A stretch of 64,000 bases of DNA, taken from Candidatus Bathyarchaeota archaeon. Lineage in GTDB: Archaea; Thermoproteota; Bathyarchaeia; 40CM-2-53-6. The notes beneath the pieces were generated by a model. The model had not been told where the DNA came from, did not search any database, and saw only the letters and a list, made by a program, of their open reading frames with translations. The position numbers and the translations under genes were made by a program. Positions 1 through 64,000 of this stretch are shown here, in pieces. Location: the NCBI GenBank assembly GCA_963706285.1, contig CAVPLU010000003.1:152808-216807 (forward strand), given 5' to 3'. How positions within the stretch are numbered: position 1 is the stretch's first letter; the number at the start of each line of letters is the position of its first letter.

Positions 1-424
1 GTGTTTCCAAAACACATCTACAATGAAATGCTGAAGGTTCAAGACACGATTGCGATATGCGCACCCAGCCCGCTACAGATTGCCGCAGAGGCCGCGATGA
101 AACTGGGTGCGGCCTATCCAAGACAGTTCATTCCTCGCATAGAGAAGGCAAGAAAGATATTCATAGAGAGACTTGCGGATTTCGACTTGGTTGAGATGCC
201 CGTCACGAAGGGAAGTTACTATCTTCTGCTTAGACTGAAGACCGAAGAAGAGTGACTGGGATGTCGCGAAGAGGCTCATCGAGGAACATGGAGTCATAAC
301 GATTCCAGGACAAGTCTTTGGCACAGAATATCCAGCGCTCAGAGTAGCGTACGCTAATGTAGACGAGAGTCTCGCGAAGAAAGGGGCTTCGCGGCTCACG
401 AGAGGACTCAAGGATATTCTGTAG
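1..424 (+). CDS. PLP-dependent aminotransferase class I/II, C-terminal part (5'-truncated by window; frameshift near 250)
   Basis: ORF 1-255 (SPLQIAA...GSYYLLLRL) continues in the +1 frame from 251 as SDWDVAKRLIEEHGVITIPGQVFG...LRVAYA...* (TAG 422-424), the typical aspartate-aminotransferase-family C-terminus. Confidence 0.8.
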
Positions 425-547
425 CCTAGAACCAAAATGTAACCAGCGTCGAAACACCGGACTTATACTCAAAATGCGACACATGTGATCACAGGCCTAA
501 GCCGGTGCCAACGGCCAAATGAAAGGCAACGAGAAATATGGTGAAGA

Positions 548-2239
548 GTGACGTTGAGATCCAGACTCACACTGGTGGTGGTTCTTGGTGCCGTCTATTT
601 GGCGTTGGCTCTTGTTGCAACTTTCCCTCTTATCTTGAAGTTCACCGAAGCCGTTCCTGGTGGCGGAGATGTGTGGCAGTTCATCAACCAGTTTTGGTGG
701 TTCAAGAAGGCGCTCATCGAGCAAAAGGTCAATCCATACTTTGACCCATACATGTTCTACCCCACAGGTGTGAGTCTTGCTTCAACAACACTCACTCCTT
801 TCAACACCTTGCTCTCCGTGCCGCTTCAGTTCATCTTCAACTTGCCCACCACATACAACATTCTCTTTCTGTTAACATTCGTCATGACGGGATATGGCAC
901 GTTTGCGCTCGCACGGTATCTGATGGAAGACAGATGGGCAGCTTTCGGTTCGAGCATCATCTTCACTTTCTGCTCCTACAGGCTGATGAGGGGACTCGGC
1001 CATCTGAACCTGTTGACCACGCAATTCATTCCTCTGTACATACTTTTCCTCATTAGGACCCTGAGGACTCGGAAAACGAGTGATGCACTTCTAGCCGGTC
1101 TTTTCTTGGCGCTAGTGGGACTATCCTCGGAGATCTACCTTGTACAAGTCGCTGTTCTAAGTCTGATACTCTCTCCGATAGTCCTATGGTGGACCAAGGA
1201 ACGATCCTTGAAAGGCTTGGTTAGACCACTGCTTCTGGGCTTGGGAGTCTTTCTAGTCATAGCTCTTCCATTCTATTATTCGACTGCGTCGCTTGTTTAC
1301 TTTGGAGACGCAAACCTTGGGCTTCCTCTGTCATATGTCACCATGAACTCAGTTGACCTGCTTGCCTATTTCACCCCCAATCTAGGCACCGTTCTCTACG
1401 ACTTGTTATTCTCGGGCGTGTATTCTCATTTCACCGCAAGCCCTCTTGAGGCCACGGTCTTCATCGGTTACACCACTATTGCTCTGGCGACATTCGCGAG
1501 CATCCGCCAGAGATCCAAAGAGACGCATCTCTGGGCGGCCATGGCTGTGGTTTTCGCAGGCTTGTCTCTCGGACCCGAATTGCATCTCTACGGGGTATCC
1601 ATATTTGATCTCCCTTACAAGATCGCGATTTTTCCACTTGCGTCATTTTACATCCCTAGCAGATTCTCGTTGACTTGTCTGCTTTCGTTTTCTATGTTGG
1701 CGGGTTACGGCTTCCGGCGCCTCATGGCAGACAGACGGATAAGGTCTAGAAATCTCATCGGCATCGCACTTTGTGTTCTGATCCTGGTTGAAAGCCTGAT
1801 TATACCATACCCAGTCACAGCCGCAACTGCGCCCAGCATATACTATCAGATGCGGGCTGATCGAGAGCCTTATGCGATAATGGAAGTGCCCCTATCGCCG
1901 TTTCCAGTGCATATAGCCCGCTATCTGTACTATCAAACCATACATGAGAAACCCATCGTCGGCGGTTGGGTTTCCCGACTTCCGCAATCTACTCTACGCT
2001 CATTTGAGCAGAACCCGCTCGTTGCGGCGCTAGTGGCAATACATTCTGGCAGACAAGTCAATGCCAGTGATGTCGCGCGTGGTTTGCAGATGCTGAGGGA
2101 GAACAACGTAAGATACATTATCGTTCATAGAGCCCTGCTTTTGCCGAACGAGTTGCAGCAAATAGAAGATATTTTTAGTCAATTACCTAAGCAAATAGCA
2201 GACGACGCGAATGACCCCTTGATAATCTATAGCCTCTGA
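548..2239 (+). CDS. Multi-pass membrane GT-C-type glycosyltransferase-like protein (YfhO/PMT-like)
   Basis: 563 aa with many TM helices; N-terminal loop GGGDVWQF..WW..NPYFDPYMFYPTG, PSRF motif, C-terminal YYQTIHEKPIVGG and NVRYIIVH typical of this family. Confidence 0.65.
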   Translation: MTLRSRLTLVVVLGAVYLALALVATFPLILKFTEAVPGGGDVWQFINQFWWFKKALIEQKVNPYFDPYMFYPTGVSLASTTLTPFNTLLSVPLQFIFNLPTTYNILFLLTFVMTGYGTFALARYLMEDRWAAFGSSIIFTFCSYRLMRGLGHLNLLTTQFIPLYILFLIRTLRTRKTSDALLAGLFLALVGLSSEIYLVQVAVLSLILSPIVLWWTKERSLKGLVRPLLLGLGVFLVIALPFYYSTASLVYFGDANLGLPLSYVTMNSVDLLAYFTPNLGTVLYDLLFSGVYSHFTASPLEATVFIGYTTIALATFASIRQRSKETHLWAAMAVVFAGLSLGPELHLYGVSIFDLPYKIAIFPLASFYIPSRFSLTCLLSFSMLAGYGFRRLMADRRIRSRNLIGIALCVLILVESLIIPYPVTAATAPSIYYQMRADREPYAIMEVPLSPFPVHIARYLYYQTIHEKPIVGGWVSRLPQSTLRSFEQNPLVAALVAIHSGRQVNASDVARGLQMLRENNVRYIIVHRALLLPNELQQIEDIFSQLPKQIADDANDPLIIYSL

Positions 2240-2387
2240 CTCCACTACATGTCCCCAATCCGTGCTCATTTCGATTTGCTGCAGACGCGTGACGAATTCC
2301 CCATCGGTCGCCTTATTGTACATGAGCTCAAACAATCCTGTTACACGTCAATCATGAGAGAGGAACCAAGCCAGCGAAAATTCTCAT

Positions 2388-2537
2388 TGGTGCGGCCGCC
2401 GGGATTCGGACCCGGGTCGTTGGCTCTCTTCCCGTCAGTGGATGGAAGGCCAATGGACGCTTAGCTATGTCCTAGACCAGGTTATCCGCATGTTGCTCGT
2501 CAGATTTGGACGAGTGCATGCCCTAGACTACGGCCGC
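2388..2537 (-). tRNA. tRNA-Gly(TCC) with three introns (15/16, 27/28, 37/38); CCA encoded
   Basis: Exons 2537-2523, 2481-2467, 2452-2443, 2425-2388 join to a 78-nt cloverleaf (acceptor GCGGCCG/CGGCCGC, anticodon stem TTGGC/GCCAA, anticodon TCC). Each intron boundary forms a 4-bp helix with 3-nt bulges. Confidence 0.92.
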
Positions 2538-2744
2538 GGCCGCAGACTCAGACCCCCGGTCGAGGTAATTATGCCTTCGCTCGATGTGGACGGGATTGTG
2601 CACCATCAATCAGCGATGCATTTGGGTGCATTACGGAAGGCTGATTTCCAAATTTCGATAACATGTTTCAAAAGAGCGACCAGAAGGAGCCCGCTGTGGT
2701 CCTACTACGGGAAGAGTGAAAAGCTGTCACCACACTAGTTCCGG

Positions 2745-3266
2745 TTGAGACACTTGTCAGCTGAGAACAGATTGCGTTTCCGAATTCGACGAGGAAGCTT
2801 TGAAGTTGAGCTCGAAGGCGAGTCAGAGTACGTGAAGGAAAAGTTTGAGGAACTGATGGCTCAGCAACCACCCTACTCTGGTCCTGTTCAAGAAGAATCT
2901 CGATCAGAATCCGTGACAGTAGAGACCGTGGGTGGCGAAGATCTGGAAGGGATCCTTGAGACAGGACCAGACGGGAGGCCACACTTTACAATTCCCTTCG
3001 ATTCTCTGACAGCCAAAGAGGCCATTGGGTTGGTTCTCTACAAGGCTCAGCCAACGCCGCTTGGTGATAAGGAGCTGAGCGATCTACTCAACGCTAGCTG
3101 GAAGACGACGAAACCTCATGTTATCAGGGCAAGGGCAAGCGAGCTGCGCAAGGATGGAAAACTCATCACTGAGAAAGGGCGATACTCGCTGTCAGGTGCC
3201 GGATTGCAGTGGGTTAGAGCGGAGGTTATCCCCTCATTAAGAGGGGTTCGATCCATCCAATCTTGA
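2745..3266 (+). CDS. Hypothetical protein, N-terminal beta-hairpin plus C-terminal winged helix
   Basis: C-terminal IRARASELRKDGKLITEKGRYSLSGAG wHTH pattern; N-terminus resembles the ORFs at 3864 and 4368. Confidence 0.65.
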   Translation: MRHLSAENRLRFRIRRGSFEVELEGESEYVKEKFEELMAQQPPYSGPVQEESRSESVTVETVGGEDLEGILETGPDGRPHFTIPFDSLTAKEAIGLVLYKAQPTPLGDKELSDLLNASWKTTKPHVIRARASELRKDGKLITEKGRYSLSGAGLQWVRAEVIPSLRGVRSIQS

Positions 3267-3551
3267 ACGCGCTGTTGCCACGTCACCCATCAATCGATCA
3301 GCTGAAAGTCCCTTCAGCCACGCTAGTCTTCTCGCACCTCTGTCGGAAAGCTTGTAGACGTACTCGCCCCTACGCCATTCTCTATGAAGCAGGCCATATC
3401 GATGGTAACGTAGAAGTGCCATTCTGACTGCACGGGAGGACCCTGAGAGCCCCGATTCAGATCGTGCTCGCTCTATGATTCGGTTGGAATCGCACCATTC
3501 TTCGGTTGTGAGCAGATCCAGAATCACGGTCTTTAGTTCGTTGTACCTCAA
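3237..3551 (-). CDS. Small winged-helix DNA-binding protein
   Basis: 104 aa; AVRMALLRYHRYGLLHR...YVYKLSDRG is a PadR/PaaX-like wHTH pattern. Confidence 0.65.
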   Translation of the reverse strand: MRYNELKTVILDLLTTEEWCDSNRIIERARSESGLSGSSRAVRMALLRYHRYGLLHREWRRGEYVYKLSDRGARRLAWLKGLSADRLMGDVATARSRLDGSNPS

Positions 3552-3863
3552 GGCTTCTCCAGACTCCCCCTACACGAGGTTAGCAATATGAGGATTGCGT
3601 CTGTAGATCGCATTTGATCTCTCATGAGACCGAGTGAAAGTGAATTGATGTAGAGTAACATCTAGCGGAAACATCTAATCACATGTACTCGTATTTTCGC
3701 GCGATCATTGATGATCAATACATTCACAATAATGCAAGGCGTTACTCAGCACGATTATGTGCACGCGCAAGAGCTTTTAGAGTGCAAGATCATTACAGAT
3801 GTGAATGTAATCAGCAGCGGTGAACCGCAACAATAGCACCGCAACATCGAGGAGGAGCATGGA

Positions 3864-4361
3864 ATGAGTGACCAAACACAAGTCGAAGTAGCAATCAAGT
3901 ACCGTGATGTTGAGAAGACAATCAAGGGCAATCCTGAAGAGGTCTTCAGAGGCGTCTTTCAATTCCTCTCCCAAACGATTCCTGCACTAGAGATCGTTTC
4001 AAGGATCACTCTCACCGTTGATTTCGCCGATTTCCTGAAAGAAGCTGCAGGTGTCTTTGCGATCACGCCAGAAGGCGTTGTCGTCCTCACACCATTGGAA
4101 GCTTTGACAGATCGCGAACTCGTTCTACTCTACTTGGTCAGAGGAAAGATTGCGCACGAAACTGGGAAATCGGAAAAGGAGACTCTCCTCGCATCGGATC
4201 TCATCTCGTTCACCGGCAAGGGATCCGGAACGGTGGCTGGAAGGCTTAGCGAGCTTTCGGGCGAGGGGGTAGTAGAAAGAACCGGGAAGGGTGAGTACCG
4301 GGTGACTACCTTCGGGCTGCATCGCTTCCGAAACGACGTGCTTCCGAAACTGAAGAGTTGA
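3864..4361 (+). CDS. Conserved archaeal protein with C-terminal winged helix
   Basis: TVAGRLSELSGEGVVERTGKGEYRVTTFG wHTH; preceded by GGAGG SD. Confidence 0.75.
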   Translation: MSDQTQVEVAIKYRDVEKTIKGNPEEVFRGVFQFLSQTIPALEIVSRITLTVDFADFLKEAAGVFAITPEGVVVLTPLEALTDRELVLLYLVRGKIAHETGKSEKETLLASDLISFTGKGSGTVAGRLSELSGEGVVERTGKGEYRVTTFGLHRFRNDVLPKLKS

Positions 4362-4367
4362 TCACGA

Positions 4368-4886
4368 CTGAGCGAAGAAAGAACTCTTACCGTTGAAGTG
4401 CAAATCGGGGAACTAAAGCACACAGCAAAGGGAACAGTAGACGCAGTCATGCAAGAAGTGCTCGCCTTCGTCTCACGCGCCGTTCCAGGCTACGACGCAG
4501 CTTCAAAACTCCTATACATTCCGGAGTACACAAAGATGCTTGATTCTATTTCTAGAATGCTGAAGATCACACCTGACGGGCAAGTCCTTCTCTTACAAGA
4601 GAACCTGCCTGCGGAAAAAGCCATCACAAGTGTTCTTCTCGGAGCGCATGTTGCAAACAAGTTCCAGAAACGTCCCAGCGACGAATTGTATGCAGAAGAA
4701 ATAGCAAGATCCGTAAGCAAAGCACTGAAGACAGTTAGAAACACTATTGCAGAGCTTCAGAAACAAGGTCTCATCGAACGCGCCACGCGCGGGACCTACA
4801 GAATCACAACCGCTGGCATCATGAAGATGGAACAGGAACTGCAGGCGTCGCCAAGCGGTCTTGAAGGAGGGGTCCCTCAGAAATAG
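4368..4886 (+). CDS. Paralog of the preceding winged-helix protein (start uncertain: CTG 4368 or GTG 4398)
   Basis: TVRNTIAELQKQGLIERATRGTYRITTAG wHTH; shares the ITP[ED]G motif and N-terminal VEV.I....[KH]T.KG with 3864-4361. Confidence 0.72.
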   Translation: MSEERTLTVEVQIGELKHTAKGTVDAVMQEVLAFVSRAVPGYDAASKLLYIPEYTKMLDSISRMLKITPDGQVLLLQENLPAEKAITSVLLGAHVANKFQKRPSDELYAEEIARSVSKALKTVRNTIAELQKQGLIERATRGTYRITTAGIMKMEQELQASPSGLEGGVPQK

Positions 4887-4979
4887 TGAGGGTCACAACC
4901 ACCGCGCCCGATTGGGGGAATTCGGGTGCGGCGGGAACGGGAGCTTTTGGCAGCTCCCGCAATAGGGGGTGAGAATCTG

Positions 4980-6077
4980 GTGATCCACCGCACCCAAATG
5001 ACAGATGCTTCAATTGAAGAGATAAGCAGTTCGCTACGATTGGGGAACAGCGAACGCTCACTTCTACCGTCGTTTCTCATAGAACTCAGTAGCAGAACAA
5101 TGCAGCAGGTGAGCGGTCGAGCATTCAGTCCCAGAGAATCATCAATACTCGCAATGGCCATTGATGATGAGACATCCGAGACAACTCCAGCTCTTGCAGT
5201 TGGCGACTCCGATCATTGCGAGACAATCCGTTTGGGGTCATCGAGGGAGTCGACCGTGGCAGCGGTTGACGTCTCTAGTTTGAAGATCGGCGAAACTGAA
5301 ACCGGCGTACTGGCCGCAATCAGAGGTGCAGTTGTGTGGAAGTCCAGTCGCGGGTACCAATACGTCAGATGCGGCCCCTTGGCATTCCATCTGGGGCACA
5401 CTACGGACGAATCATTGCCTTCAATTATGGCTGGCGTAGGGTCAAGCCAATTCTTCACAGAACGCGCCATAAGCCGACTACGCAATACGCTCGAACGATG
5501 GATACAGCGAGAGATTTGTGTCTCTCTTGAAGATGCAGTAGTCCTGTTCGACGGATCACTCACAGTCGGAACACCGGACAATCCGACCGCACATCTCGCT
5601 CGGATCCTAGATTCAGCGAGAGAAAGAGGAAGCGTCGTGCTTGCCTTCTCAAAGAGCACGAAACTATGTGCTTTCGGCAGAAAGATCACTTCACTCGTAT
5701 CCGAAGCTCAGGCGCCGTGCGTGGTAGATGTTGACAGGGCCGTCAGAGGACAGTTCGAGTCCCATCCAGTTCGCCTCGCAGGTCATGTGTACGTTGCGAA
5801 GCTCACCGACAACGGATTCGCCTTCAGACTAGATGCGGACCGTCAGGTTCCGCCTGAAGAGCGAATAGACGCAATGAATCGACTTATCGCAAGCGATGTT
5901 GTAGCGCAAGGTTACCCTGAGACGCTCAGGCTCGCTCACATCTTCTCGACATTCACCGCGAACGACGTAATTGCCGTGCAGCGTCACCTAGCCTTCACGC
6001 ATGGACTAAGGATTGCACCACGGTTCAACTTGAGAAAATCGCTCTTCGGACCGTTCGGAACTTGGGGGGCATCATAG
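4980..6077 (+). CDS. nurA: NurA-family nuclease
   Basis: AAVDVSS, LFDGSL, AFSKST and GYPETLRLAHIFS NurA motifs; directly upstream of a HerA ATPase. SD GGGGGTGA at 4965-4972 favours a start at 4977/4980 over 4926. Confidence 0.8.
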   Translation: MIHRTQMTDASIEEISSSLRLGNSERSLLPSFLIELSSRTMQQVSGRAFSPRESSILAMAIDDETSETTPALAVGDSDHCETIRLGSSRESTVAAVDVSSLKIGETETGVLAAIRGAVVWKSSRGYQYVRCGPLAFHLGHTTDESLPSIMAGVGSSQFFTERAISRLRNTLERWIQREICVSLEDAVVLFDGSLTVGTPDNPTAHLARILDSARERGSVVLAFSKSTKLCAFGRKITSLVSEAQAPCVVDVDRAVRGQFESHPVRLAGHVYVAKLTDNGFAFRLDADRQVPPEERIDAMNRLIASDVVAQGYPETLRLAHIFSTFTANDVIAVQRHLAFTHGLRIAPRFNLRKSLFGPFGTWGAS

Positions 6078-6081
6078 ACCA

Positions 6082-7542
6082 GTGAAGATCTACCGCAAAG
6101 AGGGCGACGTCATGCAGCTAATCAGCTTTCCGGAGGAAGAGGTAAACAAGGGCGATTACCTGCTCGTTGAGGACCAACGATCGCACAAAGGGCTGATCAT
6201 TCAAATCATCGACATACAATTCGCCAACGTCCCAGGAATACTTGAGGACATACTACGTGATGTGATGACAGAGGAACCAATACAAGGCAACGACATCGAC
6301 CCACTCGACATTTCATCACAGGTCGCAGTGCTGAAGGATACAAAGCTTCTAGTTTGCAAGATCAGGGGAGCTTTGGAAAATGGTCGCCCAACTCGCAACG
6401 TTTCGTGGCTTCCTTCAAGGATCAATTCCTTGGTATCCAAATTCCCGATCGAGACGATAGCTTCAGAGGAGTCTCCCAGCAGACCGATCCTGCTTGGAGG
6501 CATCAAAGAGAACTTCAAATTCACGGTTAACGCTACAACGCTTGACGGTAGACTCAACATCGTAACCGGGAAAAAAGGAACGGGCAAATCCCATCTCTCC
6601 AAGTTGCTCGCGATGGGCCTTCTCGATCATGGTGCTCCATGCCTCATTCTAGACGTGAACGGAGAGTACACAAACCTTACGCGCCGAGCAAGTGGAGAAA
6701 GAAGCCCATACGAAGGAAAGATTGCAGTACTGACGCCGAGGCTTAGTCTCAGATTTACTCTGGCTGAGATCGGTTTGGGGACAATGATGGACATCCTCCT
6801 ACACGCATTAGACCTACCAGGAACATCGGCCCGCGTCTTCGCAAGGATATGGCGGCAACTCGAACAAAAGAACGAACTGATGGTCAAATCGTTGGGAGAA
6901 GCAATTGCTGAATCTGACTGCCACGAAAGCGTGCGAGACGCTCTCCAGTCAAGATACAATACGCTCGTCGACTCGGGAATATTCACAGACGACCCCTCAA
7001 CAACGCACTCGCGTCAGTTTCTCGAACGATTGGCTACCGGTGGAGCAGTCGTTGTGAACATGAAGAATCAGTCGTTTATGATCCGCCGTATCGTTGTTGA
7101 ACTTCTCTTGAGCAAAATCACTGAACTGCTCTCACACGCTCGACTCAAAGCGGTTTTCCTCTTCGCGGAGGAAGCGCATCTCTACCTACGCGAGACTTAC
7201 TGGGATGACATAGTCACCCGAATGAGGCATCTCGGCATATTCACCACATTCATAACAAATCAGCCGGATACGATTCAAGAAAGCATCTACAGACAGGCAG
7301 ACAACATATTCCTCTTCAACTTCACAAACGAACGTGACCTGGATGTCGTTGCGAGAGCAGCCAAGATTGACGGCGAGAGCGTAAAACTACTCGTGAAAGA
7401 CTTGCCTGCCGGCCACTGTTTAGCGATAGGCGACGTGGTTCGCGACTTTCCAGTAGTCGTGAGCGTTAGACCACTCGATGTGGAAGCTCTTGGCGGCACG
7501 AGGTTCTTCTTCCAAGAGAACGTCATACCATGTTCAAAGTGA
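6082..7542 (+). CDS. herA: HerA-family (DUF87) ATPase/helicase
   Basis: N-terminal HAS-barrel-like region, Walker A GKKGTGKS, LDVNGEY, Walker B FAEEAH, RMRHLG, ITNQP. Confidence 0.85.
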   Translation: MKIYRKEGDVMQLISFPEEEVNKGDYLLVEDQRSHKGLIIQIIDIQFANVPGILEDILRDVMTEEPIQGNDIDPLDISSQVAVLKDTKLLVCKIRGALENGRPTRNVSWLPSRINSLVSKFPIETIASEESPSRPILLGGIKENFKFTVNATTLDGRLNIVTGKKGTGKSHLSKLLAMGLLDHGAPCLILDVNGEYTNLTRRASGERSPYEGKIAVLTPRLSLRFTLAEIGLGTMMDILLHALDLPGTSARVFARIWRQLEQKNELMVKSLGEAIAESDCHESVRDALQSRYNTLVDSGIFTDDPSTTHSRQFLERLATGGAVVVNMKNQSFMIRRIVVELLLSKITELLSHARLKAVFLFAEEAHLYLRETYWDDIVTRMRHLGIFTTFITNQPDTIQESIYRQADNIFLFNFTNERDLDVVARAAKIDGESVKLLVKDLPAGHCLAIGDVVRDFPVVVSVRPLDVEALGGTRFFFQENVIPCSK

Positions 7543-7602
7543 GCCGACCACGGAGCTCCTGAAAATGTCCGATCTTTCGAAAGTCTTTACTGCACAAGAC
7601 GC

Positions 7603-8484
7603 ATGTGCAAAGACGAAGCCGTCGAGCTGCCGTCCATGAGCACCGCTCTTCCGACACCAATCCGCGCTCTCCACCGACCAAGAGTCGTTACGATCCTGGA
7701 TGTAGCGCCTGAAGCTGCTAACACAAAATCACTCAGCTTCAAGGACAAACTGGGAGCAACCGCGATGCCGGGTCAATTTGGAATGATCTGGGCACCCGGT
7801 ACAGATGAGGTGCCAATGAGCCTACTGCCGCGAGGCAAAGACGACATCGTTACGATCGTCGTGAAAGAACGCGGAAACGGTACGGGAGCGCTTCTCAGAA
7901 AGAAGAAGGGTGACTTGATCGGTGTCCGCGGCCCATACGGCAAAGGTTTCACCTACGCGGGTGTCAGGAACGCGCTCATGATCGGAGGCGGTACAGGAGC
8001 AATCCCCCTACTGGCGCTAGTTCGCATGCTCGCCCCCGCACGTGTCAAGTGCAGCTTCATCCTTGGAGCCCACAACAACCGCGAGCTCCTCTTCCAGAAC
8101 GAGATAGAACGTCTATGCAAGGAGACGGGAGGACGCTGCATCGTCACGACCGATGATGGGTCAGCTGGAATCCGAGCGCTTGCAACACACGAGGCCGCAA
8201 AGGTTCTGCGTGCAGGATCATTTGATCGCGTGTACACCTGTGGTCCCGAGGTGATGATGAGAAAGATCATGGACCTCGCGGGCGAGGCACAGATCCCGGC
8301 TGAAGCAGGGCTTGAGCGCATATTCAAGTGTGGATCAGGAATCTGTGGCAGTTGCTGCATCGGACCCTACATGGTCTGCAAGGACGGCCCGGTCTTCAGC
8401 GGCGAGATTCTGAGAGAGCTGCCGGAGTTTGGCACGTCGACGAGAGATGCTTCCGGTAGGCCCGTACTATTCAAGTCATCCTAG
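7603..8484 (+). CDS. pyrK: Dihydroorotate dehydrogenase electron-transfer subunit
   Basis: PGQF, RGPYGKGF, IGGGTG, CGPEVMM and 2Fe-2S motif CGSGICGSC...VCKDGPVF. Confidence 0.88.
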   Translation: MCKDEAVELPSMSTALPTPIRALHRPRVVTILDVAPEAANTKSLSFKDKLGATAMPGQFGMIWAPGTDEVPMSLLPRGKDDIVTIVVKERGNGTGALLRKKKGDLIGVRGPYGKGFTYAGVRNALMIGGGTGAIPLLALVRMLAPARVKCSFILGAHNNRELLFQNEIERLCKETGGRCIVTTDDGSAGIRALATHEAAKVLRAGSFDRVYTCGPEVMMRKIMDLAGEAQIPAEAGLERIFKCGSGICGSCCIGPYMVCKDGPVFSGEILRELPEFGTSTRDASGRPVLFKSS

Positions 8485-8604
8485 ACCGGCGATATTCCTG
8501 CATCGTAGCCTGTGGGTCACTGGATCTCGACCCTTGCGAATACCTTTAAGATGAGCTGACTCGAATAGAGCTGCCAGTCATATCGATCATGGGAGGTGTT
8601 GACT

Positions 8605-8772
8605 ATACCAACTCACGGATCTCTTACGAAGGCTGGGAAAGTCCGCCAGCAGACGCCGAAAGTTCAAGGAGCAAACAAGCGTTCTCCAGTACCCAGGTTA
8701 CACGTTCGTAGAAACGCAGAGAAGCGACTGGAACTCGGTAGAAAACCGGGTCAGAACTTCAGGCGCGTCTAG
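8605..8772 (+). CDS. rps30e: 30S ribosomal protein S30e (below the ORF-track size cutoff)
   Basis: Translates (M)PTHGSLTKAGKVRQQTPKVQ...GRKPGQNFRRV*, the S30e signature. SD GGAGGTG at 8592-8598; the codon at the expected Met position is ATA. Confidence 0.93.
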   Translation: MPTHGSLTKAGKVRQQTPKVQGANKRSPVPRLHVRRNAEKRLELGRKPGQNFRRV

Positions 8773-8862
8773 GCGACGAACCTTCGAATCATCGGCGAAC
8801 GCCTAGCTATCTTTTTTCATTACAACTGAAGAAGAGAGTTAGTATTACCCGGAGTCTCGGAA

Positions 8863-9366
8863 ATGCGCGTCCAACTGCGGCCAATCGGGCATGTTGTGAC
8901 AGATGCAGACCATGAGGAATTGCGACACAGAACTACTGTGTCAAAGATTATTATTGACCGCAAGTTCGCGGGTGGACTGAGAGGCGTCGAAGGGTTCTCG
9001 CACCTGTATGTGCTCTTTCTGCTCCATGAGGTGCCAAAATGGAGTGGCATTCTGATGGTTCACCCAAGAGGGCGAGTTGATATCAAGAAGACAGGAGTCT
9101 TTGCCACTAGATCTCCTCACCGTCCGAATCCCATCGCGCTAACTCTCGTGAAGCTACTCAGCAAGAAGGGCAGAGTCCTTACGGTGGAAGGCTTGGACGC
9201 ATACAACGGGACACCTATCCTTGATCTGAAACCTTATGATAAGCTTGACATCACACGGAATTTCCGAGTGCCCCTGTGGTGGAAGAAGCTGCATCGAGAG
9301 AACAGACGAGGGGAATGCGCCCACAACGCCCACAATGCTAAGCCAAGTAGGCGAGTTCATCGATAG
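8863..9366 (+). CDS. trmO: tRNA (t6A37-N6)-methyltransferase TrmO/TsaA family
   Basis: LRPIGHV, GVEGFSHL, GVFATRSPHRPNPIAL, GLDAYNGTPILDLKPY. Confidence 0.88.
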   Translation: MRVQLRPIGHVVTDADHEELRHRTTVSKIIIDRKFAGGLRGVEGFSHLYVLFLLHEVPKWSGILMVHPRGRVDIKKTGVFATRSPHRPNPIALTLVKLLSKKGRVLTVEGLDAYNGTPILDLKPYDKLDITRNFRVPLWWKKLHRENRRGECAHNAHNAKPSRRVHR

Positions 9367-9434
9367 CGAGCTCAAGTTCGCGTAAGTTCTTGTGTACAGC
9401 GTCATTACTTTCCTTTTTAACTTGAAGCAGCAGG

Positions 9435-10145
9435 ATGAAGCGCAGATCAACAATGCCCGAGAAACGGGTCATCGTGACTGACATTGACTACACACTGACT
9501 GATGCCGAGCTTAGGCTTGACCTTGGCGCCGCTCAGAAGATCAGAGAACTCGAAGAGCGGGGAGTCAAAGTGATTCTGGATAGTGGAAGGAACCTAGCCG
9601 CAACTGGATCGCTCGCACAGCTCATAGGCACCTCTGGCTTTCTTGTGGCCGAGAACGGAGGTGTCATCGCCAAGTATCAGACACCGATCAAGATTCTTGG
9701 TAGAATTGAAGACGCCCGCGCTGCGCTACGAATGCTTAGGAAGAGAATTGGTAACAAAGTAAGAGAGAGACCCGATAGCCGGCTCGGGATGCGGTTGTCA
9801 AGCGTCTCGTTGGAACGATCGCTCAACCCCGAGAAAGCCAGAGAACTGCTACAGAAAAGCAAGATGGGAATTGATCTCATCGACACCGGTGTCACTTACG
9901 TGCTCTTGGACGCTCGCTGTGACAAGGGGAATGCTCTTGCTCAGCTGGGACGACTGGCGAAGATACCATTGACTCATTCTACGGGGATCGGTGACAACTA
10001 CAATGACCTCAGCCTTTTTCGCGAAGTTGCGTACAAGATTGCGGTCGGAAATGCTCCGGAAGAAGTTAGGCAAGAAGCCGATTACGTTTGCAGGCGCACC
10101 TTTGGCAGAGGCTTCCTAGAGGCGGTAGAGCATACGGGACTCTGA
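9435..10145 (+). CDS. HAD-superfamily phosphoglycolate phosphatase (SPP-like)
   Basis: DIDYTLTD motif I, SGRN, AENGG, DKG, IGDNYND. Confidence 0.85.
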   Translation: MKRRSTMPEKRVIVTDIDYTLTDAELRLDLGAAQKIRELEERGVKVILDSGRNLAATGSLAQLIGTSGFLVAENGGVIAKYQTPIKILGRIEDARAALRMLRKRIGNKVRERPDSRLGMRLSSVSLERSLNPEKARELLQKSKMGIDLIDTGVTYVLLDARCDKGNALAQLGRLAKIPLTHSTGIGDNYNDLSLFREVAYKIAVGNAPEEVRQEADYVCRRTFGRGFLEAVEHTGL

Positions 10146-10162
10146 ATGCGTCATCGCTTGAC

Positions 10163-10264
10163 CGCTGAGGTCCTCACTAGAGGACTATGCTCAGTAGTCT
10201 CCTCAACCTCAGGTTCCTCTTGCTGTAGGAGCCGCGGGAGAGGAGCTCATCAAGTACCTCGGCG
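10163..10264 (-). ncRNA. Candidate box C/D-like small RNA
   Basis: Minus strand: terminal stem GCCGAGGT/ACCTCAGC, box C-like TGATGA (10252-10247), D' CTGA (10212-10209), C' TGAGGA (10205-10200), D candidates CTGA (10194-10191) or GTGA (10177-10174). TTTTTATA box at 10309-10302. Confidence 0.45.
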
Positions 10265-10446
10265 CTCATGGTTGTTCAACAGGCGGCACAAGGGTGATCG
10301 CTATAAAAAGGGGTTATTGAGCGAATCGATATGTCGAATGTCGAGTGTCCGCGTCCGCATTTCCATGCGAGCCTGATTGTTCATGGTCGGATGGTCTGAG
10401 ATCCGCTCGGCGAGCATCAGCTTGCCTGTCGCCATCGAAATCGTGT

Positions 10447-11287
10447 CTATCGTGTCTTGCTCTTCTCTCTGCGCTTGTAGAGGTAGTAGACCGGTGCTCC
10501 GATCGCTACGACAGGTACTAGGGATACTGCGAGAATTATGATTCCGCGAAGGATTGTGAAGAATCCCTGGACAGCTATCTCGAATGTCTCGCCCCAGTTC
10601 ATTCCCGGCGGCATGAAGGCGGGGAGTGGCTCAGTCAATGTGACTGAGATGAGTGACATCTCAGCGTTGCCTTCGAGATAGTTGATTTGGCCTTGCAGGC
10701 TATCTATTTCGCCTCTAATTCTTCCGAGTTCGGTCTCCACTCGGAGGATATCTTCAACCGTTTTCGCCATGTCTAGGATTTCTTGGAGGCGTTCTTCCTG
10801 TTTCTGCAGGTTGTTGAGTCTAGCTTTCAGATCGGTATACTGTTGAGTGATATCTTCGCTGTTCGTACTTTCGTCGAGGACTTTCCCATAGGCTTCTATC
10901 TGCTGAATGGAAGAGCGAAACTGGTCTTTCGGTACTCGAATGGCTATCTGAGCTATCGTTTGTGTACCGTAGGTTGAGCGTGATGAGCTGGCAACGTATC
11001 CACCATTGCCCTCCGCAAGCCCTCTGATCCTCTGAAGTGTTCCTTGAATGTCCTTGGTCTCGAGCGATACGTGTCCATTGTATATCACTACTCTTTCTTG
11101 GGATGTCGGTTGATCCTTCGCGGCTCCGCCGAATGGCGATGCCGCCTCGGTCATCGTTGCGAAGCCTGGTGGCGACTCCGGTCCGCATGATCGTGTTGGA
11201 CTGTGAGTAGAACACGCCGATGAAATAGGAGGCAACCAGAAGAATCACGATGCCACACGAAGTGACGAGTATCTTTCTTCGACTCAT
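10447..11287 (-). CDS. DUF4349-family membrane-anchored protein (frameshift near 11190)
   Basis: N-terminal TM (MSRRKILV...) in one frame; ERVVIYNG...IRVP...EDITQQYTDLKARL coiled coil and C-terminal TM in another. Confidence 0.78.
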
Positions 11288-11693
11288 TTCTCATCAACTC
11301 TGCATTGGTGGAACATGAATAAAGCGCTAGACCTTCGAACGTGCCGTTCAGAAAATAGAACAACCCAGAAATCACGGACTACCTGCAGAGGTTGCCTCGG
11401 AATCTTATGAGTTGAAATACGAGTATTCTTGAGCCGATACGCCTCAAAATGGCACGTTCAAAAGGATGGGTTCCACCCAGAAGAAGGTGCACCCACCCGA
11501 GCGCCGCAGTCAGCAGAGAGGAACGTCAACACGGATCCAATCCACGAGGAGGCAGACGGCATATGCAGACTGCCTATGGCTATCGTCAAGCGTTATCTAC
11601 GTCGGCGGCAAATGAGTTCTCTTCATTCACTAGAGAGTCAGTATCTCGCAACCTATATCCGCCCAGGTTCTTTGAGCGGATGGATGACCACTA

Positions 11694-12662
11694 GTGAGGA
11701 TCAAACCGGTGAAACCCAAAACGGCTCTTGATTGGCTGCTGAACAAGGACCAGCCATCCATCAGGTATCTTGCACTGACACAGCTGCTAGGGAGAACTCA
11801 GGACGATCCCGAAGTTCAATCAGCAGAGCGGATGATCTCTAAGATCGGATGGGCTGCGGACATCCTTGCCAAGCAGATGCCCGGCGGATCGTGGGTTGAT
11901 GAAGAGCGCCTGTACGTCCCGAAGTACGTGTCTACAAACTGGATGCTGCTCATCCTATCAGACCTAGGTCTAACAAAGGAGAATCCACAGATCTCCAAGG
12001 CCTGCGAGTTATGGATCAGAAGATTTGCAAAAAGAGACGGCGGATTTGGCGCGGACGGATGGAGCAAAAGCCATCTATGCATAGTGGGCAACACCGCGCG
12101 TGCCTTGGTGAAGTTCGGCTACGCCGACCACCCCAAAGTAACAAGCGCGTTCGAATGGCTGGTGAAGAATCAAGCGAAGAAGGGCGGCTGGTCATGTTTC
12201 GGGTCGGGGAGAAACTTAGACTCGTGGGAAGGCATGAGCGCATTCGCCGTATACCCACGCCAGAAGTGGACCAGAAGCATGAAACACTCCGTCGAAATGG
12301 GGGCAGAGTTCTATCTGGAAAGAGAAATGCACAAGCAAGGAGCACGCTACCGACCTTGGTACCGCTTCCACTACCCAGTCCACTATTATTACGATTTGCT
12401 CGTCGGCCTTGATTTCATCACAGCCCTAGGATACGGCGACGACAAGAGGCTGAAGGATGCGCTCTCACTACTCACAAAGAAGAGACGACGCGACGGGAAA
12501 TGGCTCCTCGACGCCGTCCATCCCGACCTTGAGGGATCTATGGCCAAATGGTACGAAAAAAGAAAGCCAACTTCATTTGCGCTCGAAAAACCGGGAGAGC
12601 CAAGCAAGATGATTACCCTCAGAGCTATGCAGGTGCTGAACAGGTCGAACAATTCGACATAG
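11694..12662 (+). CDS. Prenyltransferase/squalene-cyclase-like alpha-barrel protein
   Basis: QW-like repeats (KQMPGGSW, KNQAKKGGWSC, RRDGKW), FHYPVHYYYDLL, EKPGEPSKMITLRA. Confidence 0.72.
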   Translation: MRIKPVKPKTALDWLLNKDQPSIRYLALTQLLGRTQDDPEVQSAERMISKIGWAADILAKQMPGGSWVDEERLYVPKYVSTNWMLLILSDLGLTKENPQISKACELWIRRFAKRDGGFGADGWSKSHLCIVGNTARALVKFGYADHPKVTSAFEWLVKNQAKKGGWSCFGSGRNLDSWEGMSAFAVYPRQKWTRSMKHSVEMGAEFYLEREMHKQGARYRPWYRFHYPVHYYYDLLVGLDFITALGYGDDKRLKDALSLLTKKRRRDGKWLLDAVHPDLEGSMAKWYEKRKPTSFALEKPGEPSKMITLRAMQVLNRSNNST

Positions 12663-12676
12663 TGCTACTAAACGAA

Positions 12677-12920
12677 TGGTGGGGCCGGTGGGATTTGAAC
12701 CCACGACTTCTGGCCTCGCGGCTTTCGCTCGCGGGGACGCCAGCGCCCCAGGTTCACCGCCGTGTGCGGCTCTGGTATCCATTTGGCGACAATCGTTGTC
12801 TAGACCAAGCTTTTCGCGCACTTTTGTCAGTTCTAGCCCTTTCTAATTGACACTTCCATTATGGAAGCAAGTGCTAGACGAATGGGCTCCCTCTGATGTT
12901 CGATAGAAGGGATCGGCCCC
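12677..12920 (-). tRNA. tRNA-Pro(GGG) with five introns (7/8, 13/14, 20b/21 or 21/22, 30/31, 45/46); CCA encoded
   Basis: Six exons (7, 6, 10, 10, 15, 31 nt) join to a 79-nt cloverleaf: acceptor GGGGCCG/CGGCCCC, anticodon stem CCAGC/GCTGG, loop CTGGGGC, T-arm GTGGG-TTCAAAT-CCCAC. Every insert has BHB-like geometry. Confidence 0.88.
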
Positions 12921-13510
12921 ACGGTCTAGACTCCAGCCCCAGCGCTTGTAGCAACGTATCTACGTTTTAGCTTTGCGAAGAATCCGATAATGTTGAGTTG
13001 ACCTGTTTAGACCCTCATGTGCTCCTCACTCAAGCTTGGCTCGCCGCCTTGTTTTCCATCTGTTTCGTCATGTTTGTGGAAAACACAAGAACTGACCGCA
13101 ATCGAAATGGTAGAGATCAGTTAGAAGCGAGGTGAAGATTCTGCCCTTTTTTGGATAGTTCGACTCTTTCAGAGCGAAGTTCCAGTAATATGAGGGATGT
13201 TTCTGACTGCGATCGAGTGGTATGAGGCGGATCATGCCGTTCAAGGTCGGTCTTAATCCTCAGAACCACGTCCAAAGTGTCTTGAAGTCTCCGTTGAGTA
13301 TTTCCAAAGTACGTCCAACGACCGTGTTGGCTTGTTGACGATCGCAAATTCATGGTTAGTTTTCTGTTACGCGAAAGCTACTCAAGCCAAACCTAAATTC
13401 GGTTTGAATTCAAGAAAGCGCGGATGATTCATCAACGTCACACACATGGCAACGACTCCTCGCGTTCCATCATTCTTTCCTGACAAGTCTATTGATTGCC
13501 GTCACGAGCT

Positions 13511-14419
13511 CTAGACGGCTTGGGGTGTAGCATGTTGTTCTAGGAGGAGTGTCGGGTGGATCTTTTCGGCGTAAGCGAGAAGATCCTTGTACATGTCGAC
13601 GAAGTCAAATGAGAACGGGCAGACTCCCACGCATAGCCCGCATAGTGTGCATGCGGTCGTCTGTTCAGCGATCGACTTAATCTCACTCGCCGGGAGCGAC
13701 TTCTTGGAAAGCATCATGAGGTATCTTCTCAACTTCACTACTGGAGCTTCACTCTCAGCTTCGTCTGTTGCTTCATGAAGCGGACAGACTTCAATGCATC
13801 TTCCACAACGTCCACACGCGTCACTGAATCTCAGGAATACTGCCTGCCTCTTCTCAGCGCTCGTCAACCGCCATACCACTGTAGCCAACGCGTGCCTTAC
13901 AGCTCCGCCAAGAAACAGGGACGCAACGACCCAAACATACACGCTTGTCAGCTGGATAGCGGCAACCCACTTGAACGGATACGCGGTGAAGCTTTCAACT
14001 GCTACCACACCAAACACAGCGAACGCCTGCAATGTACCACTGACCGCGATGATTACCATGAAAGCTAAGTCCAGGTAGAACACTTTTCCATAGGCGAACC
14101 TGAAGTATCGGTTTGTCAAGTATCTTACAACAAATCCGATTCCGCCGATAACCAAAAAGACGCCGGTAATCCCATGCGCCCATACTATCAGCCAACCATA
14201 ACTATTGAAGACGCTCGCTAGAGCCGGTAGAAAGTTAGATGTCTCTTCAATTGCTCCTGTAATGATGGTTCCGTAGAGTCCGATATGAAATAGGAAATCA
14301 GCCATACCTACAATGAGGGACCTTCTGAAGAGCAGATCTAACAGACCTGGCTTCTCGAGACTAAACGAGGAGAGCCTGTACTTTCCTGCCTGAGATGCCG
14401 ACGACTCTCTACTCTTCAT
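13511..14419 (-). CDS. NarI/HdrE-like multi-TM domain fused to a 2x[4Fe-4S] (HdrC-like) domain
   Basis: About 4 TM helices with His residues (FHIG, WAHG, VRHA), then CGRCGRCIEVCP and CTLCGLCVGVCP. ATG overlaps the upstream stop (ATGA). Confidence 0.75.
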   Translation of the reverse strand: MKSRESSASQAGKYRLSSFSLEKPGLLDLLFRRSLIVGMADFLFHIGLYGTIITGAIEETSNFLPALASVFNSYGWLIVWAHGITGVFLVIGGIGFVVRYLTNRYFRFAYGKVFYLDLAFMVIIAVSGTLQAFAVFGVVAVESFTAYPFKWVAAIQLTSVYVWVVASLFLGGAVRHALATVVWRLTSAEKRQAVFLRFSDACGRCGRCIEVCPLHEATDEAESEAPVVKLRRYLMMLSKKSLPASEIKSIAEQTTACTLCGLCVGVCPFSFDFVDMYKDLLAYAEKIHPTLLLEQHATPQAV

Positions 14420-15162
14420 GGAGTCCCCTTCGGCTGACCTCTTAACCACTTAGCAACGTAGAGTGTTGTTCCGAGCACCATCGGAATCCACGCTAATCTA
14501 GAATACTTCATGAGGTCGGTGACCCACCTCGAATCGGCAGGATATTCATTCTTAACAACGGTCACGTCGGGGCTGTTCGCGATCTTCTCAAACGTATCCC
14601 GCGTGACGACGTATAGTGTGCTAGTTTCTCCCGAATAGAGTAGGACACCGTTCTTCTGCTCAGCGATTTTGGCTCCCTCCTCCAGTTTAGTATCATACAG
14701 GCCGAAGGATCTTGTGTTTGTAGGGCAGACATCGACGCAGTACGGATTCAGGCCCTTCTCTATTCGCTTGTAGCACATGTCACATTTGTAGATCCTTTTC
14801 TCTATTGGATTGTAGGTTATGGATTGGAATGGGCATTGGCTTACGCAGAGGAGGCATCCGATACATTTGTCCCTATCATACGTTACAGGGCCATAGTCAA
14901 GCTGAGTTATGGCATGAGTAATGCAAGCCTTGGCGCAGGGAGCATCAACACAGTGCAAACAGAGTTGAGGGACAGGGATTGAATCGCCGACCCAGGACAC
15001 CTTAGTATAGGTAGTTCCCACAGCGGACCAACCGAAGGATTCCTTATGGTACGTTTCACACCCAGCGATGCATTTCATGCAACCGATGCAGTTTGAAACG
15101 TCAACAAGGATAGCGTACTTTGGTTTCTGCGCTGACGCAGGTGAAATACTCAGTTGTTCCAA
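14416..15162 (-). CDS. Four-cluster Fe-S protein (DmsB/NrfC/HybA/FdnH-like) with C-terminal membrane anchor
   Basis: CIGCMKCIAGC, CLHCVDAPCAKAC, CIGCLLCVSQCPF, KCDMC...PYCVDVCPT; hydrophobic C-terminal helix. Confidence 0.85.
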   Translation of the reverse strand: MEQLSISPASAQKPKYAILVDVSNCIGCMKCIAGCETYHKESFGWSAVGTTYTKVSWVGDSIPVPQLCLHCVDAPCAKACITHAITQLDYGPVTYDRDKCIGCLLCVSQCPFQSITYNPIEKRIYKCDMCYKRIEKGLNPYCVDVCPTNTRSFGLYDTKLEEGAKIAEQKNGVLLYSGETSTLYVVTRDTFEKIANSPDVTVVKNEYPADSRWVTDLMKYSRLAWIPMVLGTTLYVAKWLRGQPKGTP

Positions 15163-15258
15163 TGAGGAATAACCCTGCTCCCGTGGCCGCGGAATACTGC
15201 AGAAAACGCCTTCTCGTAAAGGAGCGTAACCCTGACTGATGTTTCTCGGACGTCTTGT

Positions 15259-16728
15259 TCACTTCCTCTCTTTCGAAGCAAGATCGTACAATATCGTTTC
15301 AAGTGCAGTGCGAATAGTTTCCGGCGGTGGAGCGCATCCTGGAATAGTGAGATCCACCGTCACATAATCACTCAGAGGCCTTATCTCATCCTTCACCTCC
15401 GGGATCTCTTCCAGCGCTACGGGTTTGCGCGATTTGCGTGTGATGCTCTCAACGAGGCGTCGGTCGCCCGTGGGCAATACGCCGAAGACTGGACATGCGC
15501 CAAAGGCTACAAGATACCTTGCTTTCTCTCTCGCCTCTTTTACAGCTCTAACGTCTTCCTCTGTTCTGATCGACCCTACGACCAGTGCCACGTCGACAGG
15601 CTCGTATGCTTTCGCGCTCGTCACACTCAGCGCGAGGTCAACCTTGTGAGATAGAATATTGAGAACATCCTCTCTGAAGTTTGCTATCGTGCTCTCGCAA
15701 ACGCCGCAAAGAGCACACTTGACAACGGCTACATTCAGCTTTCCAGTTCTTCCTATCAGAAGCCGTCTTCGTCTGTCGTCATAGGATTTGGCAAATTGAA
15801 CAGACCCCAGAAAGGCGACCGCGATGGTAATCCATGGAACCCACTGCTTTGCCAGAACGTCGAAAGGAATCTCTTGTGTCGGTGGCGAAGGAAACGCCAA
15901 TGTTACAGAGACGGCGAATAGGGCATCATCAGCATCTGATCCATCCTGCACATGTCCAGCATGTATCAACAAGCCAAGCGTACTGTTAGGCATCTCGAAT
16001 TCTCCACTCAGAAGGATCGTTCCGTTTTTGGGGACTGCCTCTTCAGAATACACTTTGGAAAAGACTTGCTCCCCCGTGGCGCGGTCTGTTACATACACGT
16101 AGAGTCTATGGGATTCCGAGCCTGTATTCCGCAAGGTTACCTTCATCCCAACTGACCCTCCCGTCTTCGCTACCGAAGGAGAGTCCACGCTGACTATCGA
16201 TGCAGAACCACTCAAAACAGAACCGGAAGCGGACTTCACCCTAACGAGTGTCGATAAAATGTTACCGTCAGCGGCTAATGATATGACATACGTTCCAGGC
16301 TTGTCAGGAACCACCACTTTGAAGAGAGCGGTTACGACCCCAGGCCGAGAATCTTGATCCTGCGGAGAATCATCCTCGACCTTTTGAGGGTCGAATTTGA
16401 ATTGCACGTTGTCGGTCATGTCGGGCATCCATGCTATCACAGATGGAAGAATCCCCACAATTTGCTGTGGAGGCCGCTGGATCTCAATTAGAAATGAGAA
16501 AGATTTTCCACCGTCTGCATCAACAAGGAAAACGTTGTCTTCGCTGTCCCACTCAGTACCGTTAAGCCAGATGCCATCGCCAGTATTGTGACAATCACAT
16601 CCAGTCCCAATCATATAGCCCCAGGAAGGGTGAAGGAAAGGAGTTGCAGGTGAGACAAAGTTGCCAATGATGATCGCTGCAATAGCCAACGCGATCAGTC
16701 CAGTCATTGGTCTGGAAAAATGGGTCAT
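15259..16728 (-). CDS. Fusion protein: signal peptide, exported CxCH/Ig-like region, TM helix, hydrogenase small subunit (Oxidored_q6) domain
   Basis: N-terminal hydrophobic leader, GCDCH, beta-rich CARDB-like segment (VTLRNTG), TM WVPWITIAVAFLG, then CALCGVC, VVGSI, VAFGACPVFG, DLTIPGCAPPP. Confidence 0.78.
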   Translation of the reverse strand: MTHFSRPMTGLIALAIAAIIIGNFVSPATPFLHPSWGYMIGTGCDCHNTGDGIWLNGTEWDSEDNVFLVDADGGKSFSFLIEIQRPPQQIVGILPSVIAWMPDMTDNVQFKFDPQKVEDDSPQDQDSRPGVVTALFKVVVPDKPGTYVISLAADGNILSTLVRVKSASGSVLSGSASIVSVDSPSVAKTGGSVGMKVTLRNTGSESHRLYVYVTDRATGEQVFSKVYSEEAVPKNGTILLSGEFEMPNSTLGLLIHAGHVQDGSDADDALFAVSVTLAFPSPPTQEIPFDVLAKQWVPWITIAVAFLGSVQFAKSYDDRRRRLLIGRTGKLNVAVVKCALCGVCESTIANFREDVLNILSHKVDLALSVTSAKAYEPVDVALVVGSIRTEEDVRAVKEAREKARYLVAFGACPVFGVLPTGDRRLVESITRKSRKPVALEEIPEVKDEIRPLSDYVTVDLTIPGCAPPPETIRTALETILYDLASKERK

Positions 16729-17110
16729 CGAGGTGTTTCCTGCGCCATAGCCCGACCATGCAGTTGAAGTGCAACTATTATTTGCTGCGGTCACGAGAAA
16801 AGGCACGTCAAGATCAAGCTAGACGACGGCTCCTACGCTCGGCCTCAGTTGTCCCGTAATGATAATAGGCTTTTGCTCGGCCCTCTCAAAGCTCTGCGAC
16901 AAGTTCGATTGGATGGATGCTTGATAATTGGCAGACGAACTCACTTTCGATTTTTTTGAAGCGCCTTCGCCTAGTGCGCTAAAGAGAGGTCACGCGGACA
17001 GTGACGATCCGCGACGTGAAATGCTCCAATCCTCCTCATGGGACAAAATGCTGTTCAACTCTATGTCTTATATGACGACAAAGGAGTATGCTCCTACTGA
17101 GGTGTGTGCG

Positions 17111-17776
17111 TTGTTTTGTTCTTCTTGCGGTCAGCCAATTCCGGAAGGTTCCAGTTTCTGCACCAATTGTGGAGCTAGGATTGGTGCTACTCAGACGCCG
17201 GTCCCTGCCCCTGTAGCAGTCCAGCCGACTGCTGTCGGTTCTCCATTTGCGGGCAGAGAATTCATTATTGAGCAGAAGATTGTGGCGATGCGTGACACGT
17301 TCGGAATCAAAGACAGGAATGGTAACTTGCTTGCCTATGTGAAACGGAAGATAGCAAGTATAGGCCCACAGTTCTGGTTCGAATCACCTGACGGTACACG
17401 CCTTGGCGAAGTGAAAGGCAAAGTCGTCACAGTGCGACCAACCTTCGAAATCTACGATACTCAAAACCAGTTGCTGGCTGTAGTGAAGAAGAAAGTGATG
17501 AAGCTCATGGGTTCTGAGTGGTGGCTGGAAAACTCGTCCGGGCAGGAAATCGGGAGAATCAAAGGAAACATAACTGCACATGATTTCGCAATCCAATCAC
17601 CCACAGGCGCACCGATCGCTCAGATCACCAAGAAATGGGTCACCGTACGCGACTCCTATGGAGTTGAGATACTAGGCTCAGAGCTCGATCCATACGTGAT
17701 CTTAGCTTACGCTATCGCTATGGATCACGTTGAGTACAAGCAATCGTCAGGAGTCAAGATTGGCTTCGGCGTCTAG
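17111..17776 (+). CDS. Zinc-ribbon plus LURP-one/Tubby-C (scramblase-like) protein
   Basis: FCSSCG...FCTNCG, then IEQKIVAMRDTFGI...KKWVTVRDSYGVEI; TTG start after SD GAGGTG. Confidence 0.78.
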   Translation: MFCSSCGQPIPEGSSFCTNCGARIGATQTPVPAPVAVQPTAVGSPFAGREFIIEQKIVAMRDTFGIKDRNGNLLAYVKRKIASIGPQFWFESPDGTRLGEVKGKVVTVRPTFEIYDTQNQLLAVVKKKVMKLMGSEWWLENSSGQEIGRIKGNITAHDFAIQSPTGAPIAQITKKWVTVRDSYGVEILGSELDPYVILAYAIAMDHVEYKQSSGVKIGFGV

Positions 17777-17862
17777 CCACTCTCTGCAAGCACATGCACC
17801 CTTATGCGGCAAATGCCTCCGCGAAGCAAGATCGTCGGCAGTCTCTTCTTGTTCGACATGTC

Positions 17863-18630
17863 TCAGAGCCCAGCGATGAGTCTGATCTTCTGGAAGGACT
17901 GATCATCGGGATTATGCTTGTAGTCCCGCAGTGCACGGACGAGCGACGCCTTTCTTCGCCATCGTAGAATGGTTCGTAGGCGTCTCGCGGGCCCGCCTCC
18001 AATCAGCAGATATTGAGAAATCGAGGTCACATTCGAAGGTCGCCGCTTGTCGCTTGCACTCTCGAAGTCAACAATTCGTGGAATATCGCCCGATTCCACG
18101 AGAACGTTCTTTGGAGCTTCACTAAGCTCACCGTGATCCAGAGAAATCCTATCCAGGCGGTAACAGTCATCTAGGAGCCCGCCGATTACTCGGCGAACTC
18201 TTCTCTTGCATCCAGTCTTCGGCAGGAGAGCAACCCATCGGTTGAGAGGAAGCCCATCGATGAGCTCCATTACGAGGAAATTGTCGCTCTGGGCGAGAAG
18301 TCTTGGGCCCACGTTCACAGAATTTGCAAGGCGAAGCATGTCTGCCTCATGACTCATATCTCGCCGGTCGGCGTCTACTCGTCTGATCTTTAAGGCGGCG
18401 GTCTGGCCACGTATCAGGGCTTTTGTGACAATGCCCACACATCCCTTTCCCAGCACTCTAGCTCGCCCAATCTGGTGCGTTCCTGAAAGTTCGATAGCGT
18501 CGACTCCGATGGAAGCCAACTCCTGCAATCTCGTCTCAACTAGGCGTGCCTCTGGCTTCGGGTAACAGAGAACAGCGGCCAAGTCGCTTGACTGAATCGG
18601 TTTCTGGGATAGAGGTATGGATTCACTCAA
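17863..18630 (-). CDS. Archaeal atypical Ser/Thr protein kinase (RIO/Bud32-like)
   Basis: LGKGCVGIV, AALKIRR, HGELSEAPKNVL, IVDFESAS; start overlaps the cca stop. Confidence 0.82.
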   Translation of the reverse strand: MSESIPLSQKPIQSSDLAAVLCYPKPEARLVETRLQELASIGVDAIELSGTHQIGRARVLGKGCVGIVTKALIRGQTAALKIRRVDADRRDMSHEADMLRLANSVNVGPRLLAQSDNFLVMELIDGLPLNRWVALLPKTGCKRRVRRVIGGLLDDCYRLDRISLDHGELSEAPKNVLVESGDIPRIVDFESASDKRRPSNVTSISQYLLIGGGPARRLRTILRWRRKASLVRALRDYKHNPDDQSFQKIRLIAGL

Positions 18631-20056
18631 GCCACGCAGGCCTTCCCTTGAGGAATTTCGTGAGGAATTGAGCCGCATCATGATTCTTTCTGTAGAAGTC
18701 GATAATGGCGGGGCCTGCAAGAACGTGATGTCTTCGCTTCAGGACAGGAGCGATCTTGCTTGCTACCCCCACGTTTCTGCCGCCGTCGCGGATTTCAGAT
18801 TGTAGGAGTTCGACGGCGTTTGTGTTCTCGCGGAGTTGATCTACTGCCCATCTATCATCGTCAACCCATGGACCGGAAATCGTTCGCTTGTCGTTCAGGT
18901 GCTTGTGGAGAAAAAGTTGAGACGCTTGAGATCTGGTAACATGTGGGCCGAAGTGCTTTCTCATTGGGGGTAAGGTGAGGCTTTCCAGTTCGAACAGGAT
19001 GACATTGAGATCTTTCTCATTACTCCAAGATGCCGAACGGGTGACATTGAAACCCTCTTGTCTGAGGAGGTTTCGCAGTGCTCTCTCAGTTCTGTACAAT
19101 TGACTCCAGAGAACATCAACTACCGCGTCCACTCGGCCCAGCTCTATGGCTAGAAGGTTCCAGTCGCGCTGCTGCATTTTGTGGCGAAACCTTGTCACAC
19201 TTAGGGGTGAGATCTTTCGATCGGTAAAGAATGTCCTACTGGGTTTGGTGCAGAAAGCACGGGAGGCCGCAACGAACTCCCAAAGTCGCCGACCGGATAT
19301 GGATGCAGCTAGGTTTCTGCCGCGGTCCACGGGATCGACTACTGCTAGCGGCGCGTTGAAGAGGTCGACCATTTCTCCCTCTCTGCCTTCATAGTAACGT
19401 TCCAGGTCGATTGTGATTGGGGCTTTCCATGATTGTGCCTGCTCAAGTGTTCTCACGAATGAGCCATAGTACATGATCAGGGTCTCGCAGAGCATGCCGC
19501 TGAAGCCTGATACTTTCACGTCGGCGCCGTAGACTCCGATTCTCTTCAAGAACGCCTTGAGGAGCCTAACCTGGTTTCTCTGATTCGAGTCAAGATGTGA
19601 GATGACGTATTCTGTGTGGTAGGGCGTGCGGTCTGTCGCGCTTCGCCACTCGCCCCGCGCCACATTGTAACATGGCACAACGTTAACACGCACATTTTCG
19701 ACGTGAGTCTCAAGATAGGGGTGTTCAGCATATCGTTCTATGATCGTGTATCCTTCTAGGGCTCGTCGAGCAATACCAAGGCAACGTTTCTCAAGATCAG
19801 CCCTGCTCAGCGAGGCGGGAACGCGCAGAAAGATGTCGATGTCAGCGTCTCCTTTCAGCCATGTGTCCTTTGCAACGGATCCATCAATTCTAACCTCTGC
19901 CTCGAGTCTATTCTTCTCGGCCTCGATGACGAGTTTGGTTCTCAGTTTCTCCGCTATGTCATTCACAGTTTTCCTTTCGGTGTCTGACGGGACTATCAGA
20001 CGTGTGACGGAATCGCAGACGCCAACGGCTTTCTCCAATCTCTCACAACTTGTCAA
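18623..20056 (-). CDS. cca: Archaeal class I CCA-adding enzyme
   Basis: GSVAKDTWLKGDADIDIF, YAEHPY, SATDRTPYHT, GFSGMLCETLI. Confidence 0.95.
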   Translation of the reverse strand: MTSCERLEKAVGVCDSVTRLIVPSDTERKTVNDIAEKLRTKLVIEAEKNRLEAEVRIDGSVAKDTWLKGDADIDIFLRVPASLSRADLEKRCLGIARRALEGYTIIERYAEHPYLETHVENVRVNVVPCYNVARGEWRSATDRTPYHTEYVISHLDSNQRNQVRLLKAFLKRIGVYGADVKVSGFSGMLCETLIMYYGSFVRTLEQAQSWKAPITIDLERYYEGREGEMVDLFNAPLAVVDPVDRGRNLAASISGRRLWEFVAASRAFCTKPSRTFFTDRKISPLSVTRFRHKMQQRDWNLLAIELGRVDAVVDVLWSQLYRTERALRNLLRQEGFNVTRSASWSNEKDLNVILFELESLTLPPMRKHFGPHVTRSQASQLFLHKHLNDKRTISGPWVDDDRWAVDQLRENTNAVELLQSEIRDGGRNVGVASKIAPVLKRRHHVLAGPAIIDFYRKNHDAAQFLTKFLKGRPAWLE

Positions 20057-20062
20057 GTGTGG

Positions 20063-20635
20063 CTATCCGCTGGCTCGCACTGCATGGATCGTGGAATACA
20101 GCGGGCCCTTGGGTGTCAGTATGCTTCTCTTCAGGCGTACTTCCTCGACATGTACGACTCCGAATGGTGTATCACGCATCTCATCCACCAGTTTCGCCAG
20201 CTCATCTTTCATCCGTCCCGTCTTCACTCGAGCGATCGTTACGTGGGGACTGAACCCCCTATTGTCTGGCTCGAATCCGATTTTCCTGAAACGTGGTTCG
20301 ATCTGTTGGAAGATATGCGATATCTCCTCACTGCCTTTTCGCATGCCAACCCACACAACGTTGATTCTCCTCAGATTCGGAAATGCTCCCAGCCCAACGA
20401 ATTCCATGTCGAAGGCGCTAAACTTGACCTCATTCATCTGCTCCTTCACAAGTTCAATAGTGGCCGCTGGGACTTCACCCAGGAACCTGACAGTTGCATG
20501 AATGTTCTCAGTTTCTACAAGCTTCAGATCTGCGCCTAGATCCCTTAATGCCCGCTGCGCTTCGATAAGCTTGGAAACGACGCTCGCCTCATCCATATCC
20601 ACTGCAACGAAGGCTCGTATCCGTTCGCCGGCCAA
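20063..20635 (-). CDS. thpR: RNA 2',3'-cyclic phosphodiesterase (2'-5' RNA ligase family)
   Basis: RAFVAVD, two 2H motifs (HATVRFLG, PHVTIAR), SILTPKGPLY. Confidence 0.92.
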   Translation of the reverse strand: MAGERIRAFVAVDMDEASVVSKLIEAQRALRDLGADLKLVETENIHATVRFLGEVPAATIELVKEQMNEVKFSAFDMEFVGLGAFPNLRRINVVWVGMRKGSEEISHIFQQIEPRFRKIGFEPDNRGFSPHVTIARVKTGRMKDELAKLVDEMRDTPFGVVHVEEVRLKRSILTPKGPLYSTIHAVRASG

Positions 20636-20722
20636 GTTTTCTTACCAAACCCACATATCAGCGCTGCCAATTTAACAATTCAAGTCAGGATAGATAGGAA
20701 AGAGGAAGGCTCGATCGTATCA

Positions 20723-21277
20723 ATGAAGCGTAAGAAGGTGATCGCGATCGTCGGGATGCCTGGTGCCGGAAAAGGCATCGTTTCAGGGGCGGCTTCATCA
20801 CACGGTTATCCAGTGCTAATCTGTGGAGATGTGGTTCGTGAGGAGACGCTGAAGAGAGGTCTGGAACCAACTCCCGAGAACACCGGCAAGGTCATGCTCG
20901 CAATACGCCAAGAGGAGGGACCATCCGTCGTTGCTGAGAGGCTAATCCCTAAGATACAATCATCAGCGGTCCCCCTAGTGGTCGTGGAAGGGGTCCGAAG
21001 CATGGACGAAGTGAACACGCTACGAAGAAACCACGATCTAGTTATCCTCGCAGTCCATGCATCTCCGAAGACACGATGCAAGCGCCTAATCGCAAGAGGC
21101 AGAAGTGACGACCCAAAGAACTGGGATGAATTCGCGGAAAGAGACTCAAGAGAGCTTGGCGTCGGAATCGGAACCGTTATCGCATTGGCAGATGAGATGC
21201 TCATCAACGAGACATCCATTGAAGACCTGAACGCAGCCGCGGAGGTTGTTCTGCTAAAGGCGAGTAGGAATGAATGA
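20723..21277 (+). CDS. UPF0200-type P-loop nucleotide kinase (dephospho-CoA-kinase-like)
   Basis: VGMPGAGKG, GDVVRE, VEGVRS, RGRSDD. Confidence 0.82.
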   Translation: MKRKKVIAIVGMPGAGKGIVSGAASSHGYPVLICGDVVREETLKRGLEPTPENTGKVMLAIRQEEGPSVVAERLIPKIQSSAVPLVVVEGVRSMDEVNTLRRNHDLVILAVHASPKTRCKRLIARGRSDDPKNWDEFAERDSRELGVGIGTVIALADEMLINETSIEDLNAAAEVVLLKASRNE

Positions 21278-21695
21278 AGTTCTATCACGTGTAGAGACTC
21301 CTCTCAATCCAACGGAGGATCCTGAGAAAGTCCTGCGAGCAGTGCGAAATCTGTTTCCTAATTGTTCGCCATCAATTGTGAGAAGTGATGAACGCCACGC
21401 CAAGGTGGAAGGGTCAATGTCCCGTTTAGAAGATCTGGATAATCTCAGAACCCTTCTTCGTCAGGAAGTCATCCGGGATGCAGCTCGCAAGATTCTACTT
21501 AGAAACATCTCAGGCTCCTCTATTGTCGTTCATTTGAATAAGCAGGCTGCTTTCGCTGGTAAAGCGTCATTCTGTGAAAGATATGACGAATCACCGCTCG
21601 GTCCCGTCACATTGACCATTACGGTTGAGAATCCTGAGCAGGTGATAGATTGGCTCGCACCGAGCTCGCGACGCAGACAAGAAATCGAAGACTAG
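21270..21695 (+). CDS. UPF0201 archaeal putative RNA-binding protein
   Basis: PTEDPEKV, IRDAAR, LNKQAAFAG, SPLGP, IDWLAP. Confidence 0.85.
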   Translation: MNEVLSRVETPLNPTEDPEKVLRAVRNLFPNCSPSIVRSDERHAKVEGSMSRLEDLDNLRTLLRQEVIRDAARKILLRNISGSSIVVHLNKQAAFAGKASFCERYDESPLGPVTLTITVENPEQVIDWLAPSSRRRQEIED

Positions 21696-21722
21696 CCTGT
21701 CGGCACTCGCTTTCGTGAGTGA

Positions 21723-22643
21723 TTAAGATAGTTCTAGCGATCCAAGCTCTTCGGCAACGATCGTCCTTGGGAAGATTGCCTTCGCCTCGGCAAGAAGTTG
21801 CTTCGTATCTTCATAGATCGAACTGATGTGAGTGAGCGCTAGGCTCTTGGAGCGGCTTCTCTTTGCGACCGTCGCTGCTTCGACGGCAGTAGAATGACCG
21901 TATTCGCGAGCTCGTTCCGACACTTCTGACGAGAACATACCATCATGTACTAGCAGATCCGAGCCGAAGGCGAGTTTGACAATTCTGTCGCAAGGTCTCG
22001 TGTCCACCGCATAAGTGATCTTCAACCCTTTACGAGAAGGGCCGACAACTTTTGCCGGATCAATCTTCTTTCCGCCGACCTTGATTGTCTTTCCCATCTG
22101 AAGCGCCTTCCAGAGTGGGCCTTTTGGTATTTTGAGTTCTCTTGCCTTTGCAGGATGAAACCGGCCGGGTTTATCGTTTTCTATGAGCGAATATGCGAGG
22201 CATGGAATGCCGTGATCAGCCCACGCCGCTTTGATGGTGTAGGTACGTGTCTTTGCTACTGTTCCTGCGTGAATCTCCACGGTTCGAACCGAGAACAATG
22301 GTCTGAACCTGAGTGTCTCTGCTGTGCATTTCACAAATTCGGAGATGCCAGGAGGTCCATAGATCTCAAGATCTCGACTCCTGCCCATGAACGACATTGA
22401 GTGAAGAAGACCTGGTATGCCGAGTATGTGGTCAGCGTGCATGTGGGAGATCAGTATCCGCATTTCGCGGTTGAAGCCCAGCTTTGCTATGAGGAACTGC
22501 TTCTGGGTGCCTTCTCCGCAGTCGAACATTACGAGGCCCCCGTCTGTCCGGACCGCAAGGCTAGGGAGGTTTCTCTTCTTGGTCGGCACGCTGCCCCCTG
22601 TACCTAGAAATGTGGCTTTCATGTCGCGGCCTCCATCAATCAT
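21723..22643 (-). CDS. rnz: Ribonuclease Z (tRNA 3' processing)
   Basis: FLGTGGSVPT, FDCGEGTQ, HMHADH, flexible arm GPLW, DTRP, HST, THIS. Confidence 0.93.
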   Translation of the reverse strand: MIDGGRDMKATFLGTGGSVPTKKRNLPSLAVRTDGGLVMFDCGEGTQKQFLIAKLGFNREMRILISHMHADHILGIPGLLHSMSFMGRSRDLEIYGPPGISEFVKCTAETLRFRPLFSVRTVEIHAGTVAKTRTYTIKAAWADHGIPCLAYSLIENDKPGRFHPAKARELKIPKGPLWKALQMGKTIKVGGKKIDPAKVVGPSRKGLKITYAVDTRPCDRIVKLAFGSDLLVHDGMFSSEVSERAREYGHSTAVEAATVAKRSRSKSLALTHISSIYEDTKQLLAEAKAIFPRTIVAEELGSLELS

Positions 22644-22644
22644 G

Positions 22645-23688
22645 TCATTGCTTTCTCAGCACAAGAATTCGTCTGGTTAGGCTTCGGTGCACATATAGCA
22701 AGTGAGATTCTACGAATTTGAATCCAACCCTTCTCGCGATTGATTGGATCCGCAGTTCGCTCGGGCAGCATATGCATAGGTAGCCTCGCTTGGAAAGAAG
22801 GTCATACGCAGCCGGGAGGAAGTCTTGGAGAAGGCCGTGGAGTTTTCGCCCGTAAGTCGAAGCCTCTCTTCCGTAAGGCGGATCAGTGACGATCGAATCA
22901 ACGCGACATATCGGGATCTTTGTGGCGTCCGCGACGATGAGGCCGAAAGGCTCGGCACCGTAATGCTTTAGGTTCGTTCTTGCTCCCCTGATCATTCGCG
23001 GATCTGCGTCCACGCCGACTGCTCTGCAGGAGATTGCGACCGCCTCGAGGAGAATTCCTCCAACTCCACAAAAAGGATCTACGAAGAGCGCTCCTTCAGG
23101 AGGTCTTGCAAGATTCACGATGCATCTGGCCAGCTTGGGTTGCATCGTTGACGGATGGAATACAGGTCTCTTTCTAGGTCTTCTAGACGCTATTAGCCCA
23201 GGAACTCTTGAGTGAGTGACTTCTCCCAAGAGTAAGCCTCGTGACGAGATCACACAGAGAAACGTCACGTCGGGAGAGTCGAGGTTAACCTTGATTCCAC
23301 CGCCCTTTCCCTTTAGGACTCCGCCGATCTCTCGCTCCAATGTTGCCCTGTTTAGATACCTGTATGCTCGGCCAACGCGGAGCGAACGAACCGCAAACGA
23401 TCGCCTCCTGACGAAGTGACGCGTAAGGTCTAGTCTCCGCAGAAGATTCAGGAGCTGTTTCTTGCTTGGACCGGCTGTAGCTATTTCGATGCCGCATTGC
23501 TCATACATCACGCTCCTCCTTGCTACCGCGTCAAGCGCTGAACGATCGGCTTTGACTCTCAGCAGTTTCACTGATGCTGCTTTTTCCTCGAAATCGATTC
23601 CTCGTGCTTGGAGAATGGCACGTATCTCTGCTTGCGGTAGAGTTCGATGCTCTCCCGAGATGACAAAGAAGAGCCGGTCCTTCACCAA
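22645..23688 (-). CDS. trm11: tRNA (guanine-10-N2)-methyltransferase (THUMP plus MTase)
   Basis: SGEH, RPVFHPSTM, DPFCGVGG, TDPPYG, VHRSLTR. Confidence 0.88.
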   Translation of the reverse strand: MVKDRLFFVISGEHRTLPQAEIRAILQARGIDFEEKAASVKLLRVKADRSALDAVARRSVMYEQCGIEIATAGPSKKQLLNLLRRLDLTRHFVRRRSFAVRSLRVGRAYRYLNRATLEREIGGVLKGKGGGIKVNLDSPDVTFLCVISSRGLLLGEVTHSRVPGLIASRRPRKRPVFHPSTMQPKLARCIVNLARPPEGALFVDPFCGVGGILLEAVAISCRAVGVDADPRMIRGARTNLKHYGAEPFGLIVADATKIPICRVDSIVTDPPYGREASTYGRKLHGLLQDFLPAAYDLLSKRGYLCICCPSELRIQSIARRVGFKFVESHLLYVHRSLTRRILVLRKQ

Positions 23689-24560
23689 ATCTTTCTCAAC
23701 GCTTCAGCAATTACCGGTGCTATTGAGACTGGTTGCGGTCGAGTCTCGATCGAGTCGGTCCCGATGGTTTCATCGACTCCTGCGGTCTTGAGTGTCCGTT
23801 CGGCATCGCCCGTGAGAAGGAGGTGCGCACACGCGGCAATGACTCTCTTTGCTCCTTGCTTCTTTGCTATCTGGGCTGTGTTTGCTATCGTCTTGCCGGT
23901 TGAAATTACGTCGTCGACTATGATTGCGTCACGGCCTTTCAGGTCCACGTCTTTGCCGGATGTGCTTACTGCGCCGGTCACTTTGTCCCTCAATTTCTCG
24001 AACCATGCGTACTCGGTCCCTAGGTTCGTGGAGACGGTTTGGGCGAGCGGGATCGCTCCATCATCCGGAGCGAGCACGTACGGATTCTCTAGCGAGCGCG
24101 TTTTCAGATATGCTCCGACAAGATTCATGCACGTCAGGTTCTCTGAGTGGATCTTGAAGAATTGGAGTGCTTTGTTGCTGGGCACATCGACAGTCAGGAA
24201 GTGCGATGCTCCGGCAGCCTCGATCAGACGAGCACTTGTCCTAGCGCTCACCGCCTCTCCGCTCCTGTACGTATCATCTTGGCGTGCATAGGCAAAGTAG
24301 GGGACGATCGCAGCAACGTCTTTGGCTCCCATTTCTCGAGCCGCGTCAAGAACAAACAATAGATCAACGAGGTTCTTGTTCTGTGGAGGGTAGCATGATT
24401 GTACTACCGCAATTTGTTTCCCGGAAACAGATTCTGGGAATCGAATGTACGTCTCTCCGTCAGGAAACACTTTGTGTTCGAGCTGCATTACGTCCGTTCT
24501 CATTGCATCCGCTACACGTCGTGCTAGGATCGGTGAAGCTGGTCCGCTCACAATCAGCAA
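23682..24560 (-). CDS. prs: Ribose-phosphate pyrophosphokinase
   Basis: FPDGE, PYFAYARQD, APDDGA, IVDDVISTGKT. Confidence 0.93.
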   Translation of the reverse strand: MLIVSGPASPILARRVADAMRTDVMQLEHKVFPDGETYIRFPESVSGKQIAVVQSCYPPQNKNLVDLLFVLDAAREMGAKDVAAIVPYFAYARQDDTYRSGEAVSARTSARLIEAAGASHFLTVDVPSNKALQFFKIHSENLTCMNLVGAYLKTRSLENPYVLAPDDGAIPLAQTVSTNLGTEYAWFEKLRDKVTGAVSTSGKDVDLKGRDAIIVDDVISTGKTIANTAQIAKKQGAKRVIAACAHLLLTGDAERTLKTAGVDETIGTDSIETRPQPVSIAPVIAEALRKIW

Positions 24561-24657
24561 GTCTAGAGCTCACGAGAACGCCTTGCGATGTTCCCAAGTA
24601 AAATGAGTTTCTAGCGAGCGCCGAGGCTACAGGCTGACTTGCACATGTCAGCAATGG

Positions 24658-25860
24658 CTAGATGGCGCCTTCTTCCCGCAGTTTCGTTATTTCGCTGTCG
24701 CTGTAATTGAGGAGCTTCTTCAGGACTTCTTCAGTATTCTCGCCCAGCAAAGGTGGTGGAGTCCTGATCTGGACCTTTGTTTCGCTGAATTTGATCGGGT
24801 TTCCTATCAGTCTCACTTTTCCTGTTTTCACATGGCTCATCTCAAGAAGCATGCCTCGGTGTAGGACTTGAGGGTCGGTAAAGATCTCGCTCATAGTGTA
24901 GACTGGTCCACATGGCACGCCTGCCTCTGTCAGGATCTTGAACCAATCCTGTCTGGGCTTTTTCGAGTAGATCTTCTCGAGTTGCGGGACCAGTTCATCT
25001 CGGTGTTTGACGCGATCTGCATTGTGAGCGAATCTTGAATCGTTCAGAAGATGTTCTGCTTGAATCGCTTTGCACATGAGCTCCCAATGTCTATCGTTTC
25101 CGACTGCCACGATCAAGTAACTGTCGTCCATGCACTTGAAGGCCTGGTACGGAACAATTGTGGGATGCGACGAGCCCGCGGGGCGAGGGTTTCTTCCGGT
25201 AGCGAAGTAGTTGCCAGCCATATAGGTCATGACGGAAACTGTTGAATCTAGAAGGGAAATGTCAATCCATTGTCCTTTGCCTGTCTGATCGCGTGCTCTC
25301 AGCGCTGCCAGTATTGCGATCGTTGCATACATTCCGCTTATGATGTCTGAGACGGCGACTCCGATTCTTACTGGCGGCCTGTCGGGTTCGCCTGTTATGC
25401 TCATGAATCCGCCCATGCCTTGCATGGCGATGTCATATGATGGCCAATCCCGATATGGCCCGCTTTGTCCGAACCCTGAGATCGAGCAATAGACGATCTT
25501 CGGATTGATTGCCTTCAATGTCTCGTAGTCAAGCCCGAGTTTCTTCGCCGTGCCAGGTGTGAAGTTCTCGATTGCTATGTCCGAAGTCTCGGCTAATTTC
25601 TTGGCAATTTCTCTAGCTTTTTCATTCTTGAGGTTCAGGGTTATGCTCTTCTTGTTGCGGTTGATTGAAAGGAAATAGGCGCTTTCACCTTCGACAAAAG
25701 GAGGCCCCCATTGTCTTGTATCATCACCTGTGCCGGGCATTTCCACTTTTATGATCTCAGCACCTAAATCTCCGAGCGTCATTGTTGCGAATGGTCCTGC
25801 TAAGACTCTGCTTAGATCTAGTACTCTGACGCCAGCCAAGGGGCCTTCCATATTCATCAC
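24658..25860 (-). CDS. CaiB/BaiF family III CoA-transferase
   Basis: PLAGVRVLDLSRVLAGP, NRNKKS, ENFTPG, SISGFGQSGPY, PPLLGENT. Confidence 0.92.
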   Translation of the reverse strand: MMNMEGPLAGVRVLDLSRVLAGPFATMTLGDLGAEIIKVEMPGTGDDTRQWGPPFVEGESAYFLSINRNKKSITLNLKNEKAREIAKKLAETSDIAIENFTPGTAKKLGLDYETLKAINPKIVYCSISGFGQSGPYRDWPSYDIAMQGMGGFMSITGEPDRPPVRIGVAVSDIISGMYATIAILAALRARDQTGKGQWIDISLLDSTVSVMTYMAGNYFATGRNPRPAGSSHPTIVPYQAFKCMDDSYLIVAVGNDRHWELMCKAIQAEHLLNDSRFAHNADRVKHRDELVPQLEKIYSKKPRQDWFKILTEAGVPCGPVYTMSEIFTDPQVLHRGMLLEMSHVKTGKVRLIGNPIKFSETKVQIRTPPPLLGENTEEVLKKLLNYSDSEITKLREEGAI

Positions 25861-26009
25861 TAGGTAGGCTTCGGGAAACAGTGGAGTATTTGACGGTTCT
25901 CCTGCAAATTATTAGGTGTCGCTTCTAGCGAACTCCAATTGAGAGCTGTCGCTGTATCAGCGTCCTTTCTACGGCGTCATGACAGACGGAGCGGATCGAG
26001 TAGTCTTGT

Positions 26010-27227
26010 TCACTTGTATGGGATGGCTACGTCTCCCATGTGTTCGCGGGCGATTATGATTTTCATGATGTTAGATCCACCTTCGGCGCCTACCACGTAG
26101 GACATGAGTCCTCGCATGCACATCTCGAGTGGGCTTTCTCTGCTGTAGCCAAGTGCGCCCTGGTACATCATTGCGTGTTTCACTATCTCGACGCCTAGAT
26201 GGGGGGCTTTGAGTTTGCAGATCGCGATAGTTTGGTTGATCTCTTTGTTGCTGAAGCTGCCATCTTTGTAGTGTTGGTCGATCATCCAGGCGCCTTTGAG
26301 GAGGTAATTCTTGAGCATTTCAAGTTGGGCGAGGTCGTCAGCGATCTCAAAGGAGATGCCTTCAAAGTTCGCTAATGGTCTTCCGAAGAGTACTCTGCTC
26401 TTGACGTAGTCGGTGCCGAGTTCGAGACATTTTTCAGCTCCGCCGAGGCAGGCGCTTGAGACGAGCGTTCGCGCGACGTTGAAGCCTTCCATGTTAACGT
26501 AGAATCCTCTATTCTCTTGGCCGAGAACATACTTGGCGGGGATTTTGACGTCTTTGTAGGTGAAGCCGCCAGTCGACAAACCCATTCGGCCCATGTCACG
26601 GAAGGTCGTGTATGAGATCCCAGCGGATTTTGCTGGGATATACGCGAAGGTCATGCCCTTGTTGCCTAGTTCAGGCGCAGTCCGGAAGAGGGTTAGGTGG
26701 CCGCCTCCCCGTTTGTTGGTTTCAAGCACGCCGCTAATGTACATCTTCTCACCGTTGATCACGTATTCATTGCCCGCTTTCTTCGCGGCGGTTTTGATGT
26801 TGGAGAGATCGGATCCGCCGCCTGCTTCTGTAGTGCAGATTCCGAGAAACCACTTGCCTGACGCAATGTTCGGAAGAACTTCCTTCTTCAACTCATCTGA
26901 GCCATGTCGAACAATTAGGTAGCTCCAACCAAGATTCAACAATGTGTATACTGGAAGTGACATGGAAAGCTCGCCCCGCGCGATCTCGTGGGTCGCAAGT
27001 GTTGCGTAGACCATCTCCTCCCCTGGACTTGCGGAGCCACCATATTCCTCTGGAATTGTGACGCCAAAGATTCCAAGTTCAACCATCTCTTTGATGATCT
27101 CCTCAGGAATCCCTGCTTCCTTCTCGTCGATCTCACGCGATCTCGGAAACAGTTTCTCGTCGCAGAAACCACGAACAGTCTTCCTGAACAATTCTTGCTG
27201 CGGAGTAATTCTGAAATCCAAAAACAT
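26010..27227 (-). CDS. Acyl-CoA dehydrogenase
   Basis: IPEEYGG, TEAGGGSD, INGEKMYIS, RVLFGRPL, GALGY. Confidence 0.92.
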   Translation of the reverse strand: MFLDFRITPQQELFRKTVRGFCDEKLFPRSREIDEKEAGIPEEIIKEMVELGIFGVTIPEEYGGSASPGEEMVYATLATHEIARGELSMSLPVYTLLNLGWSYLIVRHGSDELKKEVLPNIASGKWFLGICTTEAGGGSDLSNIKTAAKKAGNEYVINGEKMYISGVLETNKRGGGHLTLFRTAPELGNKGMTFAYIPAKSAGISYTTFRDMGRMGLSTGGFTYKDVKIPAKYVLGQENRGFYVNMEGFNVARTLVSSACLGGAEKCLELGTDYVKSRVLFGRPLANFEGISFEIADDLAQLEMLKNYLLKGAWMIDQHYKDGSFSNKEINQTIAICKLKAPHLGVEIVKHAMMYQGALGYSRESPLEMCMRGLMSYVVGAEGGSNIMKIIIAREHMGDVAIPYK

Positions 27228-27485
27228 TCCACCAATGCCCTCTCCGAATGGCGACGGAGTATATCTGGCTTTTCAGAGCAGCTCAGGCTCGCCAGGTATC
27301 CAATTGTAGAAAAGAGCCCGAGGCAATTCGCTCGAGCGGCCGTGTTCGCGATTCTCGTAGATACTGTATTTTCAGGAATCGCCAACAAGTAGATCCGGTA
27401 CTGCGAAGGAAGGAAGTCGAATGCTCAGGACTTATATTTGTTCTACCTGCCCTCTCGATCTGATTCGGATGTCGTGAAGAAAGAA

Positions 27486-28863
27486 ATGACTACACATCGT
27501 TACATACCTAACAGCAGTCCCGAAGTCAAGAAGGAATTGTTGGAGACAATCGGCCTCAAAGATTCAGAGGAACTCTTCGCCGCAATTCCGGAGAACCTTG
27601 CGTTATCGCGGTCGCTTGGATCTGCCATATGCTCCGTCGGAATATGAAGTCAAGCGGCGGATTGAAGTCTTGTTGTCGAAGAATAGTACCTCGACTGAGC
27701 TGCTGAGTTTCTTGGGTGCAGGCTGCTGGCCTCACTACGTTCCTGCTGTCTGTGACGAGATCAGCTCCAGATCGGAATTCCTGACCGCATACACAGGCGA
27801 CGCATATTCAGACTTGGGGAGGTTCCAAGCACTCTTCGAGTTCCAAAGCATGATCGGCGAACTTGTCGGAATGGACGCCGTGACTCTCCCTACGTACGAT
27901 TGGGCAAATGCTTCAGGCGATGCCATCCGCATGGCTGCGATGGTTACTGGTCGACGTGAGATCCTAGTTGCCGGAACAACAAGTCCTGAGAAGCGGTCCG
28001 TAATGCGTGCTTACTGTGGACGCGTGGCGGAAATGCAGCTGGTCGGTCGTGATCCTGAAACCGGACAGGTTAGCCTTGAGGAGCTGAAGCAGAAAGTCTC
28101 CTCTAATACGGCTGCCGTCTACATTGAGAACCCAACGTATCTCGGGTTCATTGAGACTCATGGCGAAGAGATTGCTGAGATAGTTCACAGGAAAGGGTCT
28201 CTGCTAATAGTTGGAGTTGAACCCCTTTCCTTGGGCTTACTTGCTCCGCCAGGGGATTACGGCGCAGACATAGTGTGCGGCGAGGGTCAACCACTCGGAT
28301 TGCACATGAACTTTGGAGGAGCATCGCTTGGCTTCCTCGCATGTCGAGACGAGCCACGATTTCTATCATCAACCGGACATAGGCTAATCACAATTACCGA
28401 GACTGAGCGGAAGGGAGAATGGGGATTCACATACGTTCTACCTGAAAGATCCATGTACGCCGCGAGGGAGAAGACTCCATCAATAACCGGAACAGGTGCT
28501 GCTCTATGCGCAATCACCGCCGCTGTATACCTATCGTTGCTGGGGCCTCAAGGCCTTAGAGAAGTTGCGGAAACGATAATCCAGAACTCGCGTTATGCTA
28601 TGAATCGTCTATCGGAGATACGTGGGATCAAAGTTCCATTGTTCAAATCTCCTCACTTCGAGGAGTTCACGGTCAGCTTCCCTGCTCGCAAAACGGTTCG
28701 GAAAATCAATCAGAACCTTCTCAAACATGGAATTCAGGGAGGAAAGGATCTCTCCAAAGATTTCCCAGAACTACGCAACAGCGCCTTGTATTGCGTTACT
28801 GAGATACACACCAAGGAAGATATCGACAAGTTAGCCGTGGCCCTCAAGGAGGCTGTCAAATGA
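27486..28863 (+). CDS. gcvPA: Glycine-cleavage P protein subunit 1, divergent (frameshift near 27596)
   Basis: MTTHRYIPNS...ELFAAIPEN joins across one extra base to RYRGRLDLP...SFLGAGCWPHYVP...FEFQSMI...GADIVCGEGQPLG. Confidence 0.87.
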
Positions 28864-30413
28864 CCGAGGACGACGGAACAGGTTACCGCGCAGTTGCTTG
28901 GAACGAGCCTCTCATCTACCAACTAGGTAGGAAAGGAAGAAGAGGTTCCAAAACTGTTGGTGTCGAAGCCAAACTCAAAGCAAAGACTGTGAATGTCTCA
29001 TCAGAGATTCCAGAGTCGATGCGAAGAAGAGAATCTGCGAACCTGCCAGAGCTTTCCGAACCCGAGGTTGTAAGGCACTTTGTTCGCTTATCCCAGCAGA
29101 CCTTTGGAGTGGATTCAGGCGTCATCTTGGGCGTCGGCACTTGCACCATGAAATACAATCCCAAGATCAACGAGATACTTGCTAGATCCCCTAAACTGAC
29201 TGAGACGCACCCTCTACAAGACGCATCAACCGTACAAGGCACGCTCGAAGTAATGTATCGTCTCGAAAAATGTCTGTGCAATATTTCTGGAATGGATCAA
29301 TTCTCTTTGCAGCCACGAGGCGGTGCTCATGCAGTTCTCACCAACGCCCTCATAATGCGAGCATATCACAAGCTGAATGGAGAACTTGAACAGAGGAATG
29401 AAATCGTCACGCCGGTTTTGTCACATCCATGTAACGGCGGATCCCCTTCAGTAGCTGGATTCAAGGTCGTCACAATCTATCCAGATCCGGAAACCGGTAT
29501 TCCAGATGTTGAAGCCGTCAAGGCTGCAGTCTCTAGCCACACCGCAGGCATGACGATCACTGATCCTTACGACACAGGCATCTTCGATCCTAACATCAAG
29601 GAATACATCAAGATAGTCCATGAAGCAGGAGGACTTGTTGCCGTAGACCAAGCTAATGCTAACTCACTCTTTGGGAGATTGAGAATTGGAGATGTGGGCG
29701 CCGACCTTTGTCACTTTAACCTTCACAAGTCGTTTTCCACACCTCACGGATCACACGGGCCAGGAAGCGCTCCGATAGGAGTCAAGAAGCATCTTGCCAA
29801 GTTCCTTCCTGTTCCGACGGTGGGCTTCGATGGAAAGATGTACTACCTGGATTATGACCGACCACACAGCATAGGAAAAGTCACTGGATTTTACGGCACC
29901 ATACCGGCAGTTCTGAAAGCTTACGCTTGGATCATGACAATGGGCGCAGACGGATTGAAAGAGACGTCAGAAGTAGCGGTGGTGAACAACAACTATCTTG
30001 TACAGAACCTCATCAAAGTTCGAGGCGTGACTCTCCCCTGGGCAAAGAATCACCGTTGGAGACTGCAGGAAGCACGTCTCAGCTTGCAGAAGATGAAGGA
30101 GGACACAGGTGTGGGCATAGATGATGTGAACCGCAGGATCGTTGACTTCGGTATCCAGAAGTGTTTCCCGAGTCACGAACCTCTGATAGTCAAAGAACCA
30201 TTCACGCCTGAACCACCTGAATCGACCACGAAAGAAGACCTCGACAGGTTCGTACAGGTATTCCAGCAAGTCTCTCAAGAGGCATACACGAACCCTGAGA
30301 TCGTCAAGAAGGCGCCTCACAATTGTGCAATATCAAGGATCGACTCAAGCCCATCCAAGGATCCGTCTAAATGGGCGCTGACCTGGCGAGCCTACCTCAG
30401 AAAACAGAAGTGA
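28860..30413 (+). CDS. gcvPB: Glycine-cleavage P protein subunit 2, divergent
   Basis: LPELSEPEVVRHF, GTCTMKYNPK, PLP-lysine motif HFNLHKSFSTPHG; ATGA overlap with gcvPA. Confidence 0.88.
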   Translation: MTEDDGTGYRAVAWNEPLIYQLGRKGRRGSKTVGVEAKLKAKTVNVSSEIPESMRRRESANLPELSEPEVVRHFVRLSQQTFGVDSGVILGVGTCTMKYNPKINEILARSPKLTETHPLQDASTVQGTLEVMYRLEKCLCNISGMDQFSLQPRGGAHAVLTNALIMRAYHKLNGELEQRNEIVTPVLSHPCNGGSPSVAGFKVVTIYPDPETGIPDVEAVKAAVSSHTAGMTITDPYDTGIFDPNIKEYIKIVHEAGGLVAVDQANANSLFGRLRIGDVGADLCHFNLHKSFSTPHGSHGPGSAPIGVKKHLAKFLPVPTVGFDGKMYYLDYDRPHSIGKVTGFYGTIPAVLKAYAWIMTMGADGLKETSEVAVVNNNYLVQNLIKVRGVTLPWAKNHRWRLQEARLSLQKMKEDTGVGIDDVNRRIVDFGIQKCFPSHEPLIVKEPFTPEPPESTTKEDLDRFVQVFQQVSQEAYTNPEIVKKAPHNCAISRIDSSPSKDPSKWALTWRAYLRKQK

Positions 30414-30419
30414 CACGGC

Positions 30420-31550
30420 TTGGCCCACAGTTCAAAGTTGGGCCTAATCGTGAACCCGATCGCTGGCATGGGCGGCAGAGTAGGCCTCAAAGGCACAGAT
30501 GGAAAAGAGATCCTTGCCAAAGCCAGAGAGCTAGGAGCAACCCCAGTTTCTCCTACCAGGACAATCGAAGCCCTCAAAGAGATTGTTCCGATTGCAGATC
30601 GAATCGAACTGGTGACCTGCCCTCTCGAAATGGGGGAAGAGGAAGCTCTGAGCTGTGGCTTCGATCCGACAGTAATTGACAGGATAACAAAGGACGAAAC
30701 GAGCGCTGCGGACACCAAGAATGCTGCACGAGCGATGCTGAACTCTCAGGTCGATCTACTGCTTTTCGCGGGTGGCGACGGAACTGCTAGAGACATATGT
30801 GCATCGATCGATCAGGGTCTCCCTGCTCTTGGAATACCGACGGGTGTCAAAATCCACTCGGCCACATTTGCAGTTAACCCCAGAAGAGCGGGAGAACTGG
30901 CTGTGAAGTTCCTGCAAGGAGAAGCGCCACTGCGTGAAGCGGAAGTCATGGATATCGACGAACAAGCCTTCCGGAATGGGAGACTCTCGGCTGAACTCTA
31001 CGGCTATCTGAAAGTTCCGTACGAAATGGAACTAGTGCAATCTGCGAAGAGTGCAAGCTTCACGACACCTGATGAGGCAGCAAGCCAAGACCTGATCGCA
31101 CAGAATGTTGTAGAGAAGATGACGGACGACTACTACTATGTGCTGTGCCCAGGGACCACGGTGAAGGCGGTTGCAGATAAGTTAGGAATAACAAAGACGC
31201 TTCTAGGCGTCGATCTAGTTCACAAGGGGTCATTGCTTGCCTCCGATTTGAACGAACAGCAGTTGCTTAGACTCATCGATCAAAAGAAAGTGAAGATCGT
31301 AGTCTCGCCCATTGGTCGACAAGGTTTCATATTCGGTAGGGGAAATCCACAGATAAGTCCCGCAGTGATTAGGAAAGTTGGAAAGCAGAACATCCTCATC
31401 ATAGCGACTCGGAGCAAGCTTTCATCAATCGGTCTAGGTCGACCCCTGTTGGTGGATACTGGCGACGAGGAGACTGACAAAATGCTGTCCGGTTACACAC
31501 GAGTTGTCACAGGGTACAACGAAGAAGTAGTCCTGAAAGTGGCCTCGTGA
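30420..31550 (+). CDS. ATP-NAD kinase family (AcoX-like) protein
   Basis: IVNPIAGMGGRVGLKGTDG, AGGDGTARD, GIPTGVKIHS, GRGNPQIS. Confidence 0.87.
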   Translation: MAHSSKLGLIVNPIAGMGGRVGLKGTDGKEILAKARELGATPVSPTRTIEALKEIVPIADRIELVTCPLEMGEEEALSCGFDPTVIDRITKDETSAADTKNAARAMLNSQVDLLLFAGGDGTARDICASIDQGLPALGIPTGVKIHSATFAVNPRRAGELAVKFLQGEAPLREAEVMDIDEQAFRNGRLSAELYGYLKVPYEMELVQSAKSASFTTPDEAASQDLIAQNVVEKMTDDYYYVLCPGTTVKAVADKLGITKTLLGVDLVHKGSLLASDLNEQQLLRLIDQKKVKIVVSPIGRQGFIFGRGNPQISPAVIRKVGKQNILIIATRSKLSSIGLGRPLLVDTGDEETDKMLSGYTRVVTGYNEEVVLKVAS

Positions 31551-31616
31551 CCATGCTCGATGCACTGGTGTGCCGGCAATTGACTAGACGGCGAAACTCG
31601 GATCTTGATTGGGCAT

Positions 31617-32571
31617 TCAACGTGGATTAGAGTCTAGATTGCCTGAGCCGTGGTCTCTTAGTGTTTGAATGTAGTCTCTAATGCCCTTGTCCAGATCGAA
31701 TTTCGGTTCATAACCCAGTTCTGCTCTTGCTCTGCTAATGTTCAGTGGGCCTCTCACTGGTTCTGCTATATCCAATCCTGGTCCAAGCTCGAAGATCGAT
31801 CCCGGAATGACCTTGCCCACAATACTGGCCACATCTCTAAGGCTGTGCATTGCACCGAGTCCTATGTTGAAGAGGCTATGTTCCGTCTTTCCTACGAAAC
31901 ACGCTGAGATTATGGCGTCTGCGACATCTTTCACATACACCGTGTCGTATGTCTGGTCTCCGCCCACTGGAACCTTTGCAGGCAGCCCCTGCATGGGCTT
32001 CTCAACCACTTCCTTGATGGCGTCGAATCCCCTCCTGCTCTGGCCGGGTCCGTAGACTATCGGGAATCGGAGCGCGTTGAAGCCTATACCATAGTCTTGA
32101 CTGTAGACCAGTCCATAGTGTTCGCCCAAGAGTTTAGAAACTCCGTAGAGTGTGACAGGCTTCTGGGAATGCTCTTCATCGACGACTTCTCCCTCCCTTG
32201 TATTGCCATATACTGCGGTCGAACTCGCATACGTGACTTGAGATACATCCATCAGTCTCGCGGCTTCAAGAATATTCACAGTTCCTAGGATGTTGACGCT
32301 GAAAGCAGTTGAAGGTCGTTCTTTCGAGGCGGCCGTAAGCAGAGACGCCGTGTGTATGATATGTGTGATACCGAATTTCCTGATTGTATCTATGATGATT
32401 GAGAGGTCCTGAACTTCGCCTTTGATGATCCTAATTCTGTTAGCCAAGTCACGAATCCATTCGGTGTCCGGGGTCGGAATCGAACGCAACAGCTTCGCGG
32501 CCTCTGTTTACTAGTCCTCTAATGACATGCCCTCCGATGAATCCTGTTCCACCGGTTATCAAGACAGGCAT
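31617..32571 (-). CDS. NAD-dependent epimerase/dehydratase (frameshift in a G4/C4 run near 32470)
   Basis: [15 protein letters not shown] from ATG 32571 joins to the ORF with [22 protein letters not shown]. Confidence 0.87.
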
Positions 32572-32673
32572 TTCAAAGGTCACCAGTTCACGCGCGATTG
32601 AGTATTGCTACGCCAGATGCCGATCCTAGTGAGTGCATGATGCGAGTTGGCTACTCTGATCAACATTGCGATC

Positions 32674-33669
32674 TCATCGTCTTGGTGTCTTGGGCAATAT
32701 GTTCAGGAATCTCAATAGCTTCGTGAATCGCCTGTCCCTTTCTCTCGTCATGAGTTCAACATTCTTGTTGGTATAGTCGTAGAAGCCTTTGCCGGTCTTG
32801 ACACCCAACTCATTCCTTTCCACCATTTGCTTGAGCAGGTCAGGGGGTCGAAACTTTGGGTCACCAAGGTTTTCGTAAATGTACGAGTATTGAGAGAACT
32901 CAGTATCCAAGCCAAACATGTCCATGAGTTCAAGCGGGCCAACGTAGCAATATCGAGGACCCAGGTGGTATTTCCAAACCATGTCGATATCCTCGATACT
33001 TGCAACTCCCTTTTCAACAATAGATGCGGCTTCCACGAGCAAGGCCGTCTGCATCCTATTAACTAGGAAACCCGGCGTGTCTTTGCAGACCACCGGCCTC
33101 TTTCCAAGCGAAACCAAAAACTCCATCGCAGTCCTTACCGTTTCGTCTGACGTGCGATTCGAAGGAACCACCTCTACCAGAGGCAAAAGATAGGGAGGAT
33201 TCATCCAGTGAGTTCCTATTACCTTCTCAGGCCTTTGTGTTGCTGCAGCAATTTCGCTAATACGGAAGCTAGAGGTGTTCGATGCTAACACTGTATGAGC
33301 AGGGCATAGTCGGTCAAGTTCTCCGAAAACCCGTTTCTTCACATCAACTTTCTCCGGTGCAGCCTCAATAACGAGATCGACTCCTTCAGTCACCTCAGCC
33401 ATCTCCTGGGTTGCATGGATGCGCTTTAGACTAAGCTTGGAATCTTTGCCAGTCATGAGTCCAACTTGGACAAGCGATTTCGCTGACGAGGCAATTCTTG
33501 TTAGACCTTGTTGGGTCACGCTTGGATTGATATCTACTATGCGAACGTCGCGTCCGGCTCTTGCGCAGCTCAGGGCTATTCCGCTTCCCATTATTCCGAT
33601 TCCGACTATTCCAACACTTTTGATTCGCAACCTGATTGTGCCCCCTTGGATCATTGCCACTTCATTCAA
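32674..33669 (-). CDS. 3-hydroxyacyl-CoA dehydrogenase family
   Basis: GIGIMGSGIA, IEAAPE, ASNTSS, HWMNPP, PGFLVNR, GVKTGKGFY. Confidence 0.9.
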   Translation of the reverse strand: MNEVAMIQGGTIRLRIKSVGIVGIGIMGSGIALSCARAGRDVRIVDINPSVTQQGLTRIASSAKSLVQVGLMTGKDSKLSLKRIHATQEMAEVTEGVDLVIEAAPEKVDVKKRVFGELDRLCPAHTVLASNTSSFRISEIAAATQRPEKVIGTHWMNPPYLLPLVEVVPSNRTSDETVRTAMEFLVSLGKRPVVCKDTPGFLVNRMQTALLVEAASIVEKGVASIEDIDMVWKYHLGPRYCYVGPLELMDMFGLDTEFSQYSYIYENLGDPKFRPPDLLKQMVERNELGVKTGKGFYDYTNKNVELMTRERDRRFTKLLRFLNILPKTPRR

Positions 33670-33808
33670 GGCGACGATTTAATTCATTTTTCACGGAATA
33701 CGAATCCAGACCGGGAGAAAGCGATCCCTGAATCGTACAGAGGCAATACACGGGAAGGTCTTATATTCAAAAGTGGTCGCGTAAGTGGCTTTCTAAGAGG
33801 ATATCTTC

Positions 33809-35401
33809 ATGCCAGAAGAATCGAAGGTATTCGTTAGAACAGCATCAGGACTCGTCAGAACTATCAGCCCTTGGGGTGCTCTATCTCTAGCCTTTGTGAT
33901 GCCAGGCATTCTGAACGCCATTTACCTAGGAATGTGGGGCGCCGGCCTCTATCCGGACGCCTATGAACCTCCAGCAGTCTTCCTAGTGTTCATACTTCTG
34001 CCCGTCATGGCCGTGTTCTATCTCTTCTCAGTAGCAATGCCCCGCTCAGGCGGCGACTACATCTACGTCTCCAGATCACTCTCACCAGTACTCGGCCTCG
34101 TAACAAGCTGGACTTTCGTTGTGGTGTTCTGGTCTTGGGCTGGAAACGTGGCCATGCTCTCTTGGCTTTACGGGCCCGTGGTCGACTTCGTCGCTCGAGG
34201 CCAAATGACCGGCGACCAAGGACTAGTCAATCTCGGTCTACTGATCGCTAGCGACAAAACGATTCTGTTCACCCTATCCACACTCTCTACTATTGCCATG
34301 GGCGTGATTGCGTGGGCCGGAACCAAAGCCACTACAAGAACCATGTACCTCGTATGGGGAGTCTCCACAGTAGGGCTCATAGCGTATTGCATACCCTGGC
34401 TCACAATGCCCTCTCTAGACTTTTTCAAGACCAACATGCTGCAAATGACGGGCGTCGACTATGGCAACTTAATCGAAACCGCTAGAGGCGCGGGTTGGCC
34501 TGGCCAGTTCACCATTATGGGGACTATCTACGCGGGCGTTGTCTACGTCATGCTCAACACGTTAGGCAACCAAGCTGTCACTACATGTGCTGGTGAAGTT
34601 AAGGAAGTCAAGAGAACAACCTTTCTCGCACTCTTCGGATCCCTAGTGCTAATGGCCGTATACTGGTTCCCGCAGTACTACCTCGTATTCGAATATGCGG
34701 GCCGTGAATTCACAAGTGCATCTGCATTTCTCAATATCATAGGTCAAAACCAGTTCATAATTGAACCAACTTGGACCTATCTCGTCGCGTTTGCCACAAA
34801 GGACCCGACGCTTGTCGCTATCCAAGCTTGGGCATTTTGGCTGTCGGACTGGGCCATAGGGTTCGGATCACTGTTCTTCAGTACAAGAGCCGTCTTCGCA
34901 TGGGGTTTCGACAGAGTCTTCCCAAGCCTTGCCAACAGGGTTGACAAGAGAGGGACCCCTTGGGGTGCCGTGCTCATTGCTACTATCGGATGTGAGGTCT
35001 GGACTTTTCTCAATGTCTACCTACCACAGTACATCAAAGTCGTAGGATACTCGGTCACAGTGTGGGCAATCGGATGGGTGCTCATAGGAATCGCGGCAAT
35101 CGTTTTCCCCTATAGAAAGAAGAACATATTCGAGAAGTCTCCAGACGTTGTCCGAAGAAAAGTCGCAGGCATACCAACGATCGTCTACACAGGCGTACTG
35201 ACTCTCGCGATCGGCTTGTTCATGGTCTGGGCAACATTCGTCCCATCACTCTCAGGCTATCAGGCGTTCTGGCCACTATTGACGACTGTAATCATCTGCA
35301 TCGTCGCCCCAGTGATAATCTTCTACGCCTACTACATATACCGAACAAGAGTCGGCAAAGTACGAATGGACATACAATTCAAGGAGATCCCACCGGACTA
35401 G
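33809..35401 (+). CDS. APC-superfamily amino acid/polyamine permease
   Basis: FVRTASGLVR, MPRSGGDYIYVSR, about 12 TM helices, RAVFAWGFDRVFP, C-terminal FKEIPPD. Confidence 0.9.
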   Translation: MPEESKVFVRTASGLVRTISPWGALSLAFVMPGILNAIYLGMWGAGLYPDAYEPPAVFLVFILLPVMAVFYLFSVAMPRSGGDYIYVSRSLSPVLGLVTSWTFVVVFWSWAGNVAMLSWLYGPVVDFVARGQMTGDQGLVNLGLLIASDKTILFTLSTLSTIAMGVIAWAGTKATTRTMYLVWGVSTVGLIAYCIPWLTMPSLDFFKTNMLQMTGVDYGNLIETARGAGWPGQFTIMGTIYAGVVYVMLNTLGNQAVTTCAGEVKEVKRTTFLALFGSLVLMAVYWFPQYYLVFEYAGREFTSASAFLNIIGQNQFIIEPTWTYLVAFATKDPTLVAIQAWAFWLSDWAIGFGSLFFSTRAVFAWGFDRVFPSLANRVDKRGTPWGAVLIATIGCEVWTFLNVYLPQYIKVVGYSVTVWAIGWVLIGIAAIVFPYRKKNIFEKSPDVVRRKVAGIPTIVYTGVLTLAIGLFMVWATFVPSLSGYQAFWPLLTTVIICIVAPVIIFYAYYIYRTRVGKVRMDIQFKEIPPD

Positions 35402-35656
35402 CAACCGGTTGAATCTCACACGAATTGTGTGCCCCCTCATTTTCTTTACACTCTCCAGAGAGACCATTACGTTAGTTGCCGCTCAACGACATGTTTCCCG
35501 AGGACCAGTTCCAGAAGGGAGCAACCCAAAACGAAAGCGTCTGAAGAGACTGAGCGAAGTGGTCCAAGAGACTACGGCTGGCAAATCACAATTTTCTTAA
35601 AGGAGAGTATCCTGTCTCGCCTCCCTCCGAATTAGCGTGAACGGTGAATCTTCGAC

Positions 35657-36607
35657 ATGGACTACACGATACTCTTCGTGACAGATCTCCATGGATCCAA
35701 TGTCTGCCTCAAGAAGGCTCTGAACGGTGCGAAGATGTACAAGGCGAACGCCTTGGTGATCGGAGGCGACATAACCGGAAAGATGGTGGTGCCTATTGTG
35801 AAGCATCAGAATGACCACACCGCCGAATACCAAGGCACGAAATATGTCCTGAAGAGTACCGAGGAGCTTGATCGTCTCTGCCGAATAATTGGTGACTCAG
35901 GACACTACCCGTACATTACAGACGAAGAGGAAATGCTGCGGCTCCGAGGGAACAAGCAAGAGACAGACAAGATATTCTCGAAGCTCTCGATGGCCCGACT
36001 GAAGGAGTGGCTTCAGATTATCGAAGAGAGACTGAAGAACAGCGGTATAGAACTATACGTCACGGGAGGAAATGACGATTTCTTTGAGGTATCAGATGTC
36101 CTGCGAAGCTCCAACGCGATCATAGATCCCGAAGGTCGAGTCGTGTCAATCGGAGGTCATGAGATGATAAGCTCGGGTTATAGCAACATGACTCCATGGA
36201 AGTGCCCTCGGGACATACCGGATGAGGAACTTCAGAAGAAACTCGAGGAGATGGCGAGCCAACTGAAAGATGCGAAAACGGCGATATTCAACTTGCACAC
36301 CCCACCTTACGATACGCCGATCGATTTGGCTCCGGAACTCGATGAGACCCTTCGACCAAAAATGTCAGCTGGCGAGGGCGGCATGAAAATGATCCATGTA
36401 GGAAGCATGGCCGTGCGAAAGATCATAGACAAGTACCAGCCGCTCCTTGGTCTTCACGGGCACATTCATGAATCGAGAGGCGCGATCAAGGTCGGCAGAA
36501 CTGTATGCGTGAATCCAGGCAGCGAATACGCAGAGGGAGTCCTTAAGGGCGTAATGTTGAGACTGTCGAAGGATAAAATGCAGGACTATGTATTCTTCGC
36601 CGGATAG
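35657..36607 (+). CDS. Calcineurin-like metallophosphoesterase
   Basis: DLHGS, GGDITGK, GGNDD, HTPP, HGHIHE, NPGSEY. Confidence 0.88.
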   Translation: MDYTILFVTDLHGSNVCLKKALNGAKMYKANALVIGGDITGKMVVPIVKHQNDHTAEYQGTKYVLKSTEELDRLCRIIGDSGHYPYITDEEEMLRLRGNKQETDKIFSKLSMARLKEWLQIIEERLKNSGIELYVTGGNDDFFEVSDVLRSSNAIIDPEGRVVSIGGHEMISSGYSNMTPWKCPRDIPDEELQKKLEEMASQLKDAKTAIFNLHTPPYDTPIDLAPELDETLRPKMSAGEGGMKMIHVGSMAVRKIIDKYQPLLGLHGHIHESRGAIKVGRTVCVNPGSEYAEGVLKGVMLRLSKDKMQDYVFFAG

Positions 36608-36617
36608 GTGAGTCAAC

Positions 36618-37412
36618 ACGGATCAGGCAGACGAAGCCTTTGTCAGTGAAGCTCTTGACCTCTTGAAAAGAGCTGAGGATCAGGGCGTCAAACTCAGAAT
36701 CATGGGCGCGGTAGCCATACGACTGCACGCTAAGAGCATGCTTGAACAATCTGACGCGCTTATGAGAAAGATAACTGACATAGATTTCGTCGGATATAGC
36801 AAACAGGCAAACAAGATTGAGAAGCTAATATCTGATGAAGGCTACGACTCCCTAAAGGCACAGATCACACCTGGCCTGCTTGTGAATAGGCTGATCTTCG
36901 TCAGCAAGAAAGATCCCAACAGACACATTGACGTTTTCCTGGATGAACTCCGAATGTCACACACGATTGACTACAGAAACCAGTTGGACAAGGATTTTCC
37001 AACGGTCTCCTTGGCACACTTGCTGCTGCAGAAGATGCAGATTGTGAGAATAAATGAGAAAGACATCAAGGACACGCTGGTTCTTCTTCTAGAACACGCG
37101 ATCGGATACGACAACAAAGAGATGATAGATGACAAACTAATTGCGAAGACACTTGCGAACGATTGGGGCTTCTACTATACACTGACAACGAATCTGGGAA
37201 AAGCCAAGGCGTTTCTCGAAACGTATCAGCTTTCACCGGAGAAGAAAACCACGATTAGAGAGAGAATTGGCAGCCTGCTCCAAGCCATTGAAGCTGAGCC
37301 CAAGACTCTTCGCTGGAAACTCAGAGCAAGAGTTGGTACCAAACAGAAATGGTATGAGGAAGTGGAAGAAGTGGAGAGAGCAGCGCATCTGACTGAACTC
37401 AACGATTCCTAA
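36618..37412 (+). CDS. Nucleotidyltransferase-fold hypothetical protein (start uncertain: ACG 36618 or TTG 36663)
   Basis: IMGAVAIRLH, TDIDFV, IDVFLD, LLLQKMQI..NEKD; the frame is open back to 36612, with SD AGGTGA at 36606-36611. Confidence 0.7.
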   Translation, partial: TDQADEAFVSEALDLLKRAEDQGVKLRIMGAVAIRLHAKSMLEQSDALMRKITDIDFVGYSKQANKIEKLISDEGYDSLKAQITPGLLVNRLIFVSKKDPNRHIDVFLDELRMSHTIDYRNQLDKDFPTVSLAHLLLQKMQIVRINEKDIKDTLVLLLEHAIGYDNKEMIDDKLIAKTLANDWGFYYTLTTNLGKAKAFLETYQLSPEKKTTIRERIGSLLQAIEAEPKTLRWKLRARVGTKQKWYEEVEEVERAAHLTELNDS

Positions 37413-37487
37413 CGCCACTCTGCAAAGACGCCTCGACCCTTGCCTAAAACGGCGAATTGAGAAAACTAGTCTCCCAGGCTGCATTAT

Positions 37488-38399
37488 CTAGGCTTTCTCA
37501 ACGCGAGTCAAGAAATCGTTCAAAGCCTGAGAATATCGGTTGGGTTCCTCAAGGTGGGGCATATGAGCGCTATTCTCGAACATGACCCATTCCGAGCCGG
37601 CGATGCCACGATTTATTGTTCTCACGATCGCAGGTGTCGCCTCATCATACCGTCCTGAAAGCAGCAAGGTCGGAATGCGGATCTCGTCAAGGCGATCAAC
37701 TATGCTCCAGTTCCTGAGCGTTCCGATGACATGGAATTCACTTGGACCATTCATTGTGTAGTAGACCTCGGGGTATTGCTTGAGCTTCTCAAAGCTACGG
37801 TTGAGACACTCCGGCCATTCTTTGAGGCGACAAAGATGTCGTCGATAATACGCCAGTACAGCCTCCTGGTAGGCGGGGTCCTCGGTCGTGCCTGCTCTCT
37901 CATGTTCCAGGAGGGTCTGCTGGACTTCACGCGGAAGTTCAGCCCGTAGGCGATTTGCCTCGTCAACCCACTGGTGCATGTCAGCGATGGGATCAGAGAG
38001 AATCATGCTGGTTAGGCCAGGAGGGCGAGTTAGCGCGTATTCCATTGCTAGCATGCACCCCCATGACTGTCCAAGGATATGAACGCAGTCGAGTCGTAGG
38101 CTGCGGCGGATCGTGTCTAGTTCTGCTAGGAAGAGTTCAACTGTCCACATATTCGGATTGTGAGGATGATCTGAGTTGCCGCATCCCAGCTGATCGTAAA
38201 ATATGACGCGGCGTCCGGAAGCAGCCATCTCTCCGATCGGTTCCAAATAGTCATGTGGAATTCCTGGGCCGCCATGCAGACACAAGAGTGGTTTCTTGCT
38301 CGTTTCTTCCGAGTCTCCGACGATACGATACCAGACTCTGTATCCGCGAAAAGGAATGAAACCCTCCGTGATCGGAAGAGTCTCATTCATCTTGTTCAA
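37488..38399 (-). CDS. Proline iminopeptidase / L-amino-acid amidase family alpha/beta hydrolase
   Basis: HGGPG, YDQLGCG, GQSWG nucleophile elbow, GRYDEATP, SAHMPH. Confidence 0.9.
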   Translation of the reverse strand: MNKMNETLPITEGFIPFRGYRVWYRIVGDSEETSKKPLLCLHGGPGIPHDYLEPIGEMAASGRRVIFYDQLGCGNSDHPHNPNMWTVELFLAELDTIRRSLRLDCVHILGQSWGCMLAMEYALTRPPGLTSMILSDPIADMHQWVDEANRLRAELPREVQQTLLEHERAGTTEDPAYQEAVLAYYRRHLCRLKEWPECLNRSFEKLKQYPEVYYTMNGPSEFHVIGTLRNWSIVDRLDEIRIPTLLLSGRYDEATPAIVRTINRGIAGSEWVMFENSAHMPHLEEPNRYSQALNDFLTRVEKA

Positions 38400-38467
38400 G
38401 CACTGCCAGAAGATCTCAAGAAATCGTGTGACGTTACTACGATTTGGTCCCCGGCAGTCTCGTGTCG

Positions 38468-39787
38468 CTAGACACTGGCAGCCTTTAAGGAGTCGTCGAA
38501 AATGTCAACTGCTCTGTCCGCATCTTCGCGAGTTATGACAAGTGGAGGCGCGAACCTGACCGCACTCACTCCTGCTCCTATGCAGAATAGTCCTTTCTTG
38601 AGCATGATTCCTAGAACCTTGTTCCGCAACTCAACAGCATACTCCTTTGTATCCTTGCTCTGGACGAGCTCGACGGCGATGGCAAGCCCCTTGCCTCTCA
38701 CATCGCCGATGTTCTTCTCATGTTCGGCCAAATCGGTAAGTCGCTTCAGGAGGTAGCCGCCAACTCTTTCAGCATTCTCAACGACCTTCTCCCTCTGCAT
38801 TACTTCGATCGTTTTGATTGCGGCCGCCGCGGCGACAGGGTTGCCGCCGAAGGTTGATCCGTGAGCTCCTTTCTTCCACTCATTCATCAGTTGTCTCTGG
38901 CCAAGTATGGCAGAAATGGGGAAGCCCGACCCTAACGCTTTGGCTATCGTCATTACTGCAGGTTCAATATTCCAGTGTTCAACAGCAAACCACTTGCCTG
39001 TTCTCCCAAGGCCAGTTTGGATCTCGTCAGCAATGAGGCTGATTTGCACGCTGGTCAAGAGTTTCTTAAGTCGCCGAACGTACTCGTCGGGCGGGATTAT
39101 GTAGCCCGGTTCTCCGGAGATCGGTTCCATCACAAGAGCGGCGATATCCTCTGAGTCAGCTATCATCTTGAGAACGTATTTCTCCACGTAAGTGAGACAC
39201 GCAATATCGCACTCTGGGTATCTGTTGCCCACAGGGCATCGGTAGCAGTATGGGTATGGAATGTGCAGAACATTACCTAGCGTGTACTGGAGATGCTTTC
39301 TGTATTTTGCGTCTGCAGCGGTTATGCTAAGTGCGCCGGTCGTCCGTCCATGGAAGCTTGGTACATAGGCGAGAATAAGCGGCTTTCGTGTCGAGTACCG
39401 GACTAGTTTGAGTGCTGCCTCAACCGCTTCCCCTCCAGAGTTCCCCAAGTACCCCATCCCGTCTTTGAGACAGGGAGGAGCGATTCGTTTCAGGCTCTTG
39501 ATCAGATCAACGTAGAGCTGATAGTACGCAGTGTGACTGCATACGTGTACAAAACGATCGATCTGTTCTTTTGCCGCAGCTATGACTTCAGGGTGACCGT
39601 GACCCAATGGAAGGGTTGCAATGCCTGAGGAAAAATCTGCTATCTTGTTACCGTCAACATCATAGATGTAAATGCCCTTGGCTCGACTTGGAACTGTGGA
39701 AACCGGATGCTTGGCCACGCATGGAGCTACATTCTGCTCCCAATCGCTAACAATCTTTGAGGCTTCAGGACCATATTGCTGACTCAT
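38468..39787 (-). CDS. Class III aminotransferase (GABA/ornithine-type)
   Basis: DVDGN, SGGEAVE, SFHGRT, MEPISGE, ADEIQTGLGRTG, IAKALG, STFGGNP. Confidence 0.92.
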   Translation of the reverse strand: MSQQYGPEASKIVSDWEQNVAPCVAKHPVSTVPSRAKGIYIYDVDGNKIADFSSGIATLPLGHGHPEVIAAAKEQIDRFVHVCSHTAYYQLYVDLIKSLKRIAPPCLKDGMGYLGNSGGEAVEAALKLVRYSTRKPLILAYVPSFHGRTTGALSITAADAKYRKHLQYTLGNVLHIPYPYCYRCPVGNRYPECDIACLTYVEKYVLKMIADSEDIAALVMEPISGEPGYIIPPDEYVRRLKKLLTSVQISLIADEIQTGLGRTGKWFAVEHWNIEPAVMTIAKALGSGFPISAILGQRQLMNEWKKGAHGSTFGGNPVAAAAAIKTIEVMQREKVVENAERVGGYLLKRLTDLAEHEKNIGDVRGKGLAIAVELVQSKDTKEYAVELRNKVLGIMLKKGLFCIGAGVSAVRFAPPLVITREDADRAVDIFDDSLKAASV

Positions 39788-40068
39788 GCTCCTGTCACGA
39801 CATCCTCGGAATACTCATGAAGCAGATATTTGTTTTCCCAAACCAGAACTTCACAGTGCGAACATTCCTGCCAGTTGAGCTTGCTTTCAAGCCGCATACT
39901 CGCGTTGGAGAAAGCAAACCGTTGTCAGGCTTCAATTCATTTCGTGGTGGCACTCCACTACGGCACCGATGCGCCACAACCCATTGAAACTTCCTGCAGC
40001 TACGAATTCACGTCTCGACACGCAGGGGAATTGCTCAATAGCATTAAGTAGCTGCGACTCACCTGACG

Positions 40069-41190
40069 ATGAATGATTCAACAATGAGGAAGATTCTTCC
40101 GGCACCCGGGAGATTTGTGATTGGCCTAGATGCAATTGACGAACTGGGAACCCATGTAAAGAATCTTGGCACTCGAGCATTCGTAATTGGTGGCAGAACA
40201 TCGCTCTCGAAGGTAGAAGTCAAGATTCAGAAGACGCTGGCGGAATGTGGCGTTGAGATTGTTGGAATTGAAAGAGGGTTGACGGGATGCACACACCAAA
40301 ACATCACCAGACTGACCCAGACGGCACAGAGCTGCAAACCTGATGTGTGCGTGGGTGTGGGCGGCGGTGTTGCTTCTGACACTTCAAAAGCAGTGGCATT
40401 CAAGCTTGGTTTGCCCATAGCTGTTGTCGGAACCACAGGCACGACCAATGCAGAGTCCAGCGCTTGTTCAGTCGTATACTCTGATAAACACGAGTTTCTT
40501 GAAGATCTGATTCTGCCTAGAAACCCCGATCTTGTTGTAATTGATACAAATATTCTGGTTGAGGCTGGAAAGAACACGCTCGAAAAGGGAATGGGTGATG
40601 CTCTCGCCGCGAAGTTCGAAGCCGAAGCTTGTCACACATCGCAATCATGCAACATCCACGGAGGACTTGGCACAAGCGCATCTCTGGCTGCAGCAAGACT
40701 TTGTTTTGAGAAACTGATGGCTTACGGTGCGGAAGCGAAACTGGGCGTTGATACCGGACTCGTGACACCTGCTGTAGAAGAAGCGATTGAAGCGGTGAAG
40801 CTACTCAGCGGGCTAGCATGGGAAGGTTCGGGAACCGCCGCCGCTCACGCGATGCATGACGGATTGACTCTAATCGAGTCGATCGCACCACCCCATCGTA
40901 TGCATGGAGAAATAGTTGCATTCTGCACTCTGACGCAGCTCATTCTTGAACATCGCCCGAAAGAAGATTTCCGTAACATAATTGACTGGTGTCATCAAGT
41001 TCAGCTCCCGATTACGCTCGAAATGCTTGGTAGTGCAGACGACAGGCAATTGTGGAAAGCCGCTGAGAAAGCATGTGACCCCAAAGATACAATGGGGAAC
41101 ATGCCATTCGAGGTGACGCCACGCATGGTTCACGACGCTTGGTTGATGACGGACTTGTTGGGCAGGAGATACCTCGAAGGCAAGCTCTGA
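40069..41190 (+). CDS. gldA: Glycerol dehydrogenase-like metal-dependent dehydrogenase
   Basis: GVGGG...DTSKA, NPDLVVIDT, GMGDALA, AAAHAMHDGLT, MHGEIVAF. Confidence 0.8.
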   Translation: MNDSTMRKILPAPGRFVIGLDAIDELGTHVKNLGTRAFVIGGRTSLSKVEVKIQKTLAECGVEIVGIERGLTGCTHQNITRLTQTAQSCKPDVCVGVGGGVASDTSKAVAFKLGLPIAVVGTTGTTNAESSACSVVYSDKHEFLEDLILPRNPDLVVIDTNILVEAGKNTLEKGMGDALAAKFEAEACHTSQSCNIHGGLGTSASLAAARLCFEKLMAYGAEAKLGVDTGLVTPAVEEAIEAVKLLSGLAWEGSGTAAAHAMHDGLTLIESIAPPHRMHGEIVAFCTLTQLILEHRPKEDFRNIIDWCHQVQLPITLEMLGSADDRQLWKAAEKACDPKDTMGNMPFEVTPRMVHDAWLMTDLLGRRYLEGKL

Positions 41191-41303
41191 CCTGGCCCCA
41201 AGATAGTTCCAGATTGCGCAAATCCCTGAGACTCATTTGGTCGCCTTGCCGAGCATAACCGCATGTTTCTTCTACTGGAAGCCTTACTCTATGTCGATCT
41301 CCT

Positions 41304-43166
41304 ATGAAGGCAGGACGAGCATATTGCGGAAGAATCCTGCGCGTCGATCTAACCAAAGCTCAGACTCGAGAAGAACCGCTGAATGAGGAATGGACTAGAA
41401 AGTTCATTGGCGGTAAAGGCCTAGGTATTCGATACCTGTATGATCTCGTGCGGCCCGAAACCGATCCCTTCTCCGCTGAAAATGTCGTTATTCTCATGGT
41501 CGGACCGCTCACAGGGACGATTGCCTCAACCATGTCACGTATGGCGAACATTACAAAGTCTCCTCAGACCGGAACATTGAGCGATAGCTACACAGGCGGT
41601 TACTTTCCAGCTGAGCTGAAATTTGCAGGATTTGACGGAATCATAGTGAGCGGCAAATCGCCAAAACCCGTCTATCTCTTCGTCCGGGATGGAAAAGGGG
41701 AACTCAGAGATGCAAGCCACCTTTGGGGCAAAGGCACATTCGAGACCACTGATACCATTGTCAAAGAATCAGGCGGCGACCCTAAGCACTACCTAGATGG
41801 TCCAAAAGTCGGCTGCATAGGTCCTGCAGGGGAGAACAAGGTTAGGTACGCGTCCATCGCCTATGATAAGCACCATTTTGCAGGAAGAGGCGGAACCGGT
41901 GCCGTCATGGGATCGAAGAACCTGAAGGCAATATGCGCTAGAGGAACAAAACACACCAAAGCACTTGGCATCAACTCTGAACCCGCCTTTCTCGAGATGG
42001 TTAAGGAAGTTACGAAAAAGAATGTTCGGGAGAATCCCGATCACGAGATGTCCATGAAAGAAGGAACACCGGGAATCGTAAACCTATCCCAAGCAGGAGG
42101 CCTCTTTCCGACAAGAAACTACCAAACCGGGGTCTTCGATCAAGCTGAGAAGCTAAACTCCAACGCGCTTGCCGACACCATATTGGTCAAGCATATGACA
42201 ACTTGCTTCAGTTGTGCGATAGGTTGCCGCAACGTGACCAAAGTAAGGGACGGCAAGTACGCGGGCCTCGAGGGTGAAGGCCCCGAGTATGAGACCCTAG
42301 CAACGTGCGGCTCAAACCTAGGCATTGGTGACATACGAGTTGTGATGAAGTTGAATGAGGAATGCTCAGACCTTGGCCTGGACTCCATATCTGCAGGGAA
42401 CGTTTGTGGTTGGGTCATGGAACTCTTCGAAAGAGGCATCATTACAAAGAAGGACACTGGCGGCATTGATGTAAGATTCGGAGACTCGGAAGGCGCTTTG
42501 GCACTACTACGGTTAATTGCGTTACGTAGAGGTTTCGGAGACACGCTCGCTGAAGGCGTATCCCTAGCGTCGAGAAAGATAGGAAAGAACTCAGAGAGAT
42601 ATGCTATGCATGTGAAGGGTCTCGAATATCCTGGTTATGAGCCTCGAGGAACGTTCTCGATGGCTCTTGCTTACGCTACCTCTGATAGAGGCGCTGATCA
42701 CAATCGCGCGTGGCCGGTTGCCTATGATGCATTCGGAAAATTGGATCCCTTCACGTTGCAGGGCAAGGCCGAACTCGTACAAACGGATCAGATACGTACA
42801 AGCGTCAAATGGAGCGCCACCATGTGCGATTTCCTCGCTGCAAATCTCGAACTCACCGCAAAACTCCTCAACGCCGCTTGCGAGACGGACTACACGGAAG
42901 AGACCATCAAGACAGTAGGAAAGCGCATCTGGACTCTAACTCGACTATTCAACAATAGGGAAGGCTTCTCGAGAAAGGACGATTCAATTCCACCACGAGT
43001 ATACCTTGATCCACTCCCAGAGGGCAATCCGAAAGGCAAGGTCGTCCCAGAAGCAGAATTCGAGAAAGCGCTCACGGAATACTACGGACTCTGGGGCTGG
43101 GATGATCAAGGAAGACCAACCAAAGCGACGCTTGAGGAGCTTGGACTCAGCGACTTGGCGCGCTGA
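41304..43166 (+). CDS. aor: Tungsten-dependent aldehyde:ferredoxin oxidoreductase family
   Basis: GRILRVDL, KSPQTG, IGPAGEN, GRGGTGAVMGSKNLKAI, CFSCAIGC, EYET, DLGLDS, HVKGLE. Confidence 0.92.
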   Translation: MKAGRAYCGRILRVDLTKAQTREEPLNEEWTRKFIGGKGLGIRYLYDLVRPETDPFSAENVVILMVGPLTGTIASTMSRMANITKSPQTGTLSDSYTGGYFPAELKFAGFDGIIVSGKSPKPVYLFVRDGKGELRDASHLWGKGTFETTDTIVKESGGDPKHYLDGPKVGCIGPAGENKVRYASIAYDKHHFAGRGGTGAVMGSKNLKAICARGTKHTKALGINSEPAFLEMVKEVTKKNVRENPDHEMSMKEGTPGIVNLSQAGGLFPTRNYQTGVFDQAEKLNSNALADTILVKHMTTCFSCAIGCRNVTKVRDGKYAGLEGEGPEYETLATCGSNLGIGDIRVVMKLNEECSDLGLDSISAGNVCGWVMELFERGIITKKDTGGIDVRFGDSEGALALLRLIALRRGFGDTLAEGVSLASRKIGKNSERYAMHVKGLEYPGYEPRGTFSMALAYATSDRGADHNRAWPVAYDAFGKLDPFTLQGKAELVQTDQIRTSVKWSATMCDFLAANLELTAKLLNAACETDYTEETIKTVGKRIWTLTRLFNNREGFSRKDDSIPPRVYLDPLPEGNPKGKVVPEAEFEKALTEYYGLWGWDDQGRPTKATLEELGLSDLAR

Positions 43167-43220
43167 CGGAAGAACGCAAGGACTCATGCATCACGTTTGG
43201 ACTGACCAAACGTATCGGCA

Positions 43221-44567
43221 ATGAATTATGCAGTTGACTTGAAGAGTCGTGGTATCCCAATGTCGAAAACCAATGAGATAATTCGAAAGCAAGCACAATA
43301 TGGCATCTCGACTCTGCCTGAAGGTCGCGAGCCCGCGGTCTTCGTGGAAGGGAAAGGACTTGTTCTCAGAGACCTGGAGGGAAAGGAGTACTTGGATTGT
43401 TTTGGGGGCTACTCAGCAACCAACCTAGGCCACTGTCACCCGAAAGTAGTGAAGGCAATCCAAGATCAGGCTGCGAAGTTGTGGCACGTTTCTTGGGACT
43501 ACTACTCTCTTCCACAGACAGAACTGGCAGAGAAACTTGCACAGATCTGCCCAGGAGGCTTGAAGCGAAGCCTATTCTCTAGCGCTGGAGCTGAGGCGGT
43601 TGAATTCGCTGTCAAGCTTGCGAAGAAATACTCTTCCGCCAAGGGTAGACTGGGTACGCACATAATCGCTCTAATGGGGTCGTTCCACGGAAGAACATCT
43701 GTCGCCGTCGCGCTGACAGGTCAGAGCAGAATAAAGATGGGTTTTGGAAACTACGTGGCGCCAGGCGTCGTCCACGCTCCGGCCCCCTACTGCTATCGAT
43801 GCTTCTTCGGTTTGACATATCCTGAGTGCGATCTTCGCTGTGCGAGGTACGTCTCGGACGTTATCAAGTATCAAACGCAGGGGGAGATAGCCGCGTTCAT
43901 TTCAGAACCCATCATGGGCGAGGGAGGAATTATTGTGCCTCCTGACGATTACCTCAAGGAGGTTCTTAAGATAACGCAGGAGTACAACGCCCTCTACATT
44001 GCGGATGAAATCCAGTCGGGTTTCGGCAGAACCGGGAAGTTCTTTGGCATCGAGTGGTATGGTGTAGACCCTGACATTATGGTGCTGGCCAAGGGGATAG
44101 CAAGTGGAGTTCCGATAGCAGCAACGGTGGCTACCAATGAGGTCGCTGATGCGTTTACCGCTGCGGATCACTCATCGACCTATGGAGGCAACGCTGTAAT
44201 GTGTGCGGCAGCTCTCGCAAACATCGAAGTAATGTTGGAAGAGAAGATCCCTGAGAATGCACTGAAGATCGGCGAATTCTTGCTCGACCGATTGCAGGAT
44301 CTCGCCAGCAGGCACAAGATAATTGGCGATGTAAGAGGAAGAGGTCTAATGATCGGGATCGAGATCGTGAGAGATCAGAAGACCAAAGAACCTGGTGTGG
44401 AAGAGTCAGAGAGAATCAGGGAAGAGATGAGGAAACGAGGCATATTGATTGGCAAAGGAGGCATGTCCAGAAGCGTGCTTCGGATTCAACCACCGCTCAT
44501 AATGACGGAACAGCAGGCACAGAGAGTCATAGACGCTTTAGACGCCTCGCTGCGATCGGTGGCTTGA
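43221..44567 (+). CDS. Class III aminotransferase
   Basis: GKEYLDC, LGHCHP, SFHGRT, SEPIMGEGG, ADEIQSGFGRTG, LAKGIA, STYGGN. Confidence 0.92.
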   Translation: MNYAVDLKSRGIPMSKTNEIIRKQAQYGISTLPEGREPAVFVEGKGLVLRDLEGKEYLDCFGGYSATNLGHCHPKVVKAIQDQAAKLWHVSWDYYSLPQTELAEKLAQICPGGLKRSLFSSAGAEAVEFAVKLAKKYSSAKGRLGTHIIALMGSFHGRTSVAVALTGQSRIKMGFGNYVAPGVVHAPAPYCYRCFFGLTYPECDLRCARYVSDVIKYQTQGEIAAFISEPIMGEGGIIVPPDDYLKEVLKITQEYNALYIADEIQSGFGRTGKFFGIEWYGVDPDIMVLAKGIASGVPIAATVATNEVADAFTAADHSSTYGGNAVMCAAALANIEVMLEEKIPENALKIGEFLLDRLQDLASRHKIIGDVRGRGLMIGIEIVRDQKTKEPGVEESERIREEMRKRGILIGKGGMSRSVLRIQPPLIMTEQQAQRVIDALDASLRSVA

Positions 44568-44869
44568 AGGCCAATCGACCACGCGCTCCCGATCGTGGAG
44601 CTCGACAGCAGTCTTGATCCGATTCTCTGGGTTTCGCGAAACTAGATCGCGGCAGAAATGTCGCTCTTGAGACTAAAGCACCCGCTTTCGCGCTGGTCCC
44701 TTTCATTGAGCTAGCAAGTCTACAACAACAGTTCACACACTACGATTAGCATTCTTCGAACTGGGCTATTCCTTCCGGATACTCAGCTCGCACGGGCTCA
44801 CGATATAGAATGCGGTTGCAGCACTAGGCGTAGTAAAAGGAAAGGAGAGGGGGCTGAGTCTAGGCTCCC

Positions 44870-46027
44870 TCAGTCAGGTGGGATTTCTTTGAACTGTACG
44901 TTCATCGGGATTTTTCCGATTCGTGTTCTGTAGAAGTAGTAGGCATAGAATATCACAACTGGAATGGCCATCAGGAGAACCACTGTTGCCAAGAAGGGCA
45001 CGAAGGAATACCATGCGTATCCGGCGATTGCCGGGAGGAAAGTTGCGTAAGCGATGAATCCGCCGACGATAGCGGTCATCCAACCCATGTGAACGATGAC
45101 TGGCAGCCCCAGCACCTTTCTGCGAACAACATCCGGCGATTTCTCGAAGACATCTTTTCTTCTGTAGGGAAATACTATCGCCGCTAGTCCCACCAGCACC
45201 CATCCAAGCGCCCAAACGCATGTCGTGTATCCAATGAGTCGAATATACTGCGGGAACCAGACATTGAGTGTCGTCCAGACCCATGCGCCGAATGTGGCAA
45301 TCACTATGGCTCCGACCGGTACTCCTTTCTTGTTGACTTTGTTTGCGAAGCTCGGGAAGACTCTGTCAAAACCCCACGCAAAAACCGCTCTTGTGCTGAA
45401 GTACAGGCCACCGAAACCGATAGCCCAGCTTGACATTGCATAGCAGTACGTGTAGATCGTGATCAGTAACGGATTGTTGCCAGCGATCGCAGTCTGGTAT
45501 GTCCACACGGGCTCGATAGGGAATGGGTTCTTTCCGATGCTATTTAGGTAGGCAGCGGCACTTGCGAACTGAGGGCCGCTAGGTCCCGCGTACTGGAAGG
45601 CGAACCAGTACTGAGGGAGCCAGTACAACGCCATCAGTCCAACCGAACCGAACAGCGCTAGGAAAGTGGACCTCTTGACCTCCTTCACTTCGCCTGCGAT
45701 AGTAGCTACTCCTTGGTTGCCCAAGGTGTTGAGCATAACGTAGGTGACTCCAGCGTAGACCGTAGGCAAGACGGCAAACTGGCCCACCCAGCCGTTTTCT
45801 TTGGCGAGAGTGATTACTGAGTCGTAGTTCACGCCCGTCATCTGCAGCATGTTGGTCTTGAAAAAGTCCAAGGAGGGCATGCTCAGCCATGATGCGGCCA
45901 TGGCGACGAGTCCGATTGTGGAGAATATCCAGACAACATACATTGTCCATATGCTTGCTTTCGTGCCTCTCCAAGCTATGAGCCCCATGACTGCTGTATG
46001 CAACGTTGCCAGGACCCACAGGACCAT
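44870..46027 (-). pseudogene. 5'-truncated APC permease paralog
   Basis: Closely similar to 33809-35401 from about residue 150 onward (SLDFFKTNMLQMTGV, YVMLNTLGNQ, FKEIPPD), but an in-frame stop lies 7 codons upstream and the N-terminal TMs are missing. Confidence 0.72.
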
Positions 46028-46254
46028 CTTGTCATTGTAAACGCTCTAGGCGCCTCGCTCCGATCAGTGGATTAAGACCAATCGCCCCCGCGCCCCCGAT
46101 CGTGAAGCTCCACAGCAATCTTGATCCGATTCTGGACTCCGCGAACTCCTACAACCTCCGCCAACCAAGTTGGATGAAGCTCTGTGTCTGCAGAGTCAGA
46201 ATTCTTATAGTTGGAATACCGCGTTTGTCTGAAATATCGAAGGAGTGTTCGGGA

Positions 46255-47412
46255 ATGTCGTTTGTGTTTCATTCACCAACGAGAATTGACTTCGGAGTCG
46301 ACAAGTCCAAGAAGATCGGCGACGAAATCAAGAAGATGAAGGCGACGAGAGCTCTCCTTGTAGCTGATCCAGGACTGCAAAAAACGGGTATCGTGGACGA
46401 AATTGTCAATCTGATGAAAGAGAAAGGCATCAGAACATTCGTTTTCACCGATGTCGTGCCGAATCCACGAGATACCGATTGCATCAAAGGTGCGAAACTG
46501 GCAAAGCAGAAGAAAGTTCAGGTTCTTGTGGGACTTGGCGGCGGCTCCCCGATGGACACTGCAAAGTGCATCGGAGTATTGATGACACATCGTGGCACGC
46601 CGGTTGACTGGGACGCGAACAAACGCCAGCTACAGAAGGACATCACGCCGCTGATCTGCATACCAACGACGAGCGGCACAGGAAGCGAAGTCACGTTTTG
46701 GGCCGTCATTACCGACACGAAACGGAAATTCAAGATGAGTCTGGGAGGCAGTTCGAAGCTTTCTCCAACACTAGCTCTGATAGATCCTAAGCTCACGGTG
46801 AAGATGCCTCCAGCTCTGACTGGAGCAACCGGAATGGATGCGCTTGTCCATGCGATCGAAGGCTACACTGCGCGTGTCGCCAATCCGATCTCAGATGCTC
46901 TCTCTGTCAGCGCGATTGACCTGATCTCTCGCAGCCTTCTCAAGGCCTACAGAAACGGTCAAGACATCGACGCTCGGACAGATATGATTCTTGCCAGCAC
47001 GATGGCAGGGCTTTCGTTCAGCAACTCTGATGTCGCCGGGGTGCATGCGATGGCAGAGGCTCTTGGCGGAGTCTACGACACGCCTCATGGTGTCGCCAAC
47101 GCAATATTCCTGCCACCGATCTTTGAAACGAACATTCCCTCAAACCCCGCCAAACATGCAAAGATCGCCGAGCTACTCGGTGTCGAGAGAGGTTCCAAGA
47201 GCGACCTAGAAGTTGCGAAAGAAGGCGCCACAAAGATACGACAACTGGCCAAGGAGCTTGGCACACCGACATTTCGATCATTGAACGTCGACAAGAAAGA
47301 TCTGCCCACTCTCGCTAAGTATGCAGATGAGAATGTCTGCTCGAGAAGCAACCCGGTCTCACTGACCTACGATGACTATCTACGACTCTTCGAGAAGACC
47401 CAGGCAGAATAG
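46255..47412 (+). CDS. Iron-containing alcohol dehydrogenase
   Basis: PTRIDFG, VPNP, GGGSPMD, PTTSGTGSE, GMDALVHAIE, VHAMAEALG...PHG. Confidence 0.92.
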   Translation: MSFVFHSPTRIDFGVDKSKKIGDEIKKMKATRALLVADPGLQKTGIVDEIVNLMKEKGIRTFVFTDVVPNPRDTDCIKGAKLAKQKKVQVLVGLGGGSPMDTAKCIGVLMTHRGTPVDWDANKRQLQKDITPLICIPTTSGTGSEVTFWAVITDTKRKFKMSLGGSSKLSPTLALIDPKLTVKMPPALTGATGMDALVHAIEGYTARVANPISDALSVSAIDLISRSLLKAYRNGQDIDARTDMILASTMAGLSFSNSDVAGVHAMAEALGGVYDTPHGVANAIFLPPIFETNIPSNPAKHAKIAELLGVERGSKSDLEVAKEGATKIRQLAKELGTPTFRSLNVDKKDLPTLAKYADENVCSRSNPVSLTYDDYLRLFEKTQAE

Positions 47413-47414
47413 CA

Positions 47415-47984
47415 TCAAGCCCTTCCCAGAGGGGTTTCGACTAGGACCTGATAGGTCCTACGGAATCCCGGTCTCTTGATGATTCGTATTCCAAGATAGT
47501 CGGTATTGTTCAGTTCCAGTGGGTACTTTGAAGCGTCAATCTTCGTTTCTGAGAAGTGACGTGATAACGAGCTTATCAGTTTCTGCACGAAGTCTTTGAT
47601 TATTGCCGTGTCTGCCGAGTGCCTACTACCGTTTTGTCGAAGATATGCGCTTATTCTTCTACTGGAGAGATGACTCATCACTCCGGATATTGCCAGCATG
47701 GTAAGTGAGCCGTATAGAGCACCATAGAAAAGCCACGGGTTTCTGACTCCCATCATTGTTGGCAGAAAGGTTGCAATCATTAGCATTGCGGCGACAACAA
47801 ATGTCGTAGACCTAGCATTCCAGATGGTTTCCAGACCTGGAATGGATCTGCCCGGCAGTCTCAATTCGATGCACCGATGGGGACACTTTTTTCCACGCAG
47901 AGAGCACATCTGATCCAAATTTCCGTTCAGATATTTCGTTCTCGAACGGTTCGAGGTTGCTGAAGACGAAATTGCGATATCCAT
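47415..47984 (-). CDS. Hypothetical membrane protein (2 TM)
   Basis: 189-aa ORF filling the gap, with two hydrophobic helices; no family recognised. Confidence 0.5.
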   Translation of the reverse strand: MDIAISSSATSNRSRTKYLNGNLDQMCSLRGKKCPHRCIELRLPGRSIPGLETIWNARSTTFVVAAMLMIATFLPTMMGVRNPWLFYGALYGSLTMLAISGVMSHLSSRRISAYLRQNGSRHSADTAIIKDFVQKLISSLSRHFSETKIDASKYPLELNNTDYLGIRIIKRPGFRRTYQVLVETPLGRA

Positions 47985-48127
47985 CAGTCACGGTCGCCAG
48001 CCTTTGCAGAGCCTCGACATTTGTGTCTCGATCCAACGAAAAGAAGCTGCGATTTGGAGGTTCACTCTTCAAATGGAATCACGGGCAATGACATGGGGAA
48101 GAGAAAAAGGGAGGGTATTTGAAGGGG

Positions 48128-49312
48128 TCAGGGGACGATGGCTGCTTTCAGAGCCTCTCCTCGTTCTGCTGCCAGAATGGCCTTCTCTGCCTGAGCCAAC
48201 GGGAATTCATGTGTCACAAGTTGTTCGAAGGGGAATCTGTCACGGTTATAGTATAGCATGTGAATGGCAGTCTCATAGTCGTATTCCGAATATCCATACG
48301 AGCCGTACAAGTTGATGTCTTTGCTGCACATTATGAACGGGTTGATGCTCGCAGCGCCCGTGTCGACGAAGTGGCCCACTTCAATGAAGGTGCCGCCGGG
48401 TCTGACCATTGCGAGGCCTTCGGGTACTGCAGCTGGTACGCCGGTCGCTTCCACGACTACATCAGGTCCCTGAGATTCGCGAATTAGTTTCTTAACGATC
48501 TCGATCCTCTCTTCTGGTTTTGTGATTTGTTCGATGTTTATTGTCTCGTCGACTCCGAACTTCTCTGCCAGTTTGAGTCTGTTTGCTGGGGCGCCCACCA
48601 TTATGATCTTCTTGGCGCCGCTGATCTTTGCGGCTGCTGCAGATAGTGTTCCAATGGCTCCTGCGCCCTGGATGACCACGGTCTTAGCAGGGCCGAAGCC
48701 CTCACCGATGGCGGGTATTCCTGGAGCGAATGCACGCTCGAATGCACGAGCTGCTGTCGTCATAGGCTCAACGAGCACGTTCAGTTTCGCAGACATGTCT
48801 TTCGGAAGCTTGTACATCCAAGCCTTCGGCTGATCGGCATACATGTACTCCGCCCACCCACCGTAGAGATAGGGTGGGTCTTTGCACTTCGCAGTGATCC
48901 CCCAAGTGAAGAAGTTCTGGCATAAGCCTCTTCGAGTGGTGAACCGGCAGAAGTAGCATTCTCCACAGGTGACAGTATTGAAAAGCGCTACACGATCTCC
49001 GACGTGCAGCTCTTGACCATGCGGTTCCAGTTTGTACGGATTCTTTCCCATCTCTGCGATTACGACAGAGAACTCGTGGCCCAGTATGATTGGGTACGGC
49101 AATGCTTTCTCTCGGCCACGGTAGTAATGAACGTCGGTTCCACAGACTCCAGCCATCTCAACTTTCAAGAGCATGTCCGTCGGTTTCACTTCGGGTTTCG
49201 GATATTCCCTGATTTCCATTTGTCCAGGAGAAGTGAGAACAGCTGCTTTCACATTCACCAAATCATCAGCACCGCCCTTCAGTACTGATTCAGTACTTAA
49301 AATATCGACCAC
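48128..49312 (-). CDS. Zinc-dependent medium-chain alcohol dehydrogenase (start probably TTG 49261)
   Basis: GVCGTD, LGHE, CGECYFC...C, QGAGAIG, VEATG. Confidence 0.9.
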   Translation of the reverse strand: MVDILSTESVLKGGADDLVNVKAAVLTSPGQMEIREYPKPEVKPTDMLLKVEMAGVCGTDVHYYRGREKALPYPIILGHEFSVVIAEMGKNPYKLEPHGQELHVGDRVALFNTVTCGECYFCRFTTRRGLCQNFFTWGITAKCKDPPYLYGGWAEYMYADQPKAWMYKLPKDMSAKLNVLVEPMTTAARAFERAFAPGIPAIGEGFGPAKTVVIQGAGAIGTLSAAAAKISGAKKIIMVGAPANRLKLAEKFGVDETINIEQITKPEERIEIVKKLIRESQGPDVVVEATGVPAAVPEGLAMVRPGGTFIEVGHFVDTGAASINPFIMCSKDINLYGSYGYSEYDYETAIHMLYYNRDRFPFEQLVTHEFPLAQAEKAILAAERGEALKAAIVP

Positions 49313-49414
49313 CCAGAGGAATGAAAGTACGGATCCGAGGAGTTCTTTCGGATTCGCGTGATTGACCGTGACGTGCCAAGCAGCCTTTTAGTCTGCATTT
49401 GGAGAGTACGAGGC

Positions 49415-51377
49415 ATGACCGAGTTCAGAAAGCTGTTCGAGCCAATTCAGATCGGGAACATCCAACTTAGAAACAGAATCGTCATGCCCGCAATGGGAAC
49501 TCAGCTGGCAAGCGATACTGGTGCCGTCACGGAACGTCTGATCGACTATCACGTCGAAAGAGCCAGAGGATTAGTGGGACTGAACATTACGGAAGTGGCA
49601 TGTGTTGATAGTCCCTTGGGAAAGACTATCGTGAATCAGCTACGAATCGACCACGACCGCTATGTTCCCGGATTGAACCACCTCGCCCAGAGCATTCACG
49701 CGTGTGGAGGCAAGATTGCAGTACAGCTTCACCATGCAGGTCGACAAACCAGTCTTGCCGTGACTGATGGTCTGCAATCCGTCTCGGCTTCTGATGTCGA
49801 GTATTACGATAGGCATGGTATTCCACCTGGTGCATGGGTCTCAAAGCCGAGGCCGCTGACGATAGAAGAGATAGAAGGACTCGTTGAGAAGTTTGCAGAC
49901 AGCGCTGACAGAGCAAAGAGGGCGCAAATGGATGCTGTAGAGGTTCATGGAGCGCATGGATACCTAATCGGCCAATTCCTCTCACCTTATACAAACAAGA
50001 GAACCGACGGTTACGGTGGAAGCCTTGAAAGACGAATGCGTTTCGCGTTGGAGATACTCCAAAGAGTCAGGGAGAAAGTTGGCGCTCACTTTCCGGTAAT
50101 ATTCAGAATCAGTGCGGATGAGATGATCCCGGAAGGCCTCAAATTAGGCGAGGCCAAAGTGATCTGCAAGACTCTCGAGAATGCCGGTGTTGATGCAATC
50201 AACGTGTCGGCCGCAATCTACGAGTCAGAGCACTGGTGTGAGCAGCCAATGGCTACTCCAAGAGGATGCTTGACACATCTCTCCGCCGGAATCAAAGAAG
50301 CCGTCGGCGTACCAGTCATTGCAGTTGGAAGAATCAACGACCCAACCCTAGCAGAACGCATTCTGCAGGAAGGAAAGGCAGACATGGTGGCCATGGGCAG
50401 AGCGCTCCTCGCCGATCCGGAACTCCCGCGAAAAGCCCGCGAGGGGAGACTAGAGGATATCCGAAAATGCACTGCGTGCAACATTGGCTGCATATACAGA
50501 GTTGGATGGCAGGGACTGAGCATCAGTTGTCAAGTCAACCCGAGCGTAGGACGAGAGAGAGAATTCCGAATAGTTCCAGCTGATAGCCCCTAGAAAGATC
50601 CTGGTTATTGGCGGAGGACCCGCCGGTATGGAAGCTGCTCGAATTGCATCTCTGCGAGGACACAAGGTAGTTCTGTATGAAAGAAACTCTCAGCTTGGAG
50701 GTCAAGTTCTATTGGCGATCAGACCTCCACACAAAGAGGAGCTTCGAAACATTCTCGAGTACTTTTCCACACAACTCAACAAGCTTGGCGTAAGACTTGA
50801 ACTGGGCAAGGAAGCAAGCGACCGAGTGATCGAGAACGAAAAGCCGGACGCAGTGATACTTGCTGCCGGAGCAACGCCTATCGTGCCCGAAATCGCAGGC
50901 GTTGACGGAGAAAACGTGTTCACTGCCTGGGATGTGCTGACAGGTAGGAAGAAGCCAGAAGGAAAGACTACTGTAGTTGGAGGAGGAGAAGTCGGATGCG
51001 AAACAGCGGAGTTTGTAGCTGAATCTGGCATACCCGTTACCGTTGCTGAAATGCTTGACTACGTAGCGGCGGACGTGGAACCTCTGACAAGATGGCTTCT
51101 CCTTGAACGCCTCAAGAAACTCGGTGTCTCGCTCATGACTGACGCAAGGACGATTGAGATCACACAGGATGGAATCAATATCACTGGCAACAGACGAGCC
51201 CATGAGCATGTGGAGGCACAGACAGTAATTCTTGCACTCGGATCCAAACCCAACACCCAATTGCTTGAGCCTCTCCGCAAGAAGGTGACTGAACTTCATG
51301 CAATCGGCGACTGCCTGGAACCGAGAAATATCCTCGCAGCGATCAGGGAAGGATCACAAGTAGGCAGACTCGTGTGA
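49415..51377 (+). CDS. NADH:flavin oxidoreductase / 2,4-dienoyl-CoA-reductase-like OYE with FAD domain (frameshift in CCCC near 50588)
   Basis: NRIVMPAM, QLHHAGR, HGAHGYL, CTACNIGC...CQVNP; removing one C joins it to KILVIGGGPAGMEAA. Confidence 0.88.
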
Positions 51378-51512
51378 CAAGACGTGCCAATGTCGCTCCA
51401 GCGACATCACGCACACCTAGGAAGATCGTAGCGATATTGCGGCACTCTCAGAAACGAGACTTCCTTGGTCCATCACGGGAATTAAAGATGAAACAGCTGA
51501 GAATCGCCATTT

Positions 51513-52715
51513 CTACTTGAAAGCCAGGCTAACTACGTGTTCTGCGAAGCTCAGGGCCGAAGTCATGGCCGGGGATACTGCGTTCAAAATGTGGAAGGAT
51601 TTGTCGGTTCTTTCAAATAGAAAATCTTCGACCAAATGACCCTTCCTGTCCACCAACTGCGCTCTCATGCCACTTTGATCTGGCTGGAAATCGTCCTCAG
51701 ATATGGCTGGAACCAATTCCCTTGCAGCCTTCAGAAACGCTTTCTTGCTCATCGACAGCTTCAATTCCTCTAAAGCGATTTGAAGGAAATCAAAATCAGC
51801 CATCAATCGAATGAAGCGAGAGTTAGAAATCATTCGCAGCGTCTCGCCCCAATTCATCCCGGAACCCTTGTAGTTTTCCCTTCCCAACGCAAGCGAAGCG
51901 TTTGGTCCAACAATAACCGATCCATCCGTACGTTTTGTCAGATGAATTCCCAAGAATGGCAATTCCAAATTTGGTGCAGGATAAATCATTGAGTTAACTA
52001 AGTGACTGCTCTCTGTTCTAAGACGATAGTAGTCTCCTCTAAAGGGAATCACGAAGTAGTCGCGCCCGACATCCATCATCCATGCCACTTGGTCAGCGTA
52101 AAGTCCAGCGCAATTTATCAGGAACTTCACATGAAAATCAGATTTCGATGTCTTGACGATCAGTTCACCGTCTTGATCACTTATCCCCTGAACTTTGGCA
52201 TCGAAAACCAGTGACGCTCCTTTCCTAGCCGCATCGGCTGCCATTCCACTGGCGAGTAGACCGGAATCGACGATCGCACCTGTTGGCGAAATGAGCGCCT
52301 CCCTAGCCACGGCATATGGCTCAATCTGCTTCAGTTCTTTCTGGTCTACTATCTTGACTCCCTGCACGCCGTTCGCGTTTGCTCTCCGTTCGAGTTCCCT
52401 GATTGTTGCGCTCTCTTGGTCGTTTCGTGCTACAACTACCGTGCCGACCTGTTTCTCCGGAATTCCCGATTTCCTGCAAAAGTCTCGCAGAAGAGTGCTT
52501 CCCCTGACGACTAAGGCTGCTTTGAGGCTTCCTGGTTTCTGATTGATCCCGGAATGTATGACTCCGCTGTTTCTTGAGCTAGTATGGGCTCCGGCTCTGT
52601 CCTCTTTTTCTAGAACGATAACGCTCTTGTTGGGTTGGCGAAGCGTGATTTCTCGTGCAATCGAACAGCCTACTATGCCTGCTCCGACGACAGCGACATC
52701 CCACGTTCTCATCAC
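51513..52715 (-). CDS. lhgO: L-2-hydroxyglutarate oxidase family FAD oxidoreductase
   Basis: GAGIVG, HTSSRNSGVIHSG, PFRGDYY, PFLGIHLT, GPNA, NAVSPAMTS. Confidence 0.85.
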   Translation of the reverse strand: MMRTWDVAVVGAGIVGCSIAREITLRQPNKSVIVLEKEDRAGAHTSSRNSGVIHSGINQKPGSLKAALVVRGSTLLRDFCRKSGIPEKQVGTVVVARNDQESATIRELERRANANGVQGVKIVDQKELKQIEPYAVAREALISPTGAIVDSGLLASGMAADAARKGASLVFDAKVQGISDQDGELIVKTSKSDFHVKFLINCAGLYADQVAWMMDVGRDYFVIPFRGDYYRLRTESSHLVNSMIYPAPNLELPFLGIHLTKRTDGSVIVGPNASLALGRENYKGSGMNWGETLRMISNSRFIRLMADFDFLQIALEELKLSMSKKAFLKAARELVPAISEDDFQPDQSGMRAQLVDRKGHLVEDFLFERTDKSFHILNAVSPAMTSALSFAEHVVSLAFK

Positions 52716-52813
52716 GGAAGCCCTCTTGCCAGTACGGGATATGAACGCTGTTTAAACTCTATTCCACCCAACCTCGATCACGTCTCTGATCAGAAGTCTT
52801 TTAGGGATTCAAA

Positions 52814-53311
52814 GTGAATACACAGGGATCGAGGATCATTTTGGTCGAGCCTCCTTCACCGTGTGAATCAGTTTCAACCATAATGTCGACGAAGGTTGTA
52901 AAAGTCAATGCGAATGAGAAGGTTGGCAAAGCTCTTCAGATGATGGTCAGAGATAAGATTGGCAGCATAGTCGTCATCGAAAAGGGAAAACCCGTCGGAA
53001 TCCTAACCGAACGCGATGTCTCAATGAGGGTGGCCAAAGGTCAGAACGTGCGAGGCATGACTATTAGAAACGTCATGTCAAAGCCCCTTTTCACGATTGC
53101 GCCTTCAGCGGAAGTCTGGCAGGCCGTGGAACAGATGGTGAGAAAAGATATCGTTCGACTTCCCGTGGTAGATGGAGGCCGACTCGTGGGAATGGTCACT
53201 GAGAGAGACATATTTCGCTGGATGATCAAGATAGCGTACGAGCCGAATTTGCCAAATGACCTGATGGAACTAGTAAAGTCACGCGCTCAGGCTCACGCCC
53301 TCGCCCATTAG
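52814..53311 (+). CDS. CBS-pair protein
   Basis: Two CBS repeats (VGILTERD, VGMVTERD). Confidence 0.88.
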   Translation: MNTQGSRIILVEPPSPCESVSTIMSTKVVKVNANEKVGKALQMMVRDKIGSIVVIEKGKPVGILTERDVSMRVAKGQNVRGMTIRNVMSKPLFTIAPSAEVWQAVEQMVRKDIVRLPVVDGGRLVGMVTERDIFRWMIKIAYEPNLPNDLMELVKSRAQAHALAH

Positions 53312-53519
53312 TGGTCGAGTCAGTAGAACTGACGACCTGCCACTGAACCTCTTCTCTAACGCGAACACTCTTCAGTCCCCCATAATGGAGCTGTCACTCA
53401 CCGAAGATCCTTCTAGAGAATCCGATTGCATGCAAGCTTCTTTGCTTTGAGCTGTGGCATTCTTATCTAGAATGCAATCATACTCGTGACGTCTGGAGGA
53501 TAGTTGGCGAATAATAGAG

Positions 53520-54689
53520 ATGCGGAAGGCAATATGGGTAATATCTACAACCCACATGTTTCTTGAGGTATTCTATTTCACACAAGTTGCACTAATTCCA
53601 GTCCTAATTCAGGAATTTCGCTTGACCCTTCTCGAAGTTTCACTTGTAGCAACGGTCCCAAACCTGATCTCTCTCCTAGTGAATATTCCGTCAGGATTAC
53701 TCGCAGATCGGTTTAGCGCAAATCGTCTCTTGTTTGCAAGTATGACTATTGAGGGGATTTCGGTACTGATAGTTAGTCAAACACACAGCTACTGGGTCCT
53801 GATTCTTGCGTTGTGCTTGGTGCGAATCGCATCTCCTCTGTACCACGCATCGGGGCTGAGTCAGATTGCCAGAATTGCCGAGCCAGAGAAGTTGAATGTG
53901 GCGATGGGGTTACATAACGCCCTCGGCGATCTAGGTACAGCAGCTGGCGTTGGCAGTCTAGCGATTTTCCTATCAATTCTGAACTGGAGATGGGCCTATG
54001 TCTTCTGGGCAGTTCCAATCTTGATATGGGGAATCGTTGTCTTGAAGTCTTCGCAACTCAAGACTGTAAGATTGGAAAGGAGGAGCGTCGAAGATGCAGG
54101 GCGCTTGCGGAGCCTGTCTCCTGTCTTGTACTCTGCTTTCCTCATCTTCTTGATCGCGATAGGTGCACGGGAATTGGGATCCACCGCGATATCTACTTTC
54201 ATGACGACGTATCTCGTAGATGTCGTAAACCTCTCAGGGTCAATGTCCAGCCTGATCTTCTCGATAGGAGCATTTGTCGGAATAGTGGGCTCGTTGGCTG
54301 GTGGATACCTTGGGCAGAGAATAGGTTCGAAGAAGGCGTTGAGTCTTTCCATTCTTGCCTGTGCGGTTTCACTCTCATTCCTGGCATTTGCCTCTCATCT
54401 CTACGTTCTTACTCTTGTCTACCTAGCGTATGCTTTCTTCGACTACGCAGTGTGGTCGCCCATGCACGCGATGGTAGCGGAGATAACACCTGAGACAACC
54501 AGAGGTTTGAGTTATAGCGTCTACTTGTTTGTTTATGGACTAATGTTCTCTATCGCGCCTTTACTTGCGGCAGCAGTCATACAATCATTGGGTATTTGGG
54601 TCGTATTCCCGCTGGGCGCAGCCTTCCTTGTCGCGGCTGTGCTCATTCTCCAACTGCTTCGTCACCCGCACGCATCGGCGAGAGCCTAG
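53520..54689 (+). CDS. MFS transporter
   Basis: About 12 TM helices; motif A GLLADRFS and GYLGQRIG. Confidence 0.88.
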   Translation: MRKAIWVISTTHMFLEVFYFTQVALIPVLIQEFRLTLLEVSLVATVPNLISLLVNIPSGLLADRFSANRLLFASMTIEGISVLIVSQTHSYWVLILALCLVRIASPLYHASGLSQIARIAEPEKLNVAMGLHNALGDLGTAAGVGSLAIFLSILNWRWAYVFWAVPILIWGIVVLKSSQLKTVRLERRSVEDAGRLRSLSPVLYSAFLIFLIAIGARELGSTAISTFMTTYLVDVVNLSGSMSSLIFSIGAFVGIVGSLAGGYLGQRIGSKKALSLSILACAVSLSFLAFASHLYVLTLVYLAYAFFDYAVWSPMHAMVAEITPETTRGLSYSVYLFVYGLMFSIAPLLAAAVIQSLGIWVVFPLGAAFLVAAVLILQLLRHPHASARA

Positions 54690-55119
54690 CATTCATCGAC
54701 CCAGAATCTGGGGGCCGACATTCTTCAACTCTTGAGTGACCGGACACGTCTCATTTAGCATCTTGACATAAGCTTTCTTATAGGATTATTTATGTTTCTA
54801 GTTATCACTGCCGATCTACACGGTATTAGCATGAGACCCCGTTGCCGTAGAATCCCATAGTATCGTAGATGCTGAGAAGTCGTAGAGTTAGCAGACGATA
54901 ATAAGGATTTCAAATCCCAGCGCTGTTATCTTCTCGTCTGTCATGTCGGGGTGTTACCTTCCGTCTGCTGACGGATTTTTCGGGGGCCAATCATGAGACG
55001 ACTGAAGTGGAGGAAGTTAGGCTATGAGGAAATTGTCAATGGTACAAAACACGGCCCTGTTACAGCTTTGGGTTCTGGGTTGACAAGCTAGTTAGGAACT
55101 AGCAAACTAGAGAATTATC

Positions 55120-55329
55120 TCAAAGCGTTTTGTATCGTCGTGGTATCCAAAACAGAAAGTTGACTGCAATTGCAATTGCACCCATAATGAAAATCGCGGC
55201 AACTATCGGCAAAGTCAACAACCCCTGTTGCATTCGCCAGACTATCACGGCTCCCATGATGAATATGATAATGACCGCCACGAGAAGCATACGAGTGATA
55301 AGTCCCATCATGCGTCCTTTACTTGACAT
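55120..55329 (-). CDS. Small 2-TM hypothetical protein
   Basis: 69 aa with two clean hydrophobic helices and basic flanks. Confidence 0.55.
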   Translation of the reverse strand: MSSKGRMMGLITRMLLVAVIIIFIMGAVIVWRMQQGLLTLPIVAAIFIMGAIAIAVNFLFWIPRRYKTL

Positions 55330-55476
55330 TCAACTCGCCCATTACTTCTTGGTGACCTTGTCGATTATCAGGGGTTTACCCTGTTTGGCACTGTCAAGTT
55401 CTCGTTTGGTCATGCGTGCTGTCAAAAAGCGTTTGGTGGCGGCTCTCGCTTCGCCCGCATCATCAGAGATTTTTCA

Positions 55477-56374
55477 TTATGAGTGGGCGCTGACGCTCAC
55501 CACTCCGTATTCGGCCGTGGTACTCTGGTGAGCAACAACAGAACCGTTGAGGAGAATTGACACTTCCAAGAATCCGTACGTTGTGTGCTTTTGGAATACT
55601 GCTGAGGCAATAGTGCCAGTTACACGGAAAGTCTGACTACCTGCCCCATCAACGGACGTAGTTCCTGACACACCTCCATAGGCGCCAGTCCAGGAAGTAT
55701 CTGAATTAACCTGAATGGTGAACGTGGTAGTTAGAGAATCGGACCCAGAGCAGTGACGGGACAACAATGGTGAGTATCAATATGACTGCGACAAATGTTT
55801 TTGACGAACCGAATGTCGGACGCGTCCTTTGCCTTCCTTGGGAGGAAACTTCTGGAATCTGCATCATTGACGGCTGTGAATAATACACATTGCACTTTGG
55901 ACATTGCCATGTACTGCCTTGGGGCCGCTCAGGGTGATTCTTAACGGCGAGTCTGCCTTCCGCCCCTCCGAACTCATGGTACAATTGGCATTCTTTGACG
56001 AAAGCTGCTTGAGGGGAAATGAAATATTCGAATTTGAAACGGTCGTATTTGCCTATGTACTCCTTCAGCTGAGTTTTGACATCAGTATCAGCGCGGCCGA
56101 CAAAGTGAACATGGAAAGTCTCGTCCTTCTTGGGTCCGAGAACGTATACTCCAGCCGAAACTCTAGAAACTTCCTTGTTGATCGTACGTTCATTTAGCGG
56201 GAACGAACCCCTCAAACCGCTACTTCGGCGTCGCTTCTCAGGCATCCGACCAATGCGGGGGCTAGGTACGGTTTGTGATGGCTTCGCGTTCCACATGTCT
56301 GCGCCACAATTCGAACAGAATCTCATCCCTACTGCCGTTGCTTCCCCACAATTCGGACAGAAAGACGTAGCCAC
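55477..56374 (-). CDS. Zinc ribbon, GIY-YIG-like domain, TM and MmpS-like exported domain (frameshift near 55750)
   Basis: FCPNCG..FCSNCG; GVYVLG...FVGRAD...KECQLYHEFG...HPERP..WQCPKC; TM; then in the next frame GFLEVSILLNGSVV..STTAEYGVV. Confidence 0.62.
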
Positions 56375-56507
56375 TACCGTTGAGAATTATCTTCATGTGA
56401 GAATATTACACTTTCCAAAACAGGGTCAGGCTCGAAGCATACTCGTAGAGAAGAGTCGAACCAAACCCGACAGTTGGACAAGTAGACTGTCATGTGATCG
56501 GCCATGC

Positions 56508-56579
56508 TCTACATCACGCCGAAGCGAACCGTGTAGGCATGGAACCACTAGACAAGACGCTTGAACTCGACGGATCAAC
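56508..56579. repeat. 72-bp direct repeat, copy 1
   Basis: 64/72 identical to 57543-57614 by manual alignment. Confidence 0.9.
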
Positions 56580-56626
56580 AACACTCGTGCCACAAGCCAG
56601 ATATCGTTCAGCAAGAACTGTTCTCT

Positions 56627-57193
56627 ATGCAAGATTCGGTCTCCCTATTCTTCACGCAGTACTGGCAACTCGTTGTTTCACTGGTAATTGGGAGCTCTGG
56701 CCTAGCACGGCTGGTTCCTGACTTATCTAGACCTACGACAACAACGGCAACTTGAAGCGAGAAAGCTATCCCGTGAATTGGTGCTAACCCAGACATCTTG
56801 CAGCTCTACGGAATGGATTTCGACCTTCTGGATCTCTACGAAGCACTAGTCGAACTGAAGCAGGGCAAGCAGCCCATATTGAAGCTACCTGAGACAAAAG
56901 GGCGCTGGGTAACGATTACAAGTGAGAAGCAACTTCTCAGGCTGACCCTGAAGGCATTTGCCCGCGTCAGCGATCTTACGGACAAGGTCTCCCGAGCTGG
57001 CCTGACGTTGTTGCTTCCCTTGCGACTGCGCAAGAGGCAGGAGACGTTGCGCGCACACTTAGGTCTTCAAAAAGCTTTGATGATATTGAGACGGCCCGAA
57101 AACAGCTTTTTGACTTCGGGGAAGAACTCAAGAAAGTACTCGGGCTCTGATGTTTGGAAGAGAAGAATCCTACACTCAGCCGACACTCGATGA
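56627..57193 (+). CDS. Hypothetical N-terminally anchored membrane protein (two compensating frameshifts, or decayed)
   Basis: MQDSVSLFF...GSSGLA / GWFLTYLDLRQQRQLEARKLSRELVL / PDILQLYGMDF... read through shifts near 56707 and 56790. Confidence 0.4.
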
Positions 57194-57525
57194 GAAAGTC
57201 TGAAGCCTACTCAAACGGCTCGCTCATGGCATTTGGAATTGCAATCGGATATGCAAGTGGCATATTACCTGAACAGAATCTGTGGGCATTGACAATCGGG
57301 CTTAGCGGATGTGCTGTTGCATATTTTGTGTTCGCCTATCGACAGAAGTTGGCCGCCTCTTGGAACTCGGCATTGCAAACACTGGCGCTGGTTCTCGCTG
57401 CGCTTGCGCCTCTAACACCGAAATCGCTTAGCGCGGTATGGGTCATTGTCTTCATAGTGATAGGGTGTGTTGGCACAATTCTTTCTCTCTCTGGATCTGC
57501 TGGCAAGCTGCACAAACATCTCTAG
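57190..57525 (+). CDS. Small 4-TM hypothetical protein
   Basis: MRKSEAYSNG... with four hydrophobic segments; ATGA overlap with the upstream ORF. Confidence 0.55.
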   Translation: MRKSEAYSNGSLMAFGIAIGYASGILPEQNLWALTIGLSGCAVAYFVFAYRQKLAASWNSALQTLALVLAALAPLTPKSLSAVWVIVFIVIGCVGTILSLSGSAGKLHKHL

Positions 57526-57542
57526 TGAGCAAACTGGGCAAG

Positions 57543-57614
57543 TCTACATCACGACGAAGAGAACCGTGTAGGCATGGAACCTCTCGACAAGACGCTTCTG
57601 CTCGACGGATTAAC
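57543..57614. repeat. 72-bp direct repeat, copy 2
   Basis: 64/72 identical to 56508-56579. Confidence 0.9.
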
Positions 57615-57740
57615 CGTCACCGTCCCGTAGAGTGGTCGACCAGCTGCAGGCTGACAAAGAAGCATTATCTTAAATCGCAAACGAACTGAACTCGATAGCG
57701 GTTCTCATGGGACGAATCTCCGCCAGAAAAAGGCTCAGAA

Positions 57741-58652
57741 GTGAGAAGCGAGGCTTGGGGAGCCAAGCGGCATGAACAAGAGTGCTATCGCCAACTCGAC
57801 AGTCTAGCCAGATACTACAATTCTCAGATTACGACTCATGTCGGCTACCTGTTGACTTCGTCGGCGTTTGTCTCGGGCAGCGCCTTAGCTTCACTGAGTC
57901 TGATTCTTGCTAGATCACTGCCCTCCGATCCGGTATGGGGTACGATAGAGATTGTCTGTCGCGCTGCATTGGTTGATGGTTTGATTGTGATTGTGGGTTG
58001 GTTCTTCTTGGGATTCTTCCCACTACTTGGAAGGTTTCTTCCAATAGTTCCAGTTTCATTCAAGTACCTTTGGGGAAGAACCCAGCTCTACGAATTCATC
58101 TCGCAGATAGTCTGGGAACATATGGAGTTGACGATTGCCCGTCCACTTGAGAAGGTCAGCCAAGACTACGCTTCGAAGCTTCGAAACAGAATGCGCCGAG
58201 AGGGGCCATACTCAGCTATCATATCTTTGTTTGAAGCAAGGCTTTTCGTGTCAAAATGTCGGGAAGAGGGAATCAGATTTGACGATGATAGGATTCGACA
58301 GAACTTGAGACACTTCGACATCGCCCATGATGAGATCAATATTCTTTTCAGATTCATGGAGAACGTGCGATATTACGCGAGGCCGACCTTTGGTCGAGTC
58401 TTTTCATCTGTGGATTGTCTTACTCTGGCGTGGGAGAATCAAATACGCGGATACCTTGCCCCAAACCAAGATAACGAAGAGGTTAGGTGGAGAGGCGTTC
58501 TATTGGTTTGTCCGAAGGACGCTCTTGACGGAGGCGACTGTTCGACGCTATCTGCCAAGAGCCTCAATCGTCTTGGCTCACCGCCGAAGTGGTGGACGAT
58601 GTGGCGGAATGACATGGTGAGACGCATCCTATCATCAGATCACCCTGATTGA
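57741..58652 (+). CDS. Hypothetical protein with two N-terminal TM helices
   Basis: 303-aa uninterrupted ORF; no family recognised. Confidence 0.55.
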   Translation: MRSEAWGAKRHEQECYRQLDSLARYYNSQITTHVGYLLTSSAFVSGSALASLSLILARSLPSDPVWGTIEIVCRAALVDGLIVIVGWFFLGFFPLLGRFLPIVPVSFKYLWGRTQLYEFISQIVWEHMELTIARPLEKVSQDYASKLRNRMRREGPYSAIISLFEARLFVSKCREEGIRFDDDRIRQNLRHFDIAHDEINILFRFMENVRYYARPTFGRVFSSVDCLTLAWENQIRGYLAPNQDNEEVRWRGVLLVCPKDALDGGDCSTLSAKSLNRLGSPPKWWTMWRNDMVRRILSSDHPD

Positions 58653-58872
58653 AGAGCACGTCGGCGAGTGTTCTGAGCTGAAGCTTTCCCTCACTTTCGT
58701 TTGGGTCTAACTACGTTTAGACCCGTAGCTTTCCACTCTAGCATGTCACAGAAGCACAACAGGTTGAGTTATCCCGAGTGGTCTTGTGTGCTTGCGCTGA
58801 TTATTCAGCATGCCAAATCCAGAGTCATGATCTCCGATAGGAAGCGTAAAGAGAAATCGGCCTCTATCTTGG

Positions 58873-60468
58873 TTGCGAAGGATTTTGTCTGGACCTCATC
58901 GAGCCTCAAAACCTGGCCACGATAGAAGAGAGCTTGAACCCTTCAGTGACACGCTCCCGTTGGACCACAATGTACCTGTACGCCTCGGACCGTCTTCACC
59001 CAAGCGTTGGGAGTTGTGCCAGAATGAACTTCGCGAAGGAATTGGCACACTTGAGGAGCGGCTGAGTGGCCACGGCATCTATCTGCTTGATCAGATCGTG
59101 TGGGAGACAGCCACCGGCAAGCGGATCAGGTACCCATATTGGGTGCAGAGTCAGAAAGACCGCTTGAACGAGCTGTTTGATAGGCTAATCAACAATAGAG
59201 ACCTCGGTATATCCCGTCCCGACCCGCGACGCAATCTTGCGCTTCGTAACAAACCAAGCGGCACACGTAACATGTTTCTGACCGCTGATGAGGCTTTCGA
59301 CATCTACGCGGCACATGTTGCACATGTCTTCTACCTGGAAGCTACACGTGCATTACCTTGGTCGGTGCTAGGCTTGCCGAGCGTTGAATTGGAGGAACTG
59401 TTATCTTCGGATCGTTATCATTCGAGGATTGTACCTTCTTCTCTCGCGACTGCTTCAGATCCGTACTATCCTAGTCACATTCGCCCTGACCGCGACTTCC
59501 AGCTACCTTACCGTGTCAACCTCACCCATGGTGTTGGACTCGTATGCGATCCTAGAGACGGCTACCGTTTTCTCCATGGCGACAATTCGACGACACATCA
59601 GAACCTGATCGGGTCAAACGAAAGGGAAACTATGGAGAACCTGACGTTTTGGTGTGCGTCTAATGTGGCGCATGGAGGTAGTGCGGAGGACCTTACTGTG
59701 GATCACATGGTCAGCCATAACTTCTTGAGAGACCGTCTAAGCGCTGAACACCGCGTCTTCACCAGAAGCGACGGCACCGTTAGCGATGAATTCACGATGG
59801 TCATCGCACCTCATGGTTGCCATTCTGCTTCGAATCTGCTCCATGACCTGGCCCACAGCGTCAACATTCCATTGTTGAATGTGACATCAACCGACTACGG
59901 ACGCGGCCTCCATCAGGGGTTGATGTATCATTGGGGCAGGGACGCACGCATGCTGTATAGTGCCGATGACATTTTCGCTGAAGGCTTCAATGCGTTCTTC
60001 CCAATTGTTGACGATAGAGAAGGGACTGACCGAGAAGCCAAACAATTGTTCTTTGAGGTTCACTGGTCGCCTCTCAGCACACTTGAATCGTGGGGTTTTT
60101 CGAACAGCAACGACTATTCGCTAGTTCCTAATCCTGACCCTAGCGGCGCGGGACGCGCAGACGATAATCCAGACCTCGGCGTTGTAGGCACCAAATGGCC
60201 AGATCTAGCTGACTGGCATGCCTTCCTTTTGGAGAAAAGGTACCAACTCTGCGGATGGCAATACTACATCGAGCTTTATTGCAGGAATAGCGCGACCTTC
60301 GAAAGTACCCTTTCCAGAGATATGTCCCCTAGATCGCGACCGTTCGAGCAGTTAGGAGGCCGCGCGTCAGCATGCACAAGAATCTACGGTGGATGTCCAC
60401 AACTCACCCGGCGATACAAGAACTTCCTGAATAGTAGAGGATCCAACACTTGGACGTCTCACCTATGA
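58873..60468 (+). CDS. Hypothetical protein with a possible transglutaminase-like (Cys-His-Asp) core
   Basis: 531-aa ORF; HGCHSASNLLHDLAHSVNIP...GLHQGL...LYSADD spacing resembles transglutaminase-like cores. Confidence 0.55.
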   Translation: MRRILSGPHRASKPGHDRRELEPFSDTLPLDHNVPVRLGPSSPKRWELCQNELREGIGTLEERLSGHGIYLLDQIVWETATGKRIRYPYWVQSQKDRLNELFDRLINNRDLGISRPDPRRNLALRNKPSGTRNMFLTADEAFDIYAAHVAHVFYLEATRALPWSVLGLPSVELEELLSSDRYHSRIVPSSLATASDPYYPSHIRPDRDFQLPYRVNLTHGVGLVCDPRDGYRFLHGDNSTTHQNLIGSNERETMENLTFWCASNVAHGGSAEDLTVDHMVSHNFLRDRLSAEHRVFTRSDGTVSDEFTMVIAPHGCHSASNLLHDLAHSVNIPLLNVTSTDYGRGLHQGLMYHWGRDARMLYSADDIFAEGFNAFFPIVDDREGTDREAKQLFFEVHWSPLSTLESWGFSNSNDYSLVPNPDPSGAGRADDNPDLGVVGTKWPDLADWHAFLLEKRYQLCGWQYYIELYCRNSATFESTLSRDMSPRSRPFEQLGGRASACTRIYGGCPQLTRRYKNFLNSRGSNTWTSHL

Positions 60469-60696
60469 CCCCGACCCCGCACCTTCGGGAAAACTACATT
60501 CTACCCACGCTTGCCCCCCTTACACGTGGACTTCCACGGCCCCACTAGTTGTTCCACGTGGTAGCGAAAAATCAGCCCTTATGATATATCCCCCCCGCAC
60601 CAAGTGACCCTCGACGACGAGAACCGACAGAAACATCAATCCAAAATCGGAAGGCAACACGAACTAGAACGCGATAGGACGCTTGGATTCAATCGT

Positions 60697-61440
60697 TTAG
60701 GATTTTGCGATGCCCCAGGCTACTAGTGCACTATGCAACATGTTTGCTGCGATAGCTGCCAGAATTATTGCCATAAGCCGACTCCCAGCCAGCATGCCGT
60801 TCTTTCCTATGACTCGTGCGATCCTATCGGAGTATCTGAGTGTCAGGTACACGGCTCCAGCAGCAATGACTCCTCCGAGTAACACGTTAATGAGGCTCTG
60901 TGTACTCGCGAGAACAATCAGCGTAGTCATGGTTCCAGGACCAACCAGAAGTGGTGTTGCGAGCGGAACGATTGCAACCTGTTCCATATCCACCGTCTTC
61001 GTCCTTACAGTTCCTCCAAGCATGTCGATTGCGAGTATCATCAACAACACTCCTCCACCTAGTTCGAAACTCTCCACAGTAACCTGCAGCGCATTCAGGA
61101 TCAGCTGGCCGAATAGAGCAAAAGAAAAAATCAGAGCAATGACGATCAGAACGGTAGTGTTCACGAACTTCATCCTGTTATCCTCCACCGCATTCTCAGT
61201 GTATATCATGAAAGTCGGGAGGGCGCTGAGCGGGTTAATGATCGCGAAGAGCTGAATGGAAGTGTTGATGATGTCCCGCGCGTTGAACGAGACTAGCCCA
61301 CCAGGGCCTCGTGTGACTAATCTCATTACGACAAGCCCAACAAGAGCGAGCACAATCACGATTGCTGTCCATCTAATGATCCTCTGATACTTCGCCAAGT
61401 GAAGGTGCGTCATCAACGCGGCATCCCTCAGACCACTCAA
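60697..61440 (-). CDS. marC: MarC family integral membrane protein with an extra N-terminal TM
   Basis: LFAIINPLSALP, GGVLLMILAIDML, VPLATPLLVGPG, SRLMAIILAAIA. Confidence 0.88.
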   Translation of the reverse strand: MSGLRDAALMTHLHLAKYQRIIRWTAIVIVLALVGLVVMRLVTRGPGGLVSFNARDIINTSIQLFAIINPLSALPTFMIYTENAVEDNRMKFVNTTVLIVIALIFSFALFGQLILNALQVTVESFELGGGVLLMILAIDMLGGTVRTKTVDMEQVAIVPLATPLLVGPGTMTTLIVLASTQSLINVLLGGVIAAGAVYLTLRYSDRIARVIGKNGMLAGSRLMAIILAAIAANMLHSALVAWGIAKS

Positions 61441-61794
61441 CCATAAGATGGATTCATGAGGGTTTCAACGTTCCGGCTCTCTGCGGTTGGCGTAATTGGG
61501 GGAATCTTTCCTGTATGTATGCACCATGCTTTCCCATATGCACGAATGAATCATGAAACCCTATTCTTGACATTGATGTCAGAGTGATCTGAACTGTGGC
61601 TCTCATTCAAGTGTGGCTGATCTTGTTCTTGACTCGTTTTCGCCACTTTCTATTTCAGGCATTTCCAACGCGAGATTTTTCGAGAAGGAAATGCGAAACC
61701 TCTGATTGCCGTCGTTCAACAAATAGAACGAATAATCCGCAGTCTTTCTTCTCCACGCAGGCTCGATGATGACATGTTCTAAACTGTAGCTTAA

Positions 61795-62646
61795 ATGAGT
61801 ACAGTCAACTGTCGTACTCAGAGAACCATGACAGACTCTAACAAATTGAATTACGTAACCGCGCTCGCGATCATAGCTCTACTCATCGTAAGCGTCTTCG
61901 CGATCACACGACCAGCAACGACAGTCAGCGGAACAGGAACCTTAGCACAAAAGACCATCACGGTCAACGGCGTTGGAACAGTCGAGACAGCACCCGATGA
62001 AGCCATACTCGTTCTCGCCGTCACAAACCAAGCTAAAACGGCGGATCAAGCGGCGAAAGACAACGCAGACACCGCTAGCCGAGTAGTAGAAGCCATCCTC
62101 GGTCTAAGCTCCCTGAGCAAACCCATCACAAAAGCGGACATCACTACCACCGACTACAGCCTCACGCCAGTCTATTCATACGACAAATGCGTCACTGCTA
62201 CTGAAGTACGGCCACCAGACGATACTAAACCAGAAGTAACCTGCACCCCCACTACGCCACAGCTAATCGGCTATGCAGTCCGCAACGCGATCAAGATAAC
62301 CGTCAAGGACATGACTTCGATTGGCAAGGTGCTGGACGTGGCCACTGGGGCTGGAGCGAACGAGGTCAGCGGAATCACCTTCACCTTTACGAGCGGCACG
62401 TATGCAGACCTGAAGAAACAGGCTCTCAAGAATGCCGTCCAGGACGCGTCGGGGCAAGCTCAGACCATGGCGACCGCGCTCGGAGTTCACATCGCTGGGG
62501 TCGTGTCCGTGAACCCGTCGTACGTGTATCAGCCATACATCAACTACAAAGCAGCAGATGTCAGCAGTGGAGCATCGACTCCGATTCAGACAGGAACGTT
62601 ACAGGTCACCGTGAACGTACAAGTAATCTACGAAATATCCGCATAG
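61795..62646 (+). CDS. SIMPL (DUF541) domain protein
   Basis: TITVNG.GTV..APD, I.TTDYSL.PVY, GY..RN, AGANEVSGITF, PIQTG. Confidence 0.88.
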   Translation: MSTVNCRTQRTMTDSNKLNYVTALAIIALLIVSVFAITRPATTVSGTGTLAQKTITVNGVGTVETAPDEAILVLAVTNQAKTADQAAKDNADTASRVVEAILGLSSLSKPITKADITTTDYSLTPVYSYDKCVTATEVRPPDDTKPEVTCTPTTPQLIGYAVRNAIKITVKDMTSIGKVLDVATGAGANEVSGITFTFTSGTYADLKKQALKNAVQDASGQAQTMATALGVHIAGVVSVNPSYVYQPYINYKAADVSSGASTPIQTGTLQVTVNVQVIYEISA

Positions 62647-63007
62647 AACAACCACATCTTTCTTCTTCTAACTAGTCCAGTCTCACTGCGTGTCCCGGAC
62701 AAGGGGAGAGAATCCCCTCCACTTCACTTTGGTCGCGCAGAGTTGGCGGATCTAGCTGCTTCGCGTTTGTGGGCGAGACTCCAGCGTGATTAGTGCACAA
62801 CTTCACCGCAGACGAGGCATAGGAAGGCGGCTTGATGTTCACCTTTGAATCGGACCATTTCCTGAAGCATCGGATGCTCACACTCGCCGGAATATGGGAT
62901 TGGAGTCATGCAAACGGGATTGTTCGGCTCTAAGAAAAACGATGAGGCAACTAAAGCAAGAGTCTTAAGGTAACGTGCTCGTATTTCGATTTGCTGGTTA
63001 GGGCGGG

Positions 63008-64000
63008 TTGGCTGGCACTAGGCGCAGGTTCTCATCCTCAGTGACTATCGAACTGGCCATCTTGATTTTAGTGATTGGCTTGTTGGTTTTGTCTCCGTCA
63101 GTCTACGCTGATACGACGTACTGGGCAAAGAGCTACGGGGGAACAAACCGTGATACTGCTTACGTAGTCGAACAGACTTCCGATCTCGGTTATCTGCTTG
63201 TTGGCACGACATCATCCTTTGGTGCTGGAGGAGTTGACGTGTGGGTTCTCAAGCTGAGCGCAAGCGGCAGCGTAGAGTGGCAGAGAACCTACGGCGGAGC
63301 CGCGGAGGATGTGGCAATGTCAGCGCATCAGACCTTGGATGGAGGATACATAGTTGCTGGATACACGGCCTCTTTCGGCGATCCGGATTATGACATGTGG
63401 GTTTTGAAGCTGAACTCAGTTGGCGGCATAATATGGGAGTATGCCTACGGTGCGGATAATCAAGAGTTCGCCAGCTTCGTCGAACAGACGAACGATGGAG
63501 GCTACATACTAGGCGGTCGGACGAATTCCATCATAGCATCGGCACCGGACTTTTGGGCATTGAAGCTCGATTCAAGTGGGGTCGCGATGTGGGATAGAAC
63601 TTACAGTCTGGACGCGGACAGGAGAATCGAGGCAATCCATCAGACAAGCGACAACGGCTACATTCTTGCAGGGACAACAAGCTCCGGCATGTCGTCGGTT
63701 GCTTGGGTGATAAAGACTGATGTCAACGGCAACATCGTTTGGGAAAGGACTTACGATCCAGGTCTCGGTGCCGACGTGGAAGAGATACAGGTAACCTCAG
63801 ACGGCGGGTACGTGCTGATCGCTGAAGCGTTAACTGCGGGCGGGGATCAGGATTTCTGGGTACTCAAGCTGAAGTCGAATGGTGACGTCGATTGGGAAAG
63901 GACGTATGGGGGAAACGGAGAGGAAGATGCTCAACCGATCCGCCAGACAAGTGATGGCGGATACATAATGGCTGGTGAAACAAGATCGTTCGGCTCAGGC
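63008..64000 (+). CDS. Secreted beta-propeller repeat surface protein (3'-truncated by window)
   Basis: TTG start and signal peptide, then about 50-aa repeats W.[KR][ST]YGG...QTSDGGY...G.T.SFG...D.WVLKL...G; the frame is open to the end of the window. Confidence 0.8.
   Translation, partial: MAGTRRRFSSSVTIELAILILVIGLLVLSPSVYADTTYWAKSYGGTNRDTAYVVEQTSDLGYLLVGTTSSFGAGGVDVWVLKLSASGSVEWQRTYGGAAEDVAMSAHQTLDGGYIVAGYTASFGDPDYDMWVLKLNSVGGIIWEYAYGADNQEFASFVEQTNDGGYILGGRTNSIIASAPDFWALKLDSSGVAMWDRTYSLDADRRIEAIHQTSDNGYILAGTTSSGMSSVAWVIKTDVNGNIVWERTYDPGLGADVEEIQVTSDGGYVLIAEALTAGGDQDFWVLKLKSNGDVDWERTYGGNGEEDAQPIRQTSDGGYIMAGETRSFGSG

Follow-up and report, generated by a model that had tools for sequence, protein, structure and literature searches.

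A proline tRNA gene of Bathyarchaeia with five endonuclease-type introns, two of them probably brought by an insertion

Introduction

An archaeon of the class Bathyarchaeia carries what is, with high probability, a working tRNA-Pro(GGG) gene with five endonuclease-type introns, of which introns 1 and 2 were brought by an insertion. The gene occupies 12677..12920 on the reverse strand of the window, that is, the whole 64,000-nucleotide stretch that was analysed. As the new and the displaced 5' ends are both preserved, one route of intron gain can be read at the locus. The genome, G000, is metagenome-assembled, with a completeness of 89% and a contamination of 7.5%, and belongs to a soil or peat archaeon; the EF-2 encoded in it shares 87-97% identity with that of MAGs labelled as Bathyarchaeia.

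The maximum number of introns in a tRNA gene is stated as three in the accessible portions of two publications (PMC8450103; PMC4033280). The accessible part of a preprint of October 2026 speaks, for Asgard families, of 'up to five in a single gene' (bioRxiv 10.64898/2026.10.13.758758). The earlier note on this DNA had suggested that five introns may lie beyond the described cases; this stands with respect to the peer-reviewed maximum and falls with respect to the preprint. Thus, as far as the accessible text of these sources goes, the intron count equals the highest reported for any tRNA gene, and the lineage is Bathyarchaeia, which has 0 mentions in that part of the preprint. A full-text literature search found no published account of tRNA introns in this class.

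Gene identity and exon-intron structure

When the five inserts are removed in silico from 12677-12920(-), a 79-nt tRNA-Pro(GGG) results, which ARAGORN calls as tRNA-Pro(ggg) over positions 1-79 and which folds into a canonical cloverleaf. The earlier note had proposed just such a gene, with BHB introns at 7/8, 13/14, 20b/21, 30/31 and 45/46 and none at 37/38. The call on the spliced product confirms it, and all the coordinates and motif strings given earlier are present in the sequence. The cloverleaf has the anticodon GGG, G37, A73 and a G1-C72 acceptor stem, and the gene is orthologous to the Pro(GGG) genes of the relatives. G37, A73 and G1-C72 are taken here to be proline identity features. 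A large insert enclosed by an acceptor and a T arm is what the Rfam tmRNA model requires, and it returns exactly the gene ends 12677 and 12920 (23.4 bits).

All six exons and five introns lie on the reverse strand; in what follows, a caret marks the predicted cut in each bulge. Exon 1 (12920-12914, 7 nt) holds tRNA positions 1-7, the 5' strand of the acceptor stem, and is the same in 8/8 copies of the 5' module discussed below. It is followed by intron 1 (12882..12913), 32 nt at 7/8, with the central helix GGGC/GCCC, the bulges CG^A and AT^T and an inner helix of 6 bp. Exon 2 (12881-12876) is a micro-exon of 6 nt, U8-U13. Intron 2 (12812..12875), 64 nt at 13/14, has the central helix TCGT/GCGA with one G-U pair, the bulges CT^A and AA^A, an inner helix of 6 bp and two internal hairpins. 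The 10 nt of exon 3 (12811-12802) give A14-U20b of the D loop and, together with the next 4 nt, make up the 14-nt junction repeat of the insertion. Intron 3 (12782..12801), 20 nt at 20b/21, has TGGT/GCCA, the bulges CT^A and AA^T and an inner helix of 5 bp. Exon 4 (12781-12772, 10 nt; U21-G30) is separated by intron 4 (12753..12771; 19 nt at 30/31; TACC/GGTG; bulges AG^A and AA^C; inner helix of 4 bp with a 4-nt loop) from exon 5 (12752-12738, 15 nt), which spans C31-G45 with the anticodon GGG and G37. Intron 5 (12708..12737), 30 nt at 45/46, has CTGG/CCAG, the bulges CG^T and AA^G and an inner helix with 6/7 pairs. Finally, exon 6 (12707-12677, 31 nt; G46-A76) supplies the T arm, the 3' strand of the acceptor, A73 and the CCA, which is encoded at 12679-12677. 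Two bases of this tRNA, U21 and C9, are uncommon in tRNAs; U21 also occurs in three sister genomes.

Splice motifs and tests against chance

The central helix has 4/4 pairs in 5/5 introns, with one G-U pair each in introns 2, 3 and 4, and two 3-nt bulges on opposite strands fit the geometry at all five predicted sites. The contiguous inner helices (h') of introns 1-5 measure 6, 6, 5, 4 and 2 bp, that of intron 5 being interrupted by a single C.A mismatch at position 3. The exonic outer helices (h), of 1, 1, 2, 0 and 1 bp, are weak, and the motifs therefore belong to the relaxed HBh' class rather than to the strict hBHBh'. On the h' side, all five have a flanking helix of no less than 2 bp.

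Random placements of each length contain a strict motif in about 0.1% of cases (57-92/60000), and the product over the five lengths is 3e-15; four of four central pairs arise by chance at about 2%. ARAGORN accepts only one of 72 motif-guided intron sets for the locus, and random genomic windows of 244 nt yielded a tRNA in 0/300 trials. When only the interior was shuffled and the true acceptor and T arm were left in place, ARAGORN reported a tRNA in 4/300, a permissive control that is weak taken alone. The boundaries of introns 1 and 2 are, moreover, set independently of the motif by relatives with contiguous exons 1-3. Across 17 orthologous genes, the strict motif enumerator finds the expected solution in eight (the window gene, L002-L007 and L009), while L008 and L010-L017 have one central helix each at 3/4 pairs. 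The relaxed rule of 3/4 central pairs was discarded, as it gave spurious results; one was a 'solution' with six introns that relied on a false start upstream, at C3:165747. The idea that the well-conserved intron 2 contains a C/D-box guide RNA was likewise considered and rejected; CUGA is present there, the C box is absent and there is no Rfam match.

Conservation of the gene among relatives

Same-genus genomes have contiguous exons 1-3 and introns 3-5 only, and in the three-intron genes L002-L004 the mature sequence is exactly that of the window gene. Intron 1 is missing from L002-L009 and L012-L017, with an unrelated intron at 7/8 in L010 and L011, and intron 2 is missing from all 16 orthologous genes of other genomes. 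The other three introns have changed in ways that keep their helices paired. In 18 sequences, the inner helix of intron 3 shows compensatory changes at positions 2-4, and position 4 of the inner helix of intron 4 is G-C, A-T, T-A or C-G, depending on the relative. At the first four inner-helix positions of introns 3 and 4, two-sided changes are seen at 3/4 each, and 72/72 and 71/72 cells, respectively, are paired. The C.A mismatch of intron 5 is replaced by a proper pair elsewhere, T-A in L004 and L007 and C-G in other genera. Judged from sequence comparison, introns 3, 4 and 5 are old and common to the family.

All five introns recur in L110, an independent metagenome contig, for which one of 214 intron sets passes ARAGORN. 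The exons of the two genes are identical at 79/79 bases, and all 17 differences between them fall in the introns (17/168 columns). Over the window positions 12677-12979, the identity with L110 is 90%.

Insertion and the displaced 5' end

Compared with same-genus genomes, the window carries an insertion of 3,995 bp (about 4 kb) at 12812..16806(-), which comprises the 5' module and four ORFs on the strand of the gene. On either side of it, synteny with L003 is kept (window 11418-12663 at 93% and 17052-18161 at 92%), and the cargo, 12921-16806, has no match at E<=1e-10 in 25/25 relatives searched. In five same-genus genomes (L002-L005 and L007), the gene is joined directly to the homologue of 16807-16928; in L006, the same holds over a 37-nt match.

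What lies at the far end of the insert corresponds to the former beginning of the gene. A decayed remnant of the ancestral tRNA 5' end is found at 16807..16833(-), with positions 1-20b and 4 nt of intron 3; it has 3 substitutions in 27 nt, and decay is thus visible where selection is absent. The ancestral promoter and upstream region follow at 16834..16928(-) and now stand immediately in front of the GTG with which the first cargo ORF starts. The identity of this region to the sequence ahead of the three-intron genes is 77-84% in L002-L005 and L007, and in L006 37 nt match at 86%. The insert is bounded by a direct repeat formed by the re-formed gene at 12677-12920 and the 27-nt remnant at 16807-16833, with a shared junction of 14 nt.

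The re-formed gene has a new upstream part, 12921..12979(-), consisting of an A/T-rich box and a leader. The box, at about 12956-12973, is a putative promoter, and the leader contains a degenerate tRNA-5'-like stretch (12921-12940) able to pair with exon 2. A scan for bacterial-type promoters and terminators, a method not applicable to archaea, returned nothing. The four cargo ORFs span 13117..16806(-). The first, of 515 aa (15259-16806), has a C-terminal hydrogenase small-subunit-like domain; two (14416-15162 and 13511-14449) encode 4Fe-4S proteins, and one of 78 aa (13117-13353) belongs to no family. Pfam and NCBIfam gave only Fe-S and hydrogenase-type domains, with no recombinase or integrase domain in the insert; the 78-aa ORF and residues 1-355 of the 515-aa ORF had no match. 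The 515-aa ORF, used as a query against the genome contigs, found no relative, and PF00589 has 0 matches in the whole assembly.

The new 5' end is also met elsewhere as a 150-nt module, present in 2/105 genomes of the order and found in at least four different downstream contexts. It is followed by the rest of the tRNA in the window and in L110, by the pcm gene region in G001:C238, L111 and L113, and by two other sequences in L109 and L114; L112 stops inside it. In 8/8 copies, the exons, central-helix strands and bulges are invariant, and the loop of intron 1 is variable.

These data bear on how introns 1 and 2 came to be there. They might have been gained singly in place, with the 3.9-kb insertion being unrelated. 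Unrelated introns do sit at 7/8 in L010, L011 and apparently a contig of run X1; since those of L010 and L011 are independent, in-place gain at 7/8 does happen, and no recombinase was found in the insert. Nevertheless, such a history is unlikely. The homology to relatives breaks off precisely at the 14-nt junction of exon 3 and intron 3, the far end of the insert holds the original promoter and exons 1-3, and the module with both introns stands in its several contexts as one unit of 150 nt. The break and the position of the old 5' end mean that exons 1-2, introns 1-2 and the leader are the incoming part. On the evidence of the alignments, then, introns 1 and 2 were not gained in place and came jointly with a new 5' end, in place of the old one, at the margin of the insertion. 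The 3.9-kb segment would have inserted at the exon 3/intron 3 border, bringing a promoter, exons 1-3 and two introns, and the original 5' end would have been displaced to its present place 3.9 kb upstream, where it is decaying.

It might also be argued that a chimera of strains was assembled at this locus and that no single molecule has five introns. G000 is, after all, metagenome-assembled and partly contaminated, and parts of its contigs C6 and C4 are present a second time in C1 and C5. This is extremely improbable, as the L110 contig holds a complete five-intron gene, a 215-nt contig from RNA run X6 spans 12679-12891 and hence introns 5, 4, 3 and 2 and part of intron 1, and both insert flanks are syntenic with relatives on one long contig.

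With joint arrival as the preferred reading, the insert can be set against the model of an intron-bearing attachment site. It has the repeat, is absent from the relatives and has the recurring end; it has no recognisable integrase gene. A broader proposal, which we hold only tentatively and rate somewhat below even chances, is that Bathyarchaeia have a portable tRNA-Pro(GGG) 5' cassette, made up of a promoter, two introns and exons 1-3, on the margin of inserted DNA. It would recombine at a D-loop core of about 14 nt and re-prime the target gene, and introns would thus enter tRNA genes in blocks by attachment-site replacement. If true, this would explain five introns in one gene and would offer a testable answer to how archaeal tRNA introns arrive, which the 2026 Asgard census left open.

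Detection by standard finders and the tRNA complement

The expectation that standard finders would miss the unspliced gene was borne out; ARAGORN reports none, and the Rfam tRNA model gives 19.3 bits against a cut-off of 29. Another tRNA-Pro(GGG), whose presence the earlier note had advised checking, was sought in the assembly by DNA search and by motif survey, and no copy other than this gene was found. Of the remaining proline isoacceptors, CGG lies at C10:154667-154756 and TGG at C4:369685-369811. Since G000 is incomplete, its unassembled part could hold a further Pro(GGG) gene.

With the Rfam tRNA model, each of the 25 family genomes searched yields 4-16 tRNAs, and genomes of sister families yield 7-27. 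In G000, 32/32 of the tRNA 3' ends surveyed lie in spans of at least 88 nt. The loci resolved under strict rules contain 1-3 introns each, with five only in tRNA-Pro(GGG), and at least 8 of the 32 loci are left with no solution. With so few tRNAs found by the model and such long spans, tRNA counts used for MAG quality and inferences of codon capacity are probably wrong for Bathyarchaeia, a group abundant in soil and sediment.

Splicing: enzymes, order and RNA data

Two loci of PF01974 (EndA) are present in the genome, on C12 and C6, with 87.9 and 44.8 bits. One is a catalytic homologue of 186 aa, the best PDB matches of which are 2cv8_A, 3p1z_B and 3ajv_B, which we take to be crenarchaeal alpha subunits of EndA. 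In its translation, Tyr, His and Lys presumably occupy the motifs of the catalytic triad, their positions having been read by eye from the unaligned sequence. The second, of 174 aa, is divergent and of the structural type. RtcB is also encoded. It can be proposed that transcription from the promoter of the new 5' module yields a precursor of about 265 nt, in which a two-subunit EndA of the (alpha-beta)2 type would cut the five relaxed HBh' motifs. RtcB would then ligate the exons and RNase P would take off the leader, the CCA being gene-encoded.

Folding suggests that the motifs do not all form at once. In the nascent 5' end, the central helix of motif 1 has a pair probability of 0.87-0.98, which falls to 0.0 in the full precursor. 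Motif 2 appears in the minimum-energy fold after intron 1 is removed and reaches 0.17 in the full precursor. Motifs 3 and 5 have about 0.8 in the full precursor, and motif 4 has 0.06; hence, thermodynamic folding of the whole precursor alone does not recover motifs 1, 2 and 4. As claimed beforehand, motifs 1 and 2 share U8. The order of splicing is thus probably constrained. Motif 1 uses the acceptor-stem bases 2-5 and folds well only in the nascent 5' end, and so it is likely to be cut first; motif 2 would form after intron 1 leaves. The 6-nt exon 2 would be lost unless ligation on one side preceded the cut on the other. This micro-exon, together with the competition of motif 1 with the acceptor stem, makes the gene a difficult natural substrate on which to study the order in which EndA and RtcB act.

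In RNA from four library runs, available as low-depth assembled contigs, only unspliced contigs were found; there were no joints, 12892-12920 was uncovered, and the contigs could be DNA carry-over. It might be asked whether the five-intron copy has been dead or silent since the insertion, with another Pro(GGG) gene in the unassembled part of the genome serving the cell. An assembly that is 89% complete leaves room for such a gene, no spliced RNA was seen in the four runs, motif 1 is in competition with the acceptor stem, and the bases U21 and C9 are unusual. Despite this, a dead gene is very unlikely. The 79/79 exon bases are as in the functional three-intron orthologues and in L110, though the introns differ, while the displaced and non-functional 5' remnant has already changed at 3 of its 27 nt. 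In addition, the five motifs are intact in two independent sequences, and neither the DNA search nor the motif survey turned up another copy. The reading as a working gene is, therefore, retained.

Comparison with known systems

Among the multi-intron tRNA genes for comparison are those of Thermoproteales (Pyrobaculum, Thermofilum and others). As described in the accessible part of a published account, they similarly have non-canonical BHB/HBh' introns at many positions, an (alpha-beta)2 EndA and removal of adjacent introns in order (PMC8450103). Their stated maximum in the accessible texts is three introns per gene, in contrast to five here (PMC8450103; PMC4033280); the present gene also differs in its Bathyarchaeia lineage and in having no intron at 37/38.

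In Asgard archaea, according to the accessible portions of two sources, nearly all tRNA genes are interrupted, and many D-arm introns are missed by annotators, much as in the present case (bioRxiv 10.64898/2026.10.13.758758; PMC11291895). They belong to a different phylum, however, and in the Bathyarchaeia gene the route of two introns is readable from the locus. The nuclear tRNA genes of the red alga Cyanidioschyzon merolae also have BHB introns that are ectopic and multiple, and the order in which these are removed has been observed; unlike the present gene, they are eukaryotic, have <=3 introns per gene and are in some cases permuted, as far as the accessible text goes (PMC3728597).

The tRNA-Thr(GGU) of Caldiarchaeum subterraneum offers a parallel to the insertion itself. 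In the available part of its description, a two-intron allele, with one intron at 45/46, lies beside an insert, and the older allele has left its 5' part upstream in the form of a direct repeat (Sugahara et al. 2012, PMC3293823). In the model proposed there, the incoming attachment site delivers an intron (PMC3293823). A single intron was brought in that case, by a 1.8-kb insert encoding a putative recombinase (PMC3293823). The Bathyarchaeia insert, on the other hand, measures 3.9 kb, has no recognisable recombinase, carries redox genes and supplies two introns together with a promoter to what is now a five-intron gene.

Gene Architecture and Its Recognition

On the minus strand, from 12920 to 12677, six short exons are parted by inserts of 32, 64, 20, 19 and 30 nt, in exact agreement with the coordinates proposed in the earlier note. 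Joined by script, the six exons give 79 nt, which ARAGORN identifies as a full-length tRNA-Pro(GGG). The spliced product has a 7-bp acceptor stem, U8, A14, G18-G19, a G15:C48 pair, a 5-bp anticodon stem, G37, the T loop TTCAAAT and A73, and its CCA is encoded in the gene. By tRNA numbering, the introns lie at 7/8, 13/14, 20b/21, 30/31 and 45/46. No intron is present at the canonical site 37/38 of this gene, and the claim of five introns, all of them elsewhere, is borne out.

Standard finders had been expected to miss the gene, and they do. In the window, ARAGORN makes zero tRNA calls; with introns allowed, on the whole genome, it makes none at this locus. Rfam at gathering thresholds returns nothing in the window. 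The Rfam tRNA model, with a cut-off of 29 bits, gives only a partial match of 19.3 bits at C3:165487-165603 (C3 is the contig holding the window), which is window 12680-12796. The Rfam tmRNA model, which requires that an acceptor stem and T arm enclose a large insert, matches exactly 12677-12920(-) with 23.4 bits (E 2e-7).

An enumerator was used that takes all non-overlapping intron sets under a strict bulge-helix-bulge motif (4/4 central pairs, 3-nt bulges and an inner helix) and tests each by ARAGORN for a full-length tRNA. At the window locus, 72 sets yield 71-95 nt, and the one that passes is the solution first proposed. None of 300 random genomic 244-nt windows passes. When the interior is shuffled and the true acceptor and T arm are retained, 4/300 pass; the test is thus permissive once tRNA ends are supplied. 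The strict motif occurs in 0.10-0.15% of random placements per intron length, with a product over five of 3e-15. The locus and its flanks hold 27 motif matches with an inner helix of at least 3 bp, and the motif by itself is therefore little proof. It is the comparative evidence, rather than the motif, that decides the case.

Evidence from Relatives

Of 40 related genomes searched at the DNA level, 17 yielded the orthologous gene. The loci of six genomes of the same genus (L002-L007) have three introns: exons 1, 2 and 3 form an unbroken 23-nt stretch, followed by introns 3, 4 and 5. Three introns are also seen, by inspection, in L012-L017 from other genera. Four are present in L008 and L009, with an additional intron near 15/16, and in L010 and L011, with a 25-nt intron at 7/8 unrelated to that of the window. 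The strict enumerator gives the expected answer for the window gene, L002-L007 and L009. It does not do so for L008 and L010-L017, each with one central helix of 3/4 pairs, so the intron counts of these loci rest on inspection. The comparison thus sets where introns 1 and 2 begin and end independently of the motif, with no sliding ambiguity for intron 1 and up to 3 nt for intron 2. The mature sequence of L002-L004 is identical to that of the window.

Six metagenome contigs were found by one scan for a 20-nt junction word. In one of them, L110, the gene is complete and interrupted by the same five introns (1/214 sets passes ARAGORN). Its exon bases are identical to the window's (79/79), and each of the 17 differences falls within the 168 aligned intron columns. 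Position 21 (window 12781) is U21 in the window gene, L002-L004 and L110, and the usual A21 in L005-L017; the changed base is the first exon base after intron 3, i.e., in the 3' bulge of motif 3.

Covariation was scored at inner-helix positions 1-4 in 18 sequences. For intron 3, 72/72 cells are paired, and both sides change at positions 2, 3 and 4; for intron 4, the figure is 71/72, and position 4 is G-C, A-T, T-A or C-G among relatives. A C.A mismatch in intron 5 of the window corresponds to T-A in L004 and L007, and to C-G in other genera. In the central helices, the intron strand is complementary to the exon throughout, save in the 3/4-pair cases (L008, L010-L017). Across eight copies of the 5' module (~150 nt with exons 1-3 and introns 1 and 2), no change is seen in exons, central-helix strands or bulges, whereas the intron 1 loop varies freely.

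Six runs containing part of the stretch are recorded as RNA. The four RNA-recorded runs examined gave low-depth contigs only, with no spliced joints seen. A 215-nt contig from run X6 spans 12679-12891 with 9 differences and 3 gaps, which is support, from another sample, for introns 2-5 being contiguous. A contig from run X1 is identical over 12684-12811, after which exon 2 is joined directly to exon 3. It continues into the apparent end of another 7/8 intron, and would be a further four-intron allele. Neither contig shows splicing, and either may derive from DNA.

An Insertion and a Displaced 5' End

Loci of the relatives were mapped on the window by BLAST. Positions 1-1245 of L003 match window 11418-12663 (93%, downstream flank), 1501-1634 match 12677-12811 (97%, exon 3 to the gene's 3' end), 1621-1743 match 16807-16928 (82%, gene 5' end and upstream region) and 2024-3134 match 17052-18161 (92%, upstream flank). 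L002, L004, L005 and L007 jump in the same way, and so does L006 over a shorter match, so that window 12812-16806 is an insertion of 3,995 bp. Its gene-proximal end holds a new upstream region and leader, followed by exons 1-3 with introns 1 and 2 between them. The first 23 nt of the gene and 4 nt of intron 3 survive as a decayed copy at 16833-16807(-), in which 3 of 27 nt are substituted. The ancestral A/T-rich promoter region precedes this copy, and the GTG start of the first cargo ORF directly follows it.

The insert has four ORFs on the strand of the tRNA gene: one of 515 aa with a hydrogenase small-subunit-like C-terminus, two for 4Fe-4S proteins and one of 78 aa. The displaced promoter and remnant (window 16806-16928(-)) directly precede the 515-aa ORF; from this arrangement, transcription of the inserted redox genes may now start from the former tRNA promoter. 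The cargo has no match in the 25 relatives searched. As no recombinase was found among the four ORFs, the insert is not called a mobile element. The tyrosine-recombinase family PF00589 has no match (E<=0.01) in the whole source assembly, G000. Archaea normally have XerA, so this is unexpected, and it may reflect the 89% completeness of G000.

The 150-nt module occurs in 2/105 genomes of the order and in six metagenome contigs. It is followed by the rest of the tRNA in the window and L110, by the pcm gene region in G001:C238 (another genome), L111 and L113, and by two other sequences in L109 and L114; the end of contig L112 falls within it. In every context, the break point is inside or just after the exon 3 core.

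In another population, at L021 (G001:C238) 118-267, L111 and L113, a FEN-1-type nuclease gene and pcm flank a solitary module, which is joined at a hairpin with a stem similar to the exon 3 core. The same spot in G000 (C4:80996-86033) holds ~5 kb of other DNA ending in an apparent tRNA 3' fragment. The T arm of this fragment is near C4:81090-81110, and no 5' acceptor strand that matches it is present within 430 nt. L109 carries the module twice, at ~942-1073 and 3861-3990 of the module-bearing strand (the reverse of the stored locus); the copies are 2.9 kb apart, with a DUF1802 protein encoded between them. The second copy has a shorter intron 1 variant, and a long perfect hairpin replaces most of its intron 2.

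A stretch paralogous to the insert's Fe-S gene pair (71% identical) lies on contig C1 of G000, and a tRNA-Arg(TCG) gene sits just downstream of it. This three-intron gene exists in two versions, G000:C1:14037-14186(-) and C6:90769-90918(+), which are 80% identical overall and differ chiefly in the first intron and upstream region. The pair may be a second case of 5'-end replacement of the same kind. Part of the 18-kb C1 repeats the end of C6, so the C1 version may be a strain variant.

Probable Order of Splicing

In the folded full precursor, central-helix pair probability is ~0.8 for motifs 3 and 5, 0.17 for motif 2, 0.06 for motif 4 and 0.0 for motif 1, the last because bases 2-5 favour the acceptor stem. 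The minimum-energy fold of the nascent 5' end, leader through exon 2, is motif 1 (probability 0.87-0.98), with leader bases and exon 2 pairing as an outer helix. With intron 1 removed, motif 2 lies within the minimum-energy fold, and motif 4 forms when it is the sole remaining intron. As claimed earlier, motifs 1 and 2 share U8, which is the last bulge base of the former and the first helix base of the latter, and exon 2 is only 6 nt long. From the folding results, the common U8 and the 6-nt exon, the most economical reading is that intron 1 would be removed first, perhaps during transcription, and that ligation would precede the next cut.

Host, Splicing Enzymes and Other tRNA Genes

EF-2 of the genome is 87-97% identical to that of MAGs titled Candidatus Bathyarchaeia; thus, the organism is neither one of the Thermoproteales nor an Asgard archaeon. 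G000 has 2.13 Mb in 21 contigs, 51% GC, and is 89% complete and 7.5% contaminated. It encodes two homologues of the splicing endonuclease EndA, one of 186 aa and a divergent one of 174 aa. The former has its best PDB matches in 2cv8_A and 3p1z_B, and Tyr, His and Lys are read in its translation at motifs that would correspond to the catalytic triad sites. The pair fits the two-subunit (alpha-beta)2 type, for which PMC4090602 and PMC5829648 give broad specificity. The ligase RtcB is also encoded; its matches at G000:C4:105729-107043(-) fall in two adjacent open frames (model 1-243 and 236-426), which suggests that the gene is split or that a frameshift or an assembly error has broken it.

No second tRNA-Pro(GGG) gene, a possibility raised earlier, was found in the 89%-complete G000, whose other proline tRNAs are CGG with one intron and TGG with two. 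An intron is needed in 24/25 ARAGORN calls in G000, and all 32 distinct T-arm-plus-acceptor loci span at least 88 nt; an encoded CCA follows 25/32 tRNA 3' ends. With the Rfam tRNA model, the 25 family genomes searched yield 4-16 tRNAs each, and genomes of sister families 7-27. At window 2388-2537(-), ARAGORN with introns calls a tRNA-Trp(cca) with a 65-nt 'intron' (C3 c[155195,155344]), the Rfam tRNA model gives a partial match of 19.1 bits (C3:155206-155281), and the T-arm survey of G000 did not pick it up. It is probably another interrupted tRNA gene.

Comparison with Known Systems

A 2014 article speaks of 'a maximum of three' introns per tRNA gene (PMC4033280). Searches for archaeal tRNAs with 'four introns' or 'five introns' found nothing relevant, and those for tRNA introns in Bathyarchaeota/Bathyarchaeia gave incidental mentions only. 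A preprint with an Asgard tRNA-intron census (bioRxiv 10.64898/2026.10.13.758758) counts as many as five introns per gene; its abstract states that how introns arrive 'remains open', and its text does not mention Bathyarchaeia. The suggestion that five introns may exceed described cases did not stand, as the count is equalled in print and not surpassed. What is new is the lineage, the overlap of the motifs on either side of a 6-nt exon, and that the origin of two introns can be read from the locus. Dependent introns of this kind are known in Thermoproteales, according to PMC8450103. The pattern of the insert has been described once, in the account by Sugahara et al. of the Caldiarchaeum tRNA-Thr locus (PMC3293823), where it is explained by an integrated element whose attachment site already carried an intron.

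Follow-up and report, generated by a model that had tools for sequence, protein, structure and literature searches.

Directly 5′ of a tRNA-Pro(GGG) gene in a Candidatus Bathyarchaeota genome lie 20 bases that resemble the beginning of the same tRNA, which raises the question of what a second copy of the tRNA 5′ end might do at this position. The gene is located in the window, i.e., the whole stretch of 64 kb that was analyzed, and the assembly to which it belongs (G000) comprises 2.13 Mb in 21 contigs, being 89% complete and 7.5% contaminated. Our preferred reading, to which we assign a probability of roughly 70%, is that these bases form a transcribed 5′ leader, which would act in cis as a folding helper for a tRNA precursor interrupted by five introns. 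The support is computational and comes from the sequence and the geometry of the BHB, from conservation, covariation and co-occurrence of leader and intron, from the spacing of the promoter and from thermodynamic prediction; what we infer is where transcription starts, that the pairing takes place in vivo and in which order processing proceeds.

Structure of the tRNA-Pro(GGG) gene

The layout of the gene was found by a scan for BHB motifs, followed by splicing and an ARAGORN test of the product. The permissive scan yields many false motifs, and the intron calls rest on the stricter splice-and-ARAGORN test. The following features were obtained:

12921..12940, minus strand: 5′ leader (20 bases), with a mimic of the acceptor 5′ strand, GGGGCTGG, at 12940-12933 and with GTCTAGACC at 12931-12923 complementing 12806-12798
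12914..12920, minus strand: exon 1 (tRNA positions 1-7, GGGGCCG), by BHB scan and splice test
12882..12913, minus strand: intron 1 (32 nt, at 7/8), BHB GGGC/GCCC with a 6-bp inner helix; missing from relatives L007-L012
12876..12881, minus strand: exon 2 (tRNA positions 8-13, TCGTCT), by BHB scan and splice test
12812..12875, minus strand: intron 2 (64 nt, at 13/14), BHB TCGT/GCGA with inner helix GCACTT/AAGTGC; missing from L007-L012
12802..12811, minus strand: exon 3 (AGCTTGGTCT), by BHB scan and splice test
12782..12801, minus strand: intron 3 (20 nt, in the D loop), BHB TGGT/GCCA with inner helix GACAA/TTGTC, which covaries in L013
12772..12781, minus strand: exon 4, by BHB scan and splice test
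12753..12771, minus strand: intron 4 (19 nt, at 30/31), BHB TACC/GGTG with an inner hairpin that is variable across relatives
12738..12752, minus strand: exon 5 (anticodon GGG), by BHB scan and splice test
12708..12737, minus strand: intron 5 (30 nt, at 45/46), BHB CTGG/CCAG; its inner helix shows covariation in L013 and L014
12677..12707, minus strand: exon 6, with the T arm, the 3′ acceptor strand CGGCCCC (12687-12681), the discriminator A and an encoded CCA, by sequence and splice test

The gene thus comprises six exons and five BHB introns, located at 7/8, 13/14, 20/21, 30/31 and 45/46. Each intron has a central helix with 4/4 pairs between two 3-base bulges, and the inner helices beside the 5′ bulge comprise 6, 6, 5, 4 and 2 bp in introns 1 to 5, respectively. 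Removal of the introns gives a 76-nt product, which was accepted by ARAGORN as tRNA-Pro(GGG). The exon and intron layout given in a first-pass annotation of this DNA is largely retained, except for intron 2, for which a clean BHB exists only at 13/14 (5′ splice site after 12876, 3′ splice site after 12812) and results in the same mature sequence. This intron contains the palindrome CTTCCATAATGGAAG. The first three exons are just 7, 6 and 10 bases long, whereas introns 3 to 5 are common to relatives, in which their inner helices vary or covary. As had been proposed, the BHB of intron 1 makes use of G2-C5, i.e., bases of the acceptor strand that pair with the intron's 3′ end.

Because of its introns, the unspliced gene is missed by standard searches: ARAGORN reported no tRNA in the window, and Rfam gave no tRNA match over 12300-13400, where its matches were all below threshold (e.g., tmRNA with 23.4 bits across the acceptor and T arm). 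The intron mode of ARAGORN, when run on the genome, misassigns multi-intron genes and was left out of the results. Two splicing-endonuclease genes are encoded in the genome, at G000:C12:149004-149243 and C6:75200-75433, their PF01974 matches being above cut-off and their open frames measuring 200 and 181 aa, and the genome contains an RNase P RNA (RNaseP_arch, 183.7 bits vs a gathering score of 84).

Resemblance of the leader to the tRNA's 5′ end

Read on the minus strand from 12940 to 12921, the leader is GGGGCTGGAGTCTAGACCGT. The likeness described earlier is present: its first 15 bases are identical at 12 of 15 positions to GGGGCCGTCGTCTAG, the 15-mer that is formed in G000 by spliced exon 1 and the start of exon 2 and that is uninterrupted in L007-L012. 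With at most 3 mismatches, this 15-mer has three matches in the window. Since only 1.2 are expected over its two strands, the match at the leader is unlikely to be due to chance; on the same strand and no more than about 30 bases upstream, a match is to be expected about 3 times in 10,000, as calculated from the window expectation. The other two matches correspond to another tRNA (2523-2537) and to a displaced old 5′ end of tRNA-Pro (16819-16833).

Both complementarities that had been attributed to the leader were found. Its first part, GGGGCTGG, can form eight pairs with the 3′ acceptor strand CCGGCCCC (C65-C72), one of them a G.U pair. Its second part, GTCTAGACC (12931-12923), is complementary at every position to GGTCTAGAC (12806-12798), which indeed crosses the 5′ splice site of intron 3, located after 12802. 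The second complementarity is to be read with the palindromic nature of GTCTAGAC in mind. Since the reverse complement of this 8-mer is the 8-mer itself, nothing but the outer C/G pair goes beyond a direct repeat, and "copy" and "complement" of the D-stem bases are one and the same statement.

Predicted folding of the precursor with and without the leader

In the predicted fold, the leader frees G2-C5, as the first-pass annotation had suggested: the central helix of intron 1 has a probability of 0.97 with the leader and of 0.00 without it. The pairing between the leader and the 3′ acceptor strand has a probability of 1.00 when the leader is present, and the acceptor stem one of 1.00 when it is absent. 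With 100 shuffled leaders, the mean probability of the central helix was 0.21, and 3 of the 100 reached the observed 0.97. The minimum-energy fold of the leader-bearing precursor coincides with the one proposed earlier. In this fold, GGGGCUGG pairs with the 3′ acceptor strand and GUCUAGACC with GGUCUAGAC, while the hairpins of introns 1 and 2 stand between the two leader helices.

Three other precursors behaved similarly in the model, the central helix of BHB-1 having probabilities of 0.96 vs 0.00 (L063), 0.98 vs 0.00 (L058) and 0.92 vs 0.00 (L066) with and without the leader. Pairing of the leader with the 3′ strand ranged from 0.75 to 1.00 over these three and G000. L058 and L066 are tRNA-Pro genes from metagenomes, whose leaders have in common with that of G000 only GGGGCT and do not contain GTCTAGAC. 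The helix that is predicted between the leader and exon 3 would obstruct the BHB of intron 3, and G000 does not differ from L063 at this site.

Leader copies in other tRNAs of the genome

Covariation between leader and acceptor strand, which had been put forward as a check, was found to hold over five different tRNAs of the genome, each leader copying its own acceptor strand. We listed 32 tRNA-like loci by a T-arm pattern and by acceptor complementarity, a list which includes duplicates of the contaminated assembly and misses genes with a disrupted T arm. In four of them, the leader holds a 7-mer, at most 45 bases before exon 1, with 7/7 pairs to the 3′ strand of the same locus, and tRNA-Met is a fifth case:

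tRNA-Pro: leader GGGGCTG; first intron at 7/8, from the splice test
tRNA-Arg(CCG): GGGCGGG, followed by ctt and GGGCGGG; first intron at 9/10, from the splice test
tRNA-Cys(GCA): GCCGGGG, followed by aaaat and GCCGGGG; first intron at 8/9, read by hand with a relaxed BHB
class II tRNA: GCCGGGA, followed by acacct and GCCGGGA; first intron at 8/9, read by hand with a relaxed BHB
tRNA-Met(CAT): GGGCCC, which adjoins exon 1 GGGCCCG; first intron at 9/10, from the splice test

The genes with a leader copy are the five whose first intron is located at 7/8, 8/9 or 9/10, and it is because of this location that the central BHB helix draws on acceptor bases. The other 27 of the 32 loci have no 7/7 leader window, their best being 6/7. 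Where the splice test resolved these other loci, the first intron was found at position 13 at the earliest, one ambiguous locus excepted. Shuffling of the leaders gave a mean of 0.50 loci with a 7/7 window (P = 0.001 for at least 4), and of 920 pairings between a leader and the 3′ strand of a tRNA that has another acceptor, 18 gave a match.

With regard to folding, the leader takes the modeled acceptor stem of the Met, Arg, Cys and class II tRNAs from 0.97-1.00 to 0.00. In the models of tRNA-Arg and tRNA-Cys, exon 1 is freed but the expected central helix is absent (0.03 and 0.00, respectively), which may be due to an energy model that penalizes bulges or, for the relaxed motif of tRNA-Cys, to a wrong register.

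Conservation of the leader and co-occurrence with the intron

The counts across genomes given here overstate independence, as the sequences are kin and share ancestry. In tRNA-Cys, all seven columns of the leader copy are invariant in 25 of 25 genes from two genera, while the 20 bases upstream have a mean identity of 0.54 to the commonest base and the first 12 bases of the intron one of 0.56. Fifteen different spacers separate the leader copy from exon 1 in these 25 genes. In tRNA-Arg, the 9/10 intron and the leader copy occur together in all ten genes of genus g1, the mean being 0.97 for the copy vs 0.67 upstream. Neither the 9/10 intron nor the copy is present in any of the 16 genes of genus g4, in which the best leader match is at most 5/7.

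As for tRNA-Pro, the arrangement defined by the 7/8-intron pattern was found in 2 of 59 genomes of the family (G000 and G001) and in 9 relevant matches out of 15 from metagenomes. The remaining 6 of these 15, together with 8 of 9 matches in genome collections, are bacterial tRNA-like sequences or chance matches in coding regions and were excluded from the counts. The first seven bases of the leader are GGGGCTG in six of the 13 cassette copies, GGGGCCG in four, and GGGGCTT, GCGGCCG and GGGGCAC in one each, with spacers and intron interiors that differ between the copies. Six orthologues from the same genus (L007-L012) have an uninterrupted 5′ end without introns 1 and 2 and without the leader copy, and the best 7-mer in their leaders reaches 5-6/7.

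The expectation that the leader would be kept in relatives with the 7/8 intron was borne out, though not without exception. In 11 of the 13 cassette copies, the first seven bases of the leader pair at 6-7 of 7 positions. No such leader copy is present in L015 (genus g2) and L016 (genus g3). These two tRNA-Pro genes, from other genera of the family, have the 7/8 intron, with GCCT as the partner in the central helix, and no GGGGCYG within 45 bases upstream, the best matches being 5/7 and 4/7. Their leaders carry GACC(A/G)AGC, the complement of GCTTGGTC in the D loop. According to the model, leaders with a length of at least 20 bases still lift their central helix from 0.00 to 0.79-0.82, and the 3′ strand then pairs with GGGGCC within intron 5. 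The acceptor mimic would therefore be one of several ways to unlock exon 1 and not a requirement.

Promoter and transcription

Ordinary tRNA genes of this genome have a AAnnCTTTATnn-like box about 36-25 bases before +1. A comparable element was identified by eye upstream of the leader:

12963..12974, minus strand: promoter box AAAGCTAAAACG of the cassette-borne 5′ end, resembling the AAnnCTTTATnn-like box

This box lies 33-22 bases before the leader copy (12940), and a similar one is present in G001:C238 and in L063. In all five leader-copy genes, inspection by eye places the box at the usual distance from the leader copy and not from exon 1. Judging from this spacing, transcription is predicted to start at about 12941 ± 3, i.e., upstream of 12930. 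The RNA evidence consists of contigs assembled from RNA libraries (6 RNA runs among 24, four of which were examined). None of these contigs shows a start or a splice joint, and none covers 12892-12940; one of them, X17, is unspliced over 12679-12891.

Origin of the leader in a cassette insertion

Collinearity between contig G001:C170 and the window extends over 9755-12663, 12677-12811, 16807-16928 and 17052-18861, and the following features were derived from it:

12812..16806: 3,995-bp insertion relative to G001:C170, delimited by collinearity; a 14-base repeat makes its boundary ambiguous
16807..16833, minus strand: displaced old 5′ end of tRNA-Pro (positions 1-25 and a duplicated core), with 3 changes in 27 bases
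16861..16874, minus strand: old promoter box of the displaced 5′ end, so that the old promoter and old 5′ end survive at 16874-16807

The insertion sits inside the tRNA gene and brings the promoter, the leader, exons 1 and 2, introns 1 and 2, and four reading frames. According to Pfam, these frames comprise a 515-aa frame with Oxidored_q6, a Fer4_11 protein, a membrane Fe-S protein and a 78-aa frame; no orthologue of the 515-aa frame was found among nine genomes of the same genus. A segment of the tRNA is repeated at both ends of the insert (16833-16807 vs 12920-12798, with a 14-base overlap), and the gene is rebuilt from the incoming copy. On this comparison of sequences, the native 5′ end is best described as replaced by a cassette of about 145 bp that spans the leader, exons 1-3 and introns 1-2 and that came along with a promoter of its own and some 3.8 kb of cargo.

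The copies of the cassette are alike over about 145 bp only, from 12941, one base before the leader, to GGTCTAGAC, and their flanks are unrelated. In L064, which is of the G001 type, the cassette is flanked by the genes for FEN1 and PCMT; G000 has 5 kb of other DNA at that place. The 117 bases upstream of the cassette in G001:C238 align neither to the G000 insert nor to G000:C4 above the scores of shuffled sequences. We considered whether the orphan cassette could be the 5′ half of a split tRNA and rejected this for G001, which has a single 3′ part of tRNA-Pro(GGG), located in a complete gene; the second G001 match to this 3′ part is within a coding region. In L063, the cassette is joined to tRNA-Pro as in G000, with different cargo. 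L063 also has an older displaced 5′ end (739-800), which carries a leader copy of its own and whose intron 1 is different. L059 has three copies of the cassette, two of which are fused head to head inside the intron 2 palindrome CTTCC-AGAAC-GGAAG.

Such a history would also fit a leader that is a functionless relic, i.e., a decayed earlier exon 1 in which positions 1-9 are joined to GTCTAGAC and the D loop is lost, recombination at repeated GTCTAG motifs having set the new 5′ end behind the old promoter. Displacement of this kind is seen twice at the locus (16833-16807 and L063:739-800), the breakpoints lie directly after GTCTAG(AC), L059 contains decayed cassette copies, and the promoter keeps the spacing from the leader copy that would be canonical if this copy had been +1. 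A relic, however, would decay. We regard a neutral relic as unlikely because the copy stays invariant while neighboring bases drift: the 7-mer shows no change in the tRNA-Cys genes (25 of 25) and almost none in the 10 tRNA-Arg genes, with neighbors at 0.54-0.67. Moreover, the copy covaries with acceptor identity in five tRNAs and is lost together with the intron in tRNA-Arg. A relic origin is compatible with the proposed function, and both can be true.

The sharp limits of the cassette could, alternatively, indicate a recombination site, in which GTCTAGAC at the two ends (leader and exon 3) would be bound by a recombinase or serve for crossover, the likeness to a tRNA being a by-product of targeting the tRNA D arm. 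Homology with exact limits (the leader on one side, GGTCTAGAC on the other) between unrelated flanks, copies at unrelated loci (L064, and the three in L059 with two head to head) and the clean insertion in G000 with its 14-base repeat are all in line with this proposal. Against it, Pfam identified no integrase or recombinase family in the four frames of the insert, in eight frames of L059 or in 12 frames of L064, L070 and L063, and the cassette pattern had 0 matches in viral contigs. In addition, the GGGGCYG part of the leader is left unexplained, as are the leader copies of the Arg, Cys, Met and class II tRNAs, which have no such palindrome. We consider it improbable that the leader is part of a recombination site. 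A 19-base pattern of exon 2 and intron 2 gave one viral match, which was discarded as chance, since it lies inside a 1114-aa frame with no cassette around it.

Finally, it is very improbable that the upstream copy serves as exon 1, be it the true one or an alternative, with a transcript starting at 12940, cut after GGGGCUG and joined to exon 2 (which would give a tRNA with G.U at 6:67 and make RNase P unnecessary): the GGGC of the leader can pair with the same GCCC and share the 3′ splice site (5′ site after 12934), its motif has a 4/4 central helix and an outer helix of 2, and the predicted start is at the first G, but this motif has no inner helix vs 6 bp at the downstream site, the T expected at position 8 follows only the downstream copy in all five genes, and the leader 7-mer is variable (GGGGCTG, GGGGCCG, GGGGCTT, GGGGCAC) whereas exon 1 is invariant in the 13 cassette copies, which were chosen by a pattern requiring exon 1.

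Discussion

The leader is thus best regarded as a cis-acting folding helper, and the following sequence of events can be proposed from the model. The first seven or eight bases of the leader (GGGGCUGG), as a mimic of the 5′ acceptor strand, would pair with its 3′ counterpart, so that the real exon 1 is kept from entering the acceptor stem. G2-C5 would then find partners in the GCCC at intron 1's 3′ end and could build the BHB signal, which the splicing endonuclease would cut at 7/8. The second part of the leader (GUCUAGACC) may clamp exon 3 and present the hairpins of introns 1 and 2 together. As splicing would remove the intron partner of exon 1, exon 1 could then displace the leader and form the acceptor stem, and RNase P would take off the leader after splicing.

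Several features of this tRNA are familiar from other archaea. Like the multiple introns of Thermoproteales, as portrayed in passages of PMC4033280 and PMC4090602, the introns found here have the helix-bulge-helix-bulge-helix motif of protein-spliced introns and occupy non-canonical positions, which in Thermoproteales accompany a splicing endonuclease of broad specificity. The number of introns differs: passages of the 2014 review (PMC4033280) give a maximum of three per tRNA for archaea, in contrast to the five of this tRNA-Pro. A further likeness exists with the split and permuted tRNAs of Nanoarchaeum equitans and Cyanidioschyzon, for which passages of PMC4090602 and PMC4033280 describe sequence outside the tRNA that pairs, enables the splice-site structure and is later removed. 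In those tRNAs, however, the leader itself forms the BHB helix, in trans or across the permuted ends, whereas the leader of tRNA-Pro would be a competitor in cis that occupies the 3′ acceptor strand while exon 1 enters the BHB. Within the openly searchable part of the literature, the passages found mention leader pairing for split and permuted tRNAs only and contain no leader that copies the acceptor. Compared with these passages, the acceptor-mimic leader would be a new feature among archaeal BHB introns, and the rule is supported in five tRNAs of the genome and in the family.

The insertion, in turn, resembles the integrative elements of tRNA genes covered in passages of PMC3218864, as it lies in a tRNA gene, has a tRNA segment repeated at both ends, and involves a gene rebuilt from the incoming copy and an old fragment that decays. 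Unlike these elements, no integrase was found in the insert, the cargo resembles redox and membrane genes, and, in replacing the 5′ end, the incoming copy supplies a promoter and a leader as well as two introns. According to the hypothesis of Randau and Soll, in the summary that PMC3218864 gives of it, introns and splits shield tRNA genes from integration, and this hypothesis likewise ties the disruption of tRNA genes to mobile DNA at tRNA loci. In contrast to this hypothesis, the introns described here come with the inserted DNA and did not pre-exist in the target.

Introns adjacent to the acceptor pose a folding problem, because a splice helix of 4 bp must beat a G+C-rich acceptor stem of 7 bp, and this problem is not addressed in the open full text that was searched. 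A leader that copies the acceptor would be a simple answer to this competition, and the model predicts that splicing at 7/8-9/10 precedes maturation of the 5′ end. For gene finders, the rule gives a reason to reject an upstream copy as exon 1. That acceptor-mimic leaders form a general, undescribed class licensing BHB introns at 7/8-9/10, together with mobile 5′ cassettes that replace tRNA 5′ ends, is a tentative extension, which we consider possible rather than probable. The gain of introns is debated between intron transposition (passages of PMC4033280) and integration at tRNA genes (passages of PMC3218864), and the cassette insertion would provide a concrete example of one-step intron gain in an archaeal tRNA gene. 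If this is true, the gain of two introns in one step, by means of a cassette, would have let this tRNA reach five.

The tRNA-Pro gene and its insertion

The tRNA-Pro gene and the DNA inserted into it occupy the following positions of the window:

12677-12920, minus strand: tRNA-Pro gene with five BHB introns
12812-16806: insertion of 3,995 bp within tRNA-Pro
16807-16874: decaying remnant of the old promoter and the old tRNA-Pro 5' end

Three exons of this gene are only 7, 6 and 10 bases long. Its five introns exceed the maximum of three per archaeal tRNA that is given in a 2014 review (PMC4033280). The insertion carries Fe-S and Oxidored_q6-type genes as cargo, and no integrase was found among its genes.

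Among the RNA-library contigs aligned at window position 12811, X15 is identical to introns 3-5 of tRNA-Pro and X18 is close to them. Upstream, both run into other variants with the 7/8 intron, in which exon 2 directly joins exon 3 and intron 2 is missing. The displaced older 5' end in the metagenome stretch L063 matches the X15 variant.

ARAGORN does not detect a second tRNA gene in the window when run in plain mode; with its intron mode switched on, it reports at G000:C3:155195-155344 a gene interrupted by a 65-base intron, G000 being the source genome of the window:

2523-2537, minus strand: 5' end of this tRNA gene, marked by GCGGCCGTAGTCTAG

Cassette copies and duplicated loci

The cassette of leader, exons 1-3 and introns 1-2 is present in three copies on a single metagenome contig, L059, at oriented positions 936-1073, 3859-3935 and 3933-4060. 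Two of these copies are joined in head-to-head orientation, and their junction coincides exactly with the middle of the intron 2 palindrome CTTCC-AGAAC-GGAAG; this fusion point looks like a site of site-specific inversion or recombination. An orphan cassette sits between FEN1 and PCMT in genomes of the type of the relative G001, where G000 has other DNA:

G000:C4:80996-86033, especially ~81100-81200, minus strand: ~5 kb of other DNA at the FEN1/PCMT site

This DNA ends with a tRNA-Leu(CAG)-like 3' fragment that spans anticodon loop through acceptor and for which no matching 5' strand was found within 520 bases.

Near-identical tRNA loci and one 2-kb stretch each occur on two G000 contigs (C4/C20, C6/C7, C4/C5), and the tRNA-locus counts for G000 include such duplicates. 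The 2-kb stretch, positions 1-1982 of the metagenome stretch L064, matches both C4 and C5 at 93-94%. The duplicates are consistent with the 7.5% contamination of the assembly or with a mixture of strains.

Predicted pairing partners of the leader and the 3' acceptor strand

In six same-genus tRNA-Pro orthologues lacking the 7/8 intron (L007-L012), GGCCGAGC is kept at -12 to -5, a short way upstream of the tRNA; it is also present at window 16841-16848. This motif is complementary, G.U pairs included, to the D-loop bases GCTTGGTC, and the same D-loop pairing is offered by the leaders of L015 and L016, tRNA-Pro genes of two other genera, and of the metagenomic tRNA-Pro gene L058. L015 and L016 carry a 7/8 intron but lack the acceptor mimic in their leaders; in the folding model, their 3' acceptor strand pairs with GGGGCC inside intron 5. 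A surrogate strand for the acceptor may also reside in an intron, as modelled for intron 5 of these two genes.
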